A stretch of 63,864 nt of DNA, the filler included, from an uncultured Candidatus Sumerlaeota bacterium (GTDB taxonomy: Bacteria; CAYMEV01), in assembly GCA_964389675.1 (NCBI GenBank). It is 3 parts of 3 records of this genome, joined end to end, with 100 filler letters (N's around TTAATTAATTAA, not from the genome) between each part and the next. Parts side by side here need not be neighbours in the genome. Positions count along the whole stretch, not along the records: positions 1 to 30,566 come from CAYMEV010000032.1; 2 more parts are not named here. One strand, written 5' to 3'. How positions within the stretch are numbered: position 1 is the first letter of the stretch; every line of letters starts with the position of its first letter. The position numbers and the translations under genes were made by a program. The notes beneath the pieces are model-generated. The model saw nothing but the letters and a program-made list of their open reading frames with translations, was not told the DNA's origin and made no database searches. This document shows, one piece after another, positions 1-63,864 of this stretch.

Positions 1-1
1 A

Positions 2-1321
2 TACTCAGCATGGAACCCTCAGAGAAATAATTATGTAACGGACGCATATCTTCCGAGAAACGGGTCTCCGTATCCTCAAGATCAAGAAATAGACAGTGAA
101 ACAGACAAATGCTTTTATAATATCTGGGAATGGCAGGAGGATGAATATGGAAATACATATATAGATTTTGACGAAGAGAAGTTGAATGGACTGGGAGAAC
201 TTCAGGAGAATTATGTAAAGAGGGTTGTTCAGAGCATACCTTTTGACTGCTGGAATGTAATATTTGAGATAGAGAATGAGCCTAAAGCTGTAATAGCAAA
301 TACCGATCTGGCAGATTACAACCTCTCGGCAAGGTGGAGCTATCAGGTGGCCTGCTGGATAAAGGAAGTAAGGCCTAAAGCCCTGGTAGCATTCAATGCC
401 CATGGCAGCCTATCAATAAGGAGAGCACTCTTTACACTGGATCAGGGAAGCGACAGGATGATAGACATAGTATCCATACATGCTTCATATGGTGCAGGCA
501 TTAATGACCACTGGCAGCTTGATGACCCCGATGGCCCTCCATATAATGGAGACTATACAGCATGGGAAAATGCCGAGAAGGGTTATATTCTGGATGCTTT
601 GGACAGGATAAGGGAGGATGATAATGCCCCTGTCAGCTCAAGGTTCTACATCATAGACAGCGATGGTGATTATGGAGATTTTGATTCTCCCAATGGTGTA
701 TATGATCAGAGTCCTGACAGGGTAAGGCAGATTGCAGGTATTGCCTCATTATTCGGGGCAGGGTATAACAATAAGTATTCCTCTATAACAAATTATAATG
801 CTCCTGTATTTGATCAAGATGATCTTGTTGAATTCAATAACTGTATAAATGATAGGTTTTTTGATGAAGAACAGGACTGGAAATACGGTATGTATAATAC
901 ATATCCAGATGATTACAGAAGAAGCTATTTTGAAAATAATGCCATCAGGTGTATTGCCCAGACCCCTATAATTAAAAGCAAGGATGTTTCATACAGTCTT
1001 ATATTCCATGTAATAAACAATGGAACCTGGGAGGATCTTGAACCTCCATTTTATATGTATGATAAAACTACCGGAACAACCAGTAAAATCTCAGAAACAC
1101 TGGATAAAGTGTATCCTGCCTGGGATTGGACCATTCCGATAAATAATCTTGGCAATGAACATAAAAAGATATTAACAATGACCTTTCCGCCTTCCCGTGG
1201 TGATTTTATAGTTCATGAGCTATTTTTAATAAAGAATCCATCTCCGGAGCAGAATCCTTTTGTTTATGACAGAATAGGCGGGGATGTCCTTTTTGTAGTT
1301 GTGAATCTGTCAGAGGACTAA
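2..1321 (+). CDS. Glycoside hydrolase clan-A (GH5-like) protein, 5' truncated by the window edge
   Basis: Frame is open from position 2 (YSAWNPQRNN...); WNVIFEIENEP resembles the clan-A acid/base NEP motif and is followed by IDIVSIH. Confidence 0.5.
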   Translation, partial: YSAWNPQRNNYVTDAYLPRNGSPYPQDQEIDSETDKCFYNIWEWQEDEYGNTYIDFDEEKLNGLGELQENYVKRVVQSIPFDCWNVIFEIENEPKAVIANTDLADYNLSARWSYQVACWIKEVRPKALVAFNAHGSLSIRRALFTLDQGSDRMIDIVSIHASYGAGINDHWQLDDPDGPPYNGDYTAWENAEKGYILDALDRIREDDNAPVSSRFYIIDSDGDYGDFDSPNGVYDQSPDRVRQIAGIASLFGAGYNNKYSSITNYNAPVFDQDDLVEFNNCINDRFFDEEQDWKYGMYNTYPDDYRRSYFENNAIRCIAQTPIIKSKDVSYSLIFHVINNGTWEDLEPPFYMYDKTTGTTSKISETLDKVYPAWDWTIPINNLGNEHKKILTMTFPPSRGDFIVHELFLIKNPSPEQNPFVYDRIGGDVLFVVVNLSED

Positions 1322-1328
1322 GAACCAA

Positions 1329-1356
1329 AGGCAACAGCAGCACGGTGCTGTTGCCT
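1329..1356 (+). terminator. Terminator-like hairpin after the first CDS
   Basis: AGGCAACAGCA-gcacgg-TGCTGTTGCCT, perfect 11-bp stem 7 nt after the stop; weak U-tract. Confidence 0.55.
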
Positions 1357-1965
1357 CTTCCTTGAAGGTAAAGAGGATATCCCTTGTCTGGATCATCTCC
1401 CCCTGCATTGCCTTTATGATAAGCTATTTTCTGATGATACTGGCAAATCCAGTTTTATAAGATGAAATGACTCTGTCAGATCTGTAATGAAAGCCTTAAT
1501 ATATCATTTCGATATATTTTTATAATCCGTGAATTGATAGGGGCATAAAACTATGAATTCTACCGGATGCTAATTGGATGATGTATAATGATATGCTTTA
1601 AGCAGCAAAACCATGGGCTTTTCAGGATTATCGAGAGCCATAGAGAAAGCCAGGGTGCCGATTATACTGGCCTTTGTGAAATAAGGGCTAAGCTCAATAA
1701 TTATATCAGATTGCTCCTGAGGGTATTACCTATGAAGTGATCCATGAAATTATTTCCTTTATAAAGATATTAGTTTAAGTGCCTAAAATACCCATTCCAG
1801 CCTGACTCTGTATTCATCTGTGATTATTCCTGATGTAGAGATGCACTCAAGCAAATAGAAGTAATTCCCCCGCTTAATACTGTCATTGAAAATATATAGA
1901 TGAGGGATTGAGGAATTTGCAATTATAGCTTTAATATATAATGATTACCTTTAACAGGCTCAAAA

Positions 1966-2358
1966 TCAGAGAAGCTTTCTTGAGCCAGAATAGATCTCTT
2001 CAATATTTATAACTGCTGCTGCATGCCCGGGGAATTTTGGATCAAGCCATTTTTTCATTTCATTGTAGAACCTGCCCTCTGTATGGTATTCAATAGTGCC
2101 TTTTACCTGAAAAGAATCATTTTCAGTGCTGATGAAAAGGACAGCACCTTTGCTTCCTGATCTTATATTTGCCCTTGTCTTGTCAAAATGATTATCAGCT
2201 ATGACTATCCTACCTTCTTCATACAGTTTTACACAGCTGGCATAGATTGCATTTGGAAGAGCTTTTTTATCTACAGTTGCAAAAACAACAGGGCCGTGCC
2301 TGTCATTCCAGGCCTTTATATACTCATTCGGAAGATATTTTTTCACTATTTTCTCCAT
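1966..2358 (-). CDS. Pyridoxamine 5'-phosphate oxidase-like FMN-binding protein
   Basis: FATVDKKALPN, IVIADNHFDKTRANI, FQVKG, IEEIYSG pattern of small split-barrel flavin-binding proteins. Confidence 0.8.
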   Translation of the reverse strand: MEKIVKKYLPNEYIKAWNDRHGPVVFATVDKKALPNAIYASCVKLYEEGRIVIADNHFDKTRANIRSGSKGAVLFISTENDSFQVKGTIEYHTEGRFYNEMKKWLDPKFPGHAAAVINIEEIYSGSRKLL

Positions 2359-2404
2359 AAAGATTAGATAAAGTGATCAGAGATCTGATCCATTAAAAAG
2401 TCGT

Positions 2405-2433
2405 GCCGGGCTGGATTTAGTTCCCAGCCCGGC
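2405..2433 (-). terminator. Hairpin terminator downstream of serA
   Basis: GCCGGGCTGG-N9-CCAGCCCGGC 10-bp stem, with TTTTT a few nt later on the minus strand. Confidence 0.6.
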
Positions 2434-2440
2434 TGAACAG

Positions 2441-3370
2441 CTATTTATTTACCTGAAATGTCCTGTCGCCCTTTTCAAGATAGCCCAGGATCTGATTTGC
2501 AGCTGCCAGGCCTGCATTTGCATTTGCTTCTTTGGTCTGAGCTCCCAGCTTTTTGGCTGTAAAGAATACCCTGTAACCGAATTTTTCAATCATCTCATCC
2601 TTGATATCAGGTGCAATATCTGATGCATATTTCAGGTCAGCCCTCTCTGTAAACAGTTTTAAGAGATCAGCTTCATGAATGACCTCTTTTCTGGCGGTAT
2701 TTATAAGTGTTGCTCCTTTTGGCATTTTTGAGAGGAGTTCATAATTGATGGACTGTTTTGTCTTTTCATTTGCAGGGATATGAAGCGAGATATAATCGCA
2801 TAATGAATAAAGCTCCTGTGCTGACTCAACTGCTTTTACGCCTTCAGATTCAATCTGGTCTTTTGGAATAAAGGGATCATAGGCATATACATCCATGCAA
2901 AAGCCTTTTGCAATACGGCCTACAAGACTGCCGACATGCCCGAAAGCATGAATACCCAGTTTCTTCCCCTTAAGCTCAGTCCCCGCCTGTCCGGTATAAT
3001 GAACTCTTGCCAGGTTCAGCATTAATCCGAATGCAAGCTCTGCCACAGCATTGGAGTTCTGCCCAGGAGTGTTCATAACAACAATGCCTTTTTTAGTTGC
3101 AGCCTCCAGATCAACATTGTCATATCCTGCTCCGGCACGGACTATGATCTTAAGATTGCTTGCAGCAGATATTACTTCTTCTGTAATCTTGTCGCTGCGG
3201 ACAATAACAGCATCCACATCACTTATGGCCTTTAAAAGTTCACTATTATCAGCATATTTTTCCAGCAATAAAAGCTTATAACCGGGGACAGAACTGAAAA
3301 CTTCGCGAATCCCGTTCACTGCTTCAGCTGAAAATGGTTTAACCGTTGCTATCAAAATTTTTTTATTCAT
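2441..3370 (-). CDS. serA: D-3-phosphoglycerate dehydrogenase, short form without ACT domain
   Basis: RAGAGYDNVD, NTPGQNSNAVAE, GIHAFGHVG, LINTARKE, KKLGAQTKEAN (Lys-type active site). Confidence 0.85.
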   Translation of the reverse strand: MNKKILIATVKPFSAEAVNGIREVFSSVPGYKLLLLEKYADNSELLKAISDVDAVIVRSDKITEEVISAASNLKIIVRAGAGYDNVDLEAATKKGIVVMNTPGQNSNAVAELAFGLMLNLARVHYTGQAGTELKGKKLGIHAFGHVGSLVGRIAKGFCMDVYAYDPFIPKDQIESEGVKAVESAQELYSLCDYISLHIPANEKTKQSINYELLSKMPKGATLINTARKEVIHEADLLKLFTERADLKYASDIAPDIKDEMIEKFGYRVFFTAKKLGAQTKEANANAGLAAANQILGYLEKGDRTFQVNK

Positions 3371-3422
3371 AAATATCTCCCGCTTTTATTTTTTTTAGGA
3401 CTATAGTTTTGCCCGTAATCTG

Positions 3423-3451
3423 ATTAAAGGACGGAATTCTTATTCCGTCAA
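3423..3451 (-). promoter_or_regulatory. Sigma70-like promoter of serA overlapped by a 20-bp palindrome
   Basis: Minus strand TTGACG-17nt-TTTAAT; GACGGAAT-N4-ATTCCGTC at 3430-3449. Confidence 0.5.
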
Positions 3452-3515
3452 GAATATAAAGAACTGCTGTCTCAGGCTCTAAAGGACCTGAATCTCCTGC
3501 TGTCTCAGGTCTTTT

Positions 3516-3827
3516 TTATTTTTCCAGTTCTGATCTTTTTAGCTGAACGATCTCTGTTGTATTTTCTGCTACCCTGAAGAGGACTATGATGACCTCAAGC
3601 CAGACCCTTATCATGATAACATATAAAAACCATATAATAGGGCTGATTATAAGCCCGAATATGATGGCAAAAAATTTCCCGGTAGCTATTGAAGAGAACA
3701 GAAAGCCCAAAGCTGCAATAGTAGCGAGAATGATACCGATAATAAATAATACTTTGATTATCTTTACGGTAATGAACTCTGAAAATGAAAGATCAAAAAT
3801 CTTTGCGAAAAAGCCTTTTTCCTGCAT
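3516..3827 (-). CDS. DUF4282-like small membrane protein
   Basis: FDLSFSEFITVKIIK...RVWLEVIIVLFRVAEN; two TM helices; GGAG RBS. Confidence 0.8.
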   Translation of the reverse strand: MQEKGFFAKIFDLSFSEFITVKIIKVLFIIGIILATIAALGFLFSSIATGKFFAIIFGLIISPIIWFLYVIMIRVWLEVIIVLFRVAENTTEIVQLKRSELEK

Positions 3828-3964
3828 AATAATATCTCCTTTTTGTATTTTATAAAAGGAAGTATATCATAAACAAAATAGCAAATGCAAATGGAAGATA
3901 ATTTTATTATTTAGTTGAAATTTTTTATTTTGGATGGCTGTTTTAAGAAAATATTTATTGTCTA

Positions 3965-5317
3965 TCAGGCTTCATTCGGCATGGCGGCCTTTTTCATACT
4001 GGTAAGTATTGATATCCAGATAAAAGCAATGATACCTGCAGTCCAGTCAGTGATAAGCCTTGCTGAAAAGATCCCGGCAATACCGAAAAAATGGTTCCCT
4101 AAATATGATAATGGAATGAGAAGAAGAACAATTCTGATAAAATTCAGAATTGTCGAAAATAGAGGCTTATGCAGACCTGTAAGGAAGAACCCTCCGTAAC
4201 GGTGAATCTCCATCATGCCGTAACCAAAGGATACAGTACGGACATAGAGGATAAATATCTCCGCAACCCTTATATCATCAGTAAAAAGCCCTGCAAGAAA
4301 AGGTGCATTAATATAGAACAGGACAGATACAAATACTCCATAGTAAAAAGCAAACCTTGTGGAATATATCCTTGATTCATGTATCCTGTCAAACCTCTTT
4401 GCACCGAAGTTCTGGCTTACAAAAGGCACAAGGGACATTCCAAGGGCCATTGGAATAATAAAGGCAAACATCTCAATCCTGCTGGCTGCACTTGCACCTG
4501 CAACAGCTGCATTTCCGTGCCGGCTTACCAGGGCTGTGATTATCCCCGCTGAGACCGGCATCAGTATCATGCTTATGCTTCCTGGTATGGCAAATCCCAG
4601 TATATGTTTCCATGTGCTTATAATTGATTCAATTGCAGGGCTTAGCAGATTGAGCAGCCTGTGTTTTCCTGTAAGGAGATAGAAAAGCCAGACAGAACAG
4701 ACAGATTGTGAAATAACTGTAGCAAGCGCTGCCCCTCGGATTCCCATTGCAGGGAACCCGAACCATCCGAATATCATAATCGGGTCCAGAATGCAGTTCA
4801 ATACTGCTCCTGATGCCATAAAAAGGCTTGCTGACCTGGAATCTCCGAGTGATATAAGGATCCCGTTCCCCATCATTGGAAAAGCCATAAATACCGCCCC
4901 AAGATACCATGTTTTCATATAGCCGCTTACAAGCGGCATAGTGAGCTCATCCGCCCCGAGCCTGCTGAAAACGAATGAGATACTGTTATATCCAATAATG
5001 GACATAACAGCAGTAACCAGTACTATAAGCATGACACCATGTGTGACAGTATGGGAGGCTTTCAATGGATCAGCTTTCCCCAGAGCATGGGAAGTGAGTG
5101 TTGTTATGCCTGTTCCGATCCCACCTGCAATAAATGTAACAAGCATAACTACAGGAAAAGTAAAGCCCATTGCAGCAAGCGGATCTGTGCCCAGTTTTGA
5201 TACAAACCATGTATCTGCAAGGTTATAGGTGTTCATGGCTATTGTGCCGACAAGCATCGGGAAGGCCATGCGGAAGAGGGTGCTTTTTACATTATGTTCT
5301 ATCAGTTTTGCCGTCAT
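3965..5317 (-). CDS. MATE family efflux transporter
   Basis: YNLADTWFV, NCILDPIMIFG, GIRGAALATVISQ, SQNFGAK; 450 aa, multi-TM. Confidence 0.93.
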   Translation of the reverse strand: MTAKLIEHNVKSTLFRMAFPMLVGTIAMNTYNLADTWFVSKLGTDPLAAMGFTFPVVMLVTFIAGGIGTGITTLTSHALGKADPLKASHTVTHGVMLIVLVTAVMSIIGYNSISFVFSRLGADELTMPLVSGYMKTWYLGAVFMAFPMMGNGILISLGDSRSASLFMASGAVLNCILDPIMIFGWFGFPAMGIRGAALATVISQSVCSVWLFYLLTGKHRLLNLLSPAIESIISTWKHILGFAIPGSISMILMPVSAGIITALVSRHGNAAVAGASAASRIEMFAFIIPMALGMSLVPFVSQNFGAKRFDRIHESRIYSTRFAFYYGVFVSVLFYINAPFLAGLFTDDIRVAEIFILYVRTVSFGYGMMEIHRYGGFFLTGLHKPLFSTILNFIRIVLLLIPLSYLGNHFFGIAGIFSARLITDWTAGIIAFIWISILTSMKKAAMPNEA

Positions 5318-5469
5318 GTTTATACTTTAATTTAAGATTCAGGAAAATGACTTTACCACAATTCCATTAATAATGCACAGAAATTAAAACATGACAGTAA
5401 TACAGCTATACTTCCTCTGCTAAAAATTGATCATGATCCTAAATATCGGCTGAATGCCAGTATTATTGC

Positions 5470-6969
5470 CTAATCCGCTTTTCCCCTGTATGTTGCAAGC
5501 GATACAATAACTATTGTTATGATTGAAATACAGAAACCAAAGACAAGGTCAATATGAGTACCCTTGAACAAAGGTATCAGATTTGTGACTATAACAGTGA
5601 GCAAAGCCATGATCATGCCTGATGCAATTCCCTGCTTTGTGGTCTTTTTCCACCAGAGAGAAAAGAAAATGGAGGGGCCGAATACTGCCCCCAGCCCACC
5701 CCAGGCGAACAAAACCATGTGATACACAAGCTGGCTTGTGGCAAGCGCTATTAAAAATGCAAATGCTCCGATCACCAGAGTTGCTATTCTGCTTATCAGG
5801 ACAAGCTTCTTCTCCGAAGCATTTTTATTAAAGATACGGTGATATATATCTTCTGCAACAGCAGAGGTTGAAGACAGAAGCTGAGAGTCCGCAGTCGACA
5901 TCATTGCTGCAATTGCCCCTGATATCATAATCCCTGCAATTACAGGCAAGGCCAGAAACTTCGCCATCATAGGCATAAGCTTCTCAGGGTCATCAAGCTG
6001 TCCGCCGAAGATATTCATATTCATGAACCAGTCGCCTTTAAGGATTGCTTCTGCGGATAATCCGGATGCCATTGAATCCCTGATAATAGCCATTCCTATA
6101 ATGCCTATGAATGTTGCACCCCAGAAAGCAAGTAATGCCCATACTGTTGCTATGAGCATACCCTTCTTCAGTTCCTTCCTGCTCCTGCTTGCCATATAGC
6201 GTGCAAGCAGGTGGGGCTGTCCCATGTAACCGAGACCGATACCCAGGGACCCGACAATGGTCAGGACCAAGGGAAGGCCAGTCTTGACTCCTGTTACAGA
6301 AAGAAGCTGCGGATTGATAAACCTTATATTCTCAGCCATCTTGCCGAAGCCGCCCAGATAGATTATGCCTAATACAGGAAGCACAACAAGGGTAAAAATC
6401 ATAATAATACCCTGAATAAGGTCTGTCCATGCTACAGCAAAGAATCCGCCCATGACTGTGTAGAAGAGTATTACGATTACTCCAATTACCATCCCCCAGA
6501 TTGGAGGTATATCAAAGGCCGCATTCAATACCTTGCCTGCAGCCAGAAACTGTGCAGCAACATATATTGTAAAAAAGAAGATAATAACTGATGCTGAGAT
6601 GATCCTTAACAATTTTGAAGAATCCTTATGCTTGTGTTCCAGGTAATCAGGTATTGTAATTGCATCAAGGTCCTCTGTTTCTGCCCTGAGTTTCCTGGAA
6701 ATAAATACCCAGGAGAATATGATACCGCAGGTACAGCCTATTGCCGGCCATATTCCAAGGAATCCGCTTGCAAGGGCAAGACCGGGAACGCCAATTAATA
6801 GCCAGGCACTTTCCCCGCTTGCTCTTTCTGAAAAGGCAACAACCCATGGATTAAGCTTTCTTCCGGCTATAAAATAATCAGAGATCGTTTTTGAGTATTT
6901 GTATGTAAGCAGCCCAACTATAAAAACAAATAAAAGATATACAATAAAACCTATAAATACAGCATTCAT
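5470..6969 (-). CDS. putP: Sodium/proline symporter (SSS family)
   Basis: DYFIAGRKL, ASGESAWLLIGVPG, GLGYMGQPHLLARYM, AAMMSTADSQLL. Confidence 0.9.
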   Translation of the reverse strand: MNAVFIGFIVYLLFVFIVGLLTYKYSKTISDYFIAGRKLNPWVVAFSERASGESAWLLIGVPGLALASGFLGIWPAIGCTCGIIFSWVFISRKLRAETEDLDAITIPDYLEHKHKDSSKLLRIISASVIIFFFTIYVAAQFLAAGKVLNAAFDIPPIWGMVIGVIVILFYTVMGGFFAVAWTDLIQGIIMIFTLVVLPVLGIIYLGGFGKMAENIRFINPQLLSVTGVKTGLPLVLTIVGSLGIGLGYMGQPHLLARYMASRSRKELKKGMLIATVWALLAFWGATFIGIIGMAIIRDSMASGLSAEAILKGDWFMNMNIFGGQLDDPEKLMPMMAKFLALPVIAGIMISGAIAAMMSTADSQLLSSTSAVAEDIYHRIFNKNASEKKLVLISRIATLVIGAFAFLIALATSQLVYHMVLFAWGGLGAVFGPSIFFSLWWKKTTKQGIASGMIMALLTVIVTNLIPLFKGTHIDLVFGFCISIITIVIVSLATYRGKAD

Positions 6970-7073
6970 TTGTTTTCCCTGTCCTCTCTTGAAAATTTGG
7001 CATATGCAATCAAAGCGACAGCCATAATAAATAATGGTGGAACAATGACAAAAAACAGCGTCCAGAAAGGCAT
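6966..7073 (-). CDS. 35-aa single-TM small protein translationally coupled to putP (absent from the ORF track)
   Basis: MPFWTLFFVIVPPLFIMAVALIAYAKFSREDRENK; AAAGGAGGT RBS; stop overlaps the putP start (ATGA). Confidence 0.75.
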   Translation of the reverse strand: MPFWTLFFVIVPPLFIMAVALIAYAKFSREDRENK

Positions 7074-7225
7074 ATATACCTCCTTTATTCTTTTTTTTGA
7101 ATTTTAATAAAAAAAATTAAAAAAATCAAGAACAGCAGAAAAATAATAAAATTTAAATTGGACTCAAGTTAAAATGAGTCCTAAAATATTAGCTATAGAA
7201 AATCATTTAAACAGGCGGTAAAATT

Positions 7226-8437
7226 ATGAAAAAATCCATGTTTTTTCTGATCATTGTATTATTCATTATTCAGGCTTCATTCACTCAGACAGAGAGTGGA
7301 TTATCCAATGTTTTAGCATTGCAGGAAGGCACATTGCCTGTGGCAGAACCTGCACATTATGGTAACTGGAGTGCTGAAAAAATGCTTGATGAGAGCCCGG
7401 AATCTGGCTGGGCTTCCATTGAAGGGAAAATCAGCAATAATATATTCATATTTGAAATGATCAACAGCTCAGCTTTACAGTATTTCGAATTCGATACAGC
7501 ATCAATAGATACTGAAGGGTCAGGCGCAAAGGATATAATTGTAGAAATATCCGGCAAATCAGAAGAGTCAGGGTATGAAACCGTACTAAAAGCAGCCCTT
7601 GCACCTTCTGCAAATAATCAGAGGTTTAAGGCTGATAAAATAAAAAACGGCAGGTATATCCGGCTTACCATTGTCAATAATCACGGATCAGCCCAGTATT
7701 CAGAGCTATTTTCCTTCAGGGGATACGGCATAAAGCCTGAAATAGCAAGCCCCATTGAAAATATATCCGGCACTTATTCCACCGATTATTCAAATTTCCA
7801 TGTAAAACAGCAGGGTACTGCCCTGGTCGGGTGCTATGAATATGATGAAGGGCTTCTTGACGGCATAATTGAAGGAAGGCTGATGAAGATCACATGGGTT
7901 GAAAAGGAAGGCAGGGGTCCGGCTGTAATGGTATTTTCGCCTGATGGCAAAAGCTTCCGAGGTTACTGGTGGTATAGCGGCAATGAAAAAAATCAGCCTG
8001 ACGGAAGCTGGGACGGGGAAAAAATAAGCTCCGATGTGGGAGGATGCCCCCACTGGGCTGGATCTCTGGGAAAGGAGCTAAAAAAACAGCTGGAAAAGGA
8101 TAAGCGCGCTCGTGTTTATGGAATACTTTTCGATCTGAACTCTTCCAAAATTCGCCCTGAATCCATCCCGGTACTTGAGGATATTCTGATGATCCTTAAA
8201 AGCGAAACCGGGTGGAAGCTTACTATAGAAGGACATACTGATTCCACAGGAACACAGGATCATAATAAGACTCTCTCACTGCAGAGAGCTGAATCTGTTA
8301 TGAAATACCTTACAGGAAAAGGGATTAGCCAGGAAAGGCTTAAGATAGAAGGGCATGGTTCCAGCAGGCCTGTAGCTGATAATTCCACTGAAGCAGGGCG
8401 CTCGCAAAACCGCCGGGTTGAGCTTGTAAGGCAGTAG
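7226..8437 (+). CDS. Exported OmpA-family protein with N-terminal discoidin/F5-8-like domain
   Basis: Signal peptide; GRYIRLTIVNNHG..YSEL discoidin-like; IEGHTDSTG, LSLQRAESV, NRRVE OmpA_C motifs. Confidence 0.85.
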   Translation: MKKSMFFLIIVLFIIQASFTQTESGLSNVLALQEGTLPVAEPAHYGNWSAEKMLDESPESGWASIEGKISNNIFIFEMINSSALQYFEFDTASIDTEGSGAKDIIVEISGKSEESGYETVLKAALAPSANNQRFKADKIKNGRYIRLTIVNNHGSAQYSELFSFRGYGIKPEIASPIENISGTYSTDYSNFHVKQQGTALVGCYEYDEGLLDGIIEGRLMKITWVEKEGRGPAVMVFSPDGKSFRGYWWYSGNEKNQPDGSWDGEKISSDVGGCPHWAGSLGKELKKQLEKDKRARVYGILFDLNSSKIRPESIPVLEDILMILKSETGWKLTIEGHTDSTGTQDHNKTLSLQRAESVMKYLTGKGISQERLKIEGHGSSRPVADNSTEAGRSQNRRVELVRQ

Positions 8438-8505
8438 GTCATTATAAATATGTAGAATAAATGCAGGCAAAATATAGTAATTAATATATTTTAAGGAGGT
8501 GAATT

Positions 8506-9141
8506 ATGGTATTCGAATATGAAGATATTATCAAAGTACTGCTTGCAATCCTTATTGGCGGACTAATAGGTGTTGAGAGGGAATACCATGATAAAGCTGC
8601 AGGGTTCAGGACAATAATCCTTATCTGTGTTGGAGCTGCATTATTCACCATTTTTTCGGCAAAACTTGCAGGCGGTAATGACCCTACCCGCATAGCAGCA
8701 AATATAGTGACCGGGATCGGCTTTCTGGGAGCCGGTGTAATTATTCGCGAGAGCGGCAGGGTATTGGGATTGACCACTGCTGCAACAATATGGCTTACTG
8801 CCTCAATAGGCATGGGAATAGGAAGCGGCCACTACATGTTCTGCGGTATTGTAACAGGAATAATGCTGATAATATTATGGCTTTTCCCAATAATTGAAAA
8901 AATATTTGTCATAAGCCATGATCAGAAAACCTATGAAATAAAGGGCATTAAAAGTGATATAAAGCTTCATGACCTGCAATCCGGGATAAAGGCATGCGGA
9001 CTGGACATAAAGCACTGCAGGATAGTTAAAGAACCAGGCAGCATTTCCTGCAGCCTGGATATTGCAGGAACAAGAAAAGGGCATGATAAACTTGCAAAAA
9101 TATTGAGCGATGATACAGAAGTAAATGAGCTAAGCTGGTAA
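8506..9141 (+). CDS. MgtC/SapB family membrane protein
   Basis: IGVERE, AGFRT, DPTRIAANIVTGIGFLGAG, GLTTAATIW; AAGGAGG RBS. Confidence 0.93.
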   Translation: MVFEYEDIIKVLLAILIGGLIGVEREYHDKAAGFRTIILICVGAALFTIFSAKLAGGNDPTRIAANIVTGIGFLGAGVIIRESGRVLGLTTAATIWLTASIGMGIGSGHYMFCGIVTGIMLIILWLFPIIEKIFVISHDQKTYEIKGIKSDIKLHDLQSGIKACGLDIKHCRIVKEPGSISCSLDIAGTRKGHDKLAKILSDDTEVNELSW

Positions 9142-9225
9142 AAACCCTCATTGTCAGATCATGCATACTAATAAAGATCAAGCAGATTTTTAATTATGAA
9201 AATACCCTCAGGCCTATTGTATTAA

Positions 9226-9657
9226 ATGCAAGCATCAACAGCAAATACAGTTAAAGCTTTTCTCTTTTATTTTGTGCAGTTTACCTGGGGATTGAGCGCA
9301 AATATCGCCGGTGGGCTATTATTCCTTATCTTTCGAATAAATGGTTCAATGAAAGAAAAGTACAGGCTCAGTATTATAACATATATAGACTTTAAATACC
9401 TGGGCGGTTTTTCTCTTGGAATATTCATTTTTATAAACAAAAATTGCAGGGGTTTGATGCTGAGCGAAACAAAAATGCATGAATACGGCCATACAATACA
9501 GTCAGCAGTATTGGGCCCGCTGTACTGGATTATCATTGCAGTCCCTTCCGTATTATGGGCACAATTTTTCCGGAATTACAGGAAAAAGAATAATATCCCT
9601 TATTCCTGGCTGTACTGCGAATCGTGGGCGGATAAATGGGGACAGCGCTTCGGCTAA
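9226..9657 (+). CDS. Small membrane protein with HExxH motif (putative zinc metallopeptidase)
   Basis: QFTWGL, GFSLG, HEYGHTIQS, ESWAD. Confidence 0.6.
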   Translation: MQASTANTVKAFLFYFVQFTWGLSANIAGGLLFLIFRINGSMKEKYRLSIITYIDFKYLGGFSLGIFIFINKNCRGLMLSETKMHEYGHTIQSAVLGPLYWIIIAVPSVLWAQFFRNYRKKNNIPYSWLYCESWADKWGQRFG

Positions 9658-9667
9658 GGCCTTCAGC

Positions 9668-10363
9668 TCACCAGCCTGAGACTGTCCTTCTTATACCGGA
9701 AGGGACACTGATCTCCCTTCTCTTTTCAATCTTCTCAAGATTAATAAGGATTTCACTGATGAATTTTCCTTTGCTCAGGCGAAACCGCTCTGAAAGACAG
9801 CTGTAGATCCTGTATGCAAATTTTATTTTGTGTTCTGTAAAAGCAGGGTCATAACAGAGGCAGAATGCGCATAATTCACCTGCATCATCCTCAATGTCAC
9901 CTTTCTTCACTGATTCAAGGTCAACTCGGTACACATTTTTATCAATATCAGATATAATAAAATTTCTAAGGTTCATATCCCCGAGTATGTTCCTGTTGCC
10001 TGAAGGGTGATCACTCAGGCCTGCATAAAGTTTTTCCAGCGAATCTGCCAGAGATGGTATATAATCATCATGATCCGGCTCATTGATCATATCAACAAGC
10101 AGCCTGCCTTCTATATGCTCCATAAATATTATTTTACTGCATGAGTATAATATGTCGGGGACAGGTGATTTTTTTGCTTTCAAAAGCTTCAGGGTCTCCA
10201 GCTCAAGGGAAAAATCATTTTCAGAATTGAACCTCTTGACAACAACAGTCTGTTTAATTCCTGCCCCTCTATTTATCACTGCTTTTTCAACAATGTTCTT
10301 TTTGCTTATAAATTTTCTAAGCACAGTATAATTTTCAATATCTAAGCATCTTTCTTCATTCAA
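9668..10363 (-). CDS. Protein-kinase-like fold small kinase/phosphotransferase (RIO/Kdo/APH-like)
   Basis: VVKRF Lys, MEHIEG hinge, LGDMNLRNF catalytic loop, VDLE Mg-binding motif. Confidence 0.7.
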   Translation of the reverse strand: MNEERCLDIENYTVLRKFISKKNIVEKAVINRGAGIKQTVVVKRFNSENDFSLELETLKLLKAKKSPVPDILYSCSKIIFMEHIEGRLLVDMINEPDHDDYIPSLADSLEKLYAGLSDHPSGNRNILGDMNLRNFIISDIDKNVYRVDLESVKKGDIEDDAGELCAFCLCYDPAFTEHKIKFAYRIYSCLSERFRLSKGKFISEILINLEKIEKRREISVPSGIRRTVSGW

Positions 10364-10371
10364 TATTTTAT

Positions 10372-11127
10372 CTATTCCCTGTTTCTTATTTTAATGTCAA
10401 TCTCTGAATTTTTTCTGTATCCATGAAGCTCGCTCACCATTCCCTCTATTAAATTACGGAGTATCTTCTGGACAAAAGGCACCATTTTGATCCTTTTTCC
10501 GTCGATTAGAAGGCTAACGGCCTCATCCTTTTCTATAATGCAGTCTTCGCGCTTTTTTTCACCTGACAGTATCATGGACACCATCTCCCTGCAGGAGTAC
10601 CCGCAAGCCCCGCAGCATTCTTCGCTCATGTTGGGCAGCAGCCTGAAAACCTTCTCTTCAATAATATCAACCATTTTAGCAATGTCTTTTGTTGAATCAA
10701 TTATCGGCCTGCCCATATAATTATCCATCTTATCCGATATAAGACCTGATATCAAAAATACGCTCCCATCCAGCTTTTCACTTATTTCTTCTATATCCTT
10801 GCATGTCATGATCTTTGGTACATTGAAATCCCTGACACCTTCAAGGATTACAAAATCATTGCTGTAGAACTTCAAGATTTCATTCATATCAAGCTTCTTT
10901 CTGTAAAGGATATCAGTCTCTGAACCGCTTCTGGCTGTTACAGGTTCTGCTCCTGCCTCATGGTGCCTGTATGTATTGGTACCCTCTTTATCCAGTGCAA
11001 AATGCTCATAGTGGATCTCCTTTACTGATCCTACTGTGTACTTCCTTCTTTTCAATTCCTTTATAATATTCTCAATCGTGGTCGTTTTTCCAGTTTTTGA
11101 GAATCCCACCACAGAAAACACTTTCAT
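10372..11127 (-). CDS. mobB: Molybdopterin-guanine dinucleotide biosynthesis protein MobB with C-terminal Fe-S domain
   Basis: VVGFSKTGKTT Walker A, VGSVKEIH, DKEGTNTYRH, CCGACGYSC...C cluster, IKMVPFVQKI tail; AGGAGG RBS. Confidence 0.85.
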   Translation of the reverse strand: MKVFSVVGFSKTGKTTTIENIIKELKRRKYTVGSVKEIHYEHFALDKEGTNTYRHHEAGAEPVTARSGSETDILYRKKLDMNEILKFYSNDFVILEGVRDFNVPKIMTCKDIEEISEKLDGSVFLISGLISDKMDNYMGRPIIDSTKDIAKMVDIIEEKVFRLLPNMSEECCGACGYSCREMVSMILSGEKKREDCIIEKDEAVSLLIDGKRIKMVPFVQKILRNLIEGMVSELHGYRKNSEIDIKIRNRE

Positions 11128-11152
11128 TTGCTAACCTCCTTATTTTCCTGAT

Positions 11153-11890
11153 TCATGCAAAAAAATAAATATACAGTGCTGATAAGGCTGAAAGAATAGA
11201 TACTGTCATAATCAGGTAATCCGCTAATCCGCATCTTAATCTTCTGAGACTGGTCCTTTGCGGGCAGGCTCTGAACCCCCTCATTTCAACAGCCATTGAC
11301 AGATCTTTTGCCTTAGAGGTGATGCTTGCAATCATCGGCATGATCAGATATGAATAGATCTGTATCTTAACCCTCAGTTTTAATCTGCTGAAATCTACTC
11401 CTCTCAGCTGCAAAGCAGTATAGCTGTCATTAACCTCCCTGCTTAATCTGCTTAGGAACCTGATTGCAACAGCTATCATAAAGACCAGTTCATAAGGCAC
11501 CCTGCACTGGCTGATGCCCTGTATAATATCCCTCGATGAGGATGTTGAGAGAATTGTTGCGGTAATAAAAATGATAGCAAGCCTTAAAATAACGGATAAA
11601 CCCGTATCAAAGCCTTTATCTGTTAAAATAGTTATATTCCCTAAGCTTATGATCACCTCTCCTCCTCTGGTGAAAATACTTTGAATAAGAATCATCAGTA
11701 TAAAGATCCAGATAAACTTCCTGAAATTCCACAAAATTGAGCAAGCATTGCTCTTAAAGGCCACCGACAGTATCACGGAGAAAATCAAAACATATGAAAG
11801 CCAAATTTTATCATCAATAATAATTGCAAGGCTTGTAATGCACATTACGAGAAAAAGCTTTGTCCGCGGATCAATTGATTTTGCGGTCAT
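11153..11890 (-). CDS. ECF transporter transmembrane T component
   Basis: IDPRTKL, ALQLRG and AVEMRGF conserved Arg motifs. Confidence 0.9.
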   Translation of the reverse strand: MTAKSIDPRTKLFLVMCITSLAIIIDDKIWLSYVLIFSVILSVAFKSNACSILWNFRKFIWIFILMILIQSIFTRGGEVIISLGNITILTDKGFDTGLSVILRLAIIFITATILSTSSSRDIIQGISQCRVPYELVFMIAVAIRFLSRLSREVNDSYTALQLRGVDFSRLKLRVKIQIYSYLIMPMIASITSKAKDLSMAVEMRGFRACPQRTSLRRLRCGLADYLIMTVSILSALSALYIYFFA

Positions 11891-12533
11891 TTATAATATT
11901 TCCTTCATTAATATCTATGATTCTGCATGCCAGATCCATTATAAATTCAGGGTCATGGCTGATAATTAAAGAGCCAGTGCCTTTATCCAGCTGGTCTTTC
12001 AGAATACCTCTAAGCAGGTACTTACCTTCATTATCAAGTGATGTAGCAGGTTCATCCAGTATCAGGAACCCGGGATCATTTATAAGTATGCCTGCCAGCG
12101 CAAGCCTCTGCTTTTCCCCCAGACTGAGATGATGAGGGAAGCTGTCCCTCAGGCGGTCAAGGCCAAAACAGGCCAGCATTTCATCAACCCTTGCCTTGAT
12201 CATCCCTGTTTGAAGCCCCTTTATCCTGAGGACAAAAGATGCTTCATCCTCAACTGTGGCTGCAAAGATCTGCCTTTCAGGCTCCTGAAACAAATATCCT
12301 ATTTCCTGCCCTATTTGCCCGAGAGTTAAATCCCCTGTGTCGCATCCTTTTATCATAACCCTCCCGCCTGCCGGCTTCAGGATGCCCATCATCAGCTTGC
12401 TGACCGTGGTCTTCCCGCTTCCATTACCCCCTTTGAGTATAGTCAGGCCCTTATTCTCAATACTTATGCTGAGATCTTTTATGACAAAATCATGAAAATA
12501 TCTGAAACTGACATTTTCCAGATTAATCAGCAA
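11871..12533 (-). CDS. ECF transporter ATPase (A' component)
   Basis: GGNGSGKTT, FQEPERQIF, LSLGEKQR, ILDEP, ISHD. Confidence 0.9.
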   Translation of the reverse strand: MLINLENVSFRYFHDFVIKDLSISIENKGLTILKGGNGSGKTTVSKLMMGILKPAGGRVMIKGCDTGDLTLGQIGQEIGYLFQEPERQIFAATVEDEASFVLRIKGLQTGMIKARVDEMLACFGLDRLRDSFPHHLSLGEKQRLALAGILINDPGFLILDEPATSLDNEGKYLLRGILKDQLDKGTGSLIISHDPEFIMDLACRIIDINEGNIINDRKIN

Positions 12534-13240
12534 TGAGAAGCACCCTCCCTTCCTTCTTCAGGATGATCATAGTCATGAAGGCATCCTTCCCGCAGTGTTT
12601 TTATTCTGTCTGCCATATCATAATAATCCCTGTTATGCTCTACCATTATAATTGTTTTATTTTCTTCTCTAAGCTCCTGCAGAACAGATCCAACCATGAT
12701 CCTGCCCTTAGCATCAAGCTGGGAAGTGATCTCATCAAATATGAGGATGTCCGGGTCAATGCTCAGGACTGATGCCAGGGCTACAAGATGTTTCTCGCCA
12801 CCGGAAAGCTCCCTGGGGTGCCTGTACCTTAATTTTTCAATGCCAAGCCTGTTAAGGACGCTGTCTATTCTGTTCCTGATCTCATTCTGAGGGACAGCAA
12901 AATTTTCCGGCCCAAAGGCAATCTCATCTTCAACTGTGGGTAAAAAAAGCTGAATATCAGGGTTCTGGAACACCATACCAATAAAACTTGATAGTTCGGA
13001 TATTCTGCCATCTTTAACCGATCTGCCCATTATTTTCACTTCACCTTCGAAAATACCCCCCTTTATCAGGGGGATTATTCCGCAGATACAGTAGCAGAGG
13101 GTAGTCTTCCCGCTGCCATTTGCGCCGGTAAATATTAAGATCTCTCCCTTATTTATATCCAGGCTTATGCCTTTCAGGTGCTTTTCGCTTTTGTCACTGT
13201 ATTTGAAAGAGAGATCCCTGATCTGCACTGGGCAAATCAT
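12527..13240 (-). CDS. ECF transporter ATPase (A component)
   Basis: GANGSGKTT, FQNPDIQLF, EIAFGPEN, LSGGEK, VEHN. Confidence 0.9.
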   Translation of the reverse strand: MICPVQIRDLSFKYSDKSEKHLKGISLDINKGEILIFTGANGSGKTTLCYCICGIIPLIKGGIFEGEVKIMGRSVKDGRISELSSFIGMVFQNPDIQLFLPTVEDEIAFGPENFAVPQNEIRNRIDSVLNRLGIEKLRYRHPRELSGGEKHLVALASVLSIDPDILIFDEITSQLDAKGRIMVGSVLQELREENKTIIMVEHNRDYYDMADRIKTLREGCLHDYDHPEEGREGASHC

Positions 13241-13746
13241 CTTATGTCCAGTTCCATAAGAAATTTATTCCATCTCTGCCCGAATGAATCCTTCCTGATG
13301 ATAAGCTGATAGGGCCCTGAGCCTCCTTCTTTTTTTGGCAGCAGGGCTTTTTGGTTCATTTCATACACAATATAGACATTATCATCCTCAGAAACCTCCT
13401 TACGGCTGAGAACGACAGTATACCCGTCAACCGCTTTTGTAACCACCTGATCGATCTTCTCGATATCGATATCATTGGCCTTAAGAAGGTCCTTCAGCTG
13501 GACACCCTTATATATATTTACTCTTTCCCCGCTGCTGCTTCTTCTTAATGTAGCTTCAAATTCATATTCCTTCAGGCTTTTTATCTCACGCAGGCCTATC
13601 AATAGTCTTTTTCCTCCAAAATTCAGGCAGATAATCGAGGACTCCTGGTTTGTGATCCTGTCCTTTCTGTTCCCTGAATTCAAAAATGCAAATAATGCTA
13701 TTATAATAAGAAGGGCTGTTATAATTGACCAGATGATCCTATTCAT
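13237..13746 (-). CDS. Membrane-anchored molybdopterin-binding (sulfite oxidase/Oxidored_molyb-like) domain protein
   Basis: N-terminal TM; YKGVQLKDLL, AVDGYT, IVYEMNQKAL, GPYQLII, RWNKFL. Confidence 0.65.
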   Translation of the reverse strand: MNRIIWSIITALLIIIALFAFLNSGNRKDRITNQESSIICLNFGGKRLLIGLREIKSLKEYEFEATLRRSSSGERVNIYKGVQLKDLLKANDIDIEKIDQVVTKAVDGYTVVLSRKEVSEDDNVYIVYEMNQKALLPKKEGGSGPYQLIIRKDSFGQRWNKFLMELDIR

Positions 13747-15262
13747 TATCCCCCCCCTGGTAAAAAAGCCAGTATGGCGTGAACATATCTTTTGCTATCA
13801 AACTGCCGTGTGTTCCACCTTCATCTTTGGGGTGCATTCCATGATCGGCATATATCAGGACCTTCCCGCTCCATCCAGACAGGATATTCTTTGTAAATCC
13901 ATCTATTTTCTTCAGGGCCTGCATTGTATTTTCATCATAATCACCATATTTATGTCCTGTTTTATCAGCATCCTTAAAATGAACAAAAATCAAATCATGA
14001 TCCTTTTTTATCTCCTGCATTGCTTTTTCAGCCTTTTCATCATCCGTGCTTTCATCATTATTAAGGTCCAGGCAGTATATAGGCTCGATCTCAAGTTTTA
14101 CAGCCGCAACAGGCCCTATTATAGCCTGGCATGATTTCTCATTCTGCATGCAGAAACCAAATATTGTAGGCACCTTGAGAAGATCTGTCTTCCTGTCATG
14201 TATTCCGTTTACAGATGGAGGCTCACCGGTAAGAGACGCTGCGAGATTTACAGGGGTTATAGGGGGATAGGCTGACATTGACCTTTCAGGTTCTGGAAGG
14301 CTGGCAAGAAAGGGTATATATCCTTTTTGCCCTGCATGCAGATACTGGTGAAAGCCAAAGCCGTCTATAAGTATTATTAATAGCCTTTCTCCGTTTAGCA
14401 TAGCTGATCTGGCATCTTTATATACATCCGTTATACTTTTCTCCGGAGGATCCATTATAATACCCCTGCATGAAGGAATGAGCAGAGTTCCATCGCCTGC
14501 ATAGCCAATACTGTTCTCCTTCAGGATAAAAAATCCATTTTCATCAAAGATCTCTGATTCACCATTTTCTCCAAAAACTGCAAGCTGTTCTTTCCCCGGG
14601 TTATCCAGATATTTATAGATATCAATTCTTTTATGGCAATAAAATGAGACAGCTTCTATCTTACCATCATTGTAGTTAAAGGCAGATACACCCCTGGCTA
14701 AGGGGTATATGCAATAACCTTCCCTGTAGATCTGACCGGGTGAGATATATTCTGTTTTACCCGCAGGGTCAGTTATGCAGAATGCATTATCTGCATGCAG
14801 TTTATCAGCATCGGTAATGATAATTATTTTTTCTATATCCTTAATATTACTGCTTGCAGGGTGTTTTGGATTTAAAGCATTCCATCCGGTTTCACCCGGG
14901 ACCAGATAGCATTCATCCAGGTTCCTGCCTGAGATAACAGCACTGACGCCATCATGGGAGATATACATTATGTGGTATGAATCCGACCTGGGCTCAGCCT
15001 TTTTAATAATATATGAAAGAGGGTAGCCCTTTATTTTGTTTTGCTTGTATATTACATCCCCTGCATTCAGGAGCATCTCTGGATCAAGCCGATAAACCGG
15101 GTTTTCAACATCCCCGGTGACCTCTAATCTGAAAGACACCCTTTCACTTATATCATCTGTATTACCGATGCACCCCTGAAGGAATAGAAAGGATATAATA
15201 AGGGAAAAGACTGCAGGGATTTTATATACATATCGAGATCTGTTAAGTTTTTTAATAATCAT
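13739..15262 (-). CDS. Lipoprotein with N-terminal Oxidored_molyb-like domain and C-terminal alkaline phosphatase/NPP-superfamily domain
   Basis: LQGC lipobox; LEVTGDVENP..GYPLSYII..SHDG; IILIDGFG, PPITPVN, DADKTGH, ADHGM, THG. Start placed at ATG 15262 (the track uses 15307). Confidence 0.75.
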   Translation of the reverse strand: MIIKKLNRSRYVYKIPAVFSLIISFLFLQGCIGNTDDISERVSFRLEVTGDVENPVYRLDPEMLLNAGDVIYKQNKIKGYPLSYIIKKAEPRSDSYHIMYISHDGVSAVISGRNLDECYLVPGETGWNALNPKHPASSNIKDIEKIIIITDADKLHADNAFCITDPAGKTEYISPGQIYREGYCIYPLARGVSAFNYNDGKIEAVSFYCHKRIDIYKYLDNPGKEQLAVFGENGESEIFDENGFFILKENSIGYAGDGTLLIPSCRGIIMDPPEKSITDVYKDARSAMLNGERLLIILIDGFGFHQYLHAGQKGYIPFLASLPEPERSMSAYPPITPVNLAASLTGEPPSVNGIHDRKTDLLKVPTIFGFCMQNEKSCQAIIGPVAAVKLEIEPIYCLDLNNDESTDDEKAEKAMQEIKKDHDLIFVHFKDADKTGHKYGDYDENTMQALKKIDGFTKNILSGWSGKVLIYADHGMHPKDEGGTHGSLIAKDMFTPYWLFYQGGDNE

Positions 15263-15293
15263 TAATACCCTTCCAAGTTTTATATTTTGAATA

Positions 15294-15836
15294 TTAATTA
15301 TTCTCAAACCTTTTTGCTATCTTATATGCAATTATGCCTCCCATGCCGCCAGAAAGGGATGCAACCGCAAGGCTTAGTACCAGGGGGACTGCCGGCAGGC
15401 GGAAAAAGGCAATATTCACAAGGAGTGAACCGCTGAAATTAGCTGCGACCCCGGCTGAAAAACAGCAGGCAAGACCGCATGCCCTTATGCCTGAGATGAA
15501 AAATACCAGGTCTACAGCTATTCCCGGAACCATATATGTAATTATGCTTAAGAAGCCATGAGTTCCGTAAAAACCCAAAACCATGACAACAATCCCCTGA
15601 ACAAGTGCAATCAATGTTGCACTGCCCATCTTTCTGACAAGCACAGCCCCGATCACTATCCACATCATATAGAAACCGCCTGCCAGCACACCACCCGGTA
15701 TGAACAACGGTGCAGTTATGATATGTGCAAAGGCCACTGTGACAGGCTTGAAAACAATACCGAGACATGCGGTAAGGGACATCAGGACTAGGTCATAAGC
15801 GGTAAACTTTTCAAAAAATGACCTCCGGTCCGGCAT
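15294..15836 (-). CDS. ECF transporter substrate-specific S component
   Basis: 180 aa, about 6 TM, DLVLMS...LVRKMGSATL pattern of S components; in an operon with A, A' and T. Confidence 0.8.
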   Translation of the reverse strand: MPDRRSFFEKFTAYDLVLMSLTACLGIVFKPVTVAFAHIITAPLFIPGGVLAGGFYMMWIVIGAVLVRKMGSATLIALVQGIVVMVLGFYGTHGFLSIITYMVPGIAVDLVFFISGIRACGLACCFSAGVAANFSGSLLVNIAFFRLPAVPLVLSLAVASLSGGMGGIIAYKIAKRFENN

Positions 15837-15849
15837 TAATTTCTCCCTT

Positions 15850-16983
15850 TTATCCTGCAGCTTCTACTGAAATAATATTGGCTGTAACTACAGGAGCATT
15901 AATTGCTCCAAAAATAATTGAAATTCCTTCTCCTGCTCTCTGAAATATAACGGCTTTTTCATAATCCTCTGCTTTCAGCTCCGTGGATTTTCCATCCAGC
16001 GATTTTATTAAATAAATTTTCGCATTCCTTAAATGGTATCTTTCTCCGATCCTGCGAAGCAAAATGCCTTTATGCCCTGCAAACTCTTCTGAATCAAAGA
16101 TCTTCGCCCCCTGATAAAAGGAAAAGTACCCTGTATCGCCTGAGGAAAACCAGACAATATTTTTTACATGCATGCCCAATTTGATATCAGGCCCCTTGAA
16201 TGAGGGCGCATCTTCGCCCTCAGTGATCAGGAAGCCCTTAATGAAAGTTGTGAGATCTTCATTCTTTTCCAGACCATCTGATGCTGAAAAAAATACAGTT
16301 TCTGAAAATTGGGCATCATCGAGGATATCTGATGCTTTTACGGCCTTTTGCCCGCTCTGCTGGTAATCTGACTTATCCAGAAGAGAAAGCTTTGTCTCCA
16401 GGAATACCAGTTTGCTTATCTGAGCATCCCCTGGATCATCTTCATAGTATTTAATGCTTATTTTTACGATTCCCCTGGCCCAGTACATTTCTTCCTCACC
16501 CGGGATAAATACCCTTATCGGTTTTGATTTCTCAAAAAGAGGCTTATTATCCATCTCATAGGCAAGTATGATCCTTTTTTTTCTTATGACAGGTTCCGGG
16601 ATCTCGACCATATAACCATCTTTTGCATTCAATTTTATGCTTGAGATATCCTCATAATCCTTTCCAAGGAATCTGACAAGATCATCAAAAAGTACACCCT
16701 TGACCGTGTACTCCCTTTCAACATTCCCTTTATCATCCCGTGTGATTATCTCTTCATTTACAGCTTCAAGGGCCATTATATCCTTAATGCTTACTTCTTC
16801 CTCACCATCCTTGTCAGAAATCTTTATAAGCCCATTATCAGGTCCGTTCAGCATTTTGCCGTTTTTATTCACAGTTTCTGCATCATCCCTATAATATCTT
16901 TCTTTTCTGCAGCAAATAAGAAACATTATGGCTATTATAAACAAAATAGCCATTAAAATAGTGTTTTTAATGTATTTAATCAT
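15850..16983 (-). CDS. Lipoprotein with Oxidored_molyb-like domain(s)
   Basis: FLICC lipobox; YTVKGVLFDDLV, AKDGYM, ILAYEMDNKPL, PIRVFIPG, YWARGIVKI; further degenerate copies (ASDGL, SLDG). Confidence 0.65.
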   Translation of the reverse strand: MIKYIKNTILMAILFIIAIMFLICCRKERYYRDDAETVNKNGKMLNGPDNGLIKISDKDGEEEVSIKDIMALEAVNEEIITRDDKGNVEREYTVKGVLFDDLVRFLGKDYEDISSIKLNAKDGYMVEIPEPVIRKKRIILAYEMDNKPLFEKSKPIRVFIPGEEEMYWARGIVKISIKYYEDDPGDAQISKLVFLETKLSLLDKSDYQQSGQKAVKASDILDDAQFSETVFFSASDGLEKNEDLTTFIKGFLITEGEDAPSFKGPDIKLGMHVKNIVWFSSGDTGYFSFYQGAKIFDSEEFAGHKGILLRRIGERYHLRNAKIYLIKSLDGKSTELKAEDYEKAVIFQRAGEGISIIFGAINAPVVTANIISVEAAG

Positions 16984-17276
16984 AAATATGCAACCTTTAT
17001 CTTATTTATTTCTATTAAACGAATAAAATTTAATTTGTTAAATAAATACCTGAATATCATATGTCTTTATATATTTCCCTTTTTTGATCAATTCAATAAA
17101 TTTATTATAGTAAGGAATTATGAACTATACAACGATTTCTGTTTGAATCAGCTTTGATATTGCCATCATATGCCAAATAGCATTAAAAATTGGAATAACA
17201 GCCTATCAGCTAATTCCATCTTTTGCAGAACAGGCATGGAAGAATAATAAATCTTTAAAAAAATTACTTTTTTCTA

Positions 17277-17329
17277 TTGACATTTATCAAAGAACTATTA
17301 TATATATAGTATAGTGTGATACACAGTAT
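17277..17329 (+). promoter_or_regulatory. Promoter and probable PadR operator
   Basis: TTGACA at 17277 with a TATA-rich -10 region; imperfect inverted repeat ATAGTGTG-ata-CACAGTAT at 17311-17329. Confidence 0.45.
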
Positions 17330-17377
17330 TATATATTATACATATATGTGTATTATTATAATAATCAGGAGGCACGG

Positions 17378-17707
17378 ATGGATATTAAAGAATTTGGGCT
17401 GGAAACAGAAATGAACCGCGGATTTCTTCAGATACTTGCCCTGCTGGTACTCGAATATTCAATGTATGGTTATCAGATGATAAAATCGATTAAAGAACTG
17501 GGATACACAGTTGAAGAAAACACGCTCTACCCCCTGCTTCGCAGGCTGGAAAAGAATGGCTGGATAAAAAGCGACTGGAAAATAGAAAAGGAAAGGCCAA
17601 AAAAATACTATATTATCACCTCAGAGGGCAGACTGGCGAGAGAAACCCTGCTTGAAATCTGGAGGAAACAGAAAAAGATAATAGAAAAACTTTTAAAGGA
17701 GATATAA
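17378..17707 (+). CDS. PadR family transcriptional regulator
   Basis: MYGYQM, ENTLYPLLRRLEKNG, RPKKYYIITSEG; AGGAGG RBS favours ATG 17378. Confidence 0.92.
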   Translation: MDIKEFGLETEMNRGFLQILALLVLEYSMYGYQMIKSIKELGYTVEENTLYPLLRRLEKNGWIKSDWKIEKERPKKYYIITSEGRLARETLLEIWRKQKKIIEKLLKEI

Positions 17708-17708
17708 A

Positions 17709-18635
17709 ATGAACAAAGCTCTTCAAGACTATCTGGAAGAAATAAGGCATTACCTGGTCACAAAGGATAATTCTGATGAGATACTCAAAGAAATAGAGTC
17801 TCATATAATGGACAAACTGCAAGAAGATGGAAATGAGGAAAATGAAGAGGCAATTAATCGGGCAATCCAGGATTATGGCTCTCCAGGAAAGGTTGCAGAA
17901 AAGTACCTTGAAGGAAATCACATAATCTACCCAAATTACCGTAATTTTCTCTTTTTGTACACCTGGCTGCTGTTTATATTTCACTATGGTTTAAACATAG
18001 TATCCTATGTTTTTGGCATAACATTCAGGATCCTCCCCTTTGGGCTTTCAATAAGCGTTTCAAGCTGGACGGATCTTATTATACAAATTCCTATGACATG
18101 GGTATATGATTTCGGGCTTATTGCTCTCATTCTTTATTTTATAACGCAAAGCCCCGGGGATACAAGGCTGGTCTGGCCAAAATTCTTTAAACAATGCTTC
18201 AGCCTGACTGAAGTAAAAAACAAAAAATTATGGCTGGGATGGCTGCTCCTTTTTCTCTTTGTAATCCTTCTGATTGCATATATCAGACAGGGTTCGATAT
18301 TTTTCATGAACCCGGGAGAGATTATTAAGCCTGATCCTGCCGAACGGCCTGAAATTTATAATGTGCTTTCCATAATTGTGCTTTTTATACTTGGTTTAGA
18401 GAGCATGACCATATTCCTTAAAAACTGGCTTAAATCTCTCTGGGTAAATTTTGCCAACAGCATCTCCTACCTTATATCCTGCATAGTACTTTTGAATATT
18501 CCAAAGGCAAAGATCATTCCTGATCCGGAATTTCATGTCCTGATCACTTTTCTGGCCTGGATTATCGGGATCATAATGATGTTTGTGGTATATGACATCA
18601 TCTGCGTCCTAAAAACAATACTGACCAGGAAATAA
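17709..18635 (+). CDS. Membrane protein with N-terminal HAAS-like signalling domain (PadR partner)
   Basis: YLEEIRHYL...EIESHI...YGSPGKVAEKY followed by about 6 TM; 1 nt after padR. Confidence 0.75.
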   Translation: MNKALQDYLEEIRHYLVTKDNSDEILKEIESHIMDKLQEDGNEENEEAINRAIQDYGSPGKVAEKYLEGNHIIYPNYRNFLFLYTWLLFIFHYGLNIVSYVFGITFRILPFGLSISVSSWTDLIIQIPMTWVYDFGLIALILYFITQSPGDTRLVWPKFFKQCFSLTEVKNKKLWLGWLLLFLFVILLIAYIRQGSIFFMNPGEIIKPDPAERPEIYNVLSIIVLFILGLESMTIFLKNWLKSLWVNFANSISYLISCIVLLNIPKAKIIPDPEFHVLITFLAWIIGIIMMFVVYDIICVLKTILTRK

Positions 18636-18643
18636 TAAACAAT

Positions 18644-18679
18644 AAAAAAAGCAGGAAAGCCATCCTGAGGCTTTCCTGC
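18644..18679 (-). terminator. Rho-independent terminator of the Pro-rich gene
   Basis: GCAGGAAAGCC-N7-GGCTTTCCTGC 11-bp stem followed by T7 on the minus strand. Confidence 0.85.
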
Positions 18680-18700
18680 ATATTCCAGTCTATTGCTTTA

Positions 18701-20152
18701 TTATATCCTTATATCTTTTATCATATCAAAGGCTCTCTGATGACCCTTTTCCATGAGCTCCTTCATCGCATCAAGGTTTTCAAGGTGCTTGTCAATTAAT
18801 TTGACTATTTCAGAATCCTGTGTCTTCTCACCTGGTAATTTTCTCTCAGCACCTCCCTTAATCCTTTCAAGAGTGGTTTCAGCCAGTGTTGCGGCCTTTT
18901 TGATTGCTTGCGATGCTATATTGGCTAAATCAGGCTTTTTGTTTATCTGATTGAGCTTTTGTTTAACGGTTTCAGACTGTTTGACAGGTGATGGCCCCTC
19001 TTTATCAGGCCCCGCACGTTGGATTCTTGCTTCCTGTACCATGGGCCCCTGTTTTATCTTCTCTGATTCAATATTGAGGTTTTTTGCTCTGTTTGCTTCT
19101 ATGCCTTGTGCTCCCTGCGGAGCGGCTGACTGCATATTCTGCCCGCCCACATGTATGTTTGCCTGGCTTTGAGCTCTTGTATGTGCTTTCAGGTCGTCAG
19201 GGGGAGGTGGTGGTGGGGTATATGGCCTGCCAGGCATCTGATTGACTTCAGTACGAATATTACCAACATTGGCTCCTGATTGGGCAGGAGTCGGTTTCGG
19301 TTCATTACTATCGCTTATATGAGCCTCTGCTCTGCCGTGCAGTGAAGAACGCGCCTGCACGTCATCAGGGGGAGGTGGAGGCGGTGGAACGGGAGGCCTT
19401 GCCGGCATCTGATTGACTTCAGTACGAATATTACCAACATTGGCTCCTGCTTGACCAGGAGGCGGTGTTGACGGCGAATTCTGGCCTCCTACATGCATAT
19501 TTACCTGGCTGCGTAGTGAAGAACCAGAACGCGACTCATCAGGGGGAGGGGGCGGTGTGGGCGCCTGAGGTTGTGGCGGTGTTGCCATATTAACCCCGCT
19601 TCTAAGCGAAGGTGCATGAGCGCTTGAACCTGGAGGAGGAGGCGGTGACGGCGGTGAATTCTGGCCTCCTACATGCATATTTACCTGGCTGCGTAGTGAA
19701 GAACCAGAACGCGACTCATCAGGGGGAGGGGGCGGTGTGGGCGCCTGAGGTTGTGGCGGTGTTGCCATATTAACCCCGCTTCTAAGCGAAGGTGCATGAG
19801 CGCTTGAACCTGGCTGAGGGGGAGGTGATGGTGGCACATTCTGGCCTCCTACATGAAGGTTTGCCTGGCTTCTTGGTCCAAAATTATTTATTTGGGGTTT
19901 TGGTACACTGCTTTGCTGTGACATAGGTTTTATTTGCATTTTTGAATCCGCCAGGGATGTAATTCCGGTATCCCCTATCATCTTTGTCTGTGATACTTTT
20001 TGTGCAATATCACCAAAGCTTGATGTTATTGAAGATAATCCGGATTGTATTCCTTTTGGGCCGGCATTCCTGACGGCCTGATTTACAGCATTGTTAATAG
20101 TGGGAAAGGTATTAGACAATGCTCTAGTGTTTCCTATTCCTGTAATTCCCAT
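18701..20152 (-). CDS. Proline-rich tandem-repeat protein of unknown function
   Basis: AAAGGAG RBS before ATG 20152 (MGITGIG...); poly-Pro tracts separated by repeated motifs; helical C-terminus; has its own terminator. Confidence 0.8.
   Translation of the reverse strand: MGITGIGNTRALSNTFPTINNAVNQAVRNAGPKGIQSGLSSITSSFGDIAQKVSQTKMIGDTGITSLADSKMQIKPMSQQSSVPKPQINNFGPRSQANLHVGGQNVPPSPPPQPGSSAHAPSLRSGVNMATPPQPQAPTPPPPPDESRSGSSLRSQVNMHVGGQNSPPSPPPPPGSSAHAPSLRSGVNMATPPQPQAPTPPPPPDESRSGSSLRSQVNMHVGGQNSPSTPPPGQAGANVGNIRTEVNQMPARPPVPPPPPPPDDVQARSSLHGRAEAHISDSNEPKPTPAQSGANVGNIRTEVNQMPGRPYTPPPPPPDDLKAHTRAQSQANIHVGGQNMQSAAPQGAQGIEANRAKNLNIESEKIKQGPMVQEARIQRAGPDKEGPSPVKQSETVKQKLNQINKKPDLANIASQAIKKAATLAETTLERIKGGAERKLPGEKTQDSEIVKLIDKHLENLDAMKELMEKGHQRAFDMIKDIRI
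19233..19855. repeat. Intragenic tandem repeats with 180-bp and 171-bp periods
   Basis: 19476-19633 is identical to 19656-19813; 19233-19278 is identical to 19404-19449; partial third copy at 19838-19855. Confidence 0.9.
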
Positions 20153-20390
20153 GATACTACTCCTTTGACTTTTTAATTCAACTATCAATATTATCGCTGA
20201 ATTCTCATCAATGTTGCTATTTTTGCCAATAGCATTCTATATCCTCAATAATAGCCTAAGAATATCTTTTATATAATTCAGTGATCATCAGCTACTGATA
20301 TCAGATATCAGAACTAAAAAAGCCAGGGTTTAATATGCAGTATAGACCCCGAATATTATTCAATCTGATAATTAAGGGGTCTAAAGGAAA

Positions 20391-20465
20391 TCGGGGCGAG
20401 GAGATTTGAACTCCTGACCTCAGCGTCCCGAACGCCGCGCGCTAGCCAGGCTGCGCTACGCCCCG
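20391..20465 (-). tRNA. tRNA-Pro (CGG), CCA not encoded
   Basis: CGGGGCGTAGCGCAGCCTGGCTAGCGC...TTCGGGA loop...GGAGTTCAAATCTCCTCGCCCCGA cloverleaf. Confidence 0.95.
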
Positions 20466-20649
20466 ATATGATTATTATAATCACAGGCAATATTTAGTCA
20501 ATATGATAATATTCAAATAAAGGCAAATAAAATATTATTAATAATTTTTGGGATTTTTTTTGCTTTTCTGAACTTATTATTTTATTAATCTGAATAATCC
20601 ATGGAATTTTGTATTTCTCTTAATTAATGCTTCATACAAAGGAAAAAAA

Positions 20650-22311
20650 ATGGACTGGAAAACTGTTTTATTTCAGGCAATAGGCGGACTCGGGCTTTTT
20701 CTTATGGGCATGAAAATAATGAGTGAAGGAATGCAGAGGTCCGCAGGGGACAGGCTAAGGAAAATCCTTCGAATATTGACATACAACAGGTTCATAGGTG
20801 TCATAGTCGGCTTCATTATCACAGCAATTATCCAATCCAGCAGTGCAACATCAGTCATGGTGGTAGGATTTGTAAACGCTACTCTGATGACGGTAAAACA
20901 GGCAATTGGAATAGAGCTTGGAGCTGCGGTAGGAACTACGGTAACAGGCTGGATAGTGACAATGGACATTGTCGCATATTCCATGCCAATTATAGGCGCG
21001 GGTGTCCTGATCAGGCTTTTTTCAAAAAACAGGGTAAGACAGTATATCGGGGAGGTCCTTTTCGGATTTGGTATTCTTTTCCTTGGAATGGATGCAATGA
21101 AAAGCGGCTTCGGGGCATTGAAGGACAATACTCAGTTCATGGATATATTCCGTATGATCGACGGCCTGAGCTTTGATTCAATCCTGCTCGGCGTGCTGGT
21201 TGGCACCATAGCGACTGCATTACTGCAGTCGAGCAGCGCTCTTGTAGGAATAATCCTGGCCCTTGCTTCGCAGAACATGATAAATTTTGAGGGAGCCCTT
21301 GCTGTCGTAATGGGGGCAAATATTGGGACTACAATTACAGGAATTCTGGCAAGCATAGGCGGTTCAATAAATGCAAAGAGAGCAGCATTAGCCCAGACGC
21401 TTTTTAAGTTTTTGGGAGTAATATTAGTCCTATTAGTTTTCTACCCCTTCAGGGATGTGATAGATTATGTGACTCCAGGCCCTCCGGAAGCCAGCATTAT
21501 GGTACATATTGCAATGGGGCATACGATCTTCAACATCTTTAACCTTGTCTTTTTCCTGCCTCTGGTCACACCCCTCACAGTCTTTGTTACACGCATCTTT
21601 CCTGACAGGAAGAGCCTCGAGGCAGGACTGCCGGAACAGTTTGTGAACATTGATTATAAACTAATCGAGACTCCTTCCCTCGGGATCATGGAATCGGAAA
21701 AAGAAATTTCAGTGATGGGCCGGTATGTTCTTGAAAACATGGAATCTCTGAAATCAATGAAATCATCAGATAAAAAAGATGTTTCGTCTGTATGTGATAA
21801 AATCATGAGAAATGAGGAAAAAATTGATAAGTACCAGAAATACATAACCCAGTTTCTTGTGGCGCTATCATCCAGAAGCCTTACCGACTCTGATGCACAT
21901 GCCGTAGGGAGCTATATGGGGCTTGCCCATAACCTTGAAAAACTATCAGATTATACTGAAAATATAGCCAAGATAATAGATAGAATGTCCAGAAATAACA
22001 TTGTCCTGACCAATAACGCAGTTAATACACTTAATATACTTATGGATGAAAATATAGCCTACTTTATAAATTCAATGGATAACTTCAGGAATGACATAAT
22101 GGACAGAAGCTATACAGAAAAGTCCTTTATACGAAGCAGAAGGCTAAAGAAGCTTATAAAGGATGCAAAGATAAAGCATTTCGAAAGGATAAGGGAAAAG
22201 ACAAGCAATGCAAGCATATCCATTCATTATGTCGATATACTCAATAACTTTGAGGGCATGGCATCTGAGAACTTCAATATTGCTGAAACGATATCAGGAA
22301 AAAAATATTAA
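20650..22311 (+). CDS. Na/Pi cotransporter family protein with C-terminal PhoU-like domains
   Basis: GGLGLFLMGM, QSSSATSV, second QSSSA repeat, GANIGTTIT, NLEKLSDYTENI. Confidence 0.92.
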   Translation: MDWKTVLFQAIGGLGLFLMGMKIMSEGMQRSAGDRLRKILRILTYNRFIGVIVGFIITAIIQSSSATSVMVVGFVNATLMTVKQAIGIELGAAVGTTVTGWIVTMDIVAYSMPIIGAGVLIRLFSKNRVRQYIGEVLFGFGILFLGMDAMKSGFGALKDNTQFMDIFRMIDGLSFDSILLGVLVGTIATALLQSSSALVGIILALASQNMINFEGALAVVMGANIGTTITGILASIGGSINAKRAALAQTLFKFLGVILVLLVFYPFRDVIDYVTPGPPEASIMVHIAMGHTIFNIFNLVFFLPLVTPLTVFVTRIFPDRKSLEAGLPEQFVNIDYKLIETPSLGIMESEKEISVMGRYVLENMESLKSMKSSDKKDVSSVCDKIMRNEEKIDKYQKYITQFLVALSSRSLTDSDAHAVGSYMGLAHNLEKLSDYTENIAKIIDRMSRNNIVLTNNAVNTLNILMDENIAYFINSMDNFRNDIMDRSYTEKSFIRSRRLKKLIKDAKIKHFERIREKTSNASISIHYVDILNNFEGMASENFNIAETISGKKY

Positions 22312-22370
22312 GCAAAGCCCGTCTTTTAGAAAATTTATCCTTCAGTAATCTCCTGCACTACCTATAAGCC

Positions 22371-23888
22371 TTATTGATCACTCATACGGATATTAAATTC
22401 CCAGCCGTCTGAGATGATCAGCCCAGGATTTTCTTCACTTGCACTGCAGACAGCTGCAGCTTCCTGCAGTGCCATTGGCAGCAGGATCGGCTCTTCAGGC
22501 TCAGGTGACAGTATTATGTCTATATCCTTTTGTATAACGAGCCTGTAGGGGTCCATATTGCCAAAGAAAAAATCAATATAAGCCCATTGCTCTTCAGCAC
22601 TCAGGCCTGGGATATAATGTGGGATCTGAGCAACTGATGTATCGACAGGAAGCCAGCCATAGCCTTCGAGATAGAATTCAGCCCAGAAATGCCCCCCGGG
22701 CCTGCCTGTTATCATCTGATAACCCCCGGTGGTTCTTGCAGGTATGCCAGCCGCACGGCAAAGGGCTGAAAAGTAAGCACTCTGTGCACCGCAATCCCCG
22801 AAACCGCAATTATGAACATAGACAGATTCCGGATAATTTCTCCCATCCAGGCTGAAATGAGGCGTCAGGCTGTATTCTCTCTGATTTACCACATAGCTGT
22901 ATATTCTTCTTGCTATAAAATACGGGTTTTGCTCATGGCCTGCTATCTCAATTGCTTTTTTTCTTATATCATCAGTAATGGCAATATTTTTGCCGGAAGC
23001 TGTATATTTCTTATATAATAAGCTCTCCCTGTCATAGTCCTTTATTTTGTATGGATCAACTGTGAAAGCCTGAGCATAACGCGTAAAACTGAATGTTGTC
23101 TTAATATCAAGATCTGATGTAAGCTTTTCAAGCGGGACCTCAAGATATACTGAACCAATATCACCATTGGTATCAGGAGGCTTCACTACAAACTCTTCTG
23201 GAATTACTGCTATATCCTGTATATCTTTCTGTGCTTCTGTTTCCACTGGCAGAGGGATCCATAACTTGAGAACACCTTTCTGAGGAAGCCTTTCACGGCC
23301 TGCCTTAATTCTCCATTCGCCGTTATACCTGACAGGACAACTGTATGTTTCTTGTGACTCTTTCTGCTGTTCCTGCCGGAACATCTCATTATCAATCAGC
23401 TTTTTAACAGAGTTATAATAAGCCAGATTATTGGATAAAATATCCTTATTTGACCTGATAATATCAAGATTTCTAAAAAACATATTTTTTGGTATAAGGT
23501 TGAAATACCAGTCACCTCCATCAAAATTCAGCTTTTCAATCCTTGGGTCATCAAGCCATGATTCTATCCTTTCATCAGAGACAAGGCTATTCCCCTCCAT
23601 CTCTTTTTTGACAGCATCTCTCATTTCCTCTCTATTTAAGCTGTAGTTCATCGTAATTTTCTGTATCCTCTGGTATCCTGCCCTGCAAATATCCGCTTTC
23701 CTGATATTATTTTTATCAAGATATTCATGCATTGCCTTTTTATAAAGATCCGATGATTCGCTGTACATACGATTTTTTTCCAGCCCTTCAGCTCTTGCAA
23801 GAAGTTCATCAGCCACCGAAGCCAATATGACCTCACCGTTAAATAATACAATTAACACTATCAGAATGAATTTTACGGACAGCCGCAT
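22371..23888 (-). CDS. Exported transglutaminase-like domain protein
   Basis: Signal peptide; GDCGAQS, CRAAGIPAR, HFWAEFY, WLPVD (Cys-His-Asp triad). Confidence 0.88.
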   Translation of the reverse strand: MRLSVKFILIVLIVLFNGEVILASVADELLARAEGLEKNRMYSESSDLYKKAMHEYLDKNNIRKADICRAGYQRIQKITMNYSLNREEMRDAVKKEMEGNSLVSDERIESWLDDPRIEKLNFDGGDWYFNLIPKNMFFRNLDIIRSNKDILSNNLAYYNSVKKLIDNEMFRQEQQKESQETYSCPVRYNGEWRIKAGRERLPQKGVLKLWIPLPVETEAQKDIQDIAVIPEEFVVKPPDTNGDIGSVYLEVPLEKLTSDLDIKTTFSFTRYAQAFTVDPYKIKDYDRESLLYKKYTASGKNIAITDDIRKKAIEIAGHEQNPYFIARRIYSYVVNQREYSLTPHFSLDGRNYPESVYVHNCGFGDCGAQSAYFSALCRAAGIPARTTGGYQMITGRPGGHFWAEFYLEGYGWLPVDTSVAQIPHYIPGLSAEEQWAYIDFFFGNMDPYRLVIQKDIDIILSPEPEEPILLPMALQEAAAVCSASEENPGLIISDGWEFNIRMSDQ

Positions 23889-24055
23889 ATTATATCCCTC
23901 CTGTATATGAATTGCTTTTATTTTACATTATGGTGTATTCAATTGTCTAATATTTCCTGCTTTTTATTTAATTTTTCTTTGAAAAAAGCAGGTTTAAAAA
24001 TAAAATAATAAACGAGCAGGAAATTTGTAAATAATTATTTCAGGAGAAATTATAA

Positions 24056-24577
24056 ATGTCCGGAGTTAGGGGGAAAATATTAAAAAAAGAGGGATCCTGG
24101 GTGCTTTCAGGTTCAGATAATAGGATTTATTTCGGTTATTTCAGGACAAGGTATTTTCCTCTGCTTCTATTTTTAACAGGTCTCTCCGGGCTTATCCTGA
24201 TGATAAATGCATTAATTCAATTAATAATTGGCGGCTTGAATATTGCCTTATGGATGCTTATACTGAGCCTTCTTTTGCTTTTCATCTTTATTTATCTTCT
24301 TGTACTTAAGAAAAGGAGAGAAATAGATCCACCAGTATATATCGCCGAACTGGACTTTGATAAAAAATCTGCTAAATTCTACAGGGATAATGTTTCCTAC
24401 CCTATATCCAGGATAAATATTTATTACCGGTTCAGCTTTGCAAGCAGCTGTAAGACCCTTATTGCATCTGCTGAAAACAATAAATATATTCTTGCAAAGG
24501 GAGACCCTTTTTTGATGATATACAGGCCATTTGCAGATCAGATAAATGCTTTGAGAGAAAAGATCAGCTCCTGTTAG
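24056..24577 (+). CDS. Hypothetical membrane protein (2 TM)
   Basis: AGGAG RBS; two hydrophobic helices; no recognised family. Confidence 0.65.
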   Translation: MSGVRGKILKKEGSWVLSGSDNRIYFGYFRTRYFPLLLFLTGLSGLILMINALIQLIIGGLNIALWMLILSLLLLFIFIYLLVLKKRREIDPPVYIAELDFDKKSAKFYRDNVSYPISRINIYYRFSFASSCKTLIASAENNKYILAKGDPFLMIYRPFADQINALREKISSC

Positions 24578-24723
24578 TATCCCCCCCGGGACTGATATTA
24601 TCAGACTGAAGACAGATTTTTAAATGAGCAGGGTTCCCTTCTTTCTATGACAGGCCAGTGACTGCAGGTTTAAAGGAGAGCCTGTTCCTGTCTGTATTAT
24701 TTTATCATATGCTACAAAACACC

Positions 24724-26889
24724 TCAGAACAGCCACTCGATCCTGGACCTGTATTCAGCAGTCTCACCTTCTGTAGATACTGACTGGAGAATATATATAT
24801 AATCGCCTTTATCTTTCACATGGTCGGTAAATTCATAATGAACCGGCCCTGATGATGTGCCCTGTCCGGGTATCAGGCTTTCATTGATGCATACAGGTAT
24901 ACAGGAAAGAAAATGGCTTTCTTTAGCTGATCTGACCCTGAAAAGATTGAAACCGAGATTGTCGTGTTCGGTAATAGTCATCCAGCTCACTCTGACGCTC
25001 CCGGATATGCCATGTGCATAGAAATACCCCATCTCGACAGGCAATGGAATTTCTATGGATGCTTCATTATTGTCCAGATCAGTATCCTCTGGCAGAATAT
25101 CTGTAATTATGACAGTAATGACATAATTCATAGGATCCAGGCCGGGATCAGTATTCCATGAAGCATTCACATCAAGATATGCAGAACCTGAGATTGCTCC
25201 GCATGGCACTGTATCAATCAGCTGCAGGTCAATGCCCGGTTCAAGGCTGTAATAGAAACTGATACTGGCTGAAGTTACAGGTTTATCTCCAAGATTAATG
25301 ATCCTCGCGCAAATTTCAACGATATCTCCCGGCATAGGAGATCCAGGAGTAAATGTGATACCTGAAGGGGATATAGAGGCATCTGGATCTTCTGCAGCAG
25401 CTATTTTGGTAATGAATGCATCGTATAACCCGTTCGAGGTGAGCTGCGTATAGCCCGGTTCACCTGGATCACCAATTGTAAGTGTCCCTTCAAAATTTCC
25501 TGCAGAGTATATATTATCTTCTGAATCAGTACAGATAGCATTACCCTGACATATAGCTCCGCTTAAACCCCCTATATTGCTCGCCCATAGAAAATTGCCC
25601 TCTGAATCAAGGCTGGCTGTAAAGGTATCCTGGCCTCCTGTCGGTGTTAACTGGGTATAGCCTGGTTCGGAAGGGTCGCCGAAATCAGCTGTATAGTTAA
25701 AAAATCCGGTAATATATACATTCATGCCAGAATCTATCGCTGCAGACAGGCTGTATTCTGTATAAGCCCCGCCGGCTTTCCTCGTCCAGAGATAATTTCC
25801 GGCTGCATCAAGCTTTGAGATGAATATATCCGGGCCCCCTGATGATATAAGCTGAGCATAGCCTGGCTCTGAAGGATCGCCAAAATTCCCTGTCCCATAG
25901 AAAACACCCGTAAAACAGGAGTTACCGTACTGGTCAACCGCAACACCCAGCCCTACATCATGCTCTGTACCCCCTGCTTTTCTTGTCCAGAGGAAATTGC
26001 CGTCCGTATCAAGGCTGGTAATGCATGCATCATAAGTGCCGTCAGCAGTAAGCTGGGTATAACCTGGCTCTGAAGGATCACCAAAATCTGCCGTACCTTT
26101 GAAGAATCCTGATATATATAAATTTTCAATGGCATCAATGTCAATACCGGTAGCAAAATCATCCAGAGTCCCTCCTGCTTTTCTGGCCCAGAGAAAATTG
26201 CCGTCTGTATCCAGCTTTGCAATAAATATCTCAGAATCCCCTGAGGCAACAAGCTGTGTATAGCCAGGCTCTGAAGGATCACCAAAATCTGCTGTATAAG
26301 AAAAATCTCCGGTTATATAAGGGGAACAATCCTGATGAACAGCAATTGCTGTACCCTCATCAAGGCCTGACCCTCCTGCTTTTCTGGCCCAGAGAAAATT
26401 GCCGTCTGTATCAAGCTTTGCAATAAATATCTCAAAGGACCCGCTTGATACAAGCTGTGTATAGCCTGGTTCCGAAGGGTCCCCGAAATCAGCTGTCCCC
26501 TGGAAAATTCCCGTAACATAGATATTGCTGTAAATATCAACAGCAATATCAAGCCCGTAGTCATTAGAGGCAGGCCCCCCTGCCCTTCTTGCCCATAGAA
26601 AGCCTCCATCCGGGTCCATTTTAGCAATATAGATATCAGCTGCTCCGCTTGATATAAGCTGTGTATAGCCTGGCTCTGAAGGGTCCCCGAAATCAGCTGT
26701 CCCGTTAAAGTGCCCTGTAATAAACGTATTCATGTCTTCAGAGACAGCAATACCTTCACCATATTCAGTAGCGGGTCCTCCAGCATTTCTTCCCCACAGG
26801 TATTCAGGGGCAGAGTAAACCTGCTTTCCTGAAAAGGCGAATAAGAGGAAACAGATTAAAAAAGCAGAAAAGAATTTAACAGTTTTCAT
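24724..26889 (-). CDS. Exported SBBP-type beta-propeller protein with CARDB-like and LPVE-type C-terminal domains
   Basis: GGAGG RBS before ATG 26889; seven repeats of about 67 aa with GDP(S/G)EPGY; IINLG...ETDLDNNEAS; LPVE...VSWMTITEHDNLGFNLFR. Confidence 0.8.
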   Translation of the reverse strand: MKTVKFFSAFLICFLLFAFSGKQVYSAPEYLWGRNAGGPATEYGEGIAVSEDMNTFITGHFNGTADFGDPSEPGYTQLISSGAADIYIAKMDPDGGFLWARRAGGPASNDYGLDIAVDIYSNIYVTGIFQGTADFGDPSEPGYTQLVSSGSFEIFIAKLDTDGNFLWARKAGGSGLDEGTAIAVHQDCSPYITGDFSYTADFGDPSEPGYTQLVASGDSEIFIAKLDTDGNFLWARKAGGTLDDFATGIDIDAIENLYISGFFKGTADFGDPSEPGYTQLTADGTYDACITSLDTDGNFLWTRKAGGTEHDVGLGVAVDQYGNSCFTGVFYGTGNFGDPSEPGYAQLISSGGPDIFISKLDAAGNYLWTRKAGGAYTEYSLSAAIDSGMNVYITGFFNYTADFGDPSEPGYTQLTPTGGQDTFTASLDSEGNFLWASNIGGLSGAICQGNAICTDSEDNIYSAGNFEGTLTIGDPGEPGYTQLTSNGLYDAFITKIAAAEDPDASISPSGITFTPGSPMPGDIVEICARIINLGDKPVTSASISFYYSLEPGIDLQLIDTVPCGAISGSAYLDVNASWNTDPGLDPMNYVITVIITDILPEDTDLDNNEASIEIPLPVEMGYFYAHGISGSVRVSWMTITEHDNLGFNLFRVRSAKESHFLSCIPVCINESLIPGQGTSSGPVHYEFTDHVKDKGDYIYILQSVSTEGETAEYRSRIEWLF

Positions 26890-26993
26890 AAATTTTGCCT
26901 CCATTCTATTATTATTTTTCAATGACAATACAGCAATGGGTCTTAAAGTAATCAAAGCAGCCTGATAATAAAATCATTATATTTTGCTTATAA

Positions 26994-29168
26994 TCATTTT
27001 TTGTCTTTAAGTTTGGAAAAAGCATCTGCAAAAGGTGTATTCAAGGCTTCCCTGCTTTTCTGATCCTTAAGGTAACGGGAAACTTCTCTCCTGCTCACTT
27101 TCTCGCTCTTGCGTTTCTTAAAATCAGACATTTTCTCCCTGTAGCCGCAATTACAGGTAAATATCCTGTTATCACCATCCCCTTTGATCTCAAGCCTTTT
27201 ATGGCATTCAGGGCATCTCGAATTTGAAATCTGTGATATTACCTTCCGGTAGCCACATTCCCTGTCGGAACATACAAGCATTTTGCCTTTTTTCCCATGT
27301 ACTTCAAGAAGAAACTTTCCGCACCTGCATTTCTCCTGGGTTATATTGTCATGCTTATAAACATTTTTGCTTGTAATTATCTCTTTTACAAGGCTTGTAG
27401 CATATACCTTCATGCCATCTATAAAAACTTCCGGTTTTGCAGCCCCTCTGCTGATGGATAATAGTTCCTGTTCCCATTTTGCCGTCAGCTCCGGGCTTTT
27501 AAGGTCTCCCGGCACAAGGTCTATCAGCTGAACTCCCTTGGATGTGGGATAAATATCCTTGTTTCTGTTCTCTATATAGAAGCTGTTGTACAGTTTTTCA
27601 ATAATATCCGCCCTTGTTGCAGGTGTTCCAAGCCCGCTGACTTTTTCAATTGTCTTTTTCAGTTCACTGTCATCAATAAATCTTGCCGGGTTCTCCATTG
27701 CTGACAGCAGAGTAGCCTCATTATACCTTGCGGGGGGTTTTGTCTTGTGGTTTACTGCTTTAACAGAATTCATAATATCTGTCTGCCCGGGTTTGATCAC
27801 AGAAAGGGAATTGCTGTTTTCATAATCAGCCTGATCATTATCATAGTCTTTATACACTGTTTTCCAGCCCAATTTCTGAATAATTCTGCCTTTTGCTGAA
27901 AATATCTCTCCTTCCGATTCCACTTTGACAGATGTTTCTTCATATTCACAGGGAGGATATAAGACAGCGAGGAATCTTTTTACAATCAGGTCATAGATTC
28001 TAGACTCTTCAGGGCTTAATGCAGAATGATCGACCATCTGTTCAGTAGGGATTATTGCATGGTGGTCCGAAACCCTGCTGTTATCAACAAAGCGTTTAGT
28101 TACATTAATCCCTTTTTTGAGCAGGTCCCTGATAAGCCTGCCATACTCATGGATATTAATGCTTTTAAGCCTCTCTTCCAGCGTAGGTACAATATCGTCA
28201 GTAATATACCTTGAATCAGTTCTCGGGTAAGTAACTGCCTTATGATGCTCATACAGGCCCTGCATAATAAGGGATGTCTGCTTTGCAGAAAAGCCGTAAA
28301 TACGGTTTGCATCACGCTGAAGCTCTGTAAGGTCGTAGGCAAGCGGCTGCAGCTCAGACTTTGATTGCTTCTTAAGCTGGATTACCTTTCCAGGCTTCCT
28401 GTTAACCCTGGAAACAATGCTTTCCGCGCATTCTCTATCAAATATATGAGTCTGGCCGGATTTCCTGTCCTGCCATATTAGCCCTAAACCCTTAAAACCT
28501 GCTGTTATGGTCCAGTAATCCCTGGGAATAAACTTTCTTATTTCTTCTTCACGAGCAACTATCATTGCCAGAGTTGGAGTCTGGACCCTTCCAGCGGAAA
28601 GCTGAGCATTATATTTGCACGTAAGGGCCCTTGTCACATTTAGGCCGATAAGCCAATCTGCTTCCGCCCTGCTCTGAGCAGACATGTAGAGGCTGTCATA
28701 TTCTCTTGATGGCCTTAGGCTGGAAAAGCCTTCTCTGATCGCTTTATCTGTCTGAGAGGATATCCAAAGGCGTTTTATTGTTTTTCTATACCCTGCCTTT
28801 ATTATTATCCATCTTGCCACAAGCTCGCCTTCACGCCCGGAATCTGTGGCAATTACAAGCTCAGATATGTCATTCCTTGCCAGCAGTTTCTTTATAATGC
28901 TGTATTGCTGCCTGGTCTGCTTTATCACAACCAGTTTCATTTTAACCGGAAGCATGGGGAGATATTCCAGCTTCCATGTCTTATATTCATCCCCGTATGC
29001 TTCAGGTTCTGCAAGTGTCACAAGATGCCCCAGCGCCCATGTAATTACAAACCTTCCTCCCTCTATATATCCCTTGCGCTTTTGATCGCAATGCAACACC
29101 CTGGCAATATCCCTTGCAACAGATGGCTTTTCAGCTAATATTAAAGTCTTTGGCACAGTCCTTTCCAA
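26994..29168 (-). CDS. topB: DNA topoisomerase III
   Basis: LAEKPSVARDIA, ATDSGREGE, SAGRVQTPTL, TYPRTDS catalytic Tyr, GLGTPATRA, C-terminal Cys ribbons; TTG start. Confidence 0.93.
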   Translation of the reverse strand: MERTVPKTLILAEKPSVARDIARVLHCDQKRKGYIEGGRFVITWALGHLVTLAEPEAYGDEYKTWKLEYLPMLPVKMKLVVIKQTRQQYSIIKKLLARNDISELVIATDSGREGELVARWIIIKAGYRKTIKRLWISSQTDKAIREGFSSLRPSREYDSLYMSAQSRAEADWLIGLNVTRALTCKYNAQLSAGRVQTPTLAMIVAREEEIRKFIPRDYWTITAGFKGLGLIWQDRKSGQTHIFDRECAESIVSRVNRKPGKVIQLKKQSKSELQPLAYDLTELQRDANRIYGFSAKQTSLIMQGLYEHHKAVTYPRTDSRYITDDIVPTLEERLKSINIHEYGRLIRDLLKKGINVTKRFVDNSRVSDHHAIIPTEQMVDHSALSPEESRIYDLIVKRFLAVLYPPCEYEETSVKVESEGEIFSAKGRIIQKLGWKTVYKDYDNDQADYENSNSLSVIKPGQTDIMNSVKAVNHKTKPPARYNEATLLSAMENPARFIDDSELKKTIEKVSGLGTPATRADIIEKLYNSFYIENRNKDIYPTSKGVQLIDLVPGDLKSPELTAKWEQELLSISRGAAKPEVFIDGMKVYATSLVKEIITSKNVYKHDNITQEKCRCGKFLLEVHGKKGKMLVCSDRECGYRKVISQISNSRCPECHKRLEIKGDGDNRIFTCNCGYREKMSDFKKRKSEKVSRREVSRYLKDQKSREALNTPFADAFSKLKDKK

Positions 29169-29407
29169 TCATGCTATGAACCTTTATTTTCAAATCTACA
29201 GTAGATTATACTGATTTTAATATAAAATCAATGATTTTGAATTTCAATTGACCTTCTTTTGTATCATGGTTCCAAATTTTTTATGAAACTGAAATAAAAG
29301 TGATGCAACAATTTTTTATTAAAGATCTTCAGATCCGGTTAAGCCAAAATATTGACACTGGCAAAAAAAGAATATAATATCAGAAAGCTCTTTTAAGGAA
29401 CTAATTA

Positions 29408-30566
29408 ATGAATAATAAAGACAATTCCAGACTTATTAACAGCCGATACAGGATCATACGCGACATAGGCCAGGGGAGCATAGGCATAGTCCAGCTGGTT
29501 GAAGACATCCTGATGGATAATATGAATTTTGCATTAAAAACCCTCAAGCCGGATATCCTGAAAAAAAATAAAAAGATTAAAGTAGAAAATTTTAAGAATG
29601 AGTATGAGATCATGACAAGGCTTAAACACCCTCACCTGGCAAGGGTATACGAATTCGGGGAATTCAGGGGCAATTACTATATAATAATGGAATACATTGA
29701 AGGGGTCCTTTTATCCCGTTACAATGCAGAATATAACAGGAAGATCGATATTCTTGTACAGATACTCCGGGCACTGGAATACATACACAGCAGGGATATA
29801 ATCTACAGGGACATGAAGCCGAGTAATATTATAATTTCCGGCAGTGTGGCAAAGCTTCTGGATTTTGGAATGTCTGGTTTTCTGGAACAGAAGCAGGGAA
29901 AGCTCAAAGGGACCATAGCCTATATCTCGCCAGATGAATGCAGCGGAAGGCCAAGTTTCAGCAGTGATATTTTTTCCCTCGGTATCGTTGCCTATGAATT
30001 TATTTCAGGCAAAAGATTCTATGATGACAGAATGACAGCTAATAAAATAATTGAATTACTTAATAGGCCTGAAAAATTAGAGCGGTATAAGGATAAAAAA
30101 CTGAATACCCTGGCTGAGCCTTTAAGAGCGATAATTGAGAGGATGATCTCTCCGGGCATAATCTATAAAGCATGTTCTGAGGTCATTTCAGATATAAATG
30201 AGACCCTTGGATGCAATTACAGCTATGAGACGAAAGAGACAAGTGAAAGCTATGTACTGGGAAACAGTTTCGCAAACAGAAAAACTGAGATGGAAACCCT
30301 CAAAAAACAGATCGACAGCAGTGGAAGCTTCATTATTTACAGCGGTTCTGCAGGAATTGGAAAAAGCAGGCTGTTCACAGAATTCAGGAAATACTGCAGG
30401 CTGAACAGAATACATTTTTTTGAAGCAGACTGCACTGAGGGAAAGACAAAGGATTATTCCTCTTTCGGAGATATATTATCCAGAATGATATCATATACAT
30501 CTCATGAGATGCTGGACAGGTTCGGACGCTATTTAAGGCTGATCATCAGCCATGAGAGTCTTTCAA
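29408..30566 (+). CDS. Ser/Thr protein kinase fused to an AAA/STAND-type ATPase, 3' truncated at contig end
   Basis: IGQGSIG, ALK, YRDMKPSN, DFG, DIFSLG; then FANRKTE and GSAGIGKS Walker A. Confidence 0.85.
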
Positions 30567-30666
30567 NNNNNNNNNNNNNNNNNNNNNNNNNNNNNNNNNN
30601 NNNNNNNNNNTTAATTAATTAANNNNNNNNNNNNNNNNNNNNNNNNNNNNNNNNNNNNNNNNNNNN
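30567..30666. other. Artificial contig junction
   Basis: N44-TTAATTAATTAA-N44 six-frame-stop linker; unrelated truncated genes on either side. Confidence 0.95.
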
Positions 30667-30668
30667 AA

Positions 30669-32174
30669 AAGGCAAGAAGATTGATAGTGGACGATCTAAG
30701 GGCAGGCAACCTTATAGTCTCAGAAAAGAACATAACACATCCGGTCGGCACTCATGAACGCTGCGGTACCGATGTTGAATTCCTTACAATACCGCAGTGG
30801 TTCATAAGGGTACTGGACTCAAAGGAACTTTTAATAAAATACTGCAACCAGGTGGAATGGTACCCTGATTATATGAAGTACAGGTTTATTAACTGGGTTG
30901 AAAACCTTGAGTGGGACTGGTGCATCTCGAGGCAAAGGTTCTTCGGCGTCCCGTTTCCGCTCTGGTACTGCAAAAATTGCGGGAGTGTCATACTTGCAGA
31001 TGAGGACAGGCTGCCGGTAGACCCGCTGGCATCAGACCCTGAAGGCTGCTGTCCGGACTGCGGCAGCAGTGAATTCATTCCTGAACGGGATGTCATGGAC
31101 ACCTGGGCAACATCTTCAATGACCCCAATGATCGTTTCTCAATGGCTCGAGAAAGAAGACCTGAGCTCAAAGGTATTCCCTCTGACCCTTCGCCCTCAGG
31201 CCCATGAAATTATAAGGACCTGGGCCTTCTATTCGATGGTCAAATCTGTATTCCATTTTGATTCTATTCCATGGCAGAAAGCCATGATAAGCGGTTTTGT
31301 AGTTGCAGAGAAGAAGACAAAGGAAAAAATAAGCAAAAGCAAGGGAAATGCTCCAAGTTCGCCTGAAGGGCTCCTGGATATCCATGGTGCGGATACATTA
31401 AGGTACTGGTCATGTTCAGCAAAGTTAGGGTCTGATTATACTTTCAATGAACAGGACCTTAAATCTGCAAGGAAGCTTTTGACAAAGATCTGGAATGCAT
31501 CGAAATTCTGCATAGGGCATCTGCTGGAATATAAAAGGGCCGATATATCTGCAGTTTCCTATGAAACCATTGATAAATGGATCTTCACCAGGCTTTCCAG
31601 TACAGTAAAAAAAGCTGATGAATATCTCAGGCAGTTTGAATTCGGAATTGCGAAAAATGAGATAGAAAGATTCTTCTGGAATTCCTTCTGCGACAATTAT
31701 ATTGAAATAGTAAAAGACAGGCTTTATCATCCTGAAATACACGGATCCATGCAGAAGATATCCGGCCAGAATGCCCTGTACCACACCCTGCTCTCCCTGC
31801 TTAAGCTTTTTGCGCCCTTTCTGCCGCATATAACTGAAGAGATATACCAGATATACTTCAGAAAGCAGGAGGGCAATATATCCCTGCATCTGATGGAATT
31901 TCCCTCTCCGCAGGCTTTCTCCCCTGATGAGGATGCTTTTATTTTAGGGGAATCCGCAGTCCATGCCATATCACTGATCCGAAGATTCAGGACAGAAAAC
32001 AAAATGAGCATAAAAGACGGCATTGAAAGCATAGATCTGGCCACAAGGCATAATATATCTCGCCCTGATCTTATAAGGGATATCAGGTATTCTACAAATA
32101 CATCGAATATTAATCTTGACACAGTCCCGGAGCAGGAAGAACTTGCTGTAATTAAAGATGTGAAATTAAAGTAA
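30669..32174 (+). CDS. valS: Valyl-tRNA synthetase, archaeal-type, 5' truncated
   Basis: HERCGT, QWFI, DWCISRQRFFGVPFP, DVMDTWATSS, RPQAHEIIRTWAF, KISKSKGN. Confidence 0.9.
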   Translation, partial: KARRLIVDDLRAGNLIVSEKNITHPVGTHERCGTDVEFLTIPQWFIRVLDSKELLIKYCNQVEWYPDYMKYRFINWVENLEWDWCISRQRFFGVPFPLWYCKNCGSVILADEDRLPVDPLASDPEGCCPDCGSSEFIPERDVMDTWATSSMTPMIVSQWLEKEDLSSKVFPLTLRPQAHEIIRTWAFYSMVKSVFHFDSIPWQKAMISGFVVAEKKTKEKISKSKGNAPSSPEGLLDIHGADTLRYWSCSAKLGSDYTFNEQDLKSARKLLTKIWNASKFCIGHLLEYKRADISAVSYETIDKWIFTRLSSTVKKADEYLRQFEFGIAKNEIERFFWNSFCDNYIEIVKDRLYHPEIHGSMQKISGQNALYHTLLSLLKLFAPFLPHITEEIYQIYFRKQEGNISLHLMEFPSPQAFSPDEDAFILGESAVHAISLIRRFRTENKMSIKDGIESIDLATRHNISRPDLIRDIRYSTNTSNINLDTVPEQEELAVIKDVKLK

Positions 32175-32178
32175 ACTG

Positions 32179-32206
32179 TTGAAAATATAATTTTTGGCTG
32201 TATAAT
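32179..32206 (+). promoter_or_regulatory. Sigma70-like promoter
   Basis: TTGAAA-16nt-TATAAT upstream of the TPR gene. Confidence 0.5.
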
Positions 32207-32238
32207 TATCTTAAAGCAAAGTTTAAAGGGGTTTTATT

Positions 32239-34605
32239 ATGAATATCAATGAAATAATGAGTCGAGCAATGTTCTTTTATAATAATGAAGACTTTGAAAA
32301 GACTCTAAATTTCCTTAATAAGATATTAACTGAGGACCCGAACAATTCAGAGGCAAAAGAATTTCTGACCAAGGTTAAAAAAAGGATATCACTGGAGCCT
32401 TATATCAATCATTTTTTGGAATATGCCGCAAAACTATATAATGAAGGAAGGTTCAAGGAGGCTATTGAACAGGCTGAGAAAGCTGTATCAACTGATCCTG
32501 AATCAAACAAGGCAAAGCTTTTTCTTGATAAGCTGAAGAATGAAGCAGATCATTCAAGCGGTATCGAGCCTTTTTCAGAAGACAGCTTTGCTGAGGAAAT
32601 TACTGCACCTGAGGCTGAATCTTCATTCATGTTTGGCCAGGATGAAGCAGATGATACAGCTGCCGGCGATTCAGAGCAGGTAGTGGAGCAGGACTCCATG
32701 TTTGACCAGCCTTTTCAGTTTAATATCCCTTCCCCTGAAACAGGCCAGGAAAGCCTTCAGGCTGATGACATGCAGGATGAACCGCAATATGCAAGCCAGG
32801 ATGACTTTACTTTCAGCATTGAATCTGATTCTGATGGCTCGAAACAGGATGAAGAAGAGGCGCCGTCCTCTTCAGGGCCCATTATAGCAGATGATAAAGA
32901 GCCACCGGAACCCTCTTCCCGAAAGCAGAAAGCAGAAGAAAATAAGCCCCCGGTCTTTGAGTTTCCGGATATACCAGCCGGGCAGGACAAAACAGCTGAT
33001 ACACAGCAAGAAGAGGATTTCCCGGCACCTGAAGAAACCGCTGATGCCGCTGAAAATCATCTATCCCATGAAGACTTTGACTTCGCTGAGGATAAGGCCC
33101 CATTGCCGCAGGATGACCCTTTCAGTATGCCGCAAACGGATAAACAGGACTCAAATAAGCCTGAAGGAGCAAAGGGAGAAACCGAGAAGGATATATTTGA
33201 TTTTGAGGTGGCGACAAATGACCAGGCAGGCCAGCAAAAGGCAGACATGAATATAGAAGAGGCAGAGATAGGCTTTTTCACTCAAAAGGGCCAGTCTGCT
33301 CCTGCACCTGAATCTTCATCAGTTCACACTTCAAAGGTAAAACTGCAGAGTTCTGAAGGCCTCCTTAATGAATTCCAGAGGGGCCTTGCAGTATACAAGG
33401 AATTAAATCTTAAGGAAGCACTGGATATATTTACAAAGATCCTCAGCTATGAAAAGGATTTCAAGAATGAGCTTCCAGATCTCTTTGAAGAGTCCAAACA
33501 GCTTTTTCTGGAGATAAAATCAAAGCTTAAAGATGATTCGCCTGAGGAAGAGCCGGATTTTGCAGAACCTGAGACAGACAGCTTTGGTGACATGATGATA
33601 AAAACCCAGATCAGCATTAAAAAAGGCAGTCAGTTTTCAAAAGTGAAAACATATACTATTGCATCAATTGTAATTTTAGCTGTAATTCTGCTGACATTCA
33701 TCTATCTTAAATCTACCAGCAAATCAAAGGATGCTTCAGGTACCAGCAGTACAAATTCCGATGTTGATTTCAGCCACACGCTTATTCAACAGCAGAGAGC
33801 TGAGCAGATAGAGAATCTCCTGAATCAGGCAAACCTTCTTTTTTCACAGGGCAAGGAAAAAGAGGCTCAGGAACTGCTCGATGAGTTATTTGAACTTGAC
33901 CCGGAAAACAGGAAGGCTAAAGAGATCAGGAACAGGATACTGCTGGAAGATTACCTCATAAAAGGGCAGAGCGCATATGATGTCCATAATTTCAAGGATG
34001 CCTATGAAAACTTCCAGAAGGCATATGATATAAACCCGAATATTCCGGACCTGAAACAAAAACTGGATCTCAGCAGGGAATCATACCAGAATAACGAAGC
34101 ACTCTATTCAAGGATGAACAGTTATTTTGAAATTAAGGAGAAGGGTGACCTGAATAAGACATACAGGACGCTGAAAGCCATTAAAAATGATTATCCCGAC
34201 TCTAAATTTGTCAATATTGAGTTCGAACAGATCTCAAAACAGAAACAGTTGCTGGATGACAAGGTCAAACTGGAAAAGATCGAAGAACATATGGGAGCTG
34301 CCAGGTTCCATTTTAATAACGGGCTTTACGAACTGGCAATATCAGAATACAGAAAAGCCCTCGAAATTGACCCGGGAAATGAGATAATACAGGACATGCT
34401 ATACAAGAGCTTTTACAATACAGGTATCGATGCGCTTAAGAGAAGGGATGGCAGGACAGCATACTGGGCATTCAATGAATCGCTTAAGATCCTGCCGGAT
34501 GATGAAGAATCAAAAAAACTTGCAGAATTTGCATTCAAGAACCTTGAAAAAGTTACTACCCCGAACTACAGCGATTATGTAAACAGTCTTGGAAAAAAAG
34601 AATAA
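32239..34605 (+). CDS. Bitopic TPR protein with long acidic disordered linker
   Basis: TPR motifs (DPNNSEA, DPENRKA, YRKALEIDPGN), D/E/P-rich region, single TM IASIVILAVILLTFIYL. Confidence 0.8.
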   Translation: MNINEIMSRAMFFYNNEDFEKTLNFLNKILTEDPNNSEAKEFLTKVKKRISLEPYINHFLEYAAKLYNEGRFKEAIEQAEKAVSTDPESNKAKLFLDKLKNEADHSSGIEPFSEDSFAEEITAPEAESSFMFGQDEADDTAAGDSEQVVEQDSMFDQPFQFNIPSPETGQESLQADDMQDEPQYASQDDFTFSIESDSDGSKQDEEEAPSSSGPIIADDKEPPEPSSRKQKAEENKPPVFEFPDIPAGQDKTADTQQEEDFPAPEETADAAENHLSHEDFDFAEDKAPLPQDDPFSMPQTDKQDSNKPEGAKGETEKDIFDFEVATNDQAGQQKADMNIEEAEIGFFTQKGQSAPAPESSSVHTSKVKLQSSEGLLNEFQRGLAVYKELNLKEALDIFTKILSYEKDFKNELPDLFEESKQLFLEIKSKLKDDSPEEEPDFAEPETDSFGDMMIKTQISIKKGSQFSKVKTYTIASIVILAVILLTFIYLKSTSKSKDASGTSSTNSDVDFSHTLIQQQRAEQIENLLNQANLLFSQGKEKEAQELLDELFELDPENRKAKEIRNRILLEDYLIKGQSAYDVHNFKDAYENFQKAYDINPNIPDLKQKLDLSRESYQNNEALYSRMNSYFEIKEKGDLNKTYRTLKAIKNDYPDSKFVNIEFEQISKQKQLLDDKVKLEKIEEHMGAARFHFNNGLYELAISEYRKALEIDPGNEIIQDMLYKSFYNTGIDALKRRDGRTAYWAFNESLKILPDDEESKKLAEFAFKNLEKVTTPNYSDYVNSLGKKE

Positions 34606-34609
34606 ATAA

Positions 34610-35443
34610 ATGATATCATACGGCATTTCTGACAAGGGAAGAAAACGCAATATCAACGAAGATTCCTTCTTTTTTGATTCAGATAAGGGTGTTTTCATTG
34701 TCGCTGACGGCATGGGAGGCCATCTTGCAGGAGAGGAAGCCTCAAAAATCGCCGTTGATACAATAAGCAAATTTCTCGTAAATGCATCGACAAATATAGA
34801 GAGCATAATTGAAAAGAGCATTACCACGACAAATAATATCATCCACTCCAAATCAGAGATAGACTCAAAATTCAAGGGCATGGGGACAACACTTACCTGC
34901 GCAGTTTTCAGAAATAAGAAGCTTTATGTGGGCCATGTGGGAGACAGCAGGCTGTATCAGCTCAGGGATGACAGGCTTTCTCTGCTTACAGACGATCATT
35001 CAAAAGTGTGGGAATTCTATAAGGAAGGATTGATCACCAGGGACGAAGCAAGGACGCATCCATATAAGAATGTGATCACGAGGGGGGTCGGCATAAAACC
35101 TGAAGTTGACATTGATGCTTTTACCATCAATGACCTGGAGGTCGGAGATATTTATCTACTCTGTTCTGATGGCCTGAATGATATGGTAAGCGATGAGGAG
35201 ATCCGAGATGTTCTCGCCAAGGAGAACACAGGGATTGAGGACAAAGCAGGTGAACTGATCAGGATAGCAAACAGCAACGGAGGTAAAGATAATATCACAG
35301 CAGTGCTTCTGCTTATGGAGAGAATTGACCTGATAAAAGAGGAAAATTCTGATCTGATCGAACAGATAAAAACAAGGGAACATATACTTTTTGAGAAGCA
35401 GATCAGGCTTACGATCAACAGCCCTGTAAATCATCCTTATTAG
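34610..35443 (+). CDS. PP2C-family Ser/Thr phosphatase (Stp1/PrpC-like)
   Basis: RNINED, VADGMGGH, GMGTT, HVGDSR, LCSDGL, GGKDNIT. Confidence 0.95.
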   Translation: MISYGISDKGRKRNINEDSFFFDSDKGVFIVADGMGGHLAGEEASKIAVDTISKFLVNASTNIESIIEKSITTTNNIIHSKSEIDSKFKGMGTTLTCAVFRNKKLYVGHVGDSRLYQLRDDRLSLLTDDHSKVWEFYKEGLITRDEARTHPYKNVITRGVGIKPEVDIDAFTINDLEVGDIYLLCSDGLNDMVSDEEIRDVLAKENTGIEDKAGELIRIANSNGGKDNITAVLLLMERIDLIKEENSDLIEQIKTREHILFEKQIRLTINSPVNHPY

Positions 35444-35804
35444 CAGAACCTAACAGCTGTTTCACTTTTTCCACAAGGTCATTGATAGCAAATGGCTTTG
35501 ACAGATATGCATCTGCTCCGCATTCTCTCGCCTGCTGTATCAATGCCTTATCCCTGATGCCGGAGATAATTATGACGGGAATGGCAGGAAGGTTTATTCT
35601 TACCGCTTTCACAGCATCTATTCCATTCATTTTTGGCATCTGTATATCCATTATAATAAGGTTATATCTGTTAAGCATGGTCTTCTTAAATGCTTCTGCC
35701 CCGTCTGAAGCTATATCTATGGCATACCCCTCCAGGCACAGAAACTCCGCAATCAGTTTTCTGATGTTTTCATTATCGTCAACAATAAGTATTTGCCTGC
35801 TCAT
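35415..35804 (-). CDS. Single-domain response regulator (CheY-like receiver)
   Basis: ILIVDD, MDIQMPKMNG, ISG, YLSKPF. Confidence 0.93.
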   Translation of the reverse strand: MSRQILIVDDNENIRKLIAEFLCLEGYAIDIASDGAEAFKKTMLNRYNLIIMDIQMPKMNGIDAVKAVRINLPAIPVIIISGIRDKALIQQARECGADAYLSKPFAINDLVEKVKQLLGSANKDDLQGC

Positions 35805-35816
35805 AGGGTTCTCCTT

Positions 35817-36395
35817 CTAATTGTCCATAAACTGATTTATCTTTCTTGCAATTCCCTGTACATCACATACATAGTCTATGTTTCCAGATTCTATGGCCTT
35901 CCTGGGCATGCCGAATATTGCTGAGCTTTTTTCATCCTGTGCAATTGTTATTCCGCCCATCTTCTTAATATGCGTAATGCCATCAACACCGTCCCCTGTC
36001 ATCCCGGTCATGATAATTCCCATGGTGGAATCACCGTAAAGCTCTGCTATGGATATCATTGATTTATTGATGGAAGGAGCTACAAGGTCCTCTTTATCAG
36101 GCAGGTAGAGCCTGCTTTTAACCCTGTTTCTCAAAAGCTTAAAAACTGTATGGTATCCGCCCGGACAGAAATAAATTGCATTTTCATCTATTGAGCTATA
36201 ATTATCAGCCTTCAGGACAGGAACACTGACAAGCCTCCGGACATTCTGGATAAGTACATCCGTAAATGTTTTTGGTATATGCTGTACTATTATTATAGGA
36301 TTTGATACTTTTTCAATATAGGGAAGTAATACTCTTAATGTTGGAGGACCGCCGGCGCTGATACCTATTATTACTATTCTGTCAGTCCTGTGCAT
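35817..36395 (-). CDS. cheB: CheB-type methylesterase, catalytic domain only
   Basis: GISAGG, VQHIP, PGGYH, MTGMTGDG, IAQDE..S.IFGMP; no REC domain. Confidence 0.88.
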   Translation of the reverse strand: MHRTDRIVIIGISAGGPPTLRVLLPYIEKVSNPIIIVQHIPKTFTDVLIQNVRRLVSVPVLKADNYSSIDENAIYFCPGGYHTVFKLLRNRVKSRLYLPDKEDLVAPSINKSMISIAELYGDSTMGIIMTGMTGDGVDGITHIKKMGGITIAQDEKSSAIFGMPRKAIESGNIDYVCDVQGIARKINQFMDN

Positions 36396-36930
36396 ATTCT
36401 ATATTGATAAGCTTCATTGACAATAAACCGAAGATGAACTTGCATATAGAAAATACATCAACATCCAGTTCATTTGCTATATCTGAAATCTTCTTGTACC
36501 CGTCTATCAGCTCATAGATCTGAAGCTCACCCTTTGTCAGATTCTTGATTCTAAGCTGATTGGGGTCAGGAACCTTGCTTATGACCATATTGATGCTCTT
36601 TATGTAGCGTTTTAATATTTTCCACTCGTCAAGTCTCTTGGCAATCTCCATCAGCAATGCAGTATTGTTTTTCTTAATAGTATGCTCTTCAGGCTGAGCA
36701 TCAGGATGGAAAAGAAATTCACCCTGCTCCCAGATGGCAATAGAATATAAAGCATTTTCCCCTTTTAGCATACCGTTTGTTGATGCGTGAATGATCTCAC
36801 CCTGAAAAAGGTATATTTCTCCCTGGCCATAAATGCTTTCAATTGAGAATTTACCAGATTTTCCGGTAACAGCAACAAGCTGTATGATCTCAGGAAGTTT
36901 CATTTTATCCAGTGAGCCTTGAAAAGACAT
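36382..36930 (-). CDS. DUF4388 (PATAN-like) domain protein
   Basis: MSFQGSLDKMKLPEIIQL...GEIYLFQGEIIHA...WEQGEFLF...LLMEIAKRLDEW. Confidence 0.85.
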   Translation of the reverse strand: MSFQGSLDKMKLPEIIQLVAVTGKSGKFSIESIYGQGEIYLFQGEIIHASTNGMLKGENALYSIAIWEQGEFLFHPDAQPEEHTIKKNNTALLMEIAKRLDEWKILKRYIKSINMVISKVPDPNQLRIKNLTKGELQIYELIDGYKKISDIANELDVDVFSICKFIFGLLSMKLINIEYAQD

Positions 36931-37168
36931 TTGATTCTCCTTCTTAGAGAAAGTAATTACAGATTAATTTTATTTGTTGTGAAAATATTTTTATTTTTTA
37001 TACTTCAATTGTCAAGATAATAATTATTGTTTTTGGAGATACCGTCAGGCCTGTGCCATTATATTGCCCTCAGGCTTCCTTATGTGTATATGATCTGAAG
37101 GGTTATTCTGTTTCCGGATATGAGCGGTTTTTTAGATAAAGAACCTTTGATATATATCTGGAGGGAAA

Positions 37169-37192
37169 GGCCTGATCCCGAAAGACCAGGCC
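37169..37192 (-). terminator. Terminator-like hairpin after tonB
   Basis: GGCCTGGTC-tttcgg-GATCAGGCC (one G.U pair) followed by TTT on the minus strand. Confidence 0.55.
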
Positions 37193-37208
37193 CCCTGTTA
37201 TGAAATGC

Positions 37209-37871
37209 TTAATTAAGAGTAAATGTAAAGGTAACCTGTATTTTTACGGGAACAGGCTTACCCTGGTGAATTGCAGGTTTATATTTATACCTTTTCGCAG
37301 CCTTGAGTACCTCCTGGTTGAAATACTGCTCAAATGCCCCCTTGATGCCTCTCAGTATCTGTACATCTATTACACTTCCATCAGTACCGACGGTCAGATA
37401 AGTAATGACATTACCGGAGACCCTTGCAGCCCGGGCAATTTCAGGATATTTCGGGTCTTCTCCAGATATCTTCATGGGAGGTTCGCTGACCTCATATTCC
37501 TGCATTACCTGAGCAGTAGGCATGATCTCGCCATAATCATATTCATCAAAAGCATAATCATCATAGCTTGGCTCCCAGTAGTCCTCAGGGATCTCCACTA
37601 TATCGACCTTGGGCTTATCTGGCGTAGGATCAGGAATGGGCTTGAAGACAGTTCTCTGTCTCTTGACCTGGGGCTCTTCAGGCGGAGGTGGCGGCGGAAC
37701 ATAAACCTTTACATCAAAGATTGCCTTATCATCCTTTGCAATGGCATCAGCCTGAAAGACATTCCATTGGGCAAGAAATATGACAACATGGAATATAATT
37801 GCTATATATACTGCCTTCCAGGTTCTGTTTTCATCTACTTCTTTAAGTTTCTCATATTCTTCAAAATCCAT
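37209..37871 (-). CDS. tonB: Energy transducer TonB
   Basis: N-terminal TM with His (IIFHV), poly-Pro, PKYPEIARAARVSGNV, YKYKPA...GKPVPV. Confidence 0.9.
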   Translation of the reverse strand: MDFEEYEKLKEVDENRTWKAVYIAIIFHVVIFLAQWNVFQADAIAKDDKAIFDVKVYVPPPPPPEEPQVKRQRTVFKPIPDPTPDKPKVDIVEIPEDYWEPSYDDYAFDEYDYGEIMPTAQVMQEYEVSEPPMKISGEDPKYPEIARAARVSGNVITYLTVGTDGSVIDVQILRGIKGAFEQYFNQEVLKAAKRYKYKPAIHQGKPVPVKIQVTFTFTLN

Positions 37872-37938
37872 AAGGGCACCCCCTTTTCAATTTGCTTTCT
37901 CTAATTTAAATATATAGATTGCCGCTGGATTTGTCAAC

Positions 37939-38373
37939 CTACAGCATACCCCATTCTGCAATCTCAGCTTTTGTTGGTATTGCAATATTCCTTGCTTTCA
38001 GTGTCTGGAGGATATCAAGCATTTCAACAAGCTTTCCATAAGGGACATTGTCATCAACCTGAACAATGATAAACTGATTATAGCTTGTCATTTCAAGCTT
38101 GTCCCTCACATAGTTTTTCAATGCCGGAATACTCATAAGCTCCTTGTCGACAATGTAGCCGCCTGAACTGGGAATGTGGATATGCAGGGCTTCAATTGTC
38201 TCAACCTGTGCATCCTGCCTGTCATCATCCTTTGGCAGCCTGAACTCTATCCCTTTTGTGGCAGCTATTACAGAAGTAACCATAAAGAACACTATAAGCA
38301 AAAAAGCAATGTCTGCCGTTGACGCTGTGGGTATTTCTGAATTGGGCTTTCTGCCTTTCAATCTTCTGGTCAT
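37939..38373 (-). CDS. exbD: ExbD/TolR biopolymer transport protein
   Basis: IPTASTADIAFLLIVFFMVT. Confidence 0.9.
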   Translation of the reverse strand: MTRRLKGRKPNSEIPTASTADIAFLLIVFFMVTSVIAATKGIEFRLPKDDDRQDAQVETIEALHIHIPSSGGYIVDKELMSIPALKNYVRDKLEMTSYNQFIIVQVDDNVPYGKLVEMLDILQTLKARNIAIPTKAEIAEWGML

Positions 38374-38385
38374 ATCAGCACCCCC

Positions 38386-38811
38386 TTATATCTCTTCATT
38401 TCTCTGCATCGTGAGAAGGTTAATATTGACTACCCTTGCTCTCCTCAAAGATTCCATAACATCATTAATATAAATATATTTTGTATCAGTATCCGCTTTT
38501 ATTATGAAATGCTTTGCAGGGTCCGACACTACGATCTGGCTCGCCATTGCAGCAAGGTCCACATTAAGGATCTCCCTGCTCATCTCTTCACCAGATGTAA
38601 AATGCAGTCTTCCGTTTTTCTCTACAGCAACTAAGGCCGCATCCCTTGGTACATCCACACGATTAAAGGAAATAGGCAGAGATACATTTGTTTTGTCAAC
38701 ACTGAAAGTAGTTGTTACCATGAAAAATATGATCAGCAAAAAGGCTATGTCTGCCATAGATGCACTGGGGATATAAGCATCTACTTTTTGTTTCCTTTTT
38801 ACTTTTATCAT
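38386..38811 (-). CDS. exbD: ExbD/TolR biopolymer transport protein (second copy)
   Basis: IPSASMADIAFLLIIFFMVT, IKAD. Confidence 0.9.
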   Translation of the reverse strand: MIKVKRKQKVDAYIPSASMADIAFLLIIFFMVTTTFSVDKTNVSLPISFNRVDVPRDAALVAVEKNGRLHFTSGEEMSREILNVDLAAMASQIVVSDPAKHFIIKADTDTKYIYINDVMESLRRARVVNINLLTMQRNEEI

Positions 38812-39722
38812 GTCAGATCCCTTCTGATTGTCCCCTTTGGAGCTTGTGCACTCTGTGATTCCTTCTGCTTCAGTTCGATCTCATGCAGCAGGTCCAGAAG
38901 AATATTTGAACTTTCTTCCATCTCCAGTGTATACCTTGCCACTTTACCGGTAAAATAGTTATATGCAGCCAGCATGGGGATAGCGATAGCAAGACCTGTA
39001 GCTGTGGTGATAAGTGCTTCTGATATACCTCCTGCTACGGCACCCGGGTCTGTCAGGCCCTGTTTTGCGATAACATCAAAGGATGCGATCATACCTGAAA
39101 CAGTACCCAAAAATCCAAGAAGAGGAGAAATATTTGCAACAGATGCAAGAACAGCAAGCCCTCTCTCAAGCCTGCTTGCTTCAACAACTGCTGAAGTGGC
39201 AACAGCGTTTTCTACAATTTCCCTTCCTCTGCCATATTTCAGCAACCCGGCTTTGACAACGGCTGCAATAGGGCTTTTCTGGCTTTCGCAGAGCTTTATG
39301 GCAGCCCTTACATCACCTTTCTGAATCCTTGTTTTAACTCCTATGGTAAATTCAGCAGTGTTCATCTTTACAGAATGGTATGCCCATAGCCTTTCAATTA
39401 TAAATATAACACCTATAACTGATGCCAGAAGCAATGGCCACATGAACGGCCCGCCCTTCTTAAAGAAGTCCAGGATAGGCCCGCCTGTCCACCATTCTTT
39501 TTCTCCGACAACTTCAAGTTCCTCAGTCAGTTCTTCAGCAAATGGATCATATTCGGTAGCTTCTTCTGTGGTTTCTTCTCCTATGGCTTCTGTATCCTCT
39601 GTTAATGTTGTTTCTTCAGTAACTTCACCCTCAGTAACAGAAGCATCTTCATCCTGGCAGTATAATGCAGGTGAAAATATCAAGAATGCTAAGACCAAAA
39701 AGATAAGAATGTGTTTTCTCAA
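38808..39722 (-). CDS. exbB: ExbB/TolQ/MotA proton channel protein with signal peptide and acidic N-terminal extension
   Basis: SPLLGFLGTVSGMI, GISEALITTATGL; TTG start with AGGAGG RBS. Confidence 0.92.
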   Translation of the reverse strand: MRKHILIFLVLAFLIFSPALYCQDEDASVTEGEVTEETTLTEDTEAIGEETTEEATEYDPFAEELTEELEVVGEKEWWTGGPILDFFKKGGPFMWPLLLASVIGVIFIIERLWAYHSVKMNTAEFTIGVKTRIQKGDVRAAIKLCESQKSPIAAVVKAGLLKYGRGREIVENAVATSAVVEASRLERGLAVLASVANISPLLGFLGTVSGMIASFDVIAKQGLTDPGAVAGGISEALITTATGLAIAIPMLAAYNYFTGKVARYTLEMEESSNILLDLLHEIELKQKESQSAQAPKGTIRRDLT

Positions 39723-39736
39723 AGTCTTTCCTCCTT

Positions 39737-40732
39737 TTAATTATTGTATATTTCTTTTTTTACTATGTGACATGCAACAAAATGTGAAGGTGATTTCTCT
39801 TCAAGTACAGGGATCTGCTCCCTGCAGATATCCTGCCTGTACCTGCATCTCAGATGAAACCTGCATCCGGACGGCGGGTCTATTGGAGTAGGGACATCAC
39901 CTTCAAGTATTATCCTCTTCTTTTTTATTCCGGGATCAGGAACAGGAATAGCCGAAAGCAGGGCCTGTGTATAGGGGTGCATAGGATTCCTGTACAGCTC
40001 ATTCCCATCAGCTATCTCAGCTATCTTGCCGAGATACATCACAACTATCCTGTCACTGACATGTTTTACGACAGCAAGGTCATGTGCAATGAATATATAT
40101 GTAAGGTTATATTTGTCTTGAAGCTCGATCAGAAGGTTTATTATCTGGGCCTGAATGGAGACATCCAGGGCGCTTACGGGTTCATCTGCAATTATCAGCT
40201 TTGGATTTAATGCCAGTGCACGGGCTATGCCGATCCTCTGCCTCTGCCCGCCGCTGAATTCGTGAGGATAGCGGTTAAGCATATTTGGGTTTATCCCGAC
40301 AGTATAAAGCAGATCCTTTGCCGCTTCCATTCTCTCTTTCTTTTTATGAACACCATGTATCTCATATGGTTCCTTTACTATGTTTCCGACTGTCATTCTC
40401 GGATTAAGGGATGAAAAAGGGTCCTGGAATATTATCTGCATTTCCTTCCTCTGTTTCTGCAGTCTATCTCCCTTAAGCTTGATAATATCCTTTTTATCAA
40501 AATAGACCTCACCTGAAGTAGGTTCTATCAATCTTAATATTGAACGGCCCACTGTGGTTTTCCCGCATCCGCTTTCACCCACCAGGCCGAGTGTTTCACC
40601 CTCATTAACAAAGAAGCTGATATCATCCACTGCTTTTACATACCCCACGGTCTTGGAGAATAATCCCTTTTTTACAGGGAAATACTTCACCAGATTCTTG
40701 ATATCTAAAAGCATCTTTTTATTACTGGTCAT
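39737..40732 (-). CDS. Oligopeptide/dipeptide ABC transporter ATPase (OppF/DppF-like)
   Basis: [40 protein letters not shown]. Confidence 0.93.
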
Positions 40733-41702
40733 ATAATATACATCTAACCCTGTGATTTTTTTTAAGATTTATAAATTCAGGCATTTTCTTTTTGCATTCC
40801 GGCTTTCTTTTAATGCATCTGGGTTCAAAATAACAGCCTTCCGGAAGGTTCAGGGGGTCCGGAACCATGCCCTTTATGGTAAAGAGGTCTCCCCTTCTTG
40901 ATTCATCATCTATTCTCGGAATAGATGATAACAGGCCCTGTGTATACGGATGTGCAGGATTATTAAAGATCTCATCTACACTGCTTTCCTCGATAATCTT
41001 CCCGGCATACATAACAATGACCCTGTCGGCTGTTTCAGCTATTATTGAAAGGTCATGCGTAATTAAGATAATTGTCAGGTTATACCTGCTTTGAACATCC
41101 TTGATCAGGTCAAGTATCTGGGCCTGTATTGTCACATCGAGAGCAGTTGTTGGTTCATCCGCTATCAGAATAGAAGGGTTAGTTGACAGGGCCATTGCGA
41201 TCATAACCCTCTGCCTCATGCCCCCGGACAAATTATGAGGATATTCATTAATTCTCTTCTCAGGATCTGGAATGCTCACCAGCCTCAGAAGTTCAATGGC
41301 TTTTTCCCTGGCTTCCTTTTTTGATACCTTCTGGTGCAGCACGATTGCTTCAATAATCTGGTAGCCTACAGTAAATACAGGGTTCAGGCTTGTCATGGGT
41401 TCCTGAAATATCATTGAAATCTCATTCCCTCTGATCTCTCTCATCTCACTCTCTTTCAGGCCTAACAGATTTGTCTTGTTATATATGATCTCTCCTCCTA
41501 TGATACGGCCAGGAGGCCAGTTTATAAGCCTCAGTATGGAAAGGGATGTCACACTCTTTCCGCATCCGGATTCTCCTACTATGCCAATGGTCTGGCCCCT
41601 TTCCACTTCAAAGGATATATCGTCAACAGCTTTTACCACACCCTGTTCCGTATAAAAATAGGTTTTTAAACCATTAACTTCAAGAATAATATCTTTTTCC
41701 AT
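40722..41702 (-). CDS. Oligopeptide/dipeptide ABC transporter ATPase (OppD/DppD-like)
   Basis: [40 protein letters not shown]. Confidence 0.93.
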
Positions 41703-41773
41703 AAATTATGTATTATTTTTATTTAGACTAGTAGTTAGATTAGATTAATAAAATATAAATGTCAAAAAAATAG

Positions 41774-44227
41774 TTAATAATTTTCCAGCCTTATATCAAA
41801 TTTATATAGAGATATATATGCTTCACCAATCTTAAATATATCACTGAATCTGTACATGGCAACATTATCGATATATTTTTCAAGTTCTTTGTTCATCTCG
41901 GATTTTCTTATGCTTATATTCTTAAAAATTATCTGCCTGTTCTGGGATGCGACCGATCTGATAAGCGATGCGGTTATGATATTCCTGTCCAGCATTGACA
42001 GCGGGCTTAAGACCTTTTCAAGATGCCCCGGATTGCTGGATTCTATCTCATAGAAGCACACAGTGGTTCTTTCATATATATCTGACCCGAAGCTGTTTGA
42101 GTATTCATGCCTGGAAAGAAGATCTATTATATCTTTTTGCCGGGGGTCTGCCTCAAGGCTCAGCTTAAAATAATAGCCTGCCTTCTCCGGCTCATTAAGT
42201 TTTAAGTATGTATAGCCTATGCTGTTTATGATCTCTGTATTTCTTTTATAAACATTATAGGCATTGAGATATGATTCGACTGCCTTATCCAGGGTATTCA
42301 TCTGAATATAGGTGGTCCCCAGATTATAGAACCCCCTTGGGGTATACGGATTGCTTATAATATACCTGGAATAGTACTCCTCAGCTTTGTTCATATCCTT
42401 TTGAAAATAGTATATCAGCCCTATCTTTGCATATATTTCTGATATAAAAGGGTATTCTTCAAGATATTTGAGAAATATGCCCAGCATGTCTTCGCCGTCC
42501 TTTATCCTGTCAATGATCATGCTGTCCGGAGAAAATATCTCAGGATATGCAAACCTGTTATCTGGCTGGCTGGCTGGCCTTTCCAGTTCATCAAGGCTTA
42601 TCCCCTTTTTTAGTATTCCATCATATGAATTGATAAGCCTCACAAAAAAAGTGCCCTGTTTTATCTTGAAAAAATTCAGGCCCTTCAGGTCTTTAGCAAA
42701 AGGAAAGTCATAAAGGGACAACAGGCTCGGGAAAAAATCCTGAAGGGAAATGGTATCAGTTCCCAGGCTTAATGCTCTTTCAAGCCTGTTCTTTGCAAAT
42801 ACTGCAAAGCCGTCATCCCGCAGATAATCAATTTTACTGCCCGCGATCGAGGATGGTTTTCTTGAGTTTTCCTTGTATTGAAAAGGATTTATCAGCAGAA
42901 CTATGCTGTTATCTCCAGAGGATCTTATAAGGTCAAGTATAAATGATTCAACAATGCCCCTTACCCCTTTTACAACCCTGTTATACCTTATATAATCCCT
43001 TACTGGAATATCTGGGTCCCTGGGGAATGTATACCTGATATACCTGCAGACAAATTCATCCAGAGACCTTATAAATGATATAAGTATATCCTGGTCATTA
43101 TTCAATGCCTTTTTTGTAAGATAAAGCTCGGCAAACAGCTGATCCCTCAGCCTTATAATCTCTTCGTCAAGGTCTTCCTTCCCCAGCTTTGTAACACTGG
43201 AAAAATTAGAATCAAATGCCCTCTTTTCCTTTTTTATGTCATCCCTGTCATCAGTCAGTCCGGCAGGGATATTGTATAAGCCCGGTTCGCAAAGATCAAT
43301 GCCGTAATCCGATATTACAGGCATGATGACTGTCTTACTGCTGTGTCCTGATGCAAAATACTCCGGGAATAATACAGTAATATTGCATGCATAATAATCA
43401 AATATTTCCCAGAGGTATTTGCTCCGGTACTTATCAAAATCATAATTGATCTTATCAAGGAAAAGCATTGAATTATGCGGCATTTTGCCTGTTATGAGCA
43501 CCTTTTCTGCATCATTATTACTGCAGAAGGGCCTGGAATTCTTGATAACTGCAGATTCAGCCTCAATAAAATCAAATTCCTTCCTGACAGCTGAATGGAT
43601 ATTTTTTTCTATTGCAGGGATATACAGCAGGATTATCCTGGGCTTTTTAACCTCTCTTGGTTCGCCGACTTTTTCATGCTTTCTGTCAATATCAAGCCTC
43701 TTAAAATAAAATTCATTGATAATTATCCCGTCCTCTATTAAAACACCTGTAAGGATCTCCTTAACCCTTTCATTTACCCAGACCCTTTCAATATTCAGTA
43801 TGGAAAGCTTGGGTATGGAATAGATAAAATTCTCAATAGTCTGCGATATCAGCTCCTTTAATATTTCATCATTAAAGTCATAACCGAATCTGCTTACAAC
43901 ATTCTCAATATTTGCCATATCAATGCTATAATTAAGGAATATGCTGTACTGAAGGCTGGCATCTTCCGATATTACAATCCGGGAATCCCCCTCCTGCGGA
44001 AATATAAGATCAATGTCATCTGTCTTAAGGTCATATCCCTTATATATGAACGGAATCCCGAATGATATCATGCCTGTCCTGATATAATCCCTTAACTTAA
44101 AATACTTTGAGTGATAAATGACTATCTCATCTGAAGATGCAATATTTACACTTAAAGACCCTATTATTAAAAGAACTGCAATAATAAATAAGCCCAGATA
44201 GATCCTTAAAAAGTTGTATTTATTCAT
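41774..44227 (-). CDS. Membrane-anchored protein: SPFH-like domain, degenerate alkaline-phosphatase-like domain, TPRs
   Basis: N-terminal TM; band-7-like region (GMISFGIPFI...EDGIII); LWEIF, ISLQDFFPSLLSLYDFPFAKDLKG; TPR YNLGTTY. Confidence 0.55.
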   Translation of the reverse strand: MNKYNFLRIYLGLFIIAVLLIIGSLSVNIASSDEIVIYHSKYFKLRDYIRTGMISFGIPFIYKGYDLKTDDIDLIFPQEGDSRIVISEDASLQYSIFLNYSIDMANIENVVSRFGYDFNDEILKELISQTIENFIYSIPKLSILNIERVWVNERVKEILTGVLIEDGIIINEFYFKRLDIDRKHEKVGEPREVKKPRIILLYIPAIEKNIHSAVRKEFDFIEAESAVIKNSRPFCSNNDAEKVLITGKMPHNSMLFLDKINYDFDKYRSKYLWEIFDYYACNITVLFPEYFASGHSSKTVIMPVISDYGIDLCEPGLYNIPAGLTDDRDDIKKEKRAFDSNFSSVTKLGKEDLDEEIIRLRDQLFAELYLTKKALNNDQDILISFIRSLDEFVCRYIRYTFPRDPDIPVRDYIRYNRVVKGVRGIVESFILDLIRSSGDNSIVLLINPFQYKENSRKPSSIAGSKIDYLRDDGFAVFAKNRLERALSLGTDTISLQDFFPSLLSLYDFPFAKDLKGLNFFKIKQGTFFVRLINSYDGILKKGISLDELERPASQPDNRFAYPEIFSPDSMIIDRIKDGEDMLGIFLKYLEEYPFISEIYAKIGLIYYFQKDMNKAEEYYSRYIISNPYTPRGFYNLGTTYIQMNTLDKAVESYLNAYNVYKRNTEIINSIGYTYLKLNEPEKAGYYFKLSLEADPRQKDIIDLLSRHEYSNSFGSDIYERTTVCFYEIESSNPGHLEKVLSPLSMLDRNIITASLIRSVASQNRQIIFKNISIRKSEMNKELEKYIDNVAMYRFSDIFKIGEAYISLYKFDIRLENY

Positions 44228-44273
44228 ATATTTGACTTGAATTCCTGCCTTTTCTGCTTATAATATTATACAT

Positions 44274-44852
44274 ATGAAATATTATATTACAATAACTATA
44301 TTGCTTATTATCACCTTGATCAATACAGGCCAGATCTTCTCTGAGAAATTAGACTTTAACCTGTGGTATATGAATGACATTTCCAGGATAACAAGGCTGA
44401 AAAGGACCGCAATCTCAGAAAAAAGGATCATATCAATATCACAGGACAGTTCATCAGTACACATAGGGTCAAAGATATTCCAGACATCCAGTTTCAGCCT
44501 TTCATCCCAGTTTAACCTTTATGAAGGCTACTGCTCTTCCGGAGATATATACCAGTACCCTGATACTGAATTATTCCTTAAGAACCATATCACTGCAAAC
44601 ATTTCGCTCAAAGCATTTGATGATTATTATTTTTCAGTCTACTCCTCATACGGTAAAAGCATGCTTTCCACAAACTTTGAAGAAAGTGTCTTTATTGGCT
44701 TTTACGGAATCGGCCTGGAAAAATACTTCACAGACAGTATCCTGATGTCCCTTTCCTATAATACCTATTACTATTCAGCTTACTCCATTCCCTGGGATTA
44801 CAAGCACCAGGAGAAGAAAATACTGGACCTTATGCTTAAGATGATCTTCTGA
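44274..44852 (+). CDS. Hypothetical exported protein, possibly an outer-membrane beta-strand protein
   Basis: Signal peptide, Tyr/Ser/Phe-rich alternating strands, C-terminal Phe. Confidence 0.55.
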   Translation: MKYYITITILLIITLINTGQIFSEKLDFNLWYMNDISRITRLKRTAISEKRIISISQDSSSVHIGSKIFQTSSFSLSSQFNLYEGYCSSGDIYQYPDTELFLKNHITANISLKAFDDYYFSVYSSYGKSMLSTNFEESVFIGFYGIGLEKYFTDSILMSLSYNTYYYSAYSIPWDYKHQEKKILDLMLKMIF

Positions 44853-44853
44853 T

Positions 44854-46194
44854 ATGAAAAAGATCCTTCTGCCATTAATAACCGCATTTACATTTCTCAT
44901 ATTCCTGGCAGGCATCCGTTTTGTAGAAAAGGACAGGGACCTGTACCTCACAAGCAATATTTTCCGGACAGAACCCAAAAAGCTCAAACCCGGGTTCAGG
45001 TTTGTCCCGCCTCTTATATACAGAATAAGCGATAAAATACCGGAAGAACGGCAAATACAGCTTCAGACAGCCAAGCCGAAAAGCATCAGGCCCGCAAACC
45101 TTTCTGACCCAGAATTGCTTTCCTATGTCAACAGCCTTTTCAATAATCAGGAATTCAAAAGGGCTGTATCAGCCTGCAGAAGCATCCCGGAGAAAAGGCT
45201 GAATTCCCGGGAGCCTTTATTGCTCCTTCTTGCTGAATCACTCCTTGAAACAGGCGATCCTGCCGATTCCTTATATTACCTGTATAAGGCACTCTCCATA
45301 AATATTAATAATTATAAAACCTATCTCCTTATGTCAAAGGCATATCTCCGCATGGAAAATTACCAGAATGCTGCTGAATCAATCTCCCAGGCATTACTGA
45401 TAAACCCTTATGACAGGCAGTCCCTTATTCAGGCCTTTTATACCTCCCTTTCCCTGAAAGAGCATACAAACTGCGCCCATTACCTTGATACCCTGCACAA
45501 TGCCCACAGGAATGATCCTGATGTTCTTGTAATTTCCATTCATTATTATCTTATAGACAATCCAGGCCTGGACAGGGCAAAAAACTATCTGGATATGCTG
45601 AGAAAGGTAAAGCCTGATCACTTCCTCCTGGATATGTATTCAGGCATATACAGCTATCTCCAGGCAGATTACCTGAAAGCCATAGAGCTTCTTCAGAAGG
45701 AGTGTAATATCCCAAAATACAACTATTACAGACTGCTCTTTCTTTCCAGGTCCTTTTCAGAACTGGGCATGTATAAGGATGCGATCCTGCATGCAAAAGG
45801 CCTGATCCCGGTAAGCCCCGACAGGGATGATTCCTTCTTCTACCTTGCAAGCCTGCATTCCAGGGCAGGCCTTATCAAGGATGCTGTTGAATATATACTG
45901 AAGATTGACGAAAACAGGCGCAAATGGTATTACCCCGATGCATACGAAATACTCCTTCAGTCAGAGAACTACGACCTGTGCATCCGATTACTGAAAAACA
46001 TGCTGGGGTCAGATCCCTATAATTATTCATATTATAACCATCTGGGATCCATTTACCTTAGAAAGAAAGACATGCTTCTGTCACTGCAAAGCTATAAAAA
46101 AAGCATGGAGATCTTCCCCTATCAGCAGGATATAAAGAAGATCATATCTGATATAGAAGCTGTATCACCAGAAAATAACAAGGAAGATCAGTGA
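44854..46194 (+). CDS. Membrane-anchored TPR protein
   Basis: N-terminal TM; many TPR-like helical repeats (ALLINPYD, YNHLGSIY). Confidence 0.8.
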   Translation: MKKILLPLITAFTFLIFLAGIRFVEKDRDLYLTSNIFRTEPKKLKPGFRFVPPLIYRISDKIPEERQIQLQTAKPKSIRPANLSDPELLSYVNSLFNNQEFKRAVSACRSIPEKRLNSREPLLLLLAESLLETGDPADSLYYLYKALSININNYKTYLLMSKAYLRMENYQNAAESISQALLINPYDRQSLIQAFYTSLSLKEHTNCAHYLDTLHNAHRNDPDVLVISIHYYLIDNPGLDRAKNYLDMLRKVKPDHFLLDMYSGIYSYLQADYLKAIELLQKECNIPKYNYYRLLFLSRSFSELGMYKDAILHAKGLIPVSPDRDDSFFYLASLHSRAGLIKDAVEYILKIDENRRKWYYPDAYEILLQSENYDLCIRLLKNMLGSDPYNYSYYNHLGSIYLRKKDMLLSLQSYKKSMEIFPYQQDIKKIISDIEAVSPENNKEDQ

Positions 46195-47897
46195 TTAAAA
46201 TACCGTATTACACCCTCAAAGACTGACTGGGCGGCTGACTGCCTGAATTCATGGTCAACCATATTCTCCCTGTCATCCTTATTGTTCAGGTTCCCGATCT
46301 CAATCAGCAGTTTGGTTGGTATTATATTATAGCGGAGGACTGCAGGCACATATTTCCTCCTTCCCCTTATGACATATCCCCGAAGGGGGACATTGGGGTA
46401 AATTGATACATTATTGCTCTCAAGCGAATGAAAGACCTCCTTTGCAAGGTTCTGGGAAAAGGCCTGAGATTTAAGGTTCGCACTCCTGGAGAAAGTATAT
46501 GTATCTTTGTACTTATATTCCTTATACCTTTTATAAGCCTGTGATTTAAGGCCGTATTTCTTATGGGTTATATACCTTGAATCAGCAACATATATCATAC
46601 TGCCGCTTAAGCCGGCATACAAATGGTCAGCATGGATCGATATAAAGATTATATTTTCCTCAGGGACATTATCATCCCGCAATTTTTCAAATATATAATT
46701 TGCCTTATACCACCTGAGATTAACGCCTACCTTTGTATTGCTAAGGTCATAGGCCGGGTCAGTTAGCAGGACCTCATTCTTGTCATGGCTCATTTTCTTT
46801 GTATCTGACGGGTTGAACTGCCTTTTTTTATCCCTTACTGTCGGATATACTTTTGCATTCGTGTTTTTTTCAAAAAGCTCCTTTAACCGGCATGCAATAT
46901 CATATACTATCTCATGCTCGCAGATATCCTTTATCACTGCTCCCGGATCAACACCCCCATGGCCTGCATCCAGAATAATATGCACATTCTTCAGCCCTGA
47001 AGCTTCAATATCTTTGCTGTACTGCAGGATCTCATTCTGATATTCGATGAATTCCCTTCTCTCATTACTGCTTTCAGGCAGAAATTCAGGAAGAAGATAC
47101 TCCAGCGGGATCTTCACCTTAAAGCCTATCGGTATGTCGTCAACCTTCCTTATCCTGCTCCTCTTTGCAATTATATCGGCAATATAGAGAACATCCTCTG
47201 CATGAGTCATTCCGGTAAATCTCACCACTACTGCAGAATAAAGAGCTTCACCCTTTTGAAGCTGATATAATGCATATTCTCCTTCCTGGTCCTTTCCGTA
47301 GGACAGCAGGCTTCTGTCCTCCTGCTTCCCCTGAAATGACCTGACAGTAATGAGGAACGGAATCTTATAGTCTTTCTGCCGGAAAACCGGAAGAAGAAGA
47401 TTATCAGGAATGACTATTTTCTGGTCCAGCTTGACCCTCTCATCCCGGAGCTTATTGTACTCAAGGATCTTCCTGAAATTTTCCCTCTTTCCTGTAAACC
47501 ACGCTGAGATCGAGTGTATGCTTTCAAACTGGCTTCTTGAGGCAGTATGCTGCCATCCATTCTTTGTTCGGCGATCATCGACAAACAGGAGCTCAATTGC
47601 TTTTCTTTTGAATATATCCTTAAATTTATCATAGGGGATCTTAAAATAATGTTTCTCGTTTTTCAGATCCTGAACAAGGTATTTTCCCAGTTCGCTTTTT
47701 TTTGCATCAATAAGAAGGTCAGCTATGACATCAATATTTTCCTTTGCTTCACATCTGAAAACCAGGTATATCTCCTTTTCATTATCAAGGGCCAGTTCCA
47801 GGTGTATATGGTTCAGGTATATATCAAGAGAAAGGGACCTCAGGCAGAACAGCAAAAACAATACTGCCGGGATAAACAGCCTTTTCATTCTGTTCAT
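46188..47897 (-). CDS. N-acetylmuramoyl-L-alanine amidase (Amidase_3) with LysM-like N-terminal regions
   Basis: ILDAGHGGVDPGA, EHEI, SIHAD, LIEIGNLNN; YQLQKGEALYS...IPIGFKVKIP. Confidence 0.85.
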   Translation of the reverse strand: MNRMKRLFIPAVLFLLFCLRSLSLDIYLNHIHLELALDNEKEIYLVFRCEAKENIDVIADLLIDAKKSELGKYLVQDLKNEKHYFKIPYDKFKDIFKRKAIELLFVDDRRTKNGWQHTASRSQFESIHSISAWFTGKRENFRKILEYNKLRDERVKLDQKIVIPDNLLLPVFRQKDYKIPFLITVRSFQGKQEDRSLLSYGKDQEGEYALYQLQKGEALYSAVVVRFTGMTHAEDVLYIADIIAKRSRIRKVDDIPIGFKVKIPLEYLLPEFLPESSNERREFIEYQNEILQYSKDIEASGLKNVHIILDAGHGGVDPGAVIKDICEHEIVYDIACRLKELFEKNTNAKVYPTVRDKKRQFNPSDTKKMSHDKNEVLLTDPAYDLSNTKVGVNLRWYKANYIFEKLRDDNVPEENIIFISIHADHLYAGLSGSMIYVADSRYITHKKYGLKSQAYKRYKEYKYKDTYTFSRSANLKSQAFSQNLAKEVFHSLESNNVSIYPNVPLRGYVIRGRRKYVPAVLRYNIIPTKLLIEIGNLNNKDDRENMVDHEFRQSAAQSVFEGVIRYFNH

Positions 47898-48502
47898 AGA
47901 TCAATATCTTCCGGTTCAATTACAAAATTGATATTCTTCATCAGATGCTCGATCTCACCCTGGATCTTCTCATCGATCTTTTTCTCCCTGATCTTCGCCT
48001 CTATCTCCTTCAGCAGGTCTTCATTTATTTCCCTTGCCCTGTATTCAGAGTGCTGTGAGACATATTCCTCAATCTCATCTCTCGTTACAATGGTTGAGGA
48101 AAGATAGCTGTGTTCAATAAATTTATATATTAAGAGCTGTTTTTCTATGTTCATCCTGAAATACAGGGGATCGATCCCGTATTTTTCCATAAATTCTCTA
48201 ATTTCAGGATCCTCTGCAATCCTTTTATATTCATCCTCAACTTCATCATACCTTATCTTAACAATATTAGTCCTCTTTATATACTTGACCAGTACCTCCT
48301 TCCTTACCAGCGTCTCGATTATCTCCCTGTTCGTCGCCCCTTTCCCGGCATTCTGGATCTTTGCAATCAGCAGGTCGCTCATGGTTATCACGATCTCCTC
48401 GTCGCCATAGGCGATTATGCGGTCCAGGAACTCACCATGAACTTCCAGGCAGATAATAAAAAAAGCCAGCAGAAAACAACTGTATCTGATGATAGTATTC
48501 AT
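47894..48502 (-). CDS. SurA N-terminal-domain-like periplasmic chaperone
   Basis: Signal peptide; LDRIIAYGDEEIVITMSDL, VTRDEIEEY. Confidence 0.7.
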   Translation of the reverse strand: MNTIIRYSCFLLAFFIICLEVHGEFLDRIIAYGDEEIVITMSDLLIAKIQNAGKGATNREIIETLVRKEVLVKYIKRTNIVKIRYDEVEDEYKRIAEDPEIREFMEKYGIDPLYFRMNIEKQLLIYKFIEHSYLSSTIVTRDEIEEYVSQHSEYRAREINEDLLKEIEAKIREKKIDEKIQGEIEHLMKNINFVIEPEDIDL

Positions 48503-48642
48503 GTTACATCATAAAATACAATAATGCCTGATGTGAATTTGTAAATATTTTATTTTTATGATGCCTGTTTTTTTTATTGACCATATTGTATTTATTGTTA
48601 TTTTGTCATAAGAAATTCCTTGATGGTATTTCGCATTTATTT

Positions 48643-48715
<73 letters not shown>

Positions 48716-48721
48716 TTTCTT

Positions 48722-49483
48722 ATGCCCTGCAAATATAAAAGAATAGAAATTAACAGGATTGTATCCTTTCTGGATGAATATCTGAACGCTGACAAATACC
48801 AGGACTACTGCAAAAACGGCCTTCAGATACAGGGGAACCCTGTTTCCAACGGCATAATTGCAGGAGTGTCCATAAGCTCAGCCCTGATAAATCATGCAAT
48901 TGAAAAAAATATAAACACTCTGCTCGTCCATCATGGCCTTATCTGGAAAAATACAGACGCCCTCCAGATCAAAGGAACACTGAAGGAAAGGCTGAAACTG
49001 ATCCTTGAGAATGATATAAACCTTATAGGCTACCACCTTCCCCTGGACGCTGACCCGAAAACAGGCAACAATATAAGCATAATAAAGCTTTTCGGCGATC
49101 CAAAGGAGCTGTATGAATTCGATGTTGGCTTTAAGGCAGTCTTTGACCCGCCCATTACAAAAGACCACATAATTAAACAGCTGAAAGCCAACAATCTGTT
49201 CAATATAGCCCATTGCCTTAACAAAAATGAAATAAGGAGCATAACTGCCGTTTCCGGAGGGTCTTCCCAGCTTTATGAGCAGGCATGCGAAAACGGCTGT
49301 GACATCTTTATATCAGGAGAGATAAAGGAACCCTCTTTCAGGCTTGTCGAGGAGCTTGGAGCCGGATATATAGCACTGGGGCACTATAATTCAGAGGTCT
49401 TTGGCGTGAGAAACCTGTGCAAAGTCTTAAAAGACCAGTTTAACCTGCAGACGGAATTCATTGACATCCCCAACCCCTACTGA
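48722..49483 (+). CDS. Nif3/YbgI-like dinuclear metal center hexameric protein
   Basis: DYCKNGLQIQG, VHHGLIW, YHLPLD, GHYNSEVFG, DIPNP. Confidence 0.92.
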   Translation: MPCKYKRIEINRIVSFLDEYLNADKYQDYCKNGLQIQGNPVSNGIIAGVSISSALINHAIEKNINTLLVHHGLIWKNTDALQIKGTLKERLKLILENDINLIGYHLPLDADPKTGNNISIIKLFGDPKELYEFDVGFKAVFDPPITKDHIIKQLKANNLFNIAHCLNKNEIRSITAVSGGSSQLYEQACENGCDIFISGEIKEPSFRLVEELGAGYIALGHYNSEVFGVRNLCKVLKDQFNLQTEFIDIPNPY

Positions 49484-49490
49484 GGCCCTG

Positions 49491-51266
49491 CTACATTCTG
49501 AGCCTTGGGTCTATTGCATCTCTTAGAGTATTTCCCACAAGGTTATAGAGCGTTACTGTTATAAAAAGCGCAAAGCCCGGTATTATAAACATCCACCAGT
49601 AAAGAAGGGGATGCCCCTTGGAGGATGACAGCATCTGCCCCCAGCTGGCCATAGGGTCCTGGACTCCGAATCCGAGAAAGCTCAGGCCTGCCTCTACCAG
49701 GACAGCACCTGCAAAACCGAAAGCAGCTGAGACAAGCACAGGAGTCAATGCATTGGGAAGTATATGCATGGCAATGCTTCTTAAAGGTGATGCTCCGAGC
49801 GCTCTTCCTGCCTGCACATAATCCTGGCCCTTTATTCTTAAAAATTCACCCCTTATAAGCCTGGCAATGCCTGTCCACCTGGTAAGGCCTATCACTATCA
49901 TTATATTATAAATACTGGGGCCAATAAATGCTATAACAGTAAGTATCAAAAAGAATGAAGGAAAGCACATCATAACCTCAATGAACCTTGAGATGCCTAT
50001 GTCTATCCATTTTCCGTAATATCCTGCTATGCTTCCTATTATGATCCCAAGTATGACATAAAGGGTTACAGAGACAAAACCCACAGAGAGCGATACCCTG
50101 GAGCCCCATATCATCCTTGTTATTATTGACCTTCCATTATCGTCCGTACCCAGGATATGCCTGCTGTACTGATCATCTGTCCCTATAAACATAGGCTTCT
50201 GGTATGATTCATAGAAATTATTTTCATTCAGGCCGTAAGGAATGGGGGTAAATATTCCGTAGCTTTCTGCATACCCTTCTTCGATACTGTTTTTCAGCAG
50301 TGCCTTATAGTCCATTTTAGGCCATTTAGGAAAAACATCATAGAGCAGCAGTGAAAGCAGAAACAGAACTGCCAGCAGTATTCCCATCTTCTTAATATTA
50401 AAGATATTATGAGGCCCTGTAATAAGCACTCCCACAACACCAAAATAGCAAAGGATCAGAAAAATATCCAGAATTGAAAGGAATCCAAATATGGGGAATA
50501 TCCCCTTATAATCAAGATTATCGCCGATATTGTCAGGAGAGAGCAGGCTTATTTCCCTTTCTGCCTTTTCTATCAGGGATCTATCCAGATTATCATACTG
50601 CATGCCTTTAATACTTTCCATGATAGCATCTATCTTTACAATTACTGTATCATCTACCAGATGCTTCATACTGGATAACCCGCCCAGCAGATTATGGATT
50701 ATGCTTTTTGTTGCAAGCTTGAACCTGATCTCAAGCAATGGCTGGTTATACTTATAGTTCTGAATATTTGTCTGTTTGACGATCTCAGCCTGTATCTGGT
50801 TTTTCTCTCCGCCGATCTCATTCCTCTTCTGCTCCAGCTCCTCCTTTTTCGCAAGAAGTGCATCTTTTCCCTCGGCCATGCCGTCCATTTCCCCTATCTG
50901 GCCCTCAATACGGTATATCTCTTTTATTACAGCATCATACCTGTTCCCGACGCTGACAAGAGAGTCATTGAGCCCCTGAAGTATCTGTCTCTGCTCGTTA
51001 AAGCCCTCTACATAGTAGGCTTCCTTTTCTTTAAGCTCTTTTTCTTCCCCGGCAACCGAAAGCAGTACTTCGGCATTCTTATGGGCTGACCTGTAAAAAT
51101 AGGAATAAAGTGATGGAAACTTGGAATATATATAGACAGGCTTATCATTGGCAATAAATGGTGCCAGTATTGAAATACCGAACATAACCACGATAAGGAT
51201 AAAGGAATAATATCCTATTTTCCTGTTCTTAAACTGTTTCCATATAATTGACTTGCTCTTATCCAT
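49491..51266 (-). CDS. Peptide ABC transporter permease (OppC/DppC-like) with a large coiled-coil insertion
   Basis: HILGTDDNGR, DYVQAGRALGA, HILPN, EAGLSFLGFG, LRDAIDPR; 591 aa. Confidence 0.9.
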   Translation of the reverse strand: MDKSKSIIWKQFKNRKIGYYSFILIVVMFGISILAPFIANDKPVYIYSKFPSLYSYFYRSAHKNAEVLLSVAGEEKELKEKEAYYVEGFNEQRQILQGLNDSLVSVGNRYDAVIKEIYRIEGQIGEMDGMAEGKDALLAKKEELEQKRNEIGGEKNQIQAEIVKQTNIQNYKYNQPLLEIRFKLATKSIIHNLLGGLSSMKHLVDDTVIVKIDAIMESIKGMQYDNLDRSLIEKAEREISLLSPDNIGDNLDYKGIFPIFGFLSILDIFLILCYFGVVGVLITGPHNIFNIKKMGILLAVLFLLSLLLYDVFPKWPKMDYKALLKNSIEEGYAESYGIFTPIPYGLNENNFYESYQKPMFIGTDDQYSRHILGTDDNGRSIITRMIWGSRVSLSVGFVSVTLYVILGIIIGSIAGYYGKWIDIGISRFIEVMMCFPSFFLILTVIAFIGPSIYNIMIVIGLTRWTGIARLIRGEFLRIKGQDYVQAGRALGASPLRSIAMHILPNALTPVLVSAAFGFAGAVLVEAGLSFLGFGVQDPMASWGQMLSSSKGHPLLYWWMFIIPGFALFITVTLYNLVGNTLRDAIDPRLRM

Positions 51267-51278
51267 CTATCATTTTCC

Positions 51279-52283
51279 TTAATCAAAACTGATCCTGGGA
51301 TCTACTATTACATACAGTATGTCAGACAGCAGAATGCCCAGAAGTGTCAGGAATGCTGAAAGAAACGTAATTGCCATTATAACATTATAATCCCTCTGCA
51401 GTATGGACTCAAACATCAGTTTGCCCATGCCGTCGATCTGGAATACATATTCCAGGATGACGCTTCCTCCGATCATCATTGGCAGTACTGTAGCAAATAT
51501 CGTAATAACAGGTATCATTGAATTTCTTGCTGCATGCTTGAAAATGACCACAGATTCTTTCAGGCCCTTTGCCTTTGCAGTAAGGATATAGTTCTGCCTG
51601 AGGACCTCAAGCATATTTGCCCTCATCTGCATGCTAAGATATGCATAATTGGCAAGCGAAACAACAAATACAGGCAGTATAAGATGCCACAGCCTGTCCA
51701 GCATGATATCCATAAAACCGCCGGACTTTAATACTGCAATTGAGGATATGCCCCTTGTCGGAAAAAGCATAAAATAATCCGATGAGGCAAAAAATGAAAG
51801 AAGGAGTATCGCCACAAAGAACGAGGGAAGGGAATATAAAATAAAAAGAAAGACAGTAACTGTCCTGTCTGTAAATGTATTTTCCTTCACAGACAAAAAT
51901 ATGCCAAGCGGTATAGATATAAGGTATATAAGCAGTATTGAAGCAAACTGGATCTGAAGTGTTATTATCAGGCTTCTGAAAAGCAGTTCGCTTACCTTTT
52001 TATTCTTATATATTATAGACCTTCCGAAATCAAACTTTACCAGTTTTTCAATCCAGATTGCATACTGGATATGCAGAGGCCTGTCCAGGCCGTAAAGCCT
52101 CCTGAATTCTGCTATGTTCTCGGCTGCCACCTGCTCGGTCTTATCGACCATTTCACCTGCCTGCCTTCCGAATGACCTGGAAGGGTCCCCTGGGGCAAGC
52201 CTTATTACTATAAATGCAATGATCGATATCCCTATAAGCGTGGGAACCATTATAAGAAATCTTTTAATTATATATGTCAGCAT
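51279..52283 (-). CDS. Peptide ABC transporter permease (OppB/DppB-like)
   Basis: LAPGDP, YGLDRP, YILTAKAKGL, HAARNS, VDPRI. Confidence 0.93.
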   Translation of the reverse strand: MLTYIIKRFLIMVPTLIGISIIAFIVIRLAPGDPSRSFGRQAGEMVDKTEQVAAENIAEFRRLYGLDRPLHIQYAIWIEKLVKFDFGRSIIYKNKKVSELLFRSLIITLQIQFASILLIYLISIPLGIFLSVKENTFTDRTVTVFLFILYSLPSFFVAILLLSFFASSDYFMLFPTRGISSIAVLKSGGFMDIMLDRLWHLILPVFVVSLANYAYLSMQMRANMLEVLRQNYILTAKAKGLKESVVIFKHAARNSMIPVITIFATVLPMMIGGSVILEYVFQIDGMGKLMFESILQRDYNVIMAITFLSAFLTLLGILLSDILYVIVDPRISFD

Positions 52284-52285
52284 CC

Positions 52286-54355
52286 CTAATCAGCCCCCTC
52301 CTGCCATTTATCGTCTATATACCACTCCCACAAAAAATAGCCAGGCCTTTTGGCATAAAAGTTTACATTCCTGAACTTCTTATGATATGCGAATCTGTTA
52401 GGATAGCAGTACAGAAAAATATAAGGCTGGTCATCATAGATGATTTTCTGGAGTTTCTGCCAGATAACCCTTCTTTTATTAATGTCAAGCTCCCTTCTGA
52501 AAGCCTCAATGAGTCTGTCCGCTTCAGGATTATTATAACCGGTGGTGTTCTGTCCCCTGTTTTCCCACTGGGATGAGTGCCACAGGTCAAAAGGGTCATT
52601 CTCAATATCTATGGTCCATCCAAGACTGCACATATCAAACTGCCTCTCATCAATATGCTCAAGCAATGAGGCCCATTCCATCCTTCTTATGGAAAGCTCT
52701 ATGCCTGCATATGTAAGATTCTGATGAAATACTGCCATGATGGAATCTACCAGAGAACTCTGCGACCCCATGAACTCCACCTTAAAAGCAAGCCCGTTCT
52801 TATCAATAATACCGTCCTGATCGGTATCAACCCAGCCTGCCTCATTCAAAAGCTGTACAGCTTTCTCAGGATTATACTCAATAGGCTTAATGCTTCTGTC
52901 ATTCAACGGTCCCAGCACATACTGCGACCCGGTTATTTCAATACCTACTCCATAGCTTAAATTCTCAAGCAATGCCTTCCTGGGCAGAAGCATTGAGAAT
53001 GCCTTCCTTACCCTCTTATCTGCAAAATATGGCTTCAGTGTATTGAAGGCTATATAATTGAAGTTCCCCGTATAAAAGAACCCCTTTACATAATTTTCCC
53101 TGAATGATTCAGTATTTGATTTTTTGAATATATCCTCAGATCCCAGCCCCCTCGGGCATGCATCAATCTCATTATTCATAAGGGCTCGCAGTATTGCGTC
53201 AGTATTGGTAATTATATAAAAATATATGGTATCCAGGTATCCTGCTCTCTCAGGATCATAAAAATCGCCTGTCTTGTTCAGCTGTATATAATTACCCTTT
53301 ATCCATCCTTCCCTGGTCCCCTTTGAGTATTCAGGCTTGATCAGAGGGCTCGGCAGTGCATATGGCCCTGTCCCGACAGGCTGGTCTATTGCAGGATGGT
53401 CCCTGAAATAATTTGCAAACTCATCCTCGGTAAATTCCTGCCCCTCTGCAATAAATACATGCTTGGGAATTATCCTTGTGCTGAACAGGTCAATTACCTT
53501 GAAATACTGCTCATCAAGATATATCTTCACAGTAAACTCATCTATCTCTTCATAATGCTTCATATTGCGAAATGTAGAACGAAAAGATGTAACCTCAGGG
53601 ATCTTTGGATTCTTAATGACATCAAGTGTAAAAATAACATCACATGCCCTGAAGGGATACCCGTCATGCCAGGATACATCCTTCCTCAGCCTGAATGTAA
53701 ATACTACATCCCTGTCATACATCCTCTTATATGTTCCGTCAGCATTGGATTTTTCACGGAGCTGTTCCCTTTCAACATACCCCTCTATCCCATCCTTTAC
53801 ATAATGAATCCCGTTTATATTCCCTTCTTCATCCATCCTCACCCCGTCTTCCGGAATATCAGCAATGATAAAATTATTCTCACCCTCTTCCTTAAATACA
53901 TCACTGTCAATCTTCCCTTTAAGCCATATTACATCATGGGTATCATATGATTCAGCAAGATCAGGCACATATTCAAGCGTAAGCGGGTCCTGATAAAGAA
54001 GCCCGTTGAATATATATTCATTAATAATACTGGTAACCGATGATGTATCCATAAGATGAGTAAGCCTCTTGGGCTCATTTGTAAATACTGTCCTTATTAC
54101 TCCCCCCTCTTTCGGCTCAATCCCCTTTTCCGGATTATTGAAAGCATCCCTCACCGGCAGGTATATATGCCTCTCCTCATCAAAATAGATAGATCCTTCA
54201 TGCAAGGCACTAAGCTTCTCAACCTCATTCAATACATCCTCTGCCACTATCCTGTTCTGCTCTGTAAATTCATCGATATTATCCCTGTCATACCTGCAGG
54301 ATGAACAAAGAACCAGGCATATTACCATCAGCACTAGAATTGTTTTATTCAGCAT
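52286..54355 (-). CDS. Peptide ABC transporter substrate-binding lipoprotein (SBP family 5)
   Basis: CSSC lipobox; PDLAES, FRLRKDVSWHDG, PVGTGPY, DKRVRKA. Confidence 0.92.
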   Translation of the reverse strand: MLNKTILVLMVICLVLCSSCRYDRDNIDEFTEQNRIVAEDVLNEVEKLSALHEGSIYFDEERHIYLPVRDAFNNPEKGIEPKEGGVIRTVFTNEPKRLTHLMDTSSVTSIINEYIFNGLLYQDPLTLEYVPDLAESYDTHDVIWLKGKIDSDVFKEEGENNFIIADIPEDGVRMDEEGNINGIHYVKDGIEGYVEREQLREKSNADGTYKRMYDRDVVFTFRLRKDVSWHDGYPFRACDVIFTLDVIKNPKIPEVTSFRSTFRNMKHYEEIDEFTVKIYLDEQYFKVIDLFSTRIIPKHVFIAEGQEFTEDEFANYFRDHPAIDQPVGTGPYALPSPLIKPEYSKGTREGWIKGNYIQLNKTGDFYDPERAGYLDTIYFYIITNTDAILRALMNNEIDACPRGLGSEDIFKKSNTESFRENYVKGFFYTGNFNYIAFNTLKPYFADKRVRKAFSMLLPRKALLENLSYGVGIEITGSQYVLGPLNDRSIKPIEYNPEKAVQLLNEAGWVDTDQDGIIDKNGLAFKVEFMGSQSSLVDSIMAVFHQNLTYAGIELSIRRMEWASLLEHIDERQFDMCSLGWTIDIENDPFDLWHSSQWENRGQNTTGYNNPEADRLIEAFRRELDINKRRVIWQKLQKIIYDDQPYIFLYCYPNRFAYHKKFRNVNFYAKRPGYFLWEWYIDDKWQEGAD

Positions 54356-54635
54356 AGACTATAGCTATATCATAATCCCTCTAAGATGTTCAAGAAAAAT
54401 AAATTGATCCACATTATAAACCTATATTCCATATCATGCATAGTAGATAGTTGCAGGCTTCAGGCTTATCAAAACGCTAACACTCTTAAGTGGACTGGTA
54501 TTAGTAAGCCTTTTTGCTGCTTTCTATTTGAAGATTTTTACCATTATTTTTTGTATAGGCGACATCTATATTGGCACATAGGGTCCAAAATAATTGGTGG
54601 CAGTATATAATAAAAATCTATTATCATATTTATTA

Positions 54636-54688
54636 TTATAACGTCTGTGGATATTCGATGTTTTAATGTTGTATATAAGCTGTTGCAT
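54636..54688 (-). repeat. attC-like imperfect inverted repeat 1
   Basis: Minus strand ATGCAAC-N5-ATATAC...GAATAT-N8-GTTATAA, 14 nt after the stop of 54703..55431. Confidence 0.45.
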
Positions 54689-54702
54689 GATGTAAAGTAA
54701 GT

Positions 54703-55431
54703 TTATACCTCTACTAATGCTTGTCTAAATTTATCTATATATTTTGGATTCCACTTTTCACATAAATAATTGTATTTCTCAATTATGTGTTTATTTGCAA
54801 ATTCTATTAGATACTTTATATCCTTGATTGTTTCTTGTGTATATATTACAAATTCACTGCTGTTGAGATGTAATCTATTTCTAGTTGTGTTAATTGACAT
54901 AAGTATCGAATGAATCCTTTTTGGAATATTTACAATATCTAAGTAGTCTTTAGTATTCATAATTGCTGAAAACTGCACTGTAAAATGCTTTAGACCCCTT
55001 AGGGACAAGCTACCACTATCAGGATTTTTAACATAACCTTCTATTCGTTTATAGTCAGCAACTTTTATGGGGTGTTTATTAATATTACCTAATGTCTTGA
55101 ATTTTTTATTACATATTCTAGCATCAATAGCGTGTACAAGATATCCTTTGCTAATAATTTTACCTTTTAGAAAATTCTCGAAACAGATAATTACCTTAAT
55201 TGCATCTAGTAGGTTGTTTGTGGTATAGTCATGAATATCTGGAAAATAGTGATTGTTTGTTGGGCTTTCTTTGCCTCGAATAAATTCATTTTCAAGATTT
55301 AGTATATTGGTAATTATGTATGAATCCTTTAAATACTTTATTCCTGTTGAAAGAAGACGCATGTATGCGTCTCTTCTTTGAAAATTATTTAGATAAATAA
55401 TTGTCTCATTAAATGTTCTAGGTTTTCTCAT
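54703..55431 (-). CDS. Hypothetical AT-rich protein, possible HEPN-like nuclease
   Basis: FENFLKG helix with Glu and C-terminal RNRLH motif; located in the defence island. Confidence 0.6.
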   Translation of the reverse strand: MRKPRTFNETIIYLNNFQRRDAYMRLLSTGIKYLKDSYIITNILNLENEFIRGKESPTNNHYFPDIHDYTTNNLLDAIKVIICFENFLKGKIISKGYLVHAIDARICNKKFKTLGNINKHPIKVADYKRIEGYVKNPDSGSLSLRGLKHFTVQFSAIMNTKDYLDIVNIPKRIHSILMSINTTRNRLHLNSSEFVIYTQETIKDIKYLIEFANKHIIEKYNYLCEKWNPKYIDKFRQALVEV

Positions 55432-55453
55432 TTTATAAAATTACTTTTGTTTC

Positions 55454-55546
55454 CTACAATGTTCGGGGTGTATTTTATGTTCGTCAAATGCCCAATGTGC
55501 CAAAATCCAAGCAGTGTATCTATGCTGCATATACCCCCCGATAGAA
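55454..55546 (-). repeat. attC-like imperfect inverted repeat 2 (both core boxes degenerate)
   Basis: Minus strand TTCTATC-N5-GTATAT...ATACAC-N7-ATTGTAG; GGGGTGTAT/ATATACCCC stem. Confidence 0.35.
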
Positions 55547-55596
55547 GAAATGCATTGGTATCTGCTATAAATTTGTAAAATCGCATGGATGTATTT

Positions 55597-56547
55597 TTAC
55601 ATGATTTTCTTGGTATTTATAAGTTTTCTTAAATCATCATCATTCAAGATTTTATCATAGTTGCTTTTTACTTTTCCAAGTTTTATATCTTCGGCAATAT
55701 CAGAAACAAATCCTTTAAAATCTGTATTTTCTTCTGCAAGTCTATTTATTGTATCCCAATCAACATTTGTATTCTCTTTTGCAGCAAACAATATTTCGCT
55801 TTGGTCAATATCTTCGGGATTTAATTTTATAATCCCTATTCCAAAAGCATTGCTCAACCTTCTCATTTCATCATATAAGCTACTATCATCTGCAATTCTT
55901 AGTGCAACCAGATATCCTTCATTAGCCCATGATGAATTTGATATTGCTTGAAAATAGTATTCTCTAAGATTTGAAAATGAAATAGATATTTTCATTTCAA
56001 ATGAAAAGAGCTTTAAAGCACTTACAGAAAAAGCTTTCTGAACTTCCTGTATCTCATTCAAGTAATCCACAAAAGGGAAATATACACCTACAACATCTGG
56101 ATGTAACCACTTGTTATACCCTTTTAAAGCTTTTCTAGAGTTTTCATGAAATATCGTTTTCGAAAATGACTTGAAGTGAGTATCTGAGTTTACAAATTTT
56201 ACTAATAATGGGTGAAGATCTCTTTCATTAAAAGTTGAAGATTTTTCAATATCTTTTTCTTTTTTTTCTATATCTTTTTCTAATTCTTTCTTCAACTTCA
56301 TCTCGTTGGTTACTAATCGCTTTAAATAAAATTTTGAGGGACGTTTGCTAATCTGTATAAAGACACTTTTTTCATTATCTCGTATATCCGTATAAAGACG
56401 AGCTCCTATACTAGCCCATGGGGTTTTGCCTTCTGTATGAAATTTATCGGCTATTCCAAATTTTTTTGCTAAATCCCATATTTCGTTCGGAGATAAAGGT
56501 TTATTAGCTGTTTCTATTGTTTTTTCTGCTAATTCTAAAAATGTCAT
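55597..56547 (-). CDS. HrgA/COG2958-like protein: HARE-HTH plus restriction-endonuclease-like domain
   Basis: GKTPWASIGARLY, ERDLHPLL, WLHPDVVG, SFEMK, FQAISNSSWANEGYLV. Confidence 0.85.
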   Translation of the reverse strand: MTFLELAEKTIETANKPLSPNEIWDLAKKFGIADKFHTEGKTPWASIGARLYTDIRDNEKSVFIQISKRPSKFYLKRLVTNEMKLKKELEKDIEKKEKDIEKSSTFNERDLHPLLVKFVNSDTHFKSFSKTIFHENSRKALKGYNKWLHPDVVGVYFPFVDYLNEIQEVQKAFSVSALKLFSFEMKISISFSNLREYYFQAISNSSWANEGYLVALRIADDSSLYDEMRRLSNAFGIGIIKLNPEDIDQSEILFAAKENTNVDWDTINRLAEENTDFKGFVSDIAEDIKLGKVKSNYDKILNDDDLRKLINTKKIM

Positions 56548-56610
56548 ATTTCCTTTTTTGTACCAAGGATGGCACTAATCCTCCTTAAATATATTTCATT
56601 AAAATATTTC

Positions 56611-56741
56611 TTTTAACGGTTACATTTATGAGACATTTGGCATTTCAAAGCACTTAGCTGTCAAGTTACCACTATTTTTGATACAAACTGAAATGTCCGA
56701 TAACCCACTGACTGCCATATGTTTTATACACGATCTTATGT
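56611..56741 (-). repeat. attC-like imperfect inverted repeat 3
   Basis: Minus strand ACATAAG-N5-GTATAAAACATATGGCA...TGCCAAATGTCTCATA...GTTAAAA; 16-bp stem with G.T pairs on the plus strand. Confidence 0.5.
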
Positions 56742-56791
56742 GTATAGCCCAACTTTATAAATAATAATATAATTAATTTTTTATTAATAAT

Positions 56792-59044
56792 TTACGAACC
56801 ATTTTTCTCTAATTCCGCATCTAGTTTAGAACTGAAATTAAAATTCCCGTTTCTCAAATGATCAAAATAATAGTCATAATCTTCTGGCGTTAAGAAGTTG
56901 AAATAGTATTTCAGTTTATCTTGCTGTTCATTCAGAGTTTTAAAATGGTTTTGGGCTGCTTTGTATTTTGCTTTATTTTCATCCGATGGTTCTCTGATTT
57001 CTTCATCTCCTTTTATTTCAATCACCAAAATACTGTCACCTATTTTTATAAAGAAATCAGGATTGAATCTTCCTCTTTTGGGATGTTCTCCTTTTTTCCA
57101 TGAATATTCAATAGGATAAAAATCTTGATCAGTAGATTTAAGCCATGAGTCAACGGCTTTGGAATTTTCATGAGCAATAAGCCTTCTGATAAATAGGCGT
57201 TCTGGTTTGTGATCAGAAATAGCAAGATTCAATGGCGATTTGAAATTGTAAATATTGTCGATCTTTTCAATTGCTGAAACAGGTCTGCTTTCATCTTTTT
57301 CAAGATCATTAATAAATGTTACACTTTCCTTATCGCTTAATGTAAAGGTCAAATCATCACAGAAGACGGTTGCGTCCCCGCGCTTGATTGCGGCATATCC
57401 AGCGCCGTTTCTGTTTCTGTTTTTTGTATCAACTTCAATCAATGCTTTTGGGGACATCCTATATCGAACTGCCTTCGCAGCGGCACGGTGAATGACTCCG
57501 AATGCCTGATAGATTTTTTGTCTGTTTTCATCGCTGATCTGATTGCCGCTTTCACCGATTCGGTCCAGAGAATTCCTGATAAGCTCCTTTAACCAATCCA
57601 GATTATATTTTTCTGCATAATTGGTTGGATTTTCAGTTCCTGATGTTTCCATATCAATGGATTTAAGCCGATTATGAAGTTGTTCTGCAATTTCATCAAT
57701 TGAAAACATTTTGTATTTAACCAAAGTTTTTTTCCTGCGGCTTTCTCCGGTTGTTGCCCGGATGTATTCCGTTTCCCGTTCAAGTGCCGGCGACTGGCGG
57801 ATAAGCGTGATAAATCCTTTTGTAAATTCGTATTCCTTTTCCTGTTTGTATTTTTCGGTCTCGGTTGTTTTGGCATAGTCGATGTTATGAATGGTAAAAT
57901 GATAGTTCTGTTTTTTTTCGACAGGATAAGAATAAACCCGTTTTTCGATCTCCAGGACCTCGTCAACAAGATGCCTGATTCTGCCGGACCAGCGGTCATG
58001 GTTAAAGACAGTAACCACCGGTTTTTGACCCAAATAAACTTCAGGTATCCGCAAACCTCTTCCAAGCACCTGGGCAATCAGCAATTTGCTGTCAAATGCC
58101 CGTTCCTCGTGCGGCACGATTTGAAACACATTTTTTACATCCCATCCCTCGGTTAACATGCTTATGGATGTGATCCATTCGACCAGGCTGTCTTTCCTGT
58201 CCACGTCTTTAAGTTTTCTGACGTTTTCTTTGTGTTTTGGCGAAGATGTCACCTCCAAAACTTTTTTGGCAGCATCTTCTTCTGAAATTCCCTCCGTTTC
58301 TGCCAAAAACCGAATGAGATCATCAGTCAGTTTATTGCAGGCTCGAATATCTTTGGTTATTAAAATGGTTAACGGTCTGACCAAACGATATTTTGTATTC
58401 TTGTTTTCAATGTGGTTGTCATAGATTTTTTGAAGTTTTTCGTCCTGCGTATTGGATGAATCTTCCGCAACATAATCGATAATTTTTACAAANNNNNNNN
58501 NNNNNNNNNNNNNNNNNNNNNNNNNNNNNNNNNNNNNNNNNNNNNNNNNNNNNNNNNNNNNNNNNNNNNNNNNNNNNNNNNNNNNNNNNNNNCCAGAAAG
58601 CAGTTTGAACTTTTCCATCAGCCCGTCTTCAATGGTTGTTGACGGGCAAACCACTAAAACATAATCCGCTGCGCCTTCCGCCAGCAGAATGCGGGCAATG
58701 CCATAAATAACATAACTCTTGCCTGTTCCCGTTGCCATGTCCAGTGAGCAGGATAATTTATTGGGGAATTGCAGGTGTTTCCTGAACTGTTCAAATGTGC
58801 CGTAAAAATTTTGCAGCGTCTCATTATTATGATAGTTCTCCTCCGCCAGCTCGGTTACGTTCTTGTAATTTTTTCCAAGCAGATAGAAAAGCGTATTACG
58901 GGCAGCAGTTTTCTGGTATTCCCGCTCCCCGCACAGTGCGTCCAAAAAGCCTTCGTATTTATTAATATCAAACACAGTGGGATTGACGCTTTTGCTGACT
59001 TTTAAAACAAGATCCTGGTTTAGAAAGCGTTGATGATCCAGCAT
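56792..59044 (-). CDS. res: Type III restriction enzyme Res subunit (SF2 helicase plus PD-(D/E)xK nuclease), interrupted by an assembly gap
   Basis: MATGTGKS, LTEGWDV, QVLGRGLR, FNPDF...IEIK; start placed at ATG 59044, 1 nt after the mod stop. Confidence 0.88.
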   Translation of the reverse strand: MLDHQRFLNQDLVLKVSKSVNPTVFDINKYEGFLDALCGEREYQKTAARNTLFYLLGKNYKNVTELAEENYHNNETLQNFYGTFEQFRKHLQFPNKLSCSLDMATGTGKSYVIYGIARILLAEGAADYVLVVCPSTTIEDGLMEKFKLLSXXXXXXXXXXXXXXXXXXXXXXXXXXXXXXXXXXFVKIIDYVAEDSSNTQDEKLQKIYDNHIENKNTKYRLVRPLTILITKDIRACNKLTDDLIRFLAETEGISEEDAAKKVLEVTSSPKHKENVRKLKDVDRKDSLVEWITSISMLTEGWDVKNVFQIVPHEERAFDSKLLIAQVLGRGLRIPEVYLGQKPVVTVFNHDRWSGRIRHLVDEVLEIEKRVYSYPVEKKQNYHFTIHNIDYAKTTETEKYKQEKEYEFTKGFITLIRQSPALERETEYIRATTGESRRKKTLVKYKMFSIDEIAEQLHNRLKSIDMETSGTENPTNYAEKYNLDWLKELIRNSLDRIGESGNQISDENRQKIYQAFGVIHRAAAKAVRYRMSPKALIEVDTKNRNRNGAGYAAIKRGDATVFCDDLTFTLSDKESVTFINDLEKDESRPVSAIEKIDNIYNFKSPLNLAISDHKPERLFIRRLIAHENSKAVDSWLKSTDQDFYPIEYSWKKGEHPKRGRFNPDFFIKIGDSILVIEIKGDEEIREPSDENKAKYKAAQNHFKTLNEQQDKLKYYFNFLTPEDYDYYFDHLRNGNFNFSSKLDAELEKNGS
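58493..58592. other. 100-N scaffold gap inside res
   Basis: N run without linker; helicase motif II is not visible and probably lies in the gap. Confidence 0.9.
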
Positions 59045-59045
59045 A

Positions 59046-61037
59046 TTATTTGCCTCCCCGCTTAACTTGCTTTGAACCACCAAAATCCTGCAGCGTCTTT
59101 ATTTCCTTGTATTCATTGCCGTATATATCCAGATAAATAATCATGATTTGCTTCTTAAGATGTTCCAAAGACAATAATACTTTCCAGCCGTTTTTCTCAA
59201 TCTCGCTGGCGTAAAAGGATTTATCAAGATTGAATATTTCACCATCATAATCGAAATCCACCATAATCATGGAAAGTGATTCCCGATTTTCTAATTGACT
59301 TGCGCCTTTCAGCATGGCTTCACTTTTAAATGTTTTAATTTTAATAATCGCATATTCAAGCAGTTGATCTTTGGGCTCTTCAATTGAATAGGAACATTCC
59401 ACTTTAGGCTGGCGGATAAAATCAAAACCGACTGCATCCACAGTATCATTGACCTGACTTTCATCAATAGGTTGTTTGATGGCTTCGAAATCTTTGCTGT
59501 GCAGTTCATTGATAATTGAGTAGGGAATGCGAAGAATATAATAACGCACAGCCCCTTTATCGATATAATCTTCCAGAAAGGTCACGCTGGCGGCAGGGGC
59601 AATAATAAAAAACTGGCTGCCGATTTTAGAACCGATCATTGAATGCAGGTCGAAGATAAAACCGTAATCCAGCACCACACCGCCCTCTTTCTGATAGTCA
59701 AAAACCAGAACGTCAGAACGGCCTTTGTAGCCATCCAGTTCGAGACCTGAAACCCTGTGCTTGTCATCCCGACAATTGAACAGAAACAGAGCAAACTTGC
59801 GCCATTCTGGCCAGGGTAATTTTTTCAGTTTGGAAAAATCATACAAACCTGCATGATAGAGCGTGAAAGGTTTCGGTTTTAATTCTTTACCCTTGTTGCC
59901 AATATCGCTTTTCAGATTGAGCAGGCGTTTCTGCATGGTATAAATGGCCAGTTTGCCGCAATCGATGCCGATCCAGCGACGACCTAATTTTTCGGCTACG
60001 GCTAATGTGGTGCCAGAGCCGGCGAAGGCGTCTAATACTATATCGCTCTGTGTTGTTCCTGCGCGTATTAGGTGAAATAATAAAGATTCGGGTTTTTCAG
60101 TTGGATATTTATTATATGTTGAAAATTTTACTATTTCATTGTTCCACACATCCCCTATTGCCACAAATTCTGCTTCAGGTGAAGTAATCTCTTTTAGTAT
60201 CTGATCTCTAGTTTTAGATAAATCTCTTGAAACATATGTTTTTAATGATACACCTGCTTCTAATTCCCATTCGGCTGGTTTTCTTCCCATCCTTCCTCTT
60301 GTGTAATACCAACCCTTATCATCACATTCTATTCTGGCCACTGTTGATTTTTTATATGGTCCCAAAATTTGTTTCCAAAACCTTCTTGTTTTACTCTTCG
60401 AGTAAATAAGCAGGTTTTGATATTCAGTAGGAATACTTGATCCTATTCCATGTGATCTTGAACTTCCACCTTCTCGCCCTTTATGCCATATTATTTCATT
60501 TATAAAATTATGTTCGCCAAAAATATCATCCAAAATTACTTTTGAATAATGTATTTTCCTTATGTCTAAATGAAAAATTATATTCCCTTCATCAGCAAGC
60601 AATTCTCTTAAAAAAATCAGTCTCTTTCTTAAAAACTCTACAAACTTTGCTCCTGCAATTTTATCTTGATAAGCCTTCTGATCCTGACTCCCTCTAAATT
60701 CCTGTTTAGTCGCAAACGGCGGATCGATATAGATCAGTTTCACCTGTCCTTTTACTTCAGGGTCGTCCAGCAAAGATTTCATCACCTGCAAGTTATCGCC
60801 GAAAATCAGTTTATTCGTCCAGTCGTTGCCGTTACCACCAAAGGTTTTAATCGGCTGTAGGGGCACGGCCATGGTATCGGCCAAAATATCTTCTTCCCGC
60901 TCCTTTCCCGCATAAACCAGTTCATATTCCTTTTTTTCAGGTGGAAATAAAATATGCTTATAATCCAAAGGCAGGTCTTCGCCTTTTTTCAGTAATTCAA
61001 TAATTCTTTCTTTATCTCGTTCGTTCAAAGTCGCCAC
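59046..61037 (-). CDS. mod: Type III R-M DNA methyltransferase (Mod, beta class)
   Basis: IYIDPPF (motif IV) precedes YPTEKPE and DAFAGSGTT (motif I); GTG start with AAGGAG RBS. Confidence 0.9.
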   Translation of the reverse strand: MATLNERDKERIIELLKKGEDLPLDYKHILFPPEKKEYELVYAGKEREEDILADTMAVPLQPIKTFGGNGNDWTNKLIFGDNLQVMKSLLDDPEVKGQVKLIYIDPPFATKQEFRGSQDQKAYQDKIAGAKFVEFLRKRLIFLRELLADEGNIIFHLDIRKIHYSKVILDDIFGEHNFINEIIWHKGREGGSSRSHGIGSSIPTEYQNLLIYSKSKTRRFWKQILGPYKKSTVARIECDDKGWYYTRGRMGRKPAEWELEAGVSLKTYVSRDLSKTRDQILKEITSPEAEFVAIGDVWNNEIVKFSTYNKYPTEKPESLLFHLIRAGTTQSDIVLDAFAGSGTTLAVAEKLGRRWIGIDCGKLAIYTMQKRLLNLKSDIGNKGKELKPKPFTLYHAGLYDFSKLKKLPWPEWRKFALFLFNCRDDKHRVSGLELDGYKGRSDVLVFDYQKEGGVVLDYGFIFDLHSMIGSKIGSQFFIIAPAASVTFLEDYIDKGAVRYYILRIPYSIINELHSKDFEAIKQPIDESQVNDTVDAVGFDFIRQPKVECSYSIEEPKDQLLEYAIIKIKTFKSEAMLKGASQLENRESLSMIMVDFDYDGEIFNLDKSFYASEIEKNGWKVLLSLEHLKKQIMIIYLDIYGNEYKEIKTLQDFGGSKQVKRGGK

Positions 61038-61054
61038 AGACTATCTCCTTTAAA

Positions 61055-61168
61055 TCATTTTGTTGCTTCAATTTCATATTCTTCAATCAAACCATCGTCA
61101 GCAAAACTAAAATACGAATTTTCTCCGATGATTACATGGTCAAAAATCCGCAGTTCCATTGCCAGAGC
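61055..61168 (-). CDS. radC: RadC/JAB-domain protein, C-terminal fragment (absent from the ORF track)
   Basis: ALAMELRIFDHVIIGENSYFSFADDGLIEEYEIEATK*; DHVIIG...YFSF signature. Confidence 0.85.
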   Translation of the reverse strand, partial: ALAMELRIFDHVIIGENSYFSFADDGLIEEYEIEATK

Positions 61169-61268
61169 NNNNNNNNNNNNNNNNNNNNNNNNNNNNNNNN
61201 NNNNNNNNNNNNTTAATTAATTAANNNNNNNNNNNNNNNNNNNNNNNNNNNNNNNNNNNNNNNNNNNN
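61169..61268. other. Artificial contig junction
   Basis: N44-TTAATTAATTAA-N44 linker. Confidence 0.95.
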
Positions 61269-61270
61269 CA

Positions 61271-62971
61271 AACCTTCTCATCTTTGCAGGTATAAGCACT
61301 GCAGTATTTATCCTCTTTAAGCTGTTCAAATATAAAAAAACTGACAGATACCCCTTTTTCTACAGCTATTTCATAATACTTTTTAATATTTCAGTACTGA
61401 TAACTGATCATATAAGACTCAGCCTTGAGAACAAACTCAGTCTCTACAGCTATATCTACAACCCTGTATTTTTGTTTATATCCTTTTTATCCATATTATT
61501 TATATCAATAGTCCTTTATTTTGCCTTAAAATGGCTGTCAAGGCCTGTTCCAGCATTATACAGGCTGATTGCCCTGATAATATGCGCTGTTTTACTGCTT
61601 TTCTCCCTGTCAAAAAATGCAGTATTCTCCATCGATACAACAGAAATAACTGCTAAACAGGATTATGAAATATCAGAATCCGGTATAAAGGTCATTTTCC
61701 TGGGTATTGACAGTATCAACCCTGATGTTATAGACCCGCTGTTCCGGCAGGGAAAGCTTCCCAACCTGAAATTCCTTCATGAGAACGGCTCTTCCTTTCT
61801 GCTTGAGACTCTTGAACCCGGCAAATCACCCATTATATGGAACAGCATCTATACTTCCACAGAACCTTCAGAGCATGGCATAAAGGGTTTCAGGATGTTC
61901 AAAATGCCTTTTTTCAAGGCCTTTGACGATGACGTACAGTTCCCTCCCCTGACAATACAGCGCTATATTGCAAGGATCATAGACAGGCTTAATATAATTG
62001 AATCCAGGCCATACCATTCAATCCACAGAAAAAGAAAGGCAATATGGGACATACTCCAGGAAAAGGGCAAAACTTCATCTGTAATCAGCGGCTGGACTCT
62101 CTATCCTGCCTATGAGATCATGGGGAATATGATCTCTGCTGAATACTCCTATCCGGATAAAAGAAAAAGGATCAAAAGCATTTCGCTATACCCCCCTGAA
62201 CTGGATGCTTCACTGAATGAGTTTATAATAAAACCGCAGGATATTAGTTTTAAGGATCTCTCATACTACATAAATGCAACAGAAGCCGAATACCAGAAAC
62301 TGCTCCAGGATAGCTGGACAGCAAGAAATATTTTCATATTGAAAAAGGCCATAGCCATGGACAGGACATTTTTTAATATTGCCCTGTCTATATGGCAGAA
62401 AGATAATTATGATTTCAGGGAGCTTTATATCAGGCAGACAGACACACTGTCTCATGCATTCTGGAACCATTATCACAGTGAAGAATACCCCGATAATGAA
62501 CCAGACAGGGTCAGCATATTCAAGGATACCATACCCTCATCATATGAAAAGGCTGATGAATATATTGGCTATATAATCGAAAATTTCCTTGATGAAAATA
62601 CAGTCCTTATGGTTGCTTCCGACCATGGAATGCTCTCAACAGGACGCCTTAAAAAACCCGGTGATCACATATACGGCAAGCCTGAAGGGCTGCTGTACAT
62701 CTACAATCCCGGCATAATAAAAGCAGATGATACATTAAGAAAGGCATCCATATACGATATTGCACCAACTATTCTCTATCTCTACGGATTTCCCCATGCA
62801 GGAGATTTTAAGGGAAGAATACTTATTGAGGCATTCAAGCCTGAATTTCTGGAAAAATTTCCGTTAAAGACGATCAGTTCCTACGGTTCGATTGATATAG
62901 AACTTCCGGCTTCCTATGATGAACAGGATGATAAGACTCTGAATCATATCAAAGCACTCGGGTATATATAG
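61271..62971 (+). CDS. Membrane-anchored alkaline phosphatase/phosphodiesterase-superfamily protein, 5' truncated
   Basis: Frame open from the contig edge with several TMs; IFLGIDS, SPIIW, DTLSH, ASDHG, DIAPTILYL, KALGYI. Confidence 0.85.
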   Translation, partial: NLLIFAGISTAVFILFKLFKYKKTDRYPFFYSYFIILFNISVLITDHIRLSLENKLSLYSYIYNPVFLFISFLSILFISIVLYFALKWLSRPVPALYRLIALIICAVLLLFSLSKNAVFSIDTTEITAKQDYEISESGIKVIFLGIDSINPDVIDPLFRQGKLPNLKFLHENGSSFLLETLEPGKSPIIWNSIYTSTEPSEHGIKGFRMFKMPFFKAFDDDVQFPPLTIQRYIARIIDRLNIIESRPYHSIHRKRKAIWDILQEKGKTSSVISGWTLYPAYEIMGNMISAEYSYPDKRKRIKSISLYPPELDASLNEFIIKPQDISFKDLSYYINATEAEYQKLLQDSWTARNIFILKKAIAMDRTFFNIALSIWQKDNYDFRELYIRQTDTLSHAFWNHYHSEEYPDNEPDRVSIFKDTIPSSYEKADEYIGYIIENFLDENTVLMVASDHGMLSTGRLKKPGDHIYGKPEGLLYIYNPGIIKADDTLRKASIYDIAPTILYLYGFPHAGDFKGRILIEAFKPEFLEKFPLKTISSYGSIDIELPASYDEQDDKTLNHIKALGYI

Positions 62972-63289
62972 GGCTGATCGTTAATATGCCATTCCACATT
63001 GAATAATAATTTATGTGGAATAAAAAATCAGGGTCTCATATAAGGATTTCTAAAGATAAATCAATATATTTATCCTAAAATAGTCTTTAGAAATGATTCC
63101 AAATTATGCTTTTGTAGAAGCAAAATTTATCAAGCTTACTAGCATGGTAATACAAAAAACCTCTAAATTGCTAAGAAAGTGACATTTCTATTTTGTTTTG
63201 ACAACATTCAAAAATACTCTTGACAATATACAATTTGGTATGTTAACATAATATATTGGAGTTTTATTAAATTAGTGAGGTACTATAAA

Positions 63290-63815
63290 ATGCTTAAATC
63301 CAAACAAATCCAAACAAATCCAAACAATAATCCTGCTACTGGCACTTTTTCTATCCTTTACTATTTATGCTCAAGATTATAATATTCATTATCTTATTAC
63401 AGAAGAAAAGCAAAGCGAACAAGAAATATCGCAAGAGATAAAAGATATCTACTCACCATTCCTTCAAATTAGAGCCGTTGAGATAAATCCCTCGCTGACA
63501 ACAGAATCGAAACTAAAAGAAGGCAATAAAATAATTATTAACCTAACAGAAGACAAGCACTACAAAGCCACAGTAACAAAAATAAATAAAACAAAATATA
63601 ATTCTTATGTTATAAAAGCAAAAGTAGATGATTCCATTTATAGCAGATTAATACTATCAACGAATAATGGTCAAAGTATAGGGATCTTTGAGATTATTAA
63701 TAATGATTTTGAAGTCTATTTTATTAATACTGCACCATCTAACAACAAAACATACATAATCCAGTATGATGTATCTGAGAATAATAACGGAATTTACGCT
63801 CCAATTAACACCTAA
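63290..63815 (+). pseudogene. Exported protein gene frameshifted by a 10-bp tandem repeat
   Basis: GAGG RBS and ATG at 63290; with two copies of AAATCCAAAC instead of three it reads MLKSKQIQTIILLLALFLSFTIYAQ..., 171 aa. Confidence 0.7.
63296..63325 (+). repeat. (AAATCCAAAC)x3 tandem repeat
   Basis: Three perfect 10-bp units starting 3 nt after the start codon. Confidence 0.95.
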
Positions 63816-63864
63816 AAATCTCTTATAAAACATTTATACGATAAATCCGAGCAAAAATCAAGAA

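Follow-up and report, generated by a model that had tools for sequence, protein, structure and literature searches.

An operon at positions 9668–16983 of the window (the whole 63,864-nt stretch of DNA analysed, from an uncultured Candidatus Sumerlaeota bacterium) probably specifies an ECF importer of the dedicated (group I) kind for scavenging the pyranopterin cofactor used by tungsten and molybdenum enzymes. Its gene content and folds, the conservation of the cluster, OFF-riboswitch control in its relatives, and an association with aldehyde oxidoreductase-type tungstoenzymes (AORs) and with pathway loss were all observed. Moco/Wco scavenging had been suggested in the first-pass annotation, and the conserved cluster, the riboswitch, a structural match to PruR and the pathway loss support it as comparative evidence, not as experiment; those of the checks proposed there that could be run computationally all came out favourably. 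The cargo is inferred most likely to be the tungsten-loaded form of the cofactor, or a close derivative, taken from anoxic surroundings.

In the mechanism we envisage, the Cys-less SUOX/PruR-type domains of g1, g3 and g4 would take hold of the cofactor's pterin moiety on the cell surface, and the NPP-type domain of g3 could cleave a phosphodiester or phosphate, for instance of a dinucleotide form. The substrate-specific (S) component g2, powered by the T component g7 and the A/A′ ATPases g5 and g6, would then move the pterin across the membrane, the kinase g9 would put a phosphate back, and the MobB-FeS protein g8 would take the cofactor in the cytoplasm and give it to apo-enzymes such as AOR. 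Every biochemical step, whether binding, transport or kinase activity, is inferred, as are the identity of the cargo and the chemical form carried. Such a system would explain how some anaerobes run tungsten and molybdenum enzymes without the ability to make the cofactor, and literature searches found no published description of one.

Gene content and architecture

Nine ORFs, all on the minus strand, are tightly packed between 9668 and 16983, confirming the co-oriented arrangement described previously, with junctions running from −20 to +25 or +31 nt. A gap of 13 nt separates g1 from g2, and g2 overlaps g3 by 14 nt; if g3 instead starts at an ATG 15 codons in (likely start 15262), which gives a normal lipoprotein signal ending in LQGC, that junction becomes a gap of 31 nt. 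The overlaps that follow are 8 (g3/g4), 4 (g4/g5), 7 (g5/g6) and 20 nt (g6/g7), and the last two junctions are gaps of 25 (g7/g8) and 8 nt (g8/g9). Upstream of g1 lies an AT-rich leader/promoter region (16984–17347), followed by a divergently transcribed PadR-family regulator on the plus strand (17348–17707; PF03551, 67.7 bits). Domains were called with Pfam and NCBIfam; these calls, together with alignments and models, bear out the gene identities first assigned (S component, ECF A, A′ and T, MobB with Fe-S, a small kinase, and exported SUOX-fold proteins).

The S component g2 (15294–15836, 180 aa) matches PF09819 at 57.9 bits against a cut-off of 25.2. Pfam names this family 'ABC-type cobalt transport system, permease component', some sources name its members as a thiamine/HMP S component, and we take it to include YkoE, the carrier of an organic substrate; metal-carrying ECF S components are of the CbiM/NikM type. 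We found 119 homologues of g2 at E≤0.001 and 425 relatives in species genomes. A search of the g2 family profile against the PDB returned no solved chain at E≤1, with the presence of a YkoE entry in that library unconfirmed. Both ATPases, g5 (A; 12527–13240) and g6 (A′; 11871–12533), carry ABC_tran (PF00005; 98.5 and 93.4 bits) and have their best NCBIfam matches among the ECF ATPases, scoring 212.7 and 159.1 bits against TIGR04520 (ECF_ATPase_1), the top match for g5, under the 315-bit equivalog cut-off; the T component g7 (11153–11890) matches CbiQ (PF02361) at 91.3 bits.

The cytoplasmic proteins are equally recognizable at the level of their motifs. In g8 (10372–11127, 251 aa), a MobB P-loop protein (PF03205, 82.6 bits; TIGR00176, 89.4 bits against a cut-off of 76.2) is fused to a Cys-rich FeS domain (PF04060, 25.4 bits), and G8, G13, T15, C171, C172, C175, C179 and C196 are invariant in 34 sequences. 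The small kinase g9 (9668–10363, 231 aa) has a protein-kinase-like fold of no named family: its Pfam matches to APH/Bud32 are sub-threshold only, profile comparison matched Bud32 (4.4e-7), RIO2 and APH, and K43, E54, D129, N134 and D148 are invariant in an alignment of 32 homologues. It has the complete catalytic set, from which kinase activity is inferred.

Among the exported proteins, whose signals are Sec-type and not twin-arginine, g4 (13237–13746, 169 aa) is the accessory protein conserved most widely. It combines an N-terminal membrane anchor with one Cys-less SUOX/PruR-type domain (Oxidored_molyb, PF00174, 30.3 bits; AF2 model pLDDT 89.2). Structurally, g4 and the first domain of g1 come closest to PruR (7kom, 7kp2) and to sulfite-oxidase Moco domains; for g4, Foldseek places PruR 7kom first (E 4.1e-7, TMt 0.74), and the g4 profile finds 7kom in the PDB at 9.4e-4. 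No conserved Cys, including the Mo-ligand Cys, is present across 46 g4 sequences, whereas D107, Y109 and W159 show little or no variation, and D107 and Y109 align with the LNDY of 7kom. The PruR study (PMC11194511) describes a proven periplasmic pterin binder with a sulfite-oxidase fold lacking the Mo-binding Cys, in which N102, Y104 and W160 hold the pterin ring; it reports binding of non-Moco pterins and a pocket too short for whole Moco. The pterin-binding nature proposed at the outset for the small exported domains is therefore favoured by their best structural match, with binding itself inferred: the domains of g1, g3 and g4 are taken by inference to be pterin binders, and room for the dithiolene and metal is not established.

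The probable lipoprotein g1 (15850–16983, 377 aa; PF00174, 25.6 bits against a cut-off of 24; AF2 model pLDDT 88.3) had been credited with several sulfite-oxidase-fold domains. Only residues 45–184 form a full SUOX/PruR-type domain (residues 48–184 against 7kom and 3hbg: VIA-align Z 16.8, rmsd 2.3–2.7, 122–134 aligned); the second and third (185–285 and 286–377) are shorter relatives of the first (hhalign 95.4% and 92.7%). Comparison of g1 with g4 gave 99.3% by hhalign. The proposed fusion in the lipoprotein g3 (13739–15307, 522 aa as listed) holds, with a SUOX part (~50–175) that is again of the short type (hhalign 90.5% to g4, 90.6% to g1 domain 3) and an NPP-type phosphodiesterase of the alkaline-phosphatase superfamily (~300–500; PF01663, 58.3 bits, residues 309–494). 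Residues 176–300 matched nothing to which they were compared. Profile searches with g3 matched Xanthomonas NPP 2gsn (1.5e-7) and ENPPs, and D315, T351, D448, D488, H489 and H492, among others, are invariant in 41 sequences. Complex prediction paired g2 with g4 at a score of 0.43, against 0.00 for the best of 3 controls; runs agreed in at least 66% of contacts, with partner pLDDT of at least 73. Of 80 solved complexes, 58 met this mark, as did 2 of 110 mismatched pairs, but only 7 of those 80, along with both passing mismatches, met it at 0.60 or below, and the predicted complex lends the scavenging reading weak support.

Conservation, regulation and genomic context of related loci

Our comparison set comprised 80 related loci and 70 cluster-bearing (carrier) genomes, mainly of Bacillota. 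The order g1-g2-g3-g4-A-A′-T-MobB-kinase recurs in most of the 80 loci, an arrangement far beyond chance. Where presence could be evaluated, g4 was found in 64/71 loci, A in 65/69, A′ in 57/62, T in 57/61, g3 in 49/72 and g1 in 45/73. The neighbourhood of the S component is conserved as the first reading required, including mobB (MobB-FeS, 51/58) and the kinase (35/51). Absence of the kinase from 16 of 51 loci and of g3 from 23 of 72 counts against the scavenging reading. These two genes co-occur (both in 27 loci, only g3 in 5, only g9 in 7, neither in 10; odds ratio 7.7, Fisher p 0.003, uncorrected for phylogeny). In variant loci the lipoproteins are replaced by S-layer-anchored proteins of 1237–1334 aa that join Shr-like Hb-interacting domains (PF07550, E 4e-83 and 2e-51) to Oxidored_molyb domains, which is a surface-capture architecture.

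A Moco-type riboswitch precedes 60 of the 80 loci according to our own model R1, and 9 of the 20 negative loci had less than 1.6 kb of upstream sequence to inspect. When 13 loci were scanned against all of Rfam, RF01055 lay upstream on the same strand in 11, and the only other matches were tRNAs, with no TPP, THF or preQ1 riboswitch. Neither of the two Rfam alignments examined (L014 and L002) retains the P3 hairpin, and on reading alignment A2 by eye we found each of its 11 sequences shortened at the P3 position; these riboswitches thus appear to belong to the P3-less (tungsten-type) Moco class, which Regulski et al. (PMC2408646) link to the tungsten cofactor. A hairpin plus T-run occurs within 130 nt downstream of 41 of the 60 aptamers, and the terminator 5′ arms (CTCCTTT) are often complementary to the aptamer 3′ P1 strand. 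As read from sequence, this terminator platform is an OFF-switch design, which implies that the genes serve supply. Since the Moco riboswitch regulon is broad, also governing metal transporters and cofactor-using enzymes, the riboswitch alone does not name the cargo.

Unlike most relatives, the window operon has no Moco/Tuco riboswitch in its leader: RF01055 was found neither at the gathering threshold nor at E≤10, model R1 found none, and the best hit with filters off scored 11.9 bits inside an ORF (18019–18171), against 50–110 bits for relatives. The window copy must therefore be regulated differently, and we infer only that the PadR-family regulator could control it.

In a sample of 399 genomes from the class of genome G001, requested at a completeness of at least 90, AOR was present in 20/20 genomes with an S-component orthologue and in 33/379 without (Fisher p 8e-20, uncorrected); it was also found in 65 of the 70 carriers. 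The associated enzymes being AORs, which use a pterin without a nucleotide, it is doubtful that MobB hands the cofactor over to dinucleotide maturation, as had been suggested. MoaA exceeded its cut-off in 46/70 carriers, MoaC in 48/70 and MoeA in 50/70. Both MoaA and MoaC were absent from 21/70, and MoeA too from 17 of those, 16 of which have 2–8 AOR genes; the remaining one, an isolate, encodes two PF00384 enzymes, of which one contains an in-frame TGA, and three xanthine-dehydrogenase-type enzymes. The predicted profile of moaA/moaC absent with AOR present was met in 20/70 carriers. To that extent scavenging stands, but as a general account it reaches further than the evidence, since most carriers retain biosynthesis genes (as does the class sample, with MoaC in 19 of 20 S-positive genomes) and the system is not confined to auxotrophs.

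The window S component falls in a clade with 99/99 support in which 11 of 15 rows come from pathway-less genomes; in L016, the nearest relative of the window copy, MoaC, MoeA and a partial MoaA are present. With one exception, the pathway-less genomes are MAGs whose completeness is unknown, and two of these MAGs (L019 and L020) have S components near-identical to that of a gene-bearing MAG (L039). Because moaA, moaC and moeA are frequently on one contig, the absence of that contig from an assembly could pass for loss of the pathway; with loss rates of 5%, 10% and 15% per cluster, at least 17 such losses among 70 genomes would arise with probabilities of 5e-8, 4e-4 and 0.03, respectively.

Identity of the cargo and direction of transport

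It is possible, although we consider it unlikely, that the ECF transporter takes up the metal, whether as tungstate, as molybdate or in a thio- or chelated form, and no pterin, with oxyanions bound by the surface domains and the alkaline-phosphatase-type site, and with MobB-FeS acting as a metallochaperone. Tungstate and molybdate bind in place of phosphate to sites of the alkaline-phosphatase superfamily, the AOR association is equally expected of a tungsten supplier, ModA is missing from 9 of 20 carriers tested, and about six related operons include FecCD-type ABC and DUF364/DUF4213 'heavy-metal chelation' genes. Moco/Tuco riboswitches also control molybdate and tungstate transporters (PMC2408646). 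The pathway-loss profile argues against tungstate: the 17 carriers without MoaA, MoaC and MoeA still encode Mo/W enzymes, five tested all lacked ModA and any MogA/MoaB-sized protein, and organisms with neither pterin synthesis nor metal insertion could therefore not use the metal alone. (A TupC search was uninformative, with no match anywhere, controls included.) Nor does metal import fit an S component of PF09819, the family presumed to hold YkoE, rather than of CbiM/NikM type, exported domains resembling a proven pterin binder, or a kinase, catalytically complete and co-occurring with the phosphodiesterase, for which oxyanion uptake offers no role.

The chance is slimmer that the cargo is another pterin or pyrimidine (folate, a biopterin or queuosine-type precursor, or thiamine/HMP as for YkoE), the Moco link being only regulatory or incidental. 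The thiamine/HMP S component within PF09819, the non-Moco pterins bound by PruR and the riboswitch-less window copy would all allow this, but the lack of TPP, THF and preQ1 riboswitches in the 13 scanned loci, the linkage to MobB-FeS, MoeA directly downstream in 4 loci and the unbroken AOR association do not. Moco is made from GTP, not from free pterins, and a generic pterin would not relieve the cofactor shortage to which the OFF switch responds. Least likely of all, the system could work outwards, trafficking cofactor to SUOX-fold enzymes outside the cytosol, which would make up a surface redox system together with flavinylated FMN_bind proteins. Among related loci, 24 do have FMN_bind genes, 6 have ApbE and one has an Fer4_5+FMN_bind membrane protein; Sec-type signals mean that the exported proteins cross the membrane without cofactor; and a Listeria ECF system is reported to traffic flavin for extracytosolic use (PMC9973259). 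Yet the g4 domains lack a Mo-ligand Cys, the window operon has no FMN_bind or ApbE gene, pathway-less carriers have nothing to export, an OFF-type riboswitch silences genes in times of ample cofactor, just when a consumer of cofactor would need them, and the flavinylation surveys searched contain no occurrence of molybdenum, ECF or MobB.

Comparison with known systems

An importer of pyranopterin cofactor would join the dedicated ECF systems YkoEDC (thiamine/HMP), BioMNY and CbiMNQO, with which the operon shares a PF09819 S component, a CbiQ-type T component and two ECF-type ATPases encoded together, as well as, in relatives, a cofactor riboswitch, a form of control common among vitamin ECF systems (PMC3766115). 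That riboswitch is Moco/Tuco and not TPP, B12 or biotin-related; the operon adds three exported SUOX-fold proteins, an ecto-phosphodiesterase, a kinase and MobB-FeS; and in some relatives (L057, L074) no A or T genes accompany the S gene. ModABC, TupABC and WtpABC share the riboswitch regulon (PMC2408646) and serve the same enzymes, but carry metal only, via periplasmic binding proteins, and ModA is often missing here.

PruR (7kom, 7kp2, 7kos, 7kou, 7rkb) is likewise a small exported SUOX fold without the Mo-binding Cys, and its aromatic Tyr/Trp pair is kept in g4, where Asp replaces the pterin-bonding Asn. Here an ECF transporter takes the place of a DcpA-type diguanylate cyclase as the partner, and the domains are anchored by lipid or membrane, multiplied and fused to NPP, and occur mainly in Bacillota rather than in Proteobacteria. 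Sulfite oxidase and YedY (MsrP) share the Moco-binding-domain fold, with PF00174 just over threshold; because the Mo-ligand Cys is missing, only profile positions 69–162 of 169 are matched and no dimerisation or haem domain is present, we ruled out the exported domains as enzymes of that family, and no twin-arginine signal is visible.

In Gram-positive haem relays (Isd/Shr), a single cofactor-repressed operon encodes receptors anchored to the wall or S-layer, along with lipoproteins and a membrane transporter. By our own analogy, the present system resembles them in relay design, and its relatives carry Shr-like Hb-interacting domains; it differs in using SUOX-fold in place of NEAT domains and an ECF in place of a type II ABC importer, for a cargo proposed to be pterin and not haem.

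Layout and recurrence of the nine-gene operon

As the first-pass annotation had described, the region from 9668 to 16983 holds nine co-oriented, tightly packed genes. All are on the minus strand. Their junctions are overlaps of up to 20 nt or gaps of up to 25 nt; with an internal ATG as the start of g3, a gap of 31 nt separates it from g2. The first of them, g1 (15850-16983, 377 aa), has a weak Pfam Oxidored_molyb match, g2 (15294-15836) is an ECF S component (PF09819, 57.9 bits), g3 (13739-15307) carries a type I phosphodiesterase/NPP domain at residues 309-494 (PF01663, 58.3 bits) behind an N-terminal half without Pfam or NCBIfam assignment, and g4 (13237-13746, 169 aa) matches Oxidored_molyb in part. 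They are joined by two ECF-type ABC ATPases (g5 and g6; PF00005, with ECF ATPases as their best NCBIfam matches), a CbiQ-type T component (g7; PF02361, 91.3 bits), MobB with an FeS domain (g8) and, at the 9668 end, g9, which has only sub-threshold similarity to APH and Bud32. With S, T and two A components in adjacent, overlapping genes, the operon meets the definition of a Group I (dedicated) ECF system. Neither ATPase reaches the equivalog cut-off of TIGR04520 (212.7 and 159.1 vs 315 bits), g2 has no NCBIfam match, and a profile of the S family found nothing among PDB sequences at E≤1. Identity with the thiamine/HMP transporter YkoEDC is not supported: no TPP riboswitch was found in 13 related loci or upstream in the window, and these searches showed no close similarity to YkoE. 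A promoter and terminator consensus scan of 9100-17500 revealed no element marking the operon ends.

A search with the S component gave 119 homologues at E≤0.001; species genomes contain 425 relatives, and we examined the best 80 of these 425 loci. The gene order g1-S-g3-g4-A-A'-T-MobB-kinase recurs among them, and the neighbourhood conservation that had been proposed as a check was thereby found. Where presence could be evaluated in these best 80 loci, g4 occurs in 64/71. For the ECF subunits the counts are 65/69 (A), 57/62 (A') and 57/61 (T); for MobB-FeS and the kinase they are 51/58 and 35/51, and for g3 and g1 49/72 and 45/73. The phosphodiesterase g3 and the kinase tend to occur together (both in 27 loci, one alone in 5 and 7, neither in 10; odds ratio 7.7, p 0.003, uncorrected), a pattern that fits trimming outside the cell and re-phosphorylation inside.

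Some related loci contain further genes. Roughly six riboswitch-controlled operons (L009:6231-9203, L021:6144-8093, L023:4539-5294 and relatives) have, between g1 and the S gene, genes for a FecCD-type permease, Peripla_BP_2, an ATPase and a 'heavy-metal chelation' protein (DUF364/DUF4213). The set has the look of a further uptake module under the same regulation and is as yet unexplained. Related loci also encode FMN_bind proteins (24 loci), the flavin transferase ApbE (6 loci) and a membrane protein of the Fer4_5+FMN_bind type (for example L041:7922-8464, L057:8739-9818 and L080:8274-9455). Genes of this type come first after the riboswitch in many relatives and are absent from the window; they hint at an extracytosolic redox step, in which the pterin is perhaps kept reduced.

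Relatives of the operon are mostly from Bacillota, and the clade that includes the window's S component also contains MAGs labelled Sumerlaeota and Thermotogaceae (L022, L052, L014), a mixture that could reflect horizontal spread or mis-binning. The window itself encodes an OmpA-family protein (7226-8437, plus strand) whose N-terminal part is F5/8-type-C-like, and this protein suggests a diderm host. A separate 497-aa ORF (30681-32174, plus strand) matches class I tRNA synthetases only from profile position 185 onward, with an anticodon-binding domain, and might represent a synthetase gene that is split or truncated.

SUOX-fold surface proteins and associated enzymes

By inspection of the sequences, g1 and g3 open with signal peptides containing Cys (LQGC in g3) and g4 with a membrane helix, and no twin-arginine motif was seen in g1, g3 or g4. 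An AlphaFold model of g4 built from 46 orthologues (pLDDT 89.2) gave PruR, a periplasmic pterin-binding protein of the sulfite oxidase (SUOX) fold, as its best Foldseek matches (7kom, E 4.1e-7, TMt 0.74; and 7kp2), followed by the Moco domains of sulfite oxidases, SorA and YedY; the g4 sequence profile on its own finds 7kom at E 9.4e-4. Residues 45-184 of g1 likewise adopt a PruR-type SUOX fold (VIA Z 16.8, rmsd 2.3, 122 aligned). Two shorter relatives of this domain make up residues 185-377 (hhalign 95.4% and 92.7%), an assignment that rests on hhalign alone, the PDB structure search having barely tested that part. The N-terminal domain of g3 is another of the short SUOX-related domains (hhalign 90.5% and 90.6%), and residues 176-300 of g3 show no relation to SUOX-type domains (hhalign 0.2-1.5%). 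The proposal of SUOX-fold domains in these lipoproteins therefore holds in full for one domain of g1 and for the small anchored protein g4, and is reduced to short relatives for the other two domains of g1 and the one in g3. Taken together, the operon presents a pterin-binding fold at the cell surface five times, as full copies or as derivatives.

Assignment of g4 to the SUOX-family enzymes was rejected: the Mo-ligand Cys on the beta-hairpin is missing, the hairpin loop has a nearly invariant S70, and in 46 g4-family sequences none of the invariant or nearly invariant columns is a Cys. PruR is described as a periplasmic protein of the SUOX fold that lacks the Mo-binding Cys; in the Agrobacterium tumefaciens protein the pterin ring is held between Y104 and W160 and bonded by N102 (PMC11194511). 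The definition of a PruR-type protein, an exported SUOX fold that lacks this Cys, is satisfied here. D107 and W159 are invariant in the g4 family and Y109 nearly so; D107 and Y109 align to the LNDY of 7kom, with D107 standing where 7kom has N, and W159 corresponds to PruR W160 by alignment to SorA only, with no side-chain superposition. A predicted complex of g2 with g4 scored 0.43, compared with 0.00 for the best of three controls, with contacts agreeing to at least 66% between runs and partner pLDDT of at least 73. Of the solved complexes, 58 of 80 attained the mark, as did 2 of 110 mismatched pairs; at scores ≤0.60, just 7 of those 80 complexes attained it, along with both passing mismatches, and the prediction lends only weak support to an association.

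In its C-terminal half, g3 most resembles Xanthomonas NPP 2gsn (PDB profile, 1.5e-7) and ENPPs. D315, T351, D448, D488, H489 and H492 do not vary in 41 sequences; we take these residues to be the metal-ligand and nucleophile positions of NPPs. With its PF01663 domain and these conserved positions g3 qualifies for the NPP/alkaline phosphatase superfamily. The small kinase of the first-pass annotation was borne out as a kinase-fold protein: K43, E54, D129, N134 and D148 of g9, a complete catalytic set, are invariant in 32 sequences. It is nearest to Bud32, RIO and APH and passes no family threshold (APH 19.5 vs 23.2 bits; Bud32 NF011460 36.7 vs 199), and with the catalytic set complete despite unmet thresholds we regard it as a kinase-fold enzyme of no named family. 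MobB in g8 lies above threshold (PF03205, 82.6 bits against a cut-off of 26.6; TIGR00176, 89.4 against 76.2), with P-loop residues G8, G13 and T15 invariant, K14 nearly invariant and five Cys kept, and scores below the cut-offs of the fusion-specific models NF011062-65 (best 168.1 vs 418). The domains had thus been read correctly and the suggested role in maturation needs qualification. Because AORs, a family of tungstoenzymes, use the pterin without a nucleotide, MobB-FeS seems more likely a chaperone or acceptor than an MGD synthase; its role remains open.

Riboswitch control and cofactor biosynthesis in carrier genomes

An Rfam scan placed RF01055, the Moco RNA motif, upstream in 11 of 13 related loci; apart from tRNAs, no other Rfam family was found in these 13, and nothing was found upstream of the operon in the window. 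A model of our own, built from those 11 riboswitches, detects an aptamer upstream of the S gene and on the same strand in 60 of the best 80 of 425 loci. Among the 20 loci without one, the upstream sequence is shorter than 1.6 kb in 9, and in another 8 no aptamer occurs in 9 kb or more. As aligned by Rfam, L014 and L002 lack the P3 hairpin, and by our reading of the alignment all 11 aptamers are short at this place; Regulski et al. associate the P3-less class with the tungsten cofactor (PMC2408646). A hairpin and T-run follow within 130 nt of 41 of the 60 aptamers, and the 5′ arm of the hairpin, often CTCCTTT, is complementary to the 3′ strand of P1 in the aptamer. The arrangement is that of an OFF switch, with the genes made when cofactor is short. 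Tandem aptamer pairs precede the S-component operon at L030 3435-3713, L057 8353-8647, L028 6951-7235, L071 7983-8301 and L074 6096-6370. At L079:17477-19419 a second riboswitch copy lies directly before an AOR gene downstream of the cluster, so that the same RNA class controls a cofactor user there too. For the window operon, no aptamer was detected at the gathering threshold, at E≤10, with our own model or with filters off; membership in a Moco/Tuco riboswitch regulon is met by the gene family and not by the window's copy. Divergent from the operon, at 17348-18635 on the plus strand, lie genes for a PadR-family regulator (119 aa) and a 308-aa HAAS-domain protein, and it is possible that the PadR-family gene is a replacement regulator.

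Genomes of 70 of the 80 loci, not including the window's own organism, were profiled for cofactor biosynthesis and use. AOR (AFOR_N) is found in 65 of the 70, and MoaA, MoaC and MoeA exceed their cut-offs in 46, 48 and 50, respectively. Both MoaA and MoaC are missing in 21 carriers, with only 3 discordant, and MoeA is missing as well in 17 of the 21. Sixteen of these 17 pathway-less genomes, all of them MAGs, have 2-8 AOR genes; the other, an isolate, has three xanthine-dehydrogenase-type enzymes and two PF00384 enzymes, one with an in-frame TGA, as in selenocysteine formate dehydrogenases. The anticipated profile of moaA/moaC absence with AOR presence is therefore found in a part of the carriers, while 46 of 70 keep MoaA. 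No ModA was found in the five pathway-less genomes tested, in which PF00994 occurs only in ORFs of 395-431 aa. The absence of MoeA from 17 carriers suggests that the metal enters with the pterin. Four carriers keep MoeA without MoaA or MoaC, the gene lying immediately downstream of the cluster in some of them, and these suggest additional use of pterin that is metal-free or metal-exchanged.

It could be that pathway loss in MAGs is an artefact. moaA, moaC and moeA are often on one contig, and the chance of at least 17 losses in 70 is 5e-8 to 4e-4 at 5-10% loss per cluster and 0.03 at 15%. The tree of S components puts the window in a clade of 15 rows (support 99/99), and pathway-less genomes account for 11 of these; L016, sister to the window, has MoaC and MoeA, and one trio of near-identical S components spans both states. 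In a sample of 399 genomes from the class of one carrier (G001; minimum completeness of 90 requested), AOR is found in 20/20 S-positive and 33/379 S-negative genomes, and MoaC in 19 of the 20 S-positive ones, which places pathway-less carriers mostly in other, MAG-only lineages.

Further markers were uninformative. MoaE was discarded as not discriminating: it exceeds the cut-off in only 15/70 carriers and in 1/10 S-negative, AOR-positive, MoaC-positive genomes of the class sample, its PF02391-negative set includes closed genomes with MoaA, MoaC and MoeA, and a MoaE-like profile from three carrier genomes had no match in 5 carriers, four of them with MoaA and MoaC. Judged from sequence alone, the MPT synthase of these Clostridia may be either very divergent or non-orthologous. 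MobA (TIGR02665) was not over cut-off in 5 pathway-less genomes, with only 1/14 controls passing and full-length sub-threshold matches in three genomes, and TupC (NF041774, E≤1e-60) matched no genome, controls included, so that this marker carries no information on tungstate transporters.

Proposed cofactor import, its alternatives and known systems

Several lines converge on import of a pterin cofactor. One isolate lacks the pathway, the presence or absence of three genes is concordant, and the pattern runs by lineage; the riboswitch is of the OFF type, the exported domains have a pterin-binding fold, the S component is of the vitamin type, and a phosphodiesterase is paired with a kinase. The same lines speak against an ECF system that takes up metal only. 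They also weigh against outward trafficking, by which the cofactor would be delivered to surface enzymes, a possibility that we keep alive since FMN_bind and ApbE genes are present in 24 and 6 related loci, respectively. We favour import of the cofactor with moderate confidence. To a wider reading we give a probability a little short of even: strict anaerobes would scavenge finished tungsten (or molybdenum) pyranopterin through a riboswitch-controlled surface relay and an ECF importer, and whole lineages would have dropped biosynthesis and become auxotrophs dependent on community cross-feeding. Both cargo and transport are inferred.

Moco and Wco are generally treated as made by every user, being too labile to share. 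Peng et al. (2018; PMC6147048) report hundreds of genomes with 'orphan' molybdoenzymes, in which the pathway is incomplete and a metal transporter is often lacking, and offer no explanation for them. If our reading is correct, the operon would be the first bacterial uptake route for a pyranopterin cofactor, and a dedicated importer would be a testable answer for such genomes. The cofactor would join the metabolites that members of anoxic communities exchange, in sediments and digesters for instance, a function would be provided for the MobB-FeS fusion and for a large family of Cys-less SUOX-fold proteins, and a means would be at hand to load tungsten enzymes in hosts unable to make the cofactor.

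The first-pass annotation knew of no characterised bacterial ECF system for molybdopterin, and our literature search on ECF, Moco or tungsten-cofactor uptake likewise found none described (supplementary tables, which may list these genes, were outside its scope); the flavinylation papers, a pterin-signalling review and a cobalt trace-element ECF paper do not report one either. PruR operons include a DcpA-type GGDEF/EAL partner; in contrast, the neighbours of g4 are ECF components, MobB and a kinase, and no DcpA-type GGDEF/EAL domain is present in the window ORFs scanned. In loci of the Pelotomaculum/Desulfotomaculaceae type, a lone S gene lies behind tandem riboswitches beside genes for S-layer-anchored proteins of 1237-1334 aa with Shr-like Hb-interacting, Fn3-associated and Oxidored_molyb domains. 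By our analogy, these Shr-like S-layer proteins resemble the receptor tier of Gram-positive haem-scavenging systems, a likeness that would fit capture of the cofactor from proteins or debris.
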